Shown: positions 1 through 33,164 of the stretch, in pieces
How positions within the stretch are numbered: the first letter of the stretch is position 1
How the letters are laid out: every line of letters starts with the position of its first letter
DNA from: a virus
Lineage: Duplodnaviria; Heunggongvirae; Uroviricota; Caudoviricetes
Strand: one strand, 5' to 3'
Length of the DNA stretch: 33,164 nt
IMG/VR virus record: IMGVR_UViG_2534681774_000032
Location: 1-33,164 of that record
The notes under the pieces: model-generated
Told to the model about the DNA's origin: nothing
Database searches by the model: none
The model's input: only the letters and a program-made list of their open reading frames with translations
Program-made: the position numbers and the translations under genes

Positions 1-1020
1 CTACTTGCTAACCACGAGCGGCAAATCCAGTGTTGGTGTGATTTTTGTTTTACGATCGTAAATCAACACCTGATTTTCTGTTTTATGCCCGCTGAAAATT
101 TGTTTGTCGCGACTGCTGCCTTCGTAATCTGAGATCCCCTTGGCTTTTATGTCGTGAAAATTACACCCGAACGGAACGCCAACTTTTTGCTCGGCTGCGC
201 GTTTAGCCTGATTCCACCAGTTATTCAGCGTTTTAGCTATGACTTTCCCGCCTTTGGTTGTATTGATCACATATTCGCATGTACAGGAAGATACATTTCG
301 GGCTAACTGGATCGCTGTACGTAATCGCGGTGACCATTCCTTGATTTGTTTGGTGCCGGTTTTGTTTTGCTCAATGTAGATCCCTTTATCCATAATATCC
401 TGCCATTTCAACTCAAGCACATCACCGAGTCTTGCCGCACAGAGATAGGAAATCTCCATTGCAATGCGTAACTGTGGAATTGCTTCCGCATATATCGCCG
501 CATACTGTTCATCGGTGATGTAAACAGTGCGGGCTTTAAGAGAGAATTTTCTGACTCCTTTGCATGGGTTATTCTTCACATACCCACGCTCATATCCCCA
601 CCCGTATACTCGACTCAGGCTTGCCAGTTCATGATTTGCCTGGGTCTTGCTCTCAAGCCCTCGTTTATCCATGAAAATTCTTACCTGCTCAGTTTTGACA
701 TTATCAGCAAGCACTTTTCCGAATACCATCAGCAACGCCTTCTGATGTTGTCGATAATCTTTTTGGGTTCGGGGGGCCAGTTCTGTAAATGCAGGGGAGT
801 CCATAAACATGTGCCATAATTTAGCTACGGTCATTATGTTGTGGAGTTTTGCTTTTTCCAGTTCATAATTTTGCCAGACTTTAGCTACGCTGGTTTTCCG
901 CACTCTTCCTAGCCCTATACTTCTTGTACTTCCTTCGGGTTTCCACACGTAACTGTAACCATTCGATCTAACCCGCGGTGGCAGTACATTATCTTTTTTA
1001 TTTTTTCTTGGTCTTCCCAT
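1..1020 (-). CDS. int: Phage tyrosine integrase (lambda Int family), complete; stop codon at window positions 1-3
   Basis: 339-aa ORF with ATG at 1020-1018; sits at the prophage end next to an overlapping excisionase-like ORF; C-terminal region looks like a tyrosine recombinase catalytic domain. Confidence 0.88.
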   Translation of the reverse strand: MGRPRKNKKDNVLPPRVRSNGYSYVWKPEGSTRSIGLGRVRKTSVAKVWQNYELEKAKLHNIMTVAKLWHMFMDSPAFTELAPRTQKDYRQHQKALLMVFGKVLADNVKTEQVRIFMDKRGLESKTQANHELASLSRVYGWGYERGYVKNNPCKGVRKFSLKARTVYITDEQYAAIYAEAIPQLRIAMEISYLCAARLGDVLELKWQDIMDKGIYIEQNKTGTKQIKEWSPRLRTAIQLARNVSSCTCEYVINTTKGGKVIAKTLNNWWNQAKRAAEQKVGVPFGCNFHDIKAKGISDYEGSSRDKQIFSGHKTENQVLIYDRKTKITPTLDLPLVVSK

Positions 1021-1240
1021 TGTTCAGCGCCTCAAAATCGGGTTCAGCAGAAACCAGTTCAGATGTTTTTGGCATCGTTGTCAGACCGTGTGGAATATCC
1101 CTGCGGAGAACTATGGGTTCGTTTTTAGGGCCGATTACAAATGGGATGCCGTGCAGTCTTAACTGGTGTTGCTGTTTTGTGTATCGCTCGTATTTCGTGA
1201 TCTCTTTAATCTCTGCTGGAGATAGAGTTAATTCGTACAT
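998..1240 (-). CDS. xis: Excisionase-like small DNA-binding protein
   Basis: 80-aa product from the internal ATG at 1240 (MYELTLSPAEIKE...), N-terminus resembles lambda Xis (MYLTLQEW...); 3' end overlaps the int start by 23 nt as in lambdoid xis-int pairs; GTG-extended ORF 998..1378 would overlap the upstream gene. Confidence 0.55.
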   Translation of the reverse strand: MYELTLSPAEIKEITKYERYTKQQHQLRLHGIPFVIGPKNEPIVLRRDIPHGLTTMPKTSELVSAEPDFEALNNGKTKKK

Positions 1241-1307
1241 GTGGTCACGTGCCTTTACAGCATGACCGCCGCCACTATAGCTGGTGGGCGGCGATATGGG
1301 TTGAACA

Positions 1308-3779
1308 TTAAAAATCAGCCTGACTCGGGAGCAGTTTTTGCCAGATGGCTGAAACGTATTTCGCCTGGTAACGTGCATCGTTCAGAGCGTTATGGCGTTC
1401 ACCTTCGAATGGAATAGTCGTTCTTGCGTCGAAATCCATCACCAGTCCCAGAGCAACCATCGTTCTTACATCGCGATCATTGGTGTAACGCCACGGGCAG
1501 GGGATCCCCTGCCGTTCATATGAACGGCGTAAAATCACGTTGTCGAAAGTTGCACCGTTACCCCAGACCTGAACAAAAAATTCACCGGAGTTTTCGTCGA
1601 TAAATTCCCGCAATTGTAACAGTGCATCATCTAACGGGATTTCATCGGTCATAATGGCAGATTGCGCTTCGCGTGATTGCTTAAGCCACCATTTAATGGT
1701 GTCCCGATCAATGACTCCGCCAGCAGTTTCCAGATCAATAGTCTTACTAAATTCCGGTCCCATATCTCCGGTTTGCGGATCGAAAAATATTGCACCTATT
1801 GAGATAATCGGGGCATCAGGATTTTTTCCCATGGTTTCAAGGTCGATCATTAGATGGTCACACGTCCTGCTGGTGGATGTGATAACGTGATGACCGTTCA
1901 CCGTAATTAAGGGATCTGCCGTCTCGCCAGTTTCACTATCGCTGGCGTGATCCTGAGCGCTACCAGCATTCTCCTTGTGTGGATGTTCAGCGCCTTCCAT
2001 TTCCTCCGGATCATTTTCCTGAACTTCAACCTGATTCTCTTCATCGAATGTTTCCTGGTATGTTGCGTCACCCATCACCGCGCCACAATCATGGCAGTTG
2101 CCACCACCGCTTTGACCGCAGGCGGTGCAGACTTTTTCCGGTTCCTGTTGCGCTACTGGCTCAGGTTGTTTCGTTTCTGGCTCGTTTTGTTGCGTATTTG
2201 GGCTGTTTTGTTCCGCTTTCTGGTCGTTCTGTTCCGATTCTTGCTGGTTCTGGTTTACAGAATCGCGGGTTTCCATCCCCTTTACCCATTTCGGATCATT
2301 CGGGTCGCTAATCCCTGCAACAAATTCTCCGCGAGAGGCAGCAAGCAACTTATCGGCGTCAGGCTGGCTGATATTGGCTGCCTGCATAATTTTGTTTACT
2401 TCGTCAGCGGTAACTTTTACCGGCTCTGGTTGTGCGGTCGTGTCAGATGCACCAGTATTTTGTTGTGAACCTGAGTATGTACTGTTTTTGCGGGCGAAAT
2501 ATTCTTCTTTCGTGATTTCAGTAGCCCCGGCAGCCAGTGCCTTATCCAGACCAGAAAGTTTGTTTGCGCGACCGTATTTTTCGCCATCCTTGTCGGTGAA
2601 GAGGAAGTAGAACGGCCCCTCACGCTCTACAGATGGTTCGACTTCCACTTTGCATTCGGTTTTTTCGTTGTCCGGAATTGCCGTTTCCACTGCATCAGTT
2701 TCTGGTACTGACGACGAGAGAGTATCAGTTGCGCTCTGATTTGTTCCTTCATCTTCAAACACGCCCTTTGTAGTCAGGTATTCAGTAATGTATTTGTTCA
2801 GTGCCACAGGGTCTTTGTGAATGTCGATCGGACGTTCACGGACAAGGCCAAAAATAGTCTGGCGGTCGTAGCGAAGGGCATCAGGCTGTTTGCGCATTGA
2901 TGTCGAGATACGCTTCCAGTCTTCGCGGTCGTTGTCGATAACTTCATTTTTTGCCCAGCGATGGATGCTGCCGTCAATGTTTCCGGCATCCACATCACCA
3001 GGCCAGAGAGCGTAGGCCAGTTCGTCATCCAGTGTTTTCCATGTCTGCTTGTATTCGCGATGAATGGCAGCAATGACCAGGCTGATTTTTCCTGTTGAAT
3101 TTTCAGTGTGCTGTTGATTGACTCTGGCGCGGGCGAGATCAACAACAGACGTGTATTTTCCGGTTTCCTTGCGTTCACCTTCGCGACGTTTTTTCCAGAT
3201 GCGCATCTCTGCCTGAATTTCGGGCCATTTGGCACCAGGCTTACATTTATGCTTAACCCACCCGATGGCATGCAGCTTAAGCTCCGGATACATGGCGTTA
3301 ACTTCTGGCATTTTCATCAACGCTTCAACGATATGTCCGTCGAATGTTGCCATGTCTTCCTGCAACAATTCCTGTGCGCTAATAACCATATCAACGGTGA
3401 TGTTTTCACATGTGTCGAACTTAACCATGACAGCGTTCTGTACTTCAGGGGCCAGCTTGTCAAAAGTGACGTTCATCGGATCGGATTCAGTCTCAACCGG
3501 GACAAAGGAAGCAGACTCCTCATCCCAGCGGTTTTCCTGCATATATTCAGCATCCCAGGAATCGAGGGCAGGGCGGGGTATGCCGGGTTTATCCTCACAG
3601 ACAATAAATTTATAAGCGCAGTCCTGAGCTGCAGGGAATTGCTCCAGAAATTGCCAATGAAATTTTGCGCGTGCGCGACGCTCATCACCAGCTTCAATGG
3701 CAGTGGCCACCGCAACAGCGCTATCTTCTTTTATGGCCTGTTCATCAGGAATAGCAGCGCAAATAAAGACTTTACTCAT
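1308..3779 (-). CDS. Prophage exonuclease: RecE-like N-terminal and central region fused to a C-terminal DEDDh-type 3'-5' exonuclease domain
   Basis: 823-aa ORF; central segment [28 protein letters not shown]...[17 protein letters not shown]...[10 protein letters not shown] matches my recollection of Rac RecE; C-terminus carries DnaQ-like motifs ([22 protein letters not shown]). Confidence 0.75.
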
Positions 3780-3871
3780 TTTGTTTTACCTCATTACAGA
3801 TTTAAGGGTGAACAAATCCCTGCCATTGCTGGCATATAAGAATGAAACCGGATGTTTATTACGGAACTGTT

Positions 3872-4063
3872 TTAAAGACCTGCCGGGATTTCGTTATTAT
3901 CCTGGTGAATAACTTTATCGACCGGGTAACAGTTACCGGGAATTTTCTGTTCGGTTGCTGCAGTCACACACTCCTGCATTGTCCTGTGAACACTGACTGC
4001 AATATCAACTGGCTCTCCGGAAACAAGAAAAACTGTCAGAACAAGTGCAAATGCTGTATTCAT
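3872..4063 (-). CDS. Small secreted/membrane protein, YdfD-like (63 aa, N-terminal hydrophobic segment)
   Basis: Internal ATG of ORF 3872..4117 gives MNTAFALVLTVFLVSGEP...; start overlaps the stop of the dicB-like gene (ATGA); same position and length as ydfD downstream of dicB in Qin. Confidence 0.45.
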   Translation of the reverse strand: MNTAFALVLTVFLVSGEPVDIAVSVHRTMQECVTAATEQKIPGNCYPVDKVIHQDNNEIPAGL

Positions 4064-4248
4064 TGCCAGCATCCTTTTTGTATCGGACGTAAACGGGCCA
4101 GCATTGAAAGAATGCATATTTTATTTAATAGCTCCCGTTCGTGTTTTCTCTTGTTAATGGCATCTTCAGTAAATACAGGGTTACTGATAGTGACACCAAT
4201 TTCAAAACAACCTTCAGACGTATTAACGTTTGGTAATAACGTTTCCAT
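4060..4248 (-). CDS. dicB: DicB-like cell-division inhibitor (62 aa)
   Basis: Internal ATG (4248) of ORF 4060..4353 preceded by GAGG; product METLLPNVNTSEGCFEIGVTISNPVFTEDAINKRK... closely matches remembered DicB; located just downstream of a DicF-like sRNA. Confidence 0.6.
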   Translation of the reverse strand: METLLPNVNTSEGCFEIGVTISNPVFTEDAINKRKHERELLNKICILSMLARLRPIQKGCWQ

Positions 4249-4423
4249 TATCGCGTCCTCAACAATGAATTTTGTGATGTGGTGCCTGGTGCCTCCAGGT
4301 GACGTTAACCAGTTAACAATTAACGCCGGATACAGAGAATCCACCCATAACACTGTTTTTGGTTTTAACTGTTCCGCGTGCGCTCAGCCGCATTCACCGC
4401 ATCACAAAATTCACTTTAAAAAC

Positions 4424-4475
4424 GGCGGCAGAGCAGTCACGGAGTAAAACTGATACCGCCAAACGTCACCAGAAA
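4424..4475 (-). ncRNA. dicF: DicF-like small RNA (about 52 nt, ends in a GC-rich hairpin plus U-run)
   Basis: Minus-strand sequence TTTCTGGTGACGTTTGGCGGTATCAGTTTTACTCCGTGACTGCTCTGCCGCCGTTTTT matches remembered DicF almost base for base; lies between the ydfC-like and dicB-like genes as in Qin; ends approximate. Confidence 0.55.
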
Positions 4476-4815
4476 ATTGATAACAGAGGGCGTTGCAGCG
4501 GGGTTGTCGCTTAAGCGTATGGTCAACCTGACAACCCGGTGTCCTCAACGGGGAAGGAATAACCCCGCCATACTTACCGCCGCGCCATTTCGCGGAGTGC
4601 CACAACCGGAAGCGCACGGTCGACGAAAATTTAACGACAGGCTATCTATGAACCAGCTACCTCGCCGTGCGCTTTCGCGTTATGGTCTGACTTTTCATGG
4701 AAATATCCTTTCAGTAAACTGTCAGTGCCGGATGCTCACCCATGTCCGGCGCACGCACTCCACCTCACCCGTGGAGAACTCCTTAATTACCAACCTTAGC
4801 TTCGTTGGTTAGCTA

Positions 4816-5034
4816 TTAACGCGGGTATGTAATCATTCTGGCAATGCTTAATGCCGCTGCTTTTTCCAGCCTGGTGATATCCTGCTCCAGAGCGGACAGA
4901 TTTTCAGCCTGCTTAGCCCTGGCTTCATTGGCCCATTTCAGATCCTGCGCTGCATTAATTTTCTGGCGCATCCACTCATAAAGTTCATCATCGGTATAGT
5001 CTGGCGAGATGATGACGGGTTCTCGTTTCTGCAT
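4816..5034 (-). CDS. Small prophage early protein, YdfC-like (72 aa)
   Basis: 72-aa ORF in the leftward early operon; length and position match ydfC of the Qin dicB operon. Confidence 0.45.
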   Translation of the reverse strand: MQKREPVIISPDYTDDELYEWMRQKINAAQDLKWANEARAKQAENLSALEQDITRLEKAAALSIARMITYPR

Positions 5035-5063
5035 ACTGATTCCTCGCGGTGCTGCTTCGCTTA

Positions 5064-5192
5064 TCAGCCGTTAGATTTTGCCGAGCTGGAAAGCGCCTGT
5101 TTAAACTCACTGAAGCTGAGAGCTTCTTCGCCTTCGGCAAGGCCTTCGAAGTATTCTTCGTAAGCCTTTTCCATGATTGTGTCGAAATCCAT
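5064..5192 (-). CDS. Small acidic protein, YdfB-like (42 aa), below the ORF-track size cutoff
   Basis: ATG at 5192 preceded by AGGTGAGTG; translation MDFDTIMEKAYEEYFEGLAEGEEALSFSEFKQALSSSAKSNG; stop TGA at 5066-5064; fills the gap between the flanking small genes. Confidence 0.4.
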   Translation of the reverse strand: MDFDTIMEKAYEEYFEGLAEGEEALSFSEFKQALSSSAKSNG

Positions 5193-5193
5193 A

Positions 5194-5349
5194 TCACTCA
5201 CCTGAGTTTCTTTCCAGCCAGCGACGGGCACCATTTTCGGTTTTAAACGTTTTGCTTCTGGTATACGTCATCGCGGTAAACGTGCCGTCCTGGTTGGGAA
5301 ACACGCCGCATACCAGAGATTCGTTGTTGCCAAGATCGATAGTATTCAT
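5194..5349 (-). CDS. Small prophage early protein, YdfA-like (51 aa), first gene of the leftward operon
   Basis: Internal ATG (5349) of ORF 5194..5403 preceded by GAGG; product MNTIDLGNNESLVCGVFPNQDGTFTAMTYTRSKTFKTENGARRWLERNSGE; immediately downstream of the OL-like operator cluster. Confidence 0.45.
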   Translation of the reverse strand: MNTIDLGNNESLVCGVFPNQDGTFTAMTYTRSKTFKTENGARRWLERNSGE

Positions 5350-5428
5350 GCTGACCTCATTTCCCCTTAACGCCGGGGTAGCGGAACTGTTTGCTGAGAA
5401 CACCGTGCGGTGTCTTGGTGGAGATTAA

Positions 5429-5480
5429 TTTAGAATAACCTAACAAATGTAGCAAGTATTTTTGTTAGATTGGTCTAACA
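5429..5480. promoter_or_regulatory. Left operator cluster (OL-like): two TGTTAG-N6-CTAACA type palindromes
   Basis: Perfect TGTTAG-attggt-CTAACA at 5463-5480 and a weaker TTTAG-N6-CTAACA at 5429-5445, between the repressor 3' end and the first leftward gene; same palindrome recurs in the repressor/cro intergenic region. Confidence 0.5.
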
Positions 5481-5516
5481 AAAAGAGTGAGGGAATCTAA
5501 GTATCTGAAAGGAGTG

Positions 5517-5924
5517 TTATTTTATTGATTTGTTTTTACGTGCTTTAAGCATTTCTTCGAAGAGTTTATTGAAATTCTCTACTCTTGCGCGCATTTCAGA
5601 CAGTAAGGCTTCCTGCTCGGAGGAGGGAAGAGCATCGAATAATTCGATCAATTCTTTGTGGCTGGGAGTTAACTCGGTTTCCACATGAAGTTCTTGTGCT
5701 GGCACTGGTGCCTTGTCTTCGTCACCAAACATTAGCCATGTAGGCGAGCACTTCAGCGCATCAGCTAAAGCAAATAACCGCTTCCCGACCGGTTGGGTTT
5801 CGTCTCTTTCCCATTGTGAAATTGTGACGTGAGCTACCCCAGCGAGGCGTGCAGCTTCTCGTTGTGTTAGGCGTAATTCTTTTCGTCGTGCCAGAACTCG
5901 CTGGCCTAGGGTTCTTGTATCCAT
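5517..5924 (-). CDS. dicA: Prophage repressor, DicA-like XRE-family HTH protein (cI analogue)
   Basis: 135-aa ORF; N-terminal HTH LTQREAARLAGVAHVTISQWERDETQP; C-terminal CSPTWLMFGDEDK...EMRARVENFNKLFEEMLKAR resembles DicA; divergent from a Cro-like gene; flanked by operator palindromes. Confidence 0.85.
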   Translation of the reverse strand: MDTRTLGQRVLARRKELRLTQREAARLAGVAHVTISQWERDETQPVGKRLFALADALKCSPTWLMFGDEDKAPVPAQELHVETELTPSHKELIELFDALPSSEQEALLSEMRARVENFNKLFEEMLKARKNKSIK

Positions 5925-5926
5925 AG

Positions 5927-5991
5927 TTAGGTAATTCTAATTTTTCTTGACTTAGGTATCCCGCGCACATTACTGTTAGGAATATCTAACA
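5927..5991. promoter_or_regulatory. Right operator/promoter region (OR-like) with rightward promoter
   Basis: GTTAG-gtaatt-CTAA at 5926-5940 and perfect TGTTAG-gaatat-CTAACA at 5974-5991; candidate -35 TTGACT (5947-5952) and -10 TACTGT (5971-5976) overlap the operator; RBS AGAGGGGG precedes the cro-like start. Confidence 0.5.
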
Positions 5992-6004
5992 AGAGGGGGC
6001 TTTG

Positions 6005-6232
6005 ATGCTTAAAGTTGACGCAATTACTTTTTTTGGCAGCAAAACAAAACTTGCCAATGCCGCAGGAGTGAAACTGGCAAGTGTTGCTGCATGGGGGGAA
6101 CTGGTTCCTGAAGGTCGCGCGATGCGCCTGCAAGAGGCATCCGGCGGGGAACTTCAGTACGACCCCAAAGTTTATGACGAATATCGTAAGGCAAAGCGGG
6201 CGGGGCGGTTGAACAATGAAAATCACCCCTGA
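6005..6232 (+). CDS. dicC: Cro-like regulator, DicC-like
   Basis: 75-aa product from ATG 6005 (ORF track starts at TTG 6002); FGSKTKLANAAGVKLASVAAWGELVPEGRAMRLQEASGGELQYDPKVYDEYRK resembles DicC/YdaS; divergent from the repressor. Confidence 0.8.
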   Translation: MLKVDAITFFGSKTKLANAAGVKLASVAAWGELVPEGRAMRLQEASGGELQYDPKVYDEYRKAKRAGRLNNENHP

Positions 6233-6737
6233 ACAGGTTTGTGAGGCTCTGGATGCCTGGGTATGCCGACCAGGAATGACACAGGAGCAGGCGACGATAT
6301 TAATCACGGAAGCATTCTGGGCTCTGAAAGAACGCCCGAATATCGATGTTCAACGCGTCACGTTTAATGATGGCGAGGTTGATCAACGGGCGTTGGGCGT
6401 TAACCGGGTGAAGATATTCGAACGCTGGAAAGCTATCGACACCAGGGATAAGCGGGAAAAATTCACGGCGCTGATTCCGGCAATTATGGAGGCTATCCGG
6501 ATCAGCGATTTCAGGTTGTATTGTGAAATTACTGACGGAAAAAGCATTACGTACATGATCGCCGGGTTAAACAAAGAATATGGTGATGTGGTGGAGTCCG
6601 GGCTGCTTTTTGCGGATCCATCTGTTGTGGAACGTGAGACTGACGAGCTTATAGAAAAAGCTATTGCTTTCAAGCATGCGTATCGTCAGCAATACCAACA
6701 AAAAGCTGGATGGAATTATGAGCCTTCTTTTTGCTGA
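6216..6737 (+). CDS. Early-right regulator-like protein, possibly YdaT-like (cII position)
   Basis: 173-aa ORF overlapping the cro-like stop by 17 nt (translational coupling); family assignment from position and vague similarity only. Confidence 0.45.
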   Translation: MKITPEQVCEALDAWVCRPGMTQEQATILITEAFWALKERPNIDVQRVTFNDGEVDQRALGVNRVKIFERWKAIDTRDKREKFTALIPAIMEAIRISDFRLYCEITDGKSITYMIAGLNKEYGDVVESGLLFADPSVVERETDELIEKAIAFKHAYRQQYQQKAGWNYEPSFC

Positions 6738-7683
6738 ACGCCCACTGGTTATAAACACACAGCTTGCGATGAAGATTGGCTTAAATGAAGCCATTGTGTT
6801 GCAGCAGTTGCATTACTGGTTGAGAGATACCAGTTCCGGTATGGAATGTGACGGGGTTCGCTGGATTTATAACACAACAGAACAATGGCTGGAACAGTTC
6901 CCGTTCTGGTCAGAGTCAACGTTAAAACGCGCATTTGCAAGTCTGAAAACGCTGGGGCTTTTGCGTTGCGAAAAGCTCAACAAATCAAAGCGTGATATGA
7001 CTAATTTTTACACGATTAATTACGAGAGTGAGCTTTTAGATGGTGGCAAAGTGAGCGAATCCATCAGGTCAAAATGCGCCGCTCCATCGGGTCAAAATGA
7101 CACGATGGAAGAGGTCAAAATGGCACGCTCCATTGGTTCAAAACGACCCAATGTCATCGGGTCAAAATGGCCTGATGATCTTACAGAGAATACAACAGAG
7201 ATTACTACAGAGAATAAAAACACTTCTCGTCCGGAAGCTTCGCAACCGGACCCGCAGACGGCTGAACAGGATTTTTTAACCCGACACCCTGACGCGGTTG
7301 TGTTCAGTGCGAAAAAACGCCAGTGGGGAAGTCAGGAAGATTTGGCGTGCGCACAGTGGATCTGGGGACGAATCGTGAGTCTTTACGAGCAGGCTGCCAG
7401 CGATGATGGCGAGATCACGCGACCGAAAGAACCAAACTGGACCGCATGGGCCAATGACGTGCGCACAATGCGGATGCTGGATGGCAGAAGCCACAGACAA
7501 ATTTGCGAAATGTTTGGTCGGGTACAGCGAGATCCATTCTGGGTAAAAAACATCATGAGCCCGTCAAAGCTTCGCGAAAAATGGGACGACCTGGTCATCC
7601 GCCTGGGGCGTTCACCTGTACAGTGTTGTGTGAATCATATTTCTGAACCGGATACCGAAATTCCGCCTGGTTTCAGGGGATAA
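6718..7683 (+). CDS. Phage replication initiation protein (O-like), with internal origin iterons
   Basis: Likely start ATG 6718 (MSLLFAERPL...) within ORF 6664..7683; contains five 23-bp-periodic direct repeats followed by an AT-rich stretch, like lambda ori inside O; C-terminal region resembles DnaT-like primosome-interaction domains. Confidence 0.7.
   Translation: MSLLFAERPLVINTQLAMKIGLNEAIVLQQLHYWLRDTSSGMECDGVRWIYNTTEQWLEQFPFWSESTLKRAFASLKTLGLLRCEKLNKSKRDMTNFYTINYESELLDGGKVSESIRSKCAAPSGQNDTMEEVKMARSIGSKRPNVIGSKWPDDLTENTTEITTENKNTSRPEASQPDPQTAEQDFLTRHPDAVVFSAKKRQWGSQEDLACAQWIWGRIVSLYEQAASDDGEITRPKEPNWTAWANDVRTMRMLDGRSHRQICEMFGRVQRDPFWVKNIMSPSKLREKWDDLVIRLGRSPVQCCVNHISEPDTEIPPGFRG
7061..7169 (+). 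repeat. Replication origin iterons: five direct repeats CCATCRGGTCAAAATG at 23-bp spacing
   Basis: Repeat copies start at 7061, 7084, 7107, 7130 and 7154 (GGTCAAAATG core, one degenerate GGTTCAAAACG), followed by AT-rich ACAGAGAAT repeats to about 7230. Confidence 0.65.
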
Positions 7684-7723
7684 GTGGTGATTTTAGGGCA
7701 TAAAGTAATGTTCAGGAGGACTT

Positions 7724-8131
7724 ATGGCAAAAGTATTTACACAGGAAGAGCGGGAAAAAATTAAAGGACAGGTGGTGGAACTCGTGCGCCAGAGCGGTCG
7801 TGAGACGTTACGGCAACTGGAAGCTAAAACAGGTGCGACAAGATATCTGATGAGCGTTCTTGCCAGAGAGCTGGTTGCCAGTGGTGATGTATATCACTCT
7901 GGCTATGGGGTGTTCCCGTCAGAACGGGCTCGTAAGGACTGGCAAAACGCCCGCAAAAAACTCTCGAGGGCAAAGGTGAAGAAACCTGTTGTGGTTGATC
8001 CGGGCCTTATCTGGACATTACCCGACGGAGAAATACGCCGCTACGACAGGCGTATGAACATAATCTGTCGCGAGTGCCGGAAGAGCGAAGTTATGCAGCG
8101 TGTATTGGCGTTCTATCAGGGATATGCCTAG
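7724..8131 (+). CDS. Hypothetical phage protein (135 aa), possible DNA-binding
   Basis: Clean ORF with phage-typical GC content just before the AT-rich island; no family recognised. Confidence 0.5.
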   Translation: MAKVFTQEEREKIKGQVVELVRQSGRETLRQLEAKTGATRYLMSVLARELVASGDVYHSGYGVFPSERARKDWQNARKKLSRAKVKKPVVVDPGLIWTLPDGEIRRYDRRMNIICRECRKSEVMQRVLAFYQGYA

Positions 8132-8499
8132 AATTGTCACAGGTAATGAAATTAAAGAGTATTGGTTCGGATATGAATTGACATTTTCGCGGCACAGAGC
8201 TAAAAATAGCCTACTTGTTGGTTTTGTGTGAAAAGCAGACATTTTGAGGCTCAGGATTTGTTATCAAATAAGACCAATACTTATCTATATTAATACACAT
8301 TAAATACTGTGCAATACATTATTGCATTTTATTAGATAAGCGATATTTAGGGAAAAGAAAAGTCATAGAAAACAGGCCGCTATTTGTTGTTGGATTTTAT
8401 AGGCTATATCTAGATTATCTTGCCACTGCGGTCTCTGTTTACCTAACAGCTTGGGCTTCTTTGCATGCAAGTTTGTAATAACAAGAGTAATCAAACGGA

Positions 8500-33164: not shown

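Follow-up and report, generated by a model that had tools for sequence, protein, structure and literature searches.

What kind of enzyme occupies the recombination slot of this prophage, and does it serve recombination at all? The window, the whole 33,164-nucleotide stretch of DNA that was analyzed, carries a gene for an 823-aa protein between xis and the kil/dicB genes, in the slot of exo-bet-gam in lambda and of recE-recT in Rac (Table 1). The original prediction, made from the sequence alone, described the protein as a chimera with a RecE-like body, a DEDDh 3'-5' exonuclease domain and no RecT/Bet partner, and suggested that it might act in DNA processing or as a nuclease effector and not as a classical recombineering exonuclease. 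Here we follow up these proposals and weigh the possible roles of the protein.

Table 1. Features of the exonuclease locus and their positions in the window
Feature	Position	Strand	Evidence or remark
Integrase gene, beyond xis	1-1020	-	Annotation
Excisionase-like DUF4224 gene (xis), downstream	998..1240	-	Annotation
Intact ydfE-type exonuclease gene	1308..3779	-	ORF, ATG start, 823 aa
DEDDh 3'-5' exonuclease domain (predicted activity), aa 642-813 (Rv2179c-like/DexA family)	1341..1856	-	Pfam, DexA match, invariant columns
RecE-shared segment, aa 474-626	1902..2360	-	BLASTP, DNA match, composition
Four-Cys knuckle CxxC-x7-CxxC, aa 551-565	2085..2129	-	Also in RecE
Small beta-hairpin/helix domain, aa 385-432	2484..2627	-	Invariant columns, AF2
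Helical domain, weakly RecE-like, aa 258-345	2745..3008	-	27% identity to RecE aa 295-368; inside NCBIfam ExoVIII match
YdfE-specific N-terminal module, aa 1-257	3009..3779	-	K-12 ydfE identity, phrog_5943, Pfam in near-identical proteins
ydfD-like DUF1482 lysis gene, upstream, same early-left operon	3872-4063	-	Annotation; span 3872..4248 with dicB
dicB, upstream, same early-left operon	4060-4248	-	Annotation
DicF sRNA, same operon	4423..4474	-	Rfam RF00039, 72.5 bits
DicA/CI-type repressor	5517..5924	-	Annotation; position as dicA in K-12

Results

The gene encodes the intact form of a protein whose gene is broken in E. coli K-12. Its product is 100% identical to the RefSeq protein WP_000048381.1, "exonuclease" (NZ_CP066032.1), and is matched along residues 1-823 of 823 by PHROG 2082, which bears the same name. 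Residues 1-256 are 96% identical to the product of ydfE (b1577), a pseudogene of the Qin cryptic prophage that IS2E truncates after residue 256, leaving neither the linker nor the exonuclease domain; the upstream genes ydfA-B-C, dicF, dicB and ydfD are the same in both. As a consequence of this truncation, the K-12 literature treats ydfE as an uncharacterized small ORF (PMC10448788). Transcripts reaching ydfE were not detected in K-12 (PMC10448788); the K-12 gene in question is a pseudogene in a cryptic prophage. Our literature search returned no study of the 823-aa protein and none that ties ydfE to an exonuclease, and the fused family has gone without a functional study since K-12 itself carries no more than a truncated pseudogene. 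The novelty implied by the original prediction is not borne out. The sequence is an ordinary one, already known and named in RefSeq, PHROGs and Pfam, and the gene is among the commonest prophage genes in E. coli, present at a coverage of at least 80% in 3534 of 5426 complete genomes (about two thirds).

The C-terminal domain belongs to a DEDDh exonuclease family. Pfam PF16473 (Rv2179c-like 3'-5' exoribonuclease) matches aa 642-813 at E = 1.3e-65, over profile positions 2-177 of 177, and its score of 220.8 bits against a cut-off of 27 places the match far beyond chance. The DnaQ-like motifs of the original prediction are all present (IDLET at aa 645-649, WGNGATFD at aa 739-746 and HNALND at aa 796-801), and the catalytic set D646, E648, D746, H796 and D801 is complete. 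These residues form invariant columns in a MAFFT alignment with T4 DexA and eight homologues, stand-alone proteins among them, in which they align with D7, E9, D119, H186 and D191, the residues listed as catalytic in DexA (PMC12153337). Each is conserved in 71-74 of the 74 alleles compared (three of the 74 carry D646N). The family match and the catalytic residues predict a metal-dependent 3'-5' exonuclease. No PF12684 or other PD-(D/E)XK domain matched the 823-aa protein in Pfam at E ≤ 0.1, while a control RecE gave PF12684 at E = 6.5e-13 in the same type of scan. The RecE nuclease structure was likewise not among the PDB matches of the protein, whose sole PDB relative by sequence search (phmmer) is T4 DexA (8kel/8ken). 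The domain search proposed at the outset to decide between DEDDh and PD-(D/E)XK in the C-terminal part thus came out for DEDDh, and the picture of a chimera in which a DEDDh 3'-5' exonuclease replaces the PD-(D/E)XK nuclease of RecE stands.

The gene is under purifying selection and is not decaying. Across 74 alleles, dN/dS is 0.16-0.17 in folded regions (0.17 in the exonuclease domain), which together with the retention of the catalytic residues indicates that the gene is functional. The ORF is full-length and intact in 78 of the 81 sequences examined, and intact copies are found in the phages mEp460_ev081, Tritos, HannyBb and PhiR42_1, which are inducible or plaque-forming. One could regard the gene as a decaying mosaic relic without function, kept through the sheer abundance of prophage DNA, since the prophage in the window is defective (an IS66-family element interrupts the gene for its large terminase), the K-12 copy is truncated and some alleles carry D646N. 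With dN/dS ~0.16 in all folded parts, and full-length copies also in inducible or plaque-forming phages, we find this reading scarcely credible.

The resemblance to RecE is confined to part of the protein. With the NCBIfam ExoVIII model (NF007259), the match spans aa 246-626 of the protein and positions 271-603 of the 877 in the model; its 279.1 bits lie below the equivalog cut-off of 1269 bits. Within this span, aa 474-626 are 73% identical to RecE of Rac-SA53 (BLASTP), and the corresponding DNA matches recE of Rac-SA53 at ~85% identity, whereas aa 262-336 are only 27% identical (BLASTP). The "RecE-like body" of the original prediction therefore applies to aa ~246-626, strongly so only to aa 474-626, and fails for the first 245 residues, which are the YdfE module; likewise, the close match to RecE claimed for the central region holds for aa 474-626 but not for aa 262-336. 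The shared segment is, by net charge and composition, an acidic, Q/E/N-rich linker with a dN/dS of 0.32. It includes a four-Cys knuckle whose cysteines are conserved in 73-74 of the 74 alleles and which may bind zinc. RecE and the present protein are similar in overall size and in their beads-on-a-string build, and they have in common this 153-aa segment, with both the knuckle and the acidic linker, and the weakly similar helical region. RecE differs in having a PF06630 N-terminus and a PD-(D/E)XK 5'-3' nuclease (residues 564-866; PF12684), followed by recT, while the present protein begins with the YdfE module, ends in the DEDDh domain and has no annealase beside it.

The N-terminal module is specific to YdfE. 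It also matches phrog_5943, and proteins 92-98% identical to the first 472 residues carry Pfam PF27430 (YdfE_N) and PF27432 (YdfE_C) in a precomputed Pfam table, so that the YdfE_N/YdfE_C assignment here is taken from these near-identical proteins. An AF2 model of aa 1-472 (40-sequence alignment) has confident separate domains at a pTM of 0.30. The module itself is modeled as two folded domains, one alpha/beta (aa 1-100) and one helical (aa 105-205), with pLDDT ~85-92; these are followed by helices at 247-338 (pLDDT ~85) and by the beta-hairpin domain at aa 385-432 (pLDDT ~76-86). In Foldseek the model has no PDB structural relative with E < 1, and Pfam found no PF06630 (Exonuc_VIII) domain in the 823-aa protein. 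Remote homology between YdfE and the RecE N-terminus was rejected, the hhalign profile-profile probability being 0.14%. The beta-hairpin domain, which corresponds to a gap in the RecE alignment, carries the pattern ER.GPFY...GRANK...EI..EEY.ARK, invariant across YdfE-scaffold proteins and absent from RecE; its invariant columns are G388, P389, F390, Y391, G403, R404, N406, K407, G418, E421 and I422. A first homologue search returned only proteins that are >92% identical, and the diversity used here came from representative and profile searches.

The surroundings of the gene are those of an early-left operon. The layout of the ydfD-like gene and dicB equals that of the K-12 dicBF operon (PMC10448788). 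DicA represses dicBp (PMC10448788), and by analogy the DicA/CI-type repressor of the window would be expected to silence the operon, and the exonuclease gene with it, in a lysogen. Searches for a promoter or terminator belonging to the gene itself gave sites around it at or below the count in shuffled sequence, and hence no sign of a promoter of its own. RecE of Rac has the same place: Rac too is a lambdoid prophage, and in its early-left operon recE stands between xis and kil-type genes. The absence of a RecT/Bet partner was correctly predicted: no RecT, Bet, Erf, lambda Exo or Gam was found by tblastn in the window, among 80 loci from IMG/VR (1.0 Mb) or at 3 phage loci. The annealase queries were three RecT proteins, Bet and Erf (E ≤ 1e-3), and the positive controls were found. 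There are no annealase families among the annotated genes, and Pfam scans of the neighboring genes agree; these searches cover three families by tblastn together with existing annotation, and a very divergent or novel annealase could escape them. Only xis, the DUF1482 protein gene and dicB lie between the exonuclease gene and its neighbors, and the gap of 67 bp that separates it from xis contains no ORF.

Relatives of the protein exchange their C-terminal cassettes. The YdfE scaffold is joined to a DEDDh domain, without RecT, in the present protein, and to a PD-(D/E)XK nuclease followed by RecT at two other loci (L036 and L037). The PF06630 scaffold is joined to a DEDDh domain without RecT in P0123 and others and in vB_EcoS-689R5, and to PD-(D/E)XK with RecT in RecE itself. 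Among the relatives examined, both N-terminal types thus occur with either nuclease, and RecT tracks the PD-(D/E)XK cassette, not the scaffold. In a third architecture (P0137 type, 778 aa), the YdfE scaffold is fused to a nuclease-free C-terminal domain that is probably a Rad52-like annealase, to judge from sub-threshold Pfam matches and the depositor annotations of homologues. PDB sequence and profile searches with this domain were empty, and Foldseek gave no significant match for the model of the full 778 aa. The PHROG label "exonuclease" on the same domain was set aside, as we judge it to be inherited from fusion partners.

These data bear on whether the protein could still be a RecE-type recombineering exonuclease with an unrecognized annealase nearby. 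It shares the slot of recE and the linker with the putative zinc knuckle, and its scaffold is elsewhere fused to the probable Rad52-like domain; but it contains no PD-(D/E)XK domain, falls far below the ExoVIII equivalog cut-off and has only the three small genes named above around it, RecT, Bet and Erf are absent from the window and the 83 related loci, and RecT follows the other cassette. We give this reading very little credence. A DEDDh domain in place of PD-(D/E)XK, combined with the lack of an annealase partner, indicates that the protein is not a classical exonuclease of the RecET recombineering type, as had been proposed. The companion suggestion of a nuclease effector or toxin was dropped: PADLOC returned only a weak generic DEDDh match, and there is no secretion, immunity or toxin-type neighbor.

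Discussion

We think it probable that the protein is intact YdfE, the product of a large gene that closes the early-left (dicB/pL-type) operon in Qin/mEp460-type lambdoid phages, that it is made on induction or infection, and that its role is to process nucleic-acid 3' ends during phage DNA metabolism, unaided by any annealase of the phage. Its string of modules (YdfE_N/YdfE_C, the helical domain, the beta-hairpin domain, an acidic and largely disordered linker with the knuckle, and a DexA/Rv2179c-type DEDDh domain) was probably assembled through the kind of cassette exchange that lambdoid mosaics commonly show. Prophage induction or infection would derepress the early-left transcript, from which the protein would be made. 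The C-terminal domain would then use two-metal DEDDh catalysis to take nucleotides off free 3' ends, while the N-terminal scaffold would tether the protein to a partner or substrate, an idea suggested solely by the conservation of the N-terminal 472 residues, a region with no PDB structural relative. The outcome would be end processing, and the protein would not be a RecET-type recombinase. Recombinases use 3' tails, which an exonuclease of 3'-5' polarity would destroy, so that a role in promoting recombination is not obvious.

The substrate is most probably DNA, as for T4 DexA and EcD, the closest characterized relatives. DexA has the same Pfam domain and the same five catalytic residues, at ~28% identity; it differs as a stand-alone protein of 227 aa from a lytic phage, with extra loops and no N-terminal scaffold. 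Membership of the family is compatible with an RNA substrate as well, since Rv2179c of M. tuberculosis, which gives PF16473 its name, is an RNA exonuclease. Rv2179c has the same DEDDh chemistry, is stand-alone and chromosomal, and by sequence appears more distant than DexA. If the protein acted like Rv2179c on RNA or short oligonucleotides, it could trim transcripts, attack RNA phages or remove second messengers of host defense. We regard this as quite improbable. The family name and a sub-threshold RNase_T match in Pfam (E = 0.011) point that way, and ISG20-like prophage DEDDh enzymes trim the 3' UTRs of RNA phages (PMC13344964), but the TONDO genes of that study are sequence-distinct from other defense-associated DEDDh domains according to its authors. 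Moreover, the nearest solved relative by direct sequence search is the DNA exonuclease DexA, the Rv2179c structure is not among the PDB phmmer matches at E ≤ 0.01, and both the place of the gene and the linker in common with RecE suggest a part in DNA transactions.

A defensive role is rather unlikely. A prophage-borne anti-phage exonuclease of the EcD ("HREX", PMC12153337) type would degrade the modified (5hmC) DNA brought in by superinfecting T-even phages but not the DNA of the host. E. coli that produces EcD from a plasmid is protected against T4 (PMC12153337), and an anti-phage function is also reported for other prophage-encoded DEDDh exonucleases that carry auxiliary domains (TONDO preprint, PMC13344964). 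The gene studied here is itself prophage-borne and very common in E. coli. Its product shares PF16473 with DexA and EcD, and is 39% identical over 183 aa, with conserved catalytic residues, to an EcD-like ORF of 189 aa from IMG/VR that we equated with EcD by matches to the published primers, one base off in the reverse primer. Two other residues speak against this role. Recognition of 5hmC reportedly requires a Trp (DexA W152; PMC12153337) that is kept in the EcD-like protein but is T766 here, in both phmmer and MAFFT alignments. The tetramer-forming Asp of DexA (D90) is retained as D718 in both alignments, whereas it is Ala in the EcD-like protein (A78 in EcD), a loss said to make EcD dimer-only and non-toxic (PMC12153337). 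A further residue, D782, aligns with the acidic D169 of DexA in phmmer, in a region that is gapped and variable in the multiple alignment. EcD is also a stand-alone protein that starts exactly at the first catalytic motif (MIDTET), while the present one has 640 extra residues; PADLOC matched it to no defense-system model beyond the weak generic DEDDh match; and the gene, lying in a repressed early-left operon and not in a moron position, should be silent in a lysogen.

Conclusion

What could interest phage biologists is the setting of the protein. In entire groups of viable lambdoid phages (mEp460, PhiR42_1, HannyBb and Tritos), the classical recombination slot is filled by a predicted 3'-5' exonuclease and contains no annealase. 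The same scaffolds swap nuclease cassettes of apparently opposite polarity, and RecT is present only alongside PD-(D/E)XK. Many such proteins are publicly labeled "exodeoxyribonuclease VIII", a name that suggests the wrong polarity or even a nuclease they do not have.

More tentatively, RecE/YdfE-type N-terminal scaffolds could be a common lambdoid platform for interchangeable DNA-end enzymes, whether a 5'-3' PD-(D/E)XK nuclease accompanied by RecT, an unaccompanied 3'-5' DEDDh nuclease or a Rad52-like annealase domain in direct fusion, and the DEDDh version could be an annealase-independent end-processing activity of opposite polarity that is new for temperate phages; we hold this as a possibility, and a doubtful one. 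If true, the DEDDh version could be a new route of recombination or replication restart, or an inter-phage or anti-defense weapon. The segment shared with RecE falls in a part of RecE of no known function, and the platform, if real, would offer a way into the N-terminal two thirds of RecE, which have long lacked an explanation.

Identity and distribution of the exonuclease gene

The ORF call gives an ATG-started exonuclease gene whose product is 823 amino acids (aa) long. An identical gene (100%) lies on the chromosomes of E. coli FDAARGOS_1059 and two other strains, annotated as "exonuclease" (WP_000048381.1), and at the megablast level a copy spanning 80% or more of the gene occurs in 3,534 of 5,426 complete E. 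coli genomes, often several times over. It is also found in phages mEp460_ev081, Tritos, HannyBb, PhiR42_1 and Evi, and in PPompW/Stx2a prophages. PHROG 2082 ("exonuclease") aligns end to end with the window protein, the Pfam families PF27430 (YdfE_N), PF27432 (YdfE_C) and PF16473 are present in near-identical proteins, and aa 1-256 share 96% identity with the product of ydfE, a K-12 Qin pseudogene truncated by IS2E. The family is known, heavily populated and already classified, and is not novel as a feature.

A DEDDh domain joined to a RecE-type linker

The original prediction described a chimera, in which a RecE-like body carries a C-terminal DEDDh exonuclease domain; the observation was right, and the structural interpretation largely so. 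PF16473 (Rv2179c-like 3'-5' exoribonuclease) matches aa 642-813 with an E-value of 1.3e-65 and 220.8 bits, against a Pfam cut-off of 27; a match to RNase_T falls below threshold. When the protein is aligned with T4 DexA, an EcD-like protein and seven homologues that stand alone, residues D646, E648, D746, H796 and D801 do not vary; they match the catalytic residues of DexA (PMC12153337). The only solved structures recovered by sequence search were those of T4 DexA (8kel and 8ken). Because the Pfam match, the predicted motifs, the invariant catalytic residues and the DexA structures agree, the DEDDh assignment is secure. Many stand-alone proteins of ~185 aa are 42-49% identical to this domain.

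Features of the window and of the exonuclease (nt, window; aa, protein)
Feature	Position	Strand	Remarks
Exonuclease gene	1308-3779 nt	-	
Motif IDLET	645-649 aa		named in the original prediction, located in the protein
Motif WGNGATFD	739-746 aa		named in the original prediction, located in the protein
Motif HNALND	796-801 aa		named in the original prediction, located in the protein
Spacer hairpins	1236-1312 nt	-	two, adjacent; CGCCGCC...GGCGGCG and GUCAUGC...GCACGUGAC; MFE -25.6 kcal/mol; z-score -2.06 versus shuffles; no T-run
SIR2-family gene	8572-9531 nt	+	between replication genes and hok/sok, a moron-like position; Pfam SIR2_2 E 8.6e-6; weak PADLOC matches to Aga_SIR2 and PDC-S21
hok/sok type I toxin-antitoxin locus	9734-10058 nt	+	Rfam sok 116 bits; hokD in annotation
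DNA methyltransferase	13430-15044 nt	+	PADLOC MTase_II E 2.8e-165; no adjoining restriction gene annotated; followed by three tRNA genes (Ile, Arg, Arg) and sRNA STnc100
Large terminase gene	~20482-25066 nt		split by an IS66-family element (ISEc22 transposase, TnpB, accessory ORF)

With RecE of phage Rac-SA53 as the reference, BLASTP gave 73% identity over aa 474-626, an acidic Q/E/N-rich linker with a CxxC-x7-CxxC knuckle, a second match over aa 262-336 at only 27% identity, and no further match. The NCBIfam ExoVIII equivalog aligns aa 246-626 with model positions 271-603 of 877 (279 bits versus a cut-off of 1269), and a profile-profile comparison of the N-terminus with RecE N-termini was negative (probability 0.14%). 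The predicted RecE-like body is therefore the middle part of the protein only: it stands for aa 246-626 and fails for the N-terminus. RecE combines a PF06630 N-terminus with the PD-(D/E)XK domain PF12684 at the C-terminus, whereas the window protein has neither in Pfam. Since the RecE nuclease domain comprises residues 564-866, the remainder being "of unknown function" (review PMC11611040), the similarity ends about where that nuclease starts. The shared patch is ~85% identical in DNA and is therefore a recent mosaic joint.

The whole window protein is under purifying selection. Over 74 distinct alleles, dN/dS was 0.16 for both aa 1-257 and aa 258-472, 0.32 for the linker and 0.17 for the exonuclease domain. 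Of the alleles, 71-74 keep the catalytic residues and 73-74 the four knuckle cysteines. In three alleles (within L039-L118, related IMG/VR loci) the first catalytic residue is changed by D646N, and in one the knuckle is changed by C554Y; such variants may be inactive. An AF2 model of the N-terminal part, built on a 40-sequence alignment, has confident separate blocks at aa 1-100, 105-205, 245-340 and 388-432, with predicted disorder at aa 205-238, 344-384 and 438-457 (pTM 0.30), and a Foldseek search of the PDB with this part gave no match with E < 1. RecE lacks the small domain at aa 388-432, which is invariant in all YdfE-scaffold proteins.

Relationship to DexA and EcD

T4 DexA and its E. 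coli homologue EcD were described in 2025 as 5hmC-recognising exonucleases, and EcD on a plasmid protects against T4 (PMC12153337), which raises the reading that the window protein is an anti-phage defence exonuclease of this type. The published EcD primers led to an ORF of 189 aa on six IMG/VR contigs (L010, L015, L025, L026, L028 and L031). It starts MIDTET, has Ala78 as described (PMC12153337), and its 3' end differs from the reverse primer by a single base (A); the ORF is probably EcD itself or an allele nearly identical to it, and it lies on viral contigs. Its phage homologues in INPHARED are at most ~47% identical. Against aa 644-816 of the window protein the ORF shows 39% identity, and it has PF16473 in common with DexA. 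The traits tied to 5hmC specificity (PMC12153337) are not conserved in the window protein: W152 of DexA aligns with T766, and D90, an aspartate of the tetramer (Ala78 in EcD), is retained as D718. DexA D169 may correspond to D782. Given these differences, and as PADLOC holds no specific model for the window protein, defence is a minority possibility.

We infer instead that the protein would be made early in the lytic cycle of Qin/mEp460-type phages. Its C-terminal domain would degrade nucleic acid, most likely DNA, from 3' ends by DEDDh two-metal chemistry, with targeting by the long N-terminal scaffold and the RecE-type linker and knuckle. Such a protein would not be a RecET-type two-component recombinase.

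Operon context and annealing proteins

The window is a lambdoid prophage inserted beside yccA, with the order int, xis (DUF4224), exonuclease gene, ydfD-like DUF1482, dicB, DicF, ydfC, ydfB and ydfA, followed by a DicA-type repressor, cro, ydaT, replication genes and so on. The dicBF operon of Qin has the same layout; its only characterised members are DicF, DicB and YdfD (PMC10448788).

The predicted lack of a recT/bet-type gene nearby was borne out. Just 67 bp separate the exonuclease stop codon from the xis start, tblastn found no RecT in the window, and neither Pfam scans nor RefSeq annotation revealed an annealase in the early region. Searches with three RecT proteins, lambda Bet, Exo and Gam, and P22 Erf, in which all positive controls were recovered, gave no match at E <= 1e-3 in the window, 80 related IMG/VR loci and three phage loci. 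Nor is an annealase annotated in the complete PhiR42_1 genome.

The 67-bp spacer holds hairpins that may serve in processing or retroregulation, or may have no role. The SIR2-family gene may be a prophage-borne defence gene. The terminase interruption was read from the RefSeq annotation of an identical region; the prophage is therefore defective, though the exonuclease gene is intact.

Exchange of C-terminal cassettes

Relatives were drawn from a search of 1.84 billion cluster representatives, followed by Pfam scans. Scaffolds (N-terminal parts) and C-terminal cassettes occur in free combination, and in this small sample RecT tracks the PD-(D/E)XK cassette, not the scaffold.

Combinations of scaffold and cassette (P numbers, related proteins; L numbers, IMG/VR loci)
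Scaffold	Cassette	Members	RecT adjacent
YdfE	DEDDh	window gene	no
YdfE	PD-(D/E)XK	P0140; L036, L037	yes, immediately downstream
PF06630 (RecE-type)	DEDDh	P0123, P0126, P0133, P0135, P0136; phage vB_EcoS-689R5	no
PF06630 (RecE-type)	PD-(D/E)XK	RecE	yes

A third YdfE-scaffold architecture (P0137, P0149, P0151 and P0270-P0386; loci L038, 5001-7370, and L123, 5650-7986) comprises proteins of ~750-800 aa from Enterobacter, Klebsiella, Citrobacter, Pantoea and Salmonella prophages. They have no nuclease domain; the C-terminal ~280 aa carry the motif KKSLTDA.KKALSLLGFSADVWLGLYD. All four members scanned match Rad52_Rad22 below the Pfam threshold (E 0.0025-0.004), and stand-alone phage homologues bear the annotation "RAD52-like annealing protein" or "single strand-annealing protein". 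Whole-model fold searches added no information. In L123 a weak Gam-like ORF precedes the gene, and Sipho_Gp157, Exc and Int follow it.

The source names of these proteins are mostly "exodeoxyribonuclease VIII", with some "exonuclease family protein" or "hypothetical protein". In RefSeq/GenBank "exodeoxyribonuclease VIII" covers both DEDDh-type proteins, of predicted opposite polarity to RecE, and YdfE-scaffold proteins lacking a recognisable nuclease domain, and PHROGs labels the nuclease-free C-terminal domain "exonuclease". These labels probably reflect annotation transfer via the shared scaffold.

Two further proteins depart from these patterns. P0129 (702 aa, YdfE scaffold) ends in ~250 aa that have no Pfam family and match only phrog_26058, a PHROG of unknown function; this may be a fourth cassette. 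P0126 (790 aa) passes from a PF06630 N-terminus to YdfE-type sequence at a stretch matching aa 238-256 of the window protein, and this junction is a further mosaic breakpoint, near the IS2 truncation site of the K-12 gene.

We found no discussion in the searchable literature of modular exchange of nuclease or annealase domains on shared scaffolds. The swap of nucleases of predicted opposite polarity, and possibly also of an annealase domain, on common scaffolds is the most interesting lead from this analysis.

Follow-up and report, generated by a model that had tools for sequence, protein, structure and literature searches.

In Escherichia coli K-12, the Qin prophage carries the dicBF operon (ydfABC-dicF-dicB-ydfDE), whose promoter, dicBp, has been likened to PL of phage lambda (PMC10448788). 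RNase III processes the polycistronic dicBp transcript to a species of 190 nt, RNase E produces the 53-nt DicF, and the same work covered repression by DicA and a 165-fold induction of dicBp by Rem (PMC10448788). The direct pairing of DicF with ftsZ was proven in K-12 with compensatory mutations (PMC5069750). The K-12 DicB protein binds MinC and blocks the assembly of the FtsZ ring via ZipA, and it has also been connected with ManYZ (PMC6832061).

Related arrangements are known elsewhere. Pathogenic E. coli, EHEC O157:H7 among them, have dicF and portions of the operon in several lambdoid prophages per genome, with up to four copies of dicF in EHEC (PMC5069750; PMC7873438), and in related pathogens DicF feeds into virulence regulation (PMC7873438). 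A difference from the locus described here is that, in EHEC, DicF needs host genes to activate pchA and the LEE. Among other division inhibitors, lambda Kil and Rac KilR occupy the same slot of the PL operon, the early-left place that separates the repressor from the recombination genes, and the outcome of their derepression is a block of the FtsZ ring, as with DicB (PMC3961180). Nevertheless, these proteins are unrelated to DicB and use other mechanisms, DicB acting through MinC and ZipA; lambda Kil requires ZipA (PMC3961180).

The stretch of DNA analyzed here (the window; 33,164 nt, IMG/VR record IMGVR_UViG_2534681774_000032) very probably contains a dicBF operon that belongs to a Qin-like lambdoid prophage located beside yccA, which would work according to the K-12 scheme, with all of its functional steps transferred from K-12. 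The orthology of the sequence, the family membership of the products, the gene order, the conservation of operators and promoter and the structure of the RNA support this directly. The operon is a near-exact copy of a known E. coli prophage operon, and its identity and mechanism are already known from K-12.

Genes and setting of the operon

The genes of the operon, and the one that follows it, are the following:

5194..5349 (-), ydfA (DUF1391, 51 aa); Pfam PF07151, 99.2 bits; 95.5% nt and 48/51 aa identical to K-12
5064..5192 (-), ydfB (42 aa); 99.2% nt and 42/42 aa identical to K-12; annotated as ydfB in NZ_CP077479.1
4816..5034 (-), ydfC (72 aa); 97.7% nt and 70/72 aa identical to K-12; annotated as ydfC in RefSeq
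4060..4248 (-), dicB (62 aa); PF05358 and NF049927; 93.7% nt and 56/62 aa identical to K-12
3872..4063 (-), ydfD (DUF1482, 63 aa); PF07358, 88 bits; 97.4% nt and 59/63 aa identical to K-12
1308..3779 (-), intact 823-aa exonuclease gene, downstream and in the same direction; Pfam Rv2179c-like 3'-5' exoribonuclease domain, 220.8 bits

The Qin order (ydfA, ydfB, ydfC, a 340-nt spacer, dicF, dicB, ydfD) was conserved, with genes 94-99% identical to K-12 at the DNA level. A reading made earlier from the letters of the window (the sequence-only reading) had placed YdfA-, YdfB- and YdfC-like ORFs upstream of a DicF-like RNA and DicB- and YdfD-like ORFs downstream of it, and the identities of each gene to K-12 (93.7-99.2% nt) bore this out. 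All five small ORFs were intact, without frameshifts or stops, and their products were 90-100% identical to those of K-12; the stop of dicB was overlapped by ydfD over 4 nt. The DicB profiles matched residues 1-62 of the 62, with 127.4 bits for Pfam PF05358 (curated cut-off 27) and 132.7 bits for NCBIfam NF049927 (cut-off 100), and YdfA and YdfD also passed their Pfam cut-offs. The changes in DicB with respect to K-12 are listed at residues 2, 36, 47, 55-57 and 61, four of them within the last eight residues. By the curated cut-offs the 62-aa protein belongs to the DicB family, and its function as a division inhibitor would be that of its K-12 counterpart. YdfD is annotated as a lysis protein in K-12.

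Two differences from Qin were observed in the surroundings of these genes. The exonuclease gene is intact in the window, whereas IS2 has truncated its K-12 counterpart, the pseudogene ydfE, and the prophage is integrated beside yccA instead of at the Qin locus near rspB. Over the 2,351 nt that were compared, two complete E. coli genomes agreed with the window at every position (100%), which indicates orthology rather than chance, and the prophage with this identical region in E. coli O111:H2 strain 12A adjoins yccA. The description of the region as a leftward early operon fits what was found, since it runs from a promoter just downstream of the repressor gene to the gene with the 3'-5' exonuclease domain and the integrase, and dicBp is PL-like (PMC10448788). 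The gene of the terminase large subunit is split by ISEc22, an element of the IS66 family, and the prophage is therefore probably defective; hence, "early operon" refers to ancestry and not to a working lytic programme.

This apparent defect, together with the six substitutions of DicB with respect to K-12, could be taken as a sign that the operon is a decaying remnant, its products no longer functional and its sequence kept because the prophage is recent or hitch-hiking. Such an explanation was considered very improbable: the ORFs are all intact, the DicB variant scores above the curated family cut-offs, DicF is the same as in K-12 at every pairing position, and the promoter and operators are preserved. 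Moreover, thousands of genomes, often with several copies each, retain the operon segment at 95-100% identity, and a 111-nt segment with dicF was found in 4347 of the 5426 complete E. coli genomes (median 2 and up to 9 places per genome). With the K-12-like operon as the favored reading, this prophage of an O111:H2 strain with a human host would carry a complete and apparently inducible cassette for division arrest and superinfection exclusion. The main value of finding the operon is one of annotation, because the identical RefSeq genome has ydfB, ydfC and dicB annotated and leaves dicF unmarked.

Repressor, operators and promoter

The control region comprises the following features:

5517..5924 (-), DicA-family repressor gene (135 aa; HTH only, without an S24 peptidase domain); NCBIfam NF007257, 224 bits
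6005..6232 (+), DicC-like Cro gene, divergent from the repressor gene; NCBIfam NF007282, 166.7 bits; 62/75 aa identical to K-12 DicC
5973..5992 (no strand assigned), operator-like palindrome CTGTTAG-N6-CTAACAA between the repressor and cro genes; one mismatch to TTGTTAG-N6-CTAACAA
5462..5481 (no strand assigned), perfect operator-like palindrome TTGTTAGATTGGTCTAACAA upstream of the operon promoter; exact match to the pattern
5427..5455 (-), putative PL-like promoter equivalent to dicBp; -35 TTGCTA (5455..5450), 17-nt spacer, -10 TAAATT (5432..5427)
10275..10526 (+), rem, antirepressor gene; 79/83 aa identical to K-12 Rem (95%)

The repressor scored well above the cut-off of 101 of NF007257 ("transcriptional repressor DicA"), and HTH_3 was its only strong Pfam domain. 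It is, like the members of the DicA subfamily, a short HTH repressor that lacks the S24 domain cleavable through RecA. Nevertheless, it is a diverged allele of this family, with 75 of 135 residues identical to K-12 DicA (~55%); the intergenic region down to ydfA is 71% identical to K-12, and the similarity of the DNA starts again at ~5597. The Cro-like product also exceeded the cut-off for DicC (130 for NF007282), and dicC-like and rem genes are present in both prophages.

Four matches to TTGTTAG-N6-CTAACAA were obtained in the window, against 0.98 expected by chance. The K-12 counterpart of the palindrome at 5973..5992 reads TTGTTAGTCATAACTAACAA, and that at 5462..5481 sits at the K-12 position of the DicA-type operator near dicBp. 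A third match (5427-5446), with three mismatches, overlaps the promoter, whose spacer holds a second operator half-site (operator 5446..5427). K-12 carries the same operator half-sites. At the level of pattern matches, DicA-type operators were found in the repressor/cro region as well as at the dicB promoter, and these palindromes are the candidate binding sites of the repressor.

By homology, the equivalent of dicBp would lie at 5455..5427, the same position as in K-12, where it corresponds to TTGACC-17-TAATCT when both sequences are read side by side. The generic promoter scan did not list it because it has only 8 of 12 matches to the consensus. Since the repressor shares only ~55% of its residues with DicA, the operators that it would recognize and its response to Rem are assumed here.

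DicF and its precursor

Between ydfC and dicB, the following RNA features were located:

4423..4475 (-), dicF, 53-nt sRNA with an intrinsic terminator hairpin and a U-run; RF00039, alignment to K-12 and fold
4476..4815 (-), 340-nt untranslated region 3' of ydfC, DicF precursor; equal in length and 96.8% identical to K-12
4601..4684 (-), long interrupted helix of ~22 bp (4684..4660 with 4625..4601) in the minimum-energy fold, candidate RNase III substrate

The covariance model of DicF (Rfam RF00039, gathering score 48) matched positions 4474..4423 of the minus strand over its full length (model 1-52), with 72.5 bits and an E value of 2.5e-14 for the whole window. Global alignment to the Qin prophage of K-12 MG1655 (NC_000913.3) placed dicF at 4475..4423 with 52 of 53 bases identical; the sole change, C to G at 4423, affects the last base before the U-run and lies outside the terminator stem. 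The sequence-only reading had put a DicF-like sRNA on this strand at about 4424-4475, which is right within one base, and the alignments to K-12 dicF and dicB proposed with it gave 52/53 nt and 56/62 aa. The gene also has the expected location, between ydfC and dicB in an operon with a DicA-type repressor. By both the model and the K-12 alignment, this sRNA is DicF.

The predicted fold of DicF (GGCGGUA-UCAGU...ACUG-CUCUGCCGCC, then G and UUUUU; -16.6 kcal/mol) consists of a GGCGG...CCGCC stem with an inner CAGU/ACUG stem, and it agrees with the GC hairpin and U-run described before, the stem being interrupted. Its z-score against shuffled sequences was only -1.6. The generic terminator scan did not list this hairpin because the stem is interrupted; the rules of the scan are too strict for such a stem, and the terminator was assigned by homology and folding.

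The duplex predicted with RNAduplex between DicF and ftsZ covered positions -29 to +25 of ftsZ, including the Shine-Dalgarno sequence and the AUG, and was identical for the DicF of the window and that of K-12, whose pairing nucleotides are the same. When shuffled DicF sequences were paired with the ftsZ leader, 69 of 1000 did so at least as well, so this calculation does not separate the real sRNA from shuffles. The action of DicF on ftsZ mRNA and of DicB through MinC, as stated in the sequence-only reading, is established for K-12 (PMC5069750, PMC6832061) and would apply here by homology.

The region between dicF and ydfC, previously estimated at about 340 bp without a credible ORF and proposed as the processed precursor, measured exactly 340 nt, and such processing has already been published for K-12 (PMC10448788). 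Its fold was more stable than those of all 100 shuffles (z = -3.2), and the ~22-bp helix was found in the minimum-energy folds of both the window and K-12. If the 190-nt species shares its 3' end with DicF, its 5' end would be at ~4612, in the 3' arm of this helix. This end was mapped from the 190-nt length only, and the published numbering (cut 813/814, transcript of 1,146 nt) disagrees with the proposed position of the promoter.

According to the K-12 scheme, the short DicA-family repressor, which lacks the RecA-cleavage domain, would bind the TTGTTAG-N6-CTAACAA operators in the lysogen, and the operon would be silent as these overlap the PL-like promoter at ~5455..5427. Upon derepression via Rem (10275..10526), spontaneous switching or stress, RNA polymerase would transcribe ydfA-ydfB-ydfC and the 340-nt structured UTR and would mostly stop at the DicF terminator. 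RNase III would cut the long helix at ~4612, giving a precursor of ~190 nt, and an RNase E cut at 4475 would release the 53-nt DicF. This sRNA, with Hfq, would pair with the ribosome-binding region of ftsZ mRNA and lower the synthesis of FtsZ; in K-12, the targets repressed by DicF also include xylR, pykA and manX. DicB would be encoded by the transcripts that pass the terminator, and it would bind MinC and direct it to the septal ring via ZipA, with the dismantling of the FtsZ ring as the expected result. The K-12 DicB protein also blocks ManYZ-dependent entry of phage DNA, and the lysis protein YdfD would come next in the read-through transcript.

A conserved RNA core upstream of DicF

The 340-nt spacer is more than a passive precursor, as its last 119 nt are a separately conserved structured RNA:

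4488..4606 (-), conserved structured RNA core of 119 nt, directly upstream of DicF; 141.9 bits with a covariance model of our own (R1)

The core was predicted to fold into a four-way junction with a possible pseudoknot. In the covariation analysis of 33 distinct homologues, 96.8% of the cells were paired and 15 pairs were changed on both sides; none of 500 shuffles reached this, and slid controls gave at most 5 such two-sided pairs. No family of Rfam 15 matched the core at E<=10, apart from an overlapping mascRNA match at E 9.1 that was taken as noise. The core is a conserved structured RNA with covariation support and an addition to known biology, an earlier description in the literature being possible.

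The spacer could, in principle, code for protein, through a 68-aa ORF with a GTG start (4617..4411, minus strand) or a 111-aa ORF with a TTG start (4477..4812, plus strand). Both ORFs exist mechanically, and hypothetical proteins have been annotated over the homologous stretch, on either strand, in some phage records. Nevertheless, the 68-aa ORF had no Pfam match, K-12 has no gene annotated in the spacer, and the homologous core ranges in length from 116 to 124 nt by differences not divisible by three, which breaks the frame on either strand. In addition, the substitutions in the core keep the base pairs, as seen in the 15 two-sided changes. The ORFs of both strands were rejected on these grounds, and a coding function is scarcely credible.

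Homologues of the structured core were found in P1, cdtI, Stx2c phages and phages of Salmonella and Actinobacillus, as well as in other prophages of the Enterobacterales; model R1 gave no second copy in either the rightward or the late operons of the window. In the homologues a terminator hairpin with a U-run invariably comes after the core, and the sequence of the hairpin loop, which in DicF is the part that pairs with ftsZ, is wholly different between phage groups. In Actinobacillus phage pPE4 and phage phiSTEC1589-Stx1c, a small gene annotated as Kil or as division-related follows conserved RNA elements. The "dicF-like region" of P1 (AF234172.1, 68791-68892) has the core (83.5 bits with model R1) and a terminator hairpin, downstream of repressor-controlled promoters as in the window. 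The P1 hairpin (GCCCAUCUUCGGGUGGGC and a U-run) differs, however, in lacking the DicF seed and in scoring below the Rfam threshold for DicF, and it heads an operon with a tRNA, tci and ban instead of a division-inhibitor operon.

We tentatively suggest that the core represents a widely distributed phage RNA family outside Rfam 15, which may be a common 5' module for interchangeable sRNAs of the terminator-hairpin type, DicF being one of them. If this were true, P1, cdtI, Stx2c phages, prophages of several Enterobacterales and a phage of the Pasteurellaceae would share a modular RNA system, with DicF among its cassettes. The core may steer processing or stability, or it may control read-through of the terminator so that dicB, the exonuclease and the integrase would be expressed with no need of an N protein.

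In a related and rather unlikely alternative, the core and the DicF hairpin would be mainly a module for transcription control or RNA processing, a leader and terminator gating dicB, the exonuclease and the integrase, with the trans-acting activity of the sRNA as a lineage-specific addition; this would be compatible with the K-12-like working of the operon. The conservation of the core across phages of several genera, with the hairpin and U-run kept and the loop not, is consistent with it. In cdtI, the core and terminator are located in the untranslated leader that extends from a strong PL-like promoter to the first ORF, and in P1 they come just after the C1-controlled ban promoters, ahead of the tRNA, tci and ban genes. 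A boxA-like motif is found directly 5' of most copies of the core (GUGCUCUC or UGCUCUUUCC; GUGCGCUUCC in the window), and no N-type antiterminator gene was recognized in the operon with Pfam and NCBIfam profiles. On the other hand, the motif of the window deviates from the lambda/rrn consensus and its bases are predicted to pair inside the RNase III helix, P1 lacks it, and the search for an alternative antiterminator pairing conserved among the variants gave none. In K-12 experiments, which did not address the core, terminated as well as read-through transcripts have been reported (PMC10448788).

The layout recalls that of the put RNAs of HK022 and HK639, which are structured RNAs that N-less lambdoid phages transcribe near the start of the PL message, ahead of the terminators to be passed (PMC9378689; HK639 annotation). 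In contrast, the put RNAs have two stems and ~70 nt, whereas the core is a four-way junction of 119 nt. No detectable similarity in sequence or structure was observed: model R1 gave no match at E<=10 in the immunity region of HK022, where Rfam also gave nothing relevant, and its best score in the annotated putL-like region of HK639, with filters off, was 5.9 bits (E 0.9). This argues against homology to these, the only known RNA antiterminators among lambdoid phages, and the core was rejected as a put-type antiterminator. Returning to the core as a 5' module, its recurrence before different sRNA-like hairpins, its lack of a match in Rfam 15 and its place immediately before an sRNA that is among the oldest known in bacteria make it a testable clue to the way in which such terminators are made and passed by N-less lambdoid phages, which could matter more than the operon itself, to RNA biologists.

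A further structured element was observed on the other side of DicF:

4216..4425 (-), intergenic leader between dicF and dicB, related to STnc100; RF02076, 35.3 bits, below threshold

This leader is 98.3% identical to K-12. With 35.3 bits (E 7.4e-6 over 901 nt) against a gathering score of 47, it is a relative of STnc100 (RF02076) and not a member by the Rfam criterion. It shares conserved modules of the stem-loop type with a full copy of STnc100 at 14854-15044 and with the leaders upstream of kil-type genes in other phages, and one stem is compensatory between the leader and the 14854-15044 copy (CCUGG/CCAGG versus CCGGG/CCCGG).

The dicBF-type operon and its counterpart in K-12

The minus strand of the window was read from 3872 to 5349 and its ORFs were listed. 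The whole window was scanned with Rfam, and the Qin region of E. coli K-12 MG1655, a cryptic prophage with the reference dicBF operon, was aligned globally to it, with DNA and protein identities obtained for each gene.

Features of the segment and their identity to K-12
5349..5194, minus strand: ydfA, DNA 95.5%, protein 48/51
5192..5064, minus strand: ydfB, DNA 99.2%, protein 42/42
5034..4816, minus strand: ydfC, DNA 97.7%, protein 70/72
4815..4476, minus strand: spacer, 340 nt in the window and in K-12 alike, DNA 96.8%
4475..4423, minus strand: dicF, 52/53 bases identical
4422..4249, minus strand: dicF-dicB intergenic region, DNA 98.3%
4248..4060, minus strand: dicB, DNA 93.7%, protein 56/62
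4063..3872, minus strand: ydfD, DNA 97.4%, protein 59/63

The alignment bore out the Qin gene order that the sequence-only reading had seen in the flanking small ORFs. The proposed DicB-like protein (56 of 62 residues shared with K-12) passed the curated cut-offs of PF05358 (127.4 bits) and NF049927 (132.7 bits against 100), and YdfA (DUF1391) and YdfD (DUF1482) also scored above theirs. The DicF family RF00039 was matched over its full model length at 4474..4423 on the minus strand (72.5 bits against a gathering score of 48, E 2.5e-14), and the earlier placement of DicF at about 4424-4475 was right to within one base. The almost base-for-base match to dicF was found again in the global alignment (52/53), and the GC hairpin and U-run said to end it were both present in the predicted fold, the hairpin with an interrupted stem, as expected. 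The sole change from K-12 was C to G at 4423, the last base, 3' of the terminator stem, a variant frequent in viral contigs. The Rfam match, the near-identity to K-12 and the curated cut-offs passed indicated orthology and not chance; the segment and the K-12 dicBF operon are orthologous. The initial finding is real and correctly read, and it is already known biology.

The functions attributed to the two products were also found in the literature. The pairing of DicF with ftsZ mRNA is direct, and xylR, pykA and manX are regulated by DicF as well (PMC5069750; PMC9438474). The computed DicF-ftsZ duplex covered ftsZ -29..+25, and since 69 of 1000 shuffles paired as well, the case for ftsZ as a target was made instead from the pairing nucleotides, whose identity to those of K-12 DicF suggests the published interaction (PMC5069750). 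DicB and MinC bind each other and the FtsZ ring is taken apart via ZipA, while ManYZ-dependent phage entry is blocked by DicB as well (PMC6832061); by analogy, the DicB of the window would act on the FtsZ ring through MinC, as had been proposed. As many as four copies of dicF are present in EHEC strains, where DicF activates pchA (PMC7873438).

Source prophage and immunity region

Megablast of 3600-5950 against 5,426 complete E. coli genomes returned two records 100% identical, one of them E. coli O111:H2 strain 12A (NZ_CP077479.1; window x = position 3380658 - x). The prophage is inserted beside yccA, and the window begins at its integrase gene. The region was annotated with ydfC, ydfB, dicB and a gene for a DUF1482 protein, and genes for an exonuclease and a helix-turn-helix repressor lay next to these; no dicF feature was present at 3376183-3376235 (window 4423-4475). 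A 111-nt dicF segment was present in 4347 of the 5426 genomes, at a median of 2 places per genome, and the annotation under the match was 'none' in the best 12 matches listed. From these two observations, dicF appears to lack annotation in many of the complete E. coli genomes. Additionally, a 247-bp stretch of the Aeromonas phage AP1 record (MT713136.1, 249906-250152), close to the end of its 254 kb, was 98-100% identical to E. coli dicF and the dicF-dicB region, and probably reflects chimeric assembly or contamination of that record.

Upstream of the operon, the gene at 5924..5517 encoded a 135-aa helix-turn-helix protein that passed the NCBIfam DicA subfamily model (224 bits against 101). 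This repressor shared only 75/135 residues (~55%) with K-12 DicA, whereas the cargo operon showed 94-99% identity. DNA similarity to K-12 started again near 5597, inside the repressor gene towards its 3' end, which suggests that recombination replaced the immunity module and left the cargo unchanged. Despite the diverged repressor, the operator half-sites were the same as in K-12.

Operator-like sequences (TTGTTAG-N6-CTAACAA)
5462-5481: exact match
5427-5446: 3 mismatches
5973-5992, between the repressor and the DicC-like cro gene: 1 mismatch

In K-12, DicA represses the operon promoter dicBp, which is similar to lambda PL (PMC10448788); the equivalent of dicBp here, placed by position relative to K-12, would be TTGCTA-17-TAAATT at 5455..5427. 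DicA-type repressors are inactivated by antirepressors and not by RecA (PMC10448788), and the failure of Pfam to find an S24 peptidase domain in the window repressor fits this view. The gene for the antirepressor Rem, which derepresses dicBp in K-12, was found at 10275..10526 (79/83 residues shared).

A YdaT-family 'toxin' gene (6216-6737, plus strand) immediately followed the cro-like gene; Actinobacillus phage pPE4 has the same pair, adjoining a DicA-annotated repressor. Between the replication genes and hokD, a position typical of accessory genes, lay a SIR2-family gene (8572-9531, plus strand) with a possible role in anti-phage defence. Directly upstream of rem, as in Qin, was a type I toxin-antitoxin locus, hokD/sok (9734-10058, plus strand; Rfam sok 116 bits; hokD CDS 9903-10058). 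In the late-regulatory region, three tRNA genes (14529-14775, plus strand; RefSeq: Ile, Arg, Arg) came after a DNA methyltransferase gene; in Stx phages this arrangement precedes the stx genes, whereas here toxin genes were absent and a DUF6645 gene came next. The terminase large-subunit gene (20482-25067) was interrupted by an IS66-family element (ISEc22 tnpA, tnpB and transposase, ~21030-23365); the lambdoid prophage is therefore probably defective and unable to package DNA.

Probable processing of the spacer and a conserved RNA core

That the 340-nt spacer may be the processed precursor had already been published: RNase III reduces the polycistronic transcript to a species of 190 nt, and RNase E cleavage yields the 53-nt DicF (PMC10448788). 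The fold of the spacer with DicF was more stable than 100/100 shuffles (z = -3.2; K-12, z = -2.5), with a predicted helix of ~22 bp in which 4684..4660 pairs with 4625..4601. If the 190-nt species shared the 3' end of DicF, its 5' end would lie at ~4612, within the 3' arm of this helix, which would be suited to RNase III.

Sensitive blastn against phage genomes revealed that spacer query positions 210-332 were conserved independently. This 119-nt core (4606..4488, minus strand), bounded by the inferred RNase III site (~4612) on its 5' side and the RNase E site (4475) on its 3' side, was present in phage cdtI, Stx2c phages, Salmonella phage F1055, Actinobacillus phage pPE4, P1 (annotated there as 'dicF-like region') and P7, and in prophages of several Enterobacterales. 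A covariance model was built from the collected loci, which included 119 further viral ones found by pattern and species representatives from Escherichia, Shigella, Citrobacter, Erwinia, Izhakiella, Trabulsiella and Serratia; it scored 141.9 bits in the window. The alignment combined an invariant core with a variable, covarying hairpin, and the structure was a four-helix junction with a candidate pseudoknot (GUAUGG with CCAUAC). Among 33 distinct sequences, 96.8% of cells were paired, and two-sided changes occurred at 15 core pairs (43 cells), a level reached in 0/500 shuffles and compared with at most 5 such pairs in slid controls, in an alignment whose fitting to the model favoured the structure. 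Covariation pointed in the same direction in an independent MAFFT alignment, and RNAalifold, unaided, predicted four of the helices.

A coding function was rejected, since the length varied from 116 to 124 nt and no reading frame was conserved on either strand. No Rfam 15 family matched the core at E<=10, and a relationship to the put antiterminator RNAs of HK022 or HK639 was rejected by covariance model search. Of all these observations, the core is the one that may be worth following up.

Sequences flanking the core

In every homologue a terminator hairpin and U-run came after the core, and the loop and 5' tail of the hairpin varied by phage group (DicF, cdtI, pPE4, short and P1 types). In cdtI and P1, core and terminator made up the untranslated leader of an operon under repressor control. 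Two alternative roles are suggested by this layout: a processing or stability module common to interchangeable sRNAs, or a control on read-through of the terminator. A boxA-like motif (GUGCUCUC, UGCUCUUUCC) lay directly 5' of the core in most homologues, P1 excepted.

4611-4621, minus strand: boxA-like motif GUGCGCUUCC, predicted within the RNase III helix

In loci from Erwinia (L150), Izhakiella (L151), Trabulsiella (L148), Serratia (L139) and Salmonella phage F1055 (L008), a Shine-Dalgarno-like AGGAG and an AUG or GUG were found inside the terminator stem-loop after the core, and the start of a downstream ORF may be sequestered there.

Furthermore, the dicF-dicB leader (4425..4216, minus strand) matched STnc100 (RF02076) at 35.3 bits, below the gathering score of 47 (E 7.4e-6), and a full copy was located at 14854-15044 on the plus strand (139 bits), in the late region just past the three tRNA genes. 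The two had stem-loop modules in common, one compensatory change included, and as judged from sequence the leader is a sub-threshold relative of this family. The same modules were found in other phages, in leaders ahead of kil-type genes.

Follow-up and report, generated by a model that had tools for sequence, protein, structure and literature searches.

The stretch of DNA analysed here, referred to as the window (33,164 nucleotides), is an Escherichia coli lambdoid prophage adjoining yccA. Annotation drew on the RefSeq genome FDAARGOS_1059 (15,250 bases shared with the window, 4 of them mismatched), and the features of the immunity region are collected in Table 1. The initial annotation had described a DicA-like repressor bracketed by operators, a Cro-like gene to its right, and a dicB/DicF operon to its left and co-directional with it. 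This arrangement was borne out: the repressor is related to DicA of E. coli K-12 over its full length, the Cro-like gene is a dicC of the P22_Cro family, and dicA is followed leftward by ydfA, ydfB, ydfC, DicF and dicB. Pfam assigns the DicA-like repressor a single domain family, HTH_3 (residues 12-64), matches to HTH_31 and HTH_19 overlapping the same stretch. Residues 1-71 gave a gap-free alignment to the N-terminal domain of the P22 c2 repressor (PDB 1adr/2r1j; E = 1e-18), and PDB matches end at residue 71; the C-terminal part is a 65-residue helical tail to which no fold was assigned. The Pfam search returned no match to a LexA-like (S24) cleavage domain, and the protein ends at residue 135. 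The dicC-like product also matched P22 Cro (PDB 1rzs; E = 8e-8). This dicA allele is common, being one of several alleles that turned up in 565 of 5,426 complete E. coli genomes (at least 80% query coverage). Dic-type loci occupy up to 7 places per genome in E. coli.

Table 1. Genes, candidate promoters and palindromic sites of the immunity region (positions refer to the window).
Feature	Position	Strand	Sequence	Basis or remarks
dicB, cell-division inhibitor gene	4060..4248	-		Pfam DicB, full length, E = 2e-37
DicF small RNA	4423..4474	-		Rfam RF00039, 72.5 bits (gathering score 48)
ydfC	4816-5034	-		RefSeq annotation of FDAARGOS_1059; ORF list
ydfB	5064-5192	-		RefSeq annotation of FDAARGOS_1059; ORF list
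ydfA (DUF1391), first gene of dicB operon	5194..5349	-		Pfam E = 1e-28; RefSeq annotation
Candidate dicBp promoter	5427..5455	-	-35 TTGCTA (5455..5450), 17-bp spacer, -10 TAAATT (5432..5427)	
Left weak site, promoter-proximal	5428-5445		ATTTAGAATAACCTAACA	2 mismatches in full 18-bp frame
Left strong site, promoter-distal at dicBp	5463-5480		TGTTAGATTGGTCTAACA	Exact TGTTAG-N6-CTAACA
dicA-like repressor gene (135 aa)	5517..5924	-		57% identity to K-12 DicA over 132 aa, E = 3e-55
Right weak site, adjoining dicA start	5925-5942		AGTTAGGTAATTCTAATT	3 mismatches; equivalent of K-12 Oa
Candidate dicC promoter	5947..5976	+	-35 TTGACT (5947-5952)	Read by eye and by K-12 homology
Right strong site	5974-5991		TGTTAGGAATATCTAACA	Exact TGTTAG-N6-CTAACA; equivalent of K-12 Oc
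dicC-like (Cro-like) gene	6005..6232	+		83% identity to K-12 DicC; Pfam P22_Cro, E = 2e-13
ydaT-family gene, CII position of rightward operon	6216..6737	+		Pfam YdaT_toxin; RefSeq annotation
rem, homologue of Qin antirepressor	10275..10526	+		'protein Rem' in RefSeq FDAARGOS_1059, translated from window

Direct reading and a pattern search both recovered the two perfect 18-bp palindromes noted in the initial annotation, which lie 511 bp apart, as well as its two weaker copies, for which the earlier coordinates (5429-5445 and 5926-5940) were trimmed forms of the full frames in Table 1. All four sites are intergenic, in two regions on either side of the HTH repressor gene, with two recognisable sites per side whose centres are 49 bp apart on the right and 35 bp apart on the left. 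The two exact matches to TGTTAG-N6-CTAACA compare with a mean of 0.00 in 100 dinucleotide shuffles of the window. Allowing up to two mismatches, we observed 5 matches versus 0.71 expected, a number reached in none of the 100 shuffles; given that expectation, the further two-mismatch matches, one between genes at 13316 and one within a tRNA at 14706, were taken as chance. Matches with three mismatches were not above chance window-wide (11 versus 9.1 expected), and because of this the case for the right weak site is positional, the site standing 18 bp ahead of the dicA ATG in all relatives, and does not depend on its score. At the positions where a third operator per side would stand with a spacing of about 24 bp, reading by eye gave chance-level resemblance (7 of 12 bases at 5950-5967, about 6 of 12 at 5486-5503) and no conservation in K-12. 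The YdaT operator TTGATT-N6-AATCAA had a single two-mismatch match in the window, with 2.1 expected.

The sites were then related to the promoters. A simple sigma-70 consensus scan called none of the dicC, dicA and dicBp promoters, the positions of which come from K-12 homology and invariant alignment columns. The TTGACT -35 element of the dicC promoter is invariant in the alignment of the relatives' right intergenic region (alignment A3); its two -10 candidates, ATTACT (5969-5974, 16-bp spacer) and TACTGT (5971-5976, 18-bp spacer), are both poor. As initially proposed, the right strong site overlaps the -10-like hexamer of this candidate promoter of the Cro-like gene. It lies 67 bp before the dicA ATG, versus 68 bp for Oc of K-12, of which it is the equivalent in position and sequence. 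The right weak site overlaps the -10-like TAGAAT of the candidate dicA promoter. On the left, the geometry of dicBp matches that of K-12 (TTGACC-17-TAATCT), and CAAG of the -35 element is invariant in alignment A2. The left weak site covers the spacer and -10 element of candidate dicBp, its degenerate half coinciding with the -10 hexamer, while the left strong site is centred approximately 51.5 bp upstream of where dicBp is inferred to start.

The dic locus of the Qin (Kim) prophage was described by Bejar et al. (1986/1988), as cited in PMC3441716 and PMC10448788. We found four sites in K-12 Qin (positions 2579, 2614, 3075 and 3125 of locus L001) in the same order and with the same 35-bp spacing on the left; the exact copy among them is identical to the DicA operator published as Oc, TTGTTAGTCATAACTAACAA (PMC3441716). 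In K-12, Oc binds DicA in vivo, a single A-to-C change abolishes binding, and the operator overlaps the -10 element of the dicC promoter, for which a start was determined by 5'RACE (PMC3441716). DicA represses dicC and dicBp and activates dicA (PMC3441716, PMC10448788). Deletion of dicA results in 22-fold derepression of dicBp, repression is relieved by the antirepressor Rem, heat or urea, and dicBp switches on spontaneously in approximately 1% of cells (PMC10448788). DicC represses dicA 48- to 84-fold, and in ChIP-seq its strongest peak is at its own promoter, with one site inferred on either side of dicA and the motif TT(A/C/T)G...C(G/A/T)AA (bioRxiv 10.1101/2024.09.21.614188). The window allele presumably behaves like K-12 DicA, and the earlier proposal that the dicB/DicF operon is under repressor control is supported by analogy with K-12, where control of dicBp by DicA is established.

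Next we evaluated conservation of the sites. Among eight loci of the TGTTAG group, 38 of 48 half-site columns were invariant, compared with 5 of 24 spacer columns and 36 of 135 other intergenic columns. For the right strong site, alignment A3 shows invariant half-sites around a variable spacer. The right weak site, with 16 of its 18 columns invariant across the eight loci, keeps its position in every locus of the group. In every relative both weak copies hold the same register and stand the same distance from the strong sites, 35 bp on the left and 49-50 bp on the right, and the left distal site is found 36-42 bp after the dicA stop. Sites occur at matching positions in Escherichia, Citrobacter, Rahnella and an Escherichia-like contig binned with a Collinsella MAG. 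The relatedness of the compared sequences means that the counts of conservation and covariation given here and below are not counts of independent events.

Repressor-operator covariation was evaluated in 80 viral loci chosen by protein, not by operator. The 72 repressors with T20-Q21-R22 are accompanied by TGTTAG-N6-CTAAC(A/G) at -67, and in these loci exact half-sites enclose at least 11 spacer variants at the Oc-type site and at least 15 at the left distal site. The other eight repressors, with S-Q-A at residues 20-22, are accompanied by CCTTAG-N6-CTAAGG-like sites at -68. Other recognition helices go with other palindromes at the equivalent places on both sides of the repressor gene. In the reverse direction, a sample of 120 matches to TTGTTAG-N6-CTAACAA in viral contigs included 43 that were located 39-67 bp from a DicA-like gene, and all 43 of these genes carry TQR and HV(T/S)(I/V)SQW. 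The weak copies also change sequence type with the specificity group, ATTAAGATATCTAAAT adjoining dicA in the ATTGAG group. Across groups, the sequence of the site adjoining the dicA start follows the HTH type of DicC, which suggests that it varies with the Cro-like DicC no less than with DicA. The operator cross-matrix is informative for well-registered groups only: automated choice of the best palindrome between -85 and -55 took wrong frames for the most distant groups (L015, L027, L018, L017, L019), whose sequences were read by eye.

Together, these data make it very probable that all four sites serve as operators for the DicA/DicC immunity switch in a lambdoid prophage of Qin type. The predicted binding of the repressor and the predicted repression of dicC and dicBp are supported by conservation and by repressor-operator covariation. 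The left-hand operators, in K-12 as in the window, are putative assignments from sequence. We infer the assignment of the weak sites to DicA or to DicC, as well as any cooperativity between sites.

Could the palindromes have arisen by chance in AT-rich intergenic DNA? As a class, perfect 6-N6-6 palindromes of any sequence are indeed about as frequent in the window as chance predicts (9 versus 8.1 expected). However, two of them with a common half-site, as close together as those observed (511 bp; counted up to 600 bp), appeared in none of 300 Markov simulations, and the exact pair in none of the 100 shuffles; with the cross-genus conservation, these results leave chance a negligible probability, and we rejected it. 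We likewise rejected the reading of the inverted repeats as RNA hairpins, for instance of an 11-bp stem at 5459-5484 as a dicA terminator or 3' stabiliser, which is scarcely credible even though the minus-strand RNA 5450-5495 folds at -9.4 kcal/mol (z = -6.6, none of 200 shuffles being as stable) and the stem lies 33 nt past the dicA stop, where the search returned no other terminator. Neither strand carries a U tract after the stem, the imperfect K-12 equivalent (TGTATG...CTAACA) would break it, and folding of the right palindrome is not distinctive against shuffles (z = -1.9). The half-sites moreover recur at three other places, one of them a promoter -10 element, and their sequence tracks repressor residues, as is not required of a hairpin.

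A different division of labour, in which the palindromes are sites for DicC alone and the DicA-like repressor works at another place or by an indirect route, would fit the K-12 ChIP-seq data on DicC, with its strongest signal here, inferred sites flanking dicA and a TTnG...CnAA motif. It would also fit the copy adjoining the dicA ATG, which is of the same type in groups that share the DicC HTH but differ in DicA specificity. We consider it highly improbable, given that K-12 DicA bound Oc in vivo in a manner abolished by one base change, that the outer two half-site bases follow DicA residues 20-22 (TG with TQR in 72 of 72 loci, CC or TC with SQA in 8 of 8), and that the DicC HTH of the window is nearly identical to that of the CCTTAG group. 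Operators shared by repressor and Cro are, besides, the rule in lambda and P22. Another reading concerns the weak copies: they may be residual similarity kept through overlap with -10 hexamers and the dicA start, only the two exact palindromes being functional. The three-mismatch copy is not above chance by score, the degenerate halves coincide with -10-like TAAATT (dicBp) and TAGAAT (dicA), and K-12 DicA bound neither Oa nor Om (data not shown in Yun et al. 2012, PMC3441716). This is nevertheless unlikely, in view of the constant register and distance of the weak copies in all relatives and of their change of type with the specificity group. Repression of dicBp, furthermore, needs a site in the core promoter, where only the weak copy is located, and DicC both strongly represses dicA and binds the dicA-dicC intergenic region. 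The copy adjoining the dicA start may serve mainly DicC, and may not be a DicA site.

Taking the four sites as operators of the DicA/DicC switch, we propose that a dimer of the DicA-like repressor (P22 c2-type HTH) binds the two-fold symmetric 18-bp TGTTAG-N6-CTAACA. At the right strong site, over the -10 element and start of the dicC promoter, it would keep dicC-ydaT and the genes beyond switched off and, by analogy with K-12, stimulate the weak leftward dicA promoter. The left strong site, just upstream of the -35 element of dicBp, would together with the left weak site keep ydfABC-DicF-dicB silent. DicC would read the inner TTAG...CTAA core of the DicA sites and probably prefers the right weak site, which overlaps the dicA -10-like element and adjoins the ATG, so that dicA would be turned off when the switch flips. 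Induction would be expected when the antirepressor Rem acts or DicA is lost, and not via RecA cleavage.

The palindromes exist and were read correctly, yet the finding is unremarkable: it restates the known dic locus of Qin and is not a new prediction. It carries little weight as a discovery, the operator, its position in the dicC promoter, the control of dicB and the layout having been in the literature since 1986-88, with the Qin dic facts later confirmed in 2012, 2023 and 2024. What the comparison adds is a place for the DicA site at dicBp, which the Reg-Seq compilation of 2020 lists for K-12 with low evidence and location unknown (PMC7567609): two sites 35 bp apart, one of which covers the core promoter. 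The same operator as that of K-12 DicA, despite only 57% protein identity, also implies cross-immunity between prophages.

For a repressor-operator specificity code, the DicA family is also a clean source of natural data; we put such a code forward tentatively, as a possibility somewhat short of even, in modular form. Residue 22, where helix 2 begins, may set the outer two bases (Arg TG, Asn TA, Ala CC); residue 37, in helix 3, may set the inner pair (Gln TTAG, Leu TTGA); and the Cro-like DicC may read the TTAG/CTAA core only. If this code were true, immunity groups would be readable from sequence, and the window allele and K-12 DicA would be homo-immune, cross-regulating toxic dicB operons in multi-prophage E. 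coli. The site adjoining the dicA start would then be a Cro-type site rather than a repressor site.

Among known systems, Qin is the closest. The two loci have in common their gene order and orientation, with dicB, DicF, ydfCBA and dicA leftward and dicC and a ydaT-family gene rightward, the TGTTAG/CTAACA half-sites, the promoter geometry, rem, and a repressor of 135 aa without a cleavage domain. The sites are at -67/-68 and -18 from the dicA ATG in both, with two more 35 bp apart past the stop. The window differs from Qin in its repressor sequence, in its left distal site, which is perfect in the window but has 2 mismatches in K-12, and in having no counterpart of 'Om', the half-palindrome that lies between Oa and Oc in K-12. 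The published 20-bp form of Oc has T at its left flank, where the right strong site has C. The window prophage, adjoining yccA, apparently shows much less decay than Qin in the 15 kb checked, which contain integrase, exonuclease and replication-type genes and only one annotated pseudogene; ydaT is intact, whereas ydfX of K-12 is a pseudogene.

With immC of P22, the window shares the gap-free homology of the repressor's DNA-binding domain to that of c2 over 71 residues, including Q21 and, in the recognition helix, V33, S36, Q37, W38, E39 and R40, and the P22_Cro family of its DicC. It also shares 18-bp two-fold symmetric operators with a variable centre that flank the repressor gene, the consensus for P22 c2 being ATTTAAGATATCTTAAAT (PMC5175364). 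The half-site is TGTTAG and not ATTTAAG, the P22 operator ATTTAAG-N4-CTTAAAT not being matched; the helical tail replaces the C-terminal LexA-like autocleavage domain; two and not three sites per side are recognisable; and the leftward operon encodes cell-division inhibitors. The gene order of repressor, divergent Cro-like gene and ydaT-family gene is also that of racR-ydaS-ydaT in Rac and cI-ydaS-ydaT in CP-933P, whose repressor families and operators differ from those of the window.

The likeness to lambda OL/OR drawn in the initial annotation held for the repressor gene between right and left operators, its co-directionality with the leftward operon and the divergent Cro-like gene; it failed for the three sites at approximately 24 bp, replaced here by two sites per side. 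The proteins lie outside the lambda cI and lambda Cro families, and there is no RecA-dependent cleavage, derepression in K-12 being by Rem, heat or urea. The analogy with lambda is loose, its common points being this layout, sites shared by repressor and Cro, and a bistable switch, the bistability being that of K-12.

Exact matches to TGTTAG-N6-CTAACA flank the dicA-like repressor gene, TGTTAGATTGGTCTAACA at 5463-5480 and TGTTAGGAATATCTAACA at 5974-5991, as found by sequence reading and by a pattern search of the window, so that the two perfect palindromes described in the initial annotation are confirmed. The weaker copies it had reported correspond to ATTTAGAATAACCTAACA at 5428-5445 (two mismatches) and AGTTAGGTAATTCTAATT at 5925-5942 (three mismatches), for which its coordinates were 1-3 bases shorter. 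None of 100 dinucleotide shuffles contained an exact match (two in the window), and 0 of 300 first-order Markov simulations produced two perfect 6-N6-6 palindromes that shared a half-site and lay no more than 600 bp apart. The pair of exact matches is far outside chance expectation, and a chance origin of the palindromes was excluded. Perfect 6-N6-6 palindromes of any sequence were not enriched as a class (9 in the window, 8.1 expected). Allowing up to two mismatches to the operator pattern gave 5 matches in the window (0.71 expected); among these, 13316-13333 (in intergenic DNA ahead of a DNA methyltransferase gene) and 14706-14723 (inside a tRNA gene) were judged, on that expectation, to be chance matches rather than operators. 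With up to three mismatches the window held 11 matches for 9.1 expected; the score of the copy at 5925-5942 is not significant, and this copy is credible only because its position is conserved.

The window starts with the integrase of a lambdoid prophage whose insertion adjoins yccA, and differs from the chromosome of E. coli FDAARGOS_1059 by 4 mismatches over 15,250 shared bases. Among 5,426 complete E. coli genomes, approximately 565 contained ≥80% of the 901-bp immunity region, and the same search found other alleles in many more. Elsewhere in the prophage, a SIR2-family gene (8500-9531, plus strand; Pfam SIR2_2, E = 1e-5; RefSeq 'SIR2 family protein') lies between the replication-region genes and hokD; such prophage positions often hold anti-phage defence cargo. 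A sok antitoxin RNA (9734-9908, plus strand; Rfam, 116 bits) has hokD annotated alongside and precedes rem, which in Qin encodes the DicA antirepressor. Three tRNA genes (Ile, Arg and Arg according to the matching genome) and then an STnc100 sRNA match (139 bits) occupy 14529-15044 (plus strand), at the approach to the prophage late region.

Genes of the window, and operator matches in the K-12 Qin locus (L001).
Feature	Position	Strand	Evidence or sequence
dicB	4060-4248	-	Pfam, E = 2e-37
DicF RNA	4423-4474	-	Rfam, 72.5 bits
ydfC	4816-5034	-	annotation of matching genome
ydfB	5064-5192	-	annotation of matching genome
ydfA (DUF1391)	5194-5349	-	
dicA-like, 135-aa HTH_3 protein	5517-5924	-	57% full-length identity to K-12 DicA
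dicC-like, P22_Cro-family protein	6005-6232	+	83% identity to DicC
YdaT-family protein	6216-6737	+	
rem	10275-10526	+	annotation of matching genome
K-12 site, left, promoter-proximal	L001 2579		GATTAGCCATGACTAACA
K-12 site, 35 bp from the 2579 site, spacing as in the window	L001 2614		TGTATGCTATAGCTAACA
K-12 site abutting the dicA ATG	L001 3075		AGTTAGCTAATGCTAAAT
K-12 site, exact match	L001 3125		TGTTAGTTATGACTAACA

The four operator matches of the K-12 locus have the same order and register as those of the window. The exact one, read on the opposite strand, is the DicA operator Oc as published, TTGTTAGTCATAACTAACAA (PMC3441716). In vivo, DicA represses a reporter via Oc and a single A-to-C change abolishes repression, the K-12 promoter fragment being clonable on multicopy plasmids only with Oc point mutations; the dicC promoter, with a start mapped by 5'RACE, has its -10 overlapped by Oc, and dicA transcription requires DicA bound at Oc (PMC3441716). 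Neither of the other predicted operators, Om and Oa, was bound by DicA (PMC3441716, data not shown). Deletion of dicA raises dicBp 22-fold, Rem relieves repression 165-fold, and the dicA-dicC pair is a RecA-independent bistable switch (PMC10448788); the same paper credits Bejar et al. 1988 with operator-like sequences in both intergenic regions, three in each. Even for K-12, a 2020 compilation lists the DicA site at dicB with low evidence and location unknown (PMC7567609).

Promoters in the window were placed by homology and invariant alignment columns, a simple consensus scan having called none of them. On the right side, the spacing from an invariant TTGACT (5947-5952) is 16 bp if ATTACT (5969-5974) is taken as the -10, or 18 bp if TACTGT (5971-5976) is. 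The palindrome from 5974 covers the end of this candidate dicC -10 plus the start site, as in K-12, in agreement with the proposed overlap with a promoter of the Cro-like gene. On the opposite strand, TAGAAT (5939 to 5934) precedes the dicA ATG by 9 nt, with GGGATA (3/6) at the -35 position, a layout that fits the weak activator-dependent dicA promoter of K-12. This -10-like hexamer lies within the weak copy at 5925-5942, which directly adjoins the ATG. Given the hexamer's proximity and the lack of a Shine-Dalgarno sequence ahead of the dicA ATG (minus strand, 5925-5945), translation of the dicA mRNA may be leaderless or near-leaderless, for which lambda cI transcribed from PRM is a precedent. 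All specificity groups show a comparable -10-like hexamer, 6-9 nt ahead of the ATG.

On the left (minus strand), TTGCTA (5455 to 5450), a 17-bp spacer and TAAATT (5432 to 5427) form the candidate dicBp, in the register of K-12 dicBp (TTGACC-17-TAATCT). The exact copy spans approximately -60 to -43 of this promoter and the weak copy approximately -25 to -8, the degenerate half of the latter being the -10 hexamer itself. Between candidate dicBp and ydfA, the 5' UTR of the dicB operon (5363-5414, minus strand) has two conserved hairpins, ACACCGCACGGTGT at 5400-5413 and, at 5363-5387, GTTCCGCT then CCCC-GGCGTTAA-GGGG, the stem of the second staying paired in 9 loci, with compensatory changes at 2 of its 4 pairs. 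More distant relatives carry GCCG-GAAAGA-CGGC-type hairpins, which resemble lambda boxB; the 5' UTR hairpins may serve as a nutL-like site for antitermination or may stabilise the 5' end.

Alignments of the left (A2, dicBp) and right (A3, dicC promoter) sides comprised the window, three E. coli alleles of ~92% identity, E. ruysiae, Citrobacter, K-12 and Rahnella. Invariant columns made up 38 of 48 in half-sites, 5 of 24 in spacers and 36 of 135 in other intergenic sequence. Half-sites were exact in nearly all of 72 viral-contig loci with closely related repressors, among which spacer variants numbered 11 or more at the right strong site and 15 or more at the left distal one. Fixed half-sites around a free centre would be expected from a dimeric helix-turn-helix protein.

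Covariation was followed in 21 loci from a scan (one genome per species) and five from phage and E. coli records. Wherever the repressor had helix 3 (A/S)HV(T/S)(I/V)SQWE and T-Q-R at residues 20-22, TGTTAG-type sites were found, at -67/-68 and -18 ahead of the repressor gene and at +36 to +42 and +71 to +77 past its end. The O157 PPompW-type repressor shares this helix 3 but has S-Q-A at 20-22; at its locus CCTTAG-N6-CTAAGG stands at -68, and the sites past the gene are of CTTAG type. On both sides of the gene, ...ISLWES-helix repressors were accompanied by TGTTGA-type or (T)ATTGAG-TTTT-CTCAAT sites and ...VFKWE-helix repressors by TAAC-N4-GTTA sites. Among 80 viral loci sampled through their proteins, TGTTAG-N6-CTAAC(A/G) stood at -67 for 72 of 72 TQR repressors and CCTTAG-N6-CTAAGG-like sites at -68 for the 8 SQA repressors. 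In the reverse search, 43 of 120 sampled viral-contig matches to TTGTTAG-N6-CTAACAA had a DicA-like gene at a distance of 39-67 bp, and each of these 43 genes (13 distinct HTH variants) encodes TQR and HV(T/S)(I/V)SQW; the other 77 are in line with our estimate of a few hundred chance matches for a 14-base pattern, given the size of the collection. Since the compared sequences are related, the conservation, covariation and reverse-search counts overstate the number of independent events. One IMG/VR contig (3300013343_000009, L087) has a 56%-identical DicA-like gene between exact 20-bp TTGTTAG-N6-CTAACAA palindromes (507-526 and 1026-1045), a two-sided arrangement as in the window. Escherichia-looking DicA loci also occurred on short contigs binned into Collinsella, Bacillota and Veillonella MAGs (L008, L012 and L013), the L008 DicA differing from K-12 DicA by one residue; these assignments most likely reflect binning contamination, not real hosts.

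In a 2024 preprint, the strongest DicC ChIP-seq peak is at its own promoter, a site is inferred to either side of dicA, the ChIP motif is palindromic, TT(A/C/T)G in one half and C(G/A/T)AA in the second, and DicC represses dicA 48- to 84-fold (10.1101/2024.09.21.614188). That the palindromes are DicC-only sites is contradicted by the in vivo data for DicA in K-12 and by the covariation with residue 22: the outer two half-site bases follow this repressor residue, and the DicC HTH of the window and that of the CCTTAG group are nearly identical. Reading the left palindrome as an RNA hairpin or terminator was rejected, as it has no U tract, its K-12 copy is imperfect and its half-sites track repressor residues. 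The site beside the dicA ATG has a TTAG-N6-CTAA core wherever the DicC helix is ...(K/R)LASVAAW-like, and reads ATTAAGAT(A/T)(T/A)CTAAA, near the P22 operator, wherever it is P22 Cro-like (...SAVSQW), a correspondence seen in three different repressor specificity groups. Together with the ChIP motif, the negative result for Oa and the repression of dicA by DicC, this suggests that 5925-5942 may be mainly a Cro-type site, a functional analogue of OR3. There is a modest possibility that the weak copies are non-functional.

Over residues 1-71 the repressor has an ungapped alignment with the N-terminal domain of P22 c2 (1adr, 2r1j; E = 1e-18), keeping Q21, V33, S36, Q37, W38, E39 and R40, with A22 changed to R and N32 to H. 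Dimers of P22 c2 occupy 18-bp operators (consensus ATTTAAGATATCTTAAAT), each half-site receiving one recognition helix at a separation of one helical turn (PMC5175364); DicA-type sites are of equal length and symmetry and have T3-T4-A5 of the half-site in common. DicC matches P22 Cro (1rzs). A Pfam domain search detected no S24 cleavage domain in the window repressor, which is consistent with the RecA-independent behaviour of K-12 DicA, and because it lacks this domain the repressor is not a full member of the P22 c2 or lambda cI family. Within the DicA family, residues 20-22 pair with the outer bases (TQR with TG, SQN with TA, SQA with CC; L024, L028, L007 and L224-L231 compared with the window) and helix 3 with the inner ones (SQW with TTAG, SLW with TTGA), an apparent modular recognition code. 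Operator specificity is common to the window allele and K-12 DicA, which are 57% identical, and cross-immunity is therefore predicted; the family may thus combine a modular code of specificity with cross-immunity among dicA alleles that have diverged. The proposed likeness to lambda OL/OR holds in that sites flank the repressor gene, but does not extend to a lambda-type tripartite operator. The operator reading itself is supported, and restates a known system: the window carries the DicA/DicC operators described earlier, in a different allele from the same family of prophages.

What the first reader, a model, noticed from the sequence alone, without database searches (positions are those of the whole stretch)
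7061..7230. Replication origin embedded in the initiator gene: five iterons at 23-bp periodicity plus AT-rich repeats
Five direct repeats with a GGTCAAAATG core occur at 7061, 7084, 7107, 7130 and 7154 inside the O-like coding sequence, followed by an AT-rich segment with ACAGAGAAT-type repeats. This is the lambda ori layout and pinpoints the origin without any external data. The repeats also impose a repeated peptide motif on the protein linker.
Basis: seen in the sequence. Interest (0 to 1): 0.4.

Follow-up and report, generated by a model that had tools for sequence, protein, structure and literature searches.

The report
Phage replication origin inside initiator gene
The repeats are real and almost certainly the replication origin of an E. 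coli lambda-like prophage, sitting inside its own initiator gene as in phage lambda; this is an ordinary kind of element, though its AT-rich 12-base repeats turn out to be conserved in phages of very distant bacteria.

Summary
Five 23-nt direct repeats start at 7062, 7085, 7108, 7131 and 7155. A degenerate sixth lies at 7039-7061. Three 12-nt ACAGAGAnTACw repeats follow at 7183-7218 (GC 29%). All lie in the linker of a 321-aa O-like initiator gene (6718-7683).

The origin interpretation is supported by computation only:
- The repeats are read in all three frames, and three have dyad symmetry (GGTCA-AAA-TGACC).
- In 76 close relatives, diversity here lacks the third-codon-position excess seen in the flanking domains.
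- The C-domain is homologous to lambda O (E 3e-27), and the offset in the gene matches lambda.
- 68% of 76 distant homologues have repeats with a 21-25-bp period at the same place, against 0.6% of control windows. Their sequences differ by lineage and the half-sites co-vary.
- The 12-mer array recurs across phyla, is constrained at the DNA level, and is nearly always preceded by such iterons.

It differs from lambda in three ways. The N-domain belongs to another winged-helix family. No P, DnaC-like or DnaB gene follows. The protein ends in the C-terminal tail of host DnaT.

Verdict: a new member of a known kind. No replication or binding experiment exists.

The parts
6718..7683 (+). O-like replication initiator gene (321 aa); the origin is embedded in its middle
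   Evidence: ORF list. PHROG 391 'replication initiation O-like', E 7.5e-95. No Pfam or NCBIfam model matches. RefSeq annotates it as 'hypothetical protein' at 6019-6984 of L003.
6718..7062 (+). N-terminal winged-helix domain (aa 1-115), the presumed iteron-binding domain
   Evidence: AF2 model has pLDDT 84 and a helix-turn-helix-plus-wing topology. The best PDB fold matches are RepA_N plasmid initiator N-domains and a Rep-DNA complex (4PQL, 5KBJ), at E 4e-3 and TM 0.53. 10,392 representative homologues exist. The domain is not related to the lambda O N-domain (hhalign probability 0.6%).
7039..7061 (+). Degenerate upstream iteron ('iteron 0'), GGTGGCAAAGTGAGC
   Evidence: TRF starts the array at 7047, giving 5.3 copies. 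In Klebsiella, Trabulsiella and Edwardsiella relatives the aligned position is a good dyad, e.g. GAGGTCAAAGTGACC.
7062..7084 (+). Iteron 1, CATCAGGTCAAAATGCGCCGCTC
7085..7107 (+). Iteron 2, CATCGGGTCAAAATGACACGATG; a near-perfect 27-bp palindrome spanning 7083-7109
   Evidence: direct-repeat family D1, and inverted repeat I2 with 12-nt arms 92% complementary and 3 nt apart.
7108..7130 (+). Iteron 3, GAAGAGGTCAAAATGGCACGCTC
7131..7153 (+). Iteron 4, CATTGGTTCAAAACGACCCAATG (diverged core, palindromic)
   Evidence: D1, and I8 with 9-nt arms 89% complementary.
7155..7177 (+). Iteron 5, CATCGGGTCAAAATGGCCTGATG (palindromic), closest to the AT-rich block
   Evidence: It is nearly invariant in 76 relatives.
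7177..7180 (.). GATC (Dam) site at the junction between iteron 5 and the 12-mers
   Evidence: The same GATCTTACAGAGAAT junction is present in the Klebsiella phage and the Stx phage.
7183..7218 (+). AT-rich array of three 12-mers (ACAGAGAnTACw), the presumed DNA unwinding element
   Evidence: It is nearly invariant among 76 relatives (third-codon-position diversity, pi3, of 0.014). It is 97.5% identical to the same block in an Stx2a phage whose iterons and C-domain are different. It is conserved across phyla with third-codon positions fixed.
7300..7599 (+). C-terminal domain homologous to the lambda O C-domain (aa ~195-294)
   Evidence: BLASTP against lambda O: 34% identity, E 3e-27. It is exchanged as a separate module; the recombination junction is at ~7216.
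7627..7680 (+). C-terminal tail CVNHISEPDTEIPPGFRG, nearly identical to the last 18 residues of host DnaT
   Evidence: Match to DnaT chains 2ru8, 6aep and 9zbt_D, with 15 of 18 residues identical to E. coli DnaT.
7724..8131 (+). DUF977 / 'Ren-like' small winged-helix protein in the position where lambda has P; role unknown
   Evidence: Pfam DUF977, E 1.7e-29. PHROG 142. A small wHTH, PerC or DUF977 gene follows all 16 tail-bearing initiators examined.
5517..6737 (.). Immunity and early region upstream: CI-like repressor (5517-5924, minus strand), Cro-like (6002-6232, plus), CII-like/YdaT-family (6216-6737, plus). The initiator gene overlaps the end of the last, so it is probably co-transcribed with it.
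   Evidence: No consensus promoter was detected by the simple scan, so transcription from a pR-like promoter is inferred from gene order only.

Best explanation
This is the vegetative replication origin of a lambdoid (Qin/DicB-type) E. coli prophage, embedded in the linker-coding part of its own initiator gene.

Proposed mechanism:
1. Dimers of the initiator's N-terminal winged-helix domain bind the five (perhaps six) iterons. Each iteron is a 13-bp dyad, GGTCA-AAA-TGACC, and they are spaced 23 bp apart. Together they build an O-some-like complex. This step is inferred.
2. The distortion opens the adjacent purine-asymmetric AT-rich array of three ACAGAGAnTACw 12-mers. The base-by-base conservation of the 12-mers suggests they are recognised in a sequence-specific way, probably as single strands by the initiator. 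This step is inferred.
3. Host DnaB is then loaded without a phage-encoded loader. The lambda-O-like C-domain and a C-terminal peptide copied from host DnaT are the candidate recruiting surfaces. This step is speculative.

What is shown here: the repeats, their symmetry, their position in the gene, the DNA-level constraint, the conservation of the layout across the family, the domain homologies, and the absence of a loader gene.
For: 1. The repeats are far beyond chance and confined to 7039-7218.
2. They are DNA-level repeats. The units fall in all three reading phases. Iterons 2, 4 and 5 are palindromes.
3. In 76 close relatives, third-codon-position diversity is 0.138 in the N-domain and 0.177 in the C-domain, about 7-8 times that of positions 1 and 2. 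In the iterons it is 0.043, equal to positions 1 and 2 (0.044). In the AT-rich block it is 0.014.
4. The layout matches lambda. The C-domain is homologous to lambda O (E 3e-27). The iterons and AT-rich block sit at the same offset. Purine asymmetry and GC are the same as in lambda's AT-rich region: 0.69 and 0.29 here, 0.69 and 0.27 in lambda. That asymmetry is a described feature of ori-lambda (PMC5043065).
5. The layout holds across the family. 68% of 76 distant homologous loci have at least 3 copies at a 21-25-bp period in the same place, against 0.6% of 1492 control windows. The consensus is NNN-CA-WWW-TG-N'N'N'. The arms differ between lineages yet remain complementary: 0.80 observed against 0.53 shuffled, and none of 2000 shuffles reached the observed value. 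This is what binding by a dimer with lineage-specific specificity predicts.
6. The N-domain, iterons and 12-mers are inherited as one module and the C-domain as another, with the junction at ~7216.
7. The 12-mer array occurs in at least 3 copies in 40 of 75 distant loci and in 0 of 1416 control windows. Third-codon positions are fixed while a second-codon position is free. An unbiased scan of viral contigs for two adjacent 12-mers returned almost only initiator-like genes. 83% of them have 21-25-bp periodic repeats just upstream, against 0.7% of controls.
8. The isolated phage HannyBb carries this gene, about 94% identical, as its only annotated replication gene. Phages PhiR42_1 and mEp460_ev081 carry the same gene.
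9. The N-domain model is a winged helix whose nearest solved folds are iteron-binding plasmid initiators.
Against: There is no experimental evidence of binding, unwinding or replication for this element or any close relative. I found no paper on it.

The fold match to RepA_N is weak (E 4e-3, TM 0.53) and amounts to a generic winged helix.

No consensus promoter was found upstream by the simple scan, so transcriptional activation as in lambda is untested.

Low diversity in the 12-mer block could partly reflect recent horizontal spread of that segment.

The family-wide statistics use related sequences, so the counts are not independent events.

This particular prophage has an IS66 element in its terminase gene, so the origin may rarely or never fire here.

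The helicase-recruitment step rests on an 18-residue similarity (database E 0.08) and on an association confounded by lineage.
Confidence: 0.85

Rival explanations
1. The sites are initiator-binding sites, but their role is regulatory (autorepression, copy control, or exclusion of related phages). Replication would start elsewhere.
For: Iteron arrays in plasmids and in lambda also mediate control and inhibition phenotypes (PMC5043065; the title and abstract of PMC3349717). Nothing computed here shows unwinding at 7183-7218.
Against: The iterons are always immediately followed by the conserved AT-rich 12-mer array. The layout and offset equal those of ori-lambda. No other repeat-plus-AT-rich candidate appeared in the repeat scans: TRF over the whole window, the repeat finder over 6950-7300 only. 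Regulatory roles would add to an origin role rather than replace it.
Confidence: 0.07
2. It is a protein-level repeat: a repetitive flexible linker in the initiator with no function in cis.
For: The region encodes a low-complexity linker. The 12-mers are always in the same frame (54 of 54) and encode T-E-x-T. Natural variants lacking 31 linker residues exist.
Against: The 23-nt units are read in three different frames and give unrelated peptides. There is no excess of third-position variation. Third-codon positions of the 12-mers are invariant while a second position is free. The dyad symmetry with co-varying arms has no protein-level explanation.
Confidence: 0.03
3. It is an origin-type sequence that is a relic here. 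The prophage is defective and the element no longer functions in this genome.
For: An IS66-family element splits the terminase large-subunit gene. Related prophages include variants with four iterons deleted.
Against: The initiator ORF is intact. The iterons and 12-mers match those of isolated phages. Replication does not require packaging genes. This rival concerns activity in this strain, not the identity of the element.
Confidence: 0.05

Closest known systems
ori-lambda within gene O of phage lambda (and the six-iteron origins of Stx phages 933W and P27)
   Same: Both have an array of dyad-symmetric iterons about 20-24 bp apart in the middle of the initiator gene. A strand-asymmetric AT-rich block follows on the C-terminal side, and the offset in the gene is the same. 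The initiator C-domain is homologous (E 3e-27).; PMC7466680; PMC5043065.
   Different: The N-terminal DNA-binding domain is a different family: no Pfam Phage_rep_O hit and hhalign probability 0.6%. The iteron sequence differs (GGTCAAAATGACC here, ATCCCTCAAAACGAGGGAT in lambda). The AT-rich block is an ordered array of 12-mers. There is no P gene. The initiator carries a DnaT-like tail that lambda O lacks.
'O' gene origin of Stx2a-converting phage Stx2_14040 (LC567818)
   Same: The ACAGAGAnTACw block is 97.5% identical, including the GATC junction, and lies directly after a 23-bp-period iteron array inside the initiator gene. The N-domain is a remote homologue (hhalign 95.9%).
   Different: Its iterons are different (GGGAAACCC type). 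Its C-domain is different, and it is followed by DnaB-like helicase genes.
RepA_N-family plasmid initiators (e.g. PDB 4PQL, 5KBJ)
   Same: They have a winged-helix N-domain that binds iterons, and they are the best structural matches to the modelled N-domain. From memory, and not tested here, RepA_N replicons also carry their origin inside the rep coding sequence.
   Different: There is no sequence-level relationship: no Pfam hit and only 15-17% identity in the fold alignment. The fold match is weak (TM about 0.5).
13-mer DNA unwinding elements of oriC and RK2
   Same: They are a short array of tandem AT-rich repeats next to initiator sites, and their exact sequence matters, not just AT content (PMC5043065). 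This is an analogy for the 12-mers.
   Different: The sequence and period are different. The 12-mers lie inside a coding region. Binding of any protein to them is untested.

Membership tests
Lambda-type origin embedded in the initiator (O) gene | Several direct repeats (iterons) with internal dyad symmetry, spaced about two helical turns apart | tested here: met
   There are five units at 23, 23, 23, 24 bp plus one degenerate unit. Iterons 2, 4 and 5 are palindromic.
Lambda-type origin embedded in the initiator (O) gene | Iterons located inside the initiator gene, between its N- and C-terminal domains | tested here: met
   They occupy nt 345-460 of a 966-nt gene; in lambda they occupy nt 349-433 of 900.
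Lambda-type origin embedded in the initiator (O) gene | Strand-asymmetric AT-rich region immediately after the last iteron | tested here: met
   The segment 7181-7222 has GC 0.29 and 69% purines on the top strand. Lambda has 0.27 and 69%.
Lambda-type origin embedded in the initiator (O) gene | Initiator binds the iterons, and the fragment supports initiator-dependent replication | not testable with these tools
   This needs EMSA or footprinting and a plasmid replication assay. Indirect support comes from co-varying half-sites and from co-inheritance of the N-domain with the iterons.
Lambda O protein family | N-terminal domain of the Phage_rep_O type | tested here: not met
   No Pfam family matched at E <= 0.01. 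hhalign of the N-domain profile against lambda O gave probability 0.6%.
Lambda O protein family | C-terminal domain homologous to lambda O | tested here: met
   BLASTP gave 34% identity over 148 aa, E 3e-27.
Lambda O/P replication module | Helicase-loader gene (P, DnaC-like) or helicase gene directly downstream of the initiator | tested here: not met
   The next genes are DUF977 and SIR2-family. Phage HannyBb has no annotated helicase, loader or primase anywhere.
RepA_N plasmid initiators | Sequence membership (Pfam RepA_N) and the RepA_N N-domain fold | tested here: inconclusive
   There is no Pfam hit. The fold search puts 4PQL and 5KBJ on top, but at E 4e-3 and TM 0.53, among many generic winged-helix regulators.

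The most novel reading that the evidence does not exclude

(a) The tandem 12-mer ACAGAGAnTACw is a sequence-specific unwinding or loading element. It marks a whole class of phage origins, from Enterobacteria to Bacillota, across several winged-helix initiator subfamilies, and always lies just after iterons with a period of about 23 bp.

(b) Initiators that lack a phage-encoded helicase loader end in the flexible C-terminal tail of host DnaT (SEPDxxIPPGFRG). They would use it to capture whatever host partner that tail engages, and so load DnaB at the phage origin. If so, that would also assign a function to a DnaT tail for which the reviews I read give no partner.
Probability: 0.3. Interest if true: 0.6.

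Novelty: new member of a known kind. Interest (0 to 1): 0.35.

Why it matters
For this genome, the result pins the origin of a very common E. coli prophage type to about 180 bp. A region at least 80% covered by this gene is present in 1849 of 5426 complete genomes. It also names a protein that RefSeq calls 'hypothetical' and that no Pfam or NCBIfam model covers.

More generally, the pair of signatures could be used to annotate origins in thousands of phage and prophage genomes. The signatures are a 21-25-bp periodic NNN-CA-WWW-TG-NNN dyad followed by ACAGAGAnTACw 12-mers.

The DnaT-tail observation offers a testable handle on two questions: how loader-less phages recruit DnaB, and what the DnaT tail does.

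The basic principle, an iteron origin inside the initiator gene, has been textbook knowledge since lambda.

Tried and rejected
- Inverted iteron-like site at 7267-7284 (I1 and I3). I rejected it as part of the origin. The same sequence is present in phage PhiR49_1, which shares only the C-domain module and has unrelated 15-bp-period iterons. It therefore belongs to the C-module and its resemblance is probably chance.
- DnaA boxes. There is none within 6900-7400, and the window-wide count is not above chance.
- RNA element. There is no Rfam family in the region.
- Promoter or terminator inside the origin. Nothing was found above shuffle expectation. The scan also failed to find the expected pR-like promoter, so it is uninformative about transcriptional activation.
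- Sequence search of PDB with the whole protein. There was no informative hit except the DnaT tail.
- Literature. No paper contained the 12-mer strings, the PPGFRG tail or 'initiator-solo'. The Weigel and Seitz 2006 review of phage replication modules, which I recall as the most likely place for prior description, is not in the library.
- Residue-to-base specificity between the N-domain and the iteron arms. I did not try to correlate them, because 38 phylogenetically related sequences are too few for a meaningful test.
Full report
CONTEXT. The window is a lambdoid prophage of Escherichia coli. The segment 6700-7700 is 100% identical to the chromosomes of E. coli O111:H2 strain 12A, FDAARGOS_1059 and 602687. 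At lower identity, 1849 of 5426 complete E. coli genomes hold at least 80% of it. The gene order around the finding is integrase, exonuclease, dicB, DicF, ydfC, ydfB, a CI-like repressor (5517-5924, minus strand), a Cro-like gene (6002-6232), a CII-like/YdaT-family gene (6216-6737), the gene of interest (6718-7683), DUF977 (7724-8131), a SIR2-family gene (8500-9531), then hokD/sok and rem. This is a Qin/DicB-type prophage.

THE OBSERVATION. The repeat finder reports five copies of a 23-nt unit starting at 7062, 7085, 7108, 7131 and 7155, with spacing 23, 23, 23, 24. TRF reports the same array as 5.3 copies of period 23 from 7047. The exact 10-mer GGTCAAAATG occurs at 7067, 7090, 7113 and 7160 and nowhere else on either strand of the 33 kb. 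About 0.03 copies per strand are expected from base composition. The fourth unit has a diverged core, GGTTCAAAACG.

Three units are themselves palindromes. Iteron 2 is TCCATCGGGTCA-AAA-TGACACGATGGA, with 12-nt arms 92% complementary. Iteron 4 has arms CATTGGTTC and GACCCAATG. Iteron 5 is also palindromic.

A degenerate sixth unit lies at 7039-7061. In Klebsiella, Trabulsiella and Edwardsiella relatives the aligned position is a good dyad.

Directly after iteron 5 and a GATC site (7177-7180) come three 12-nt units: ACAGAGAATACA, ACAGAGATTACT and ACAGAGAATAAA (7183-7218). GC is 0.29 and the top strand is 69% purine.

THE REPEATS ACT AS DNA, NOT AS PROTEIN. Because 23 is not a multiple of 3, the five units start in phases 2, 1, 0, 2 and 2 of the ORF. 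Their cores are translated as RSKCA, GQNDT, EVKMA, GSKRP and GSKWP.

I collected 76 colinear close relatives from IMG/VR and GenBank, 92-100% identical and comprising 47 distinct sequences. In the two domain-coding parts they show the usual signature of protein-level selection. Third-position diversity is 0.138 in the N-domain and 0.177 in the C-domain, against 0.019 and 0.022 at positions 1 and 2. In the iteron segment, third-position diversity is 0.043 and positions 1 and 2 give 0.044. In the AT-rich block the values are 0.014 and 0.006. Codon periodicity of variation thus disappears, and silent-site variation drops three- to ten-fold, exactly over the repeats. The polymorphisms that do occur avoid the TCAAAATG centres, and the 12-mer block is nearly invariant.

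THE GENE. The ORF 6718-7683 (321 aa) matches PHROG 391, 'replication initiation O-like', at E 7.5e-95. It matches no Pfam or NCBIfam model, and RefSeq calls it hypothetical.

Its C-terminal part (aa ~147-294) aligns with lambda O at 34% identity, E 3e-27. Its N-terminal 115 residues do not: hhalign of the family profile against lambda O gives probability 0.6%.

An AlphaFold2 model of the N-domain (pLDDT 84) is a winged helix. The best PDB fold matches are the N-domains of RepA_N plasmid initiators and a Rep-DNA complex (4PQL, 5KBJ). The match is weak, at E 4e-3 and TM 0.53, and sits among many generic winged-helix regulators.

The N-domain family is large, with 10,392 representatives at E <= 1e-3. 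It occurs in phages of Klebsiella, Pantoea, Erwinia, Pseudomonas, Staphylococcus, Bacillus, Listeria and Vibrio, where it is annotated as replication initiator or DnaD-like loader.

COMPARISON WITH LAMBDA. GenBank annotates four 18-bp iterons in lambda at 39034, 39054, 39078 and 39101, inside gene O (38686-39585). That is nt 349-433 of the gene, followed by the AT-rich region. Here the iterons occupy nt 345-460 and the 12-mers nt 465-502 of the gene. Lambda's AT-rich block has GC 0.27 and 69% purines on the top strand, against 0.29 and 69% here. That strand asymmetry is a described property of ori-lambda (PMC5043065). The literature describes the lambdoid origin as iterons plus an AT-rich tract in the middle of O. 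Lambda has four iterons and the Stx phages six, and O binds the iterons as dimers (PMC7466680; PMC5043065).

FAMILY-WIDE TEST. I aligned diverse N-domains (A1) and used the alignment to fetch 80 loci from one-genome-per-species contigs. These came from Escherichia, Pantoea, Xenorhabdus, Yersinia, Proteus, Pseudomonas, Bacillus, Anoxybacillus, Limosilactobacillus and others.

In a 200-bp window starting 300 bp into the gene, 68% of 76 loci have at least 3 copies of some 9-mer (at most 1 mismatch) chained at a 21-25-bp period. Only 0.6% of 1492 control windows from the same loci do.

The repeat sequences differ between lineages but share one architecture, a dyad NNN-CA-WWW-TG-N'N'N'. Examples are GGTCAAAATGACC, GGGCAAATTGCCC, GGACAATTTGTCC, GTGCAAAATGCAC, GTTCAAAATGAAC and GGCCAAAATGGCC. 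The three arm positions next to the centre are complementary in 80% of cases, against 53% when left and right arms are shuffled among loci. None of 2000 shuffles reached the observed value. Concerted change of both half-sites is what a dimeric, lineage-specific DNA-binding protein predicts.

Mosaicism agrees with this. Klebsiella phages share the N-domain, iterons and 12-mers (window 6763-7213, about 78% identity) but have an unrelated C-domain. E. coli phages such as PhiR49_1 share only the C-domain (from about 7216) and have another N-domain with its own 15-bp-period iterons. The binding domain and its sites thus travel together.

THE 12-MERS. The block 7177-7216 is 97.5% identical to a block in the 'O' gene of Stx2a phage Stx2_14040. 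That gene has different iterons (GGGAAACCC type) and a different C-domain, and DnaB-like helicase genes follow it. Its N-domain is a remote homologue of the present family (hhalign 95.9%).

Among the distant loci, 40 of 75 have at least 3 ACAGAGA units (at most 1 mismatch) at exactly 12-bp spacing just after the iterons. None of 1416 control windows does. This includes Bacillota hosts.

In 133 units from 44 distinct arrays, position 3 is A in 100%, position 6 is G in 96% and position 9 is T in 93%. All three are third-codon positions. Position 8, a second-codon position, is free, and the first base carries most of the variation. Positions 1-7 are biased by the search pattern; positions 8-12 are not. 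The array is always in the same frame (54 of 54).

An unbiased scan of IMG/VR for two adjacent 12-mers returned at least 120 stretches, of which 80 loci were listed and analysed. Of the 77 with enough upstream sequence, 53 are preceded within 750 bp by this N-domain. Most of the rest are preceded by other initiator-like ORFs of 250-350 aa that share an 'xxYW' motif, with the 12-mers at residue ~145-190. 83% have at least 3 repeats of 21-25-bp period in the 200 bp upstream, against 0.7% of controls.

The 12-mer array is therefore a specific, DNA-level-constrained companion of these iteron arrays. I found no paper containing these strings. By analogy with the sequence-specific 13-mers of oriC and RK2 (PMC5043065) and with lambda O binding single-stranded AT-rich DNA (PMC7466680), I propose it is the unwinding element and is recognised in a sequence-specific way. 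This is an inference.

HELICASE LOADING. No P, DnaC-like or DnaB-like gene follows the initiator here. The isolated phage HannyBb carries the same gene at 94% identity as its only annotated replication gene.

The protein's last 18 residues, CVNHISEPDTEIPPGFRG, match the extreme C-terminus of DnaT. E. coli DnaT ends DVNTVSEPDSQIPPGFRG; the matching PDB chains are 2ru8, 9zbt_D and 6aep. [quoted passage not shown] The 2026 preprimosome structures leave the recruitment of DnaB/DnaC by DnaT unexplained (PMC13377028).

Related tails (IPxGF[RK]G) end other loader-less modules. Lambda O, which has P, lacks the tail. Among the distant loci, none of the 16 tail-bearing initiators is followed by a loader or helicase. 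The next gene is always a 128-144-aa winged-helix, PerC or DUF977 protein. About 17 of 49 tail-less initiators are followed by IstB/DnaC-like, lambda P, DnaB or G39P genes (Fisher p = 0.007). All tail-bearing loci are Enterobacterales, so this association is confounded by lineage. I treat the idea that the tail substitutes for a phage loader as a hypothesis. The conserved small downstream protein is an alternative candidate partner.

OTHER CHECKS. There is no DnaA box, no Rfam family and no promoter- or terminator-like site above chance in the origin. The inverted iteron-like site at 7267-7284 belongs to the C-domain module and is probably coincidental. Variants of 290 aa (P0018-P0023) carry an in-frame 93-bp deletion running exactly from iteron 1 to iteron 5, which leaves one iteron. 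The spacing sum 23+23+23+24 = 93 makes such unit deletions frame-preserving. This prophage has an IS66-family element in its terminase gene, so it is probably not a viable phage even though the replication module looks intact.

VERDICT. It is a new member of a known kind. It has the same architecture and C-domain as lambda, a different DNA-binding domain and iteron sequence, an ordered 12-mer AT-rich element, and no phage-encoded loader. Interest in the finding itself is modest. The family-wide 12-mer signature and the DnaT-like tail are the parts that might repay experiments.

Noticed in passing
window 7627-7680: The initiator ends in CVNHISEPDTEIPPGFRG, nearly identical to the last 18 residues of host DnaT. 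Related IPxGF[RK]G tails end other initiators that lack a neighbouring helicase-loader gene, and lambda O lacks the tail. This may be a host-mimicking recruitment peptide.
   Followed up: partly
window 7062-7154 (proteins P0018-P0023): Natural 290-aa variants of the initiator carry an in-frame 93-bp deletion running exactly from iteron 1 to iteron 5, which leaves a single iteron. These prophages are probably origin-defective. The unit spacings sum to a multiple of 3.
   Followed up: partly
window 21030-23365: An IS66-family element (TnpA, TnpB and an ISEc22-type transposase, on the minus strand) splits the terminase large-subunit gene (fragments at about 20482-21114 and 23364-25067). The prophage is therefore probably packaging-defective.
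   Followed up: partly
window 8500-9531: A SIR2-family gene (Pfam SIR2_2, E 1e-5; no PHROG match) sits between the replication module and hokD/sok. In phage HannyBb this position holds unrelated genes. It may be an anti-phage defence cargo gene.
   Followed up: no
window 7267-7284: There is an inverted iteron-like sequence, CAGGATTTTTTAACCCGA, 78% complementary to iteron 5. It is also present in PhiR49_1, which has unrelated iterons, so it is probably a chance resemblance within the C-domain module.
   Followed up: yes
L165 1340-1470 (phage PhiR49_1): A different initiator N-domain, joined to the same lambda-O-like C-domain, has its own array of roughly 15-bp-period repeats (GTCAAAATCTGAC type) and no ACAGAGA 12-mers. 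This is a second origin type sharing the C-module.
   Followed up: no
L132-L162 (Bacillota homologues): Gram-positive members of the N-domain family end in acidic-aromatic tails (EEDFRFDDET, EEDFDLND, EDFNLDD) instead of the DnaT-like tail. This may be another short recruitment motif.
   Followed up: no
window 4423-4474 (-), 9734-9908 (+), 14854-15044 (+), 14529-14778 (+): Rfam finds DicF sRNA, the sok antitoxin RNA and sRNA STnc100. There are also three tRNA genes: Met/Ile-CAT, Arg-TCG and Arg-TCT.
   Followed up: no
window 2146-2252: Imperfect 21-bp tandem repeats (about 74-77% matches) lie inside the large exonuclease gene on the minus strand. They would encode a 7-residue protein repeat.
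   Followed up: no
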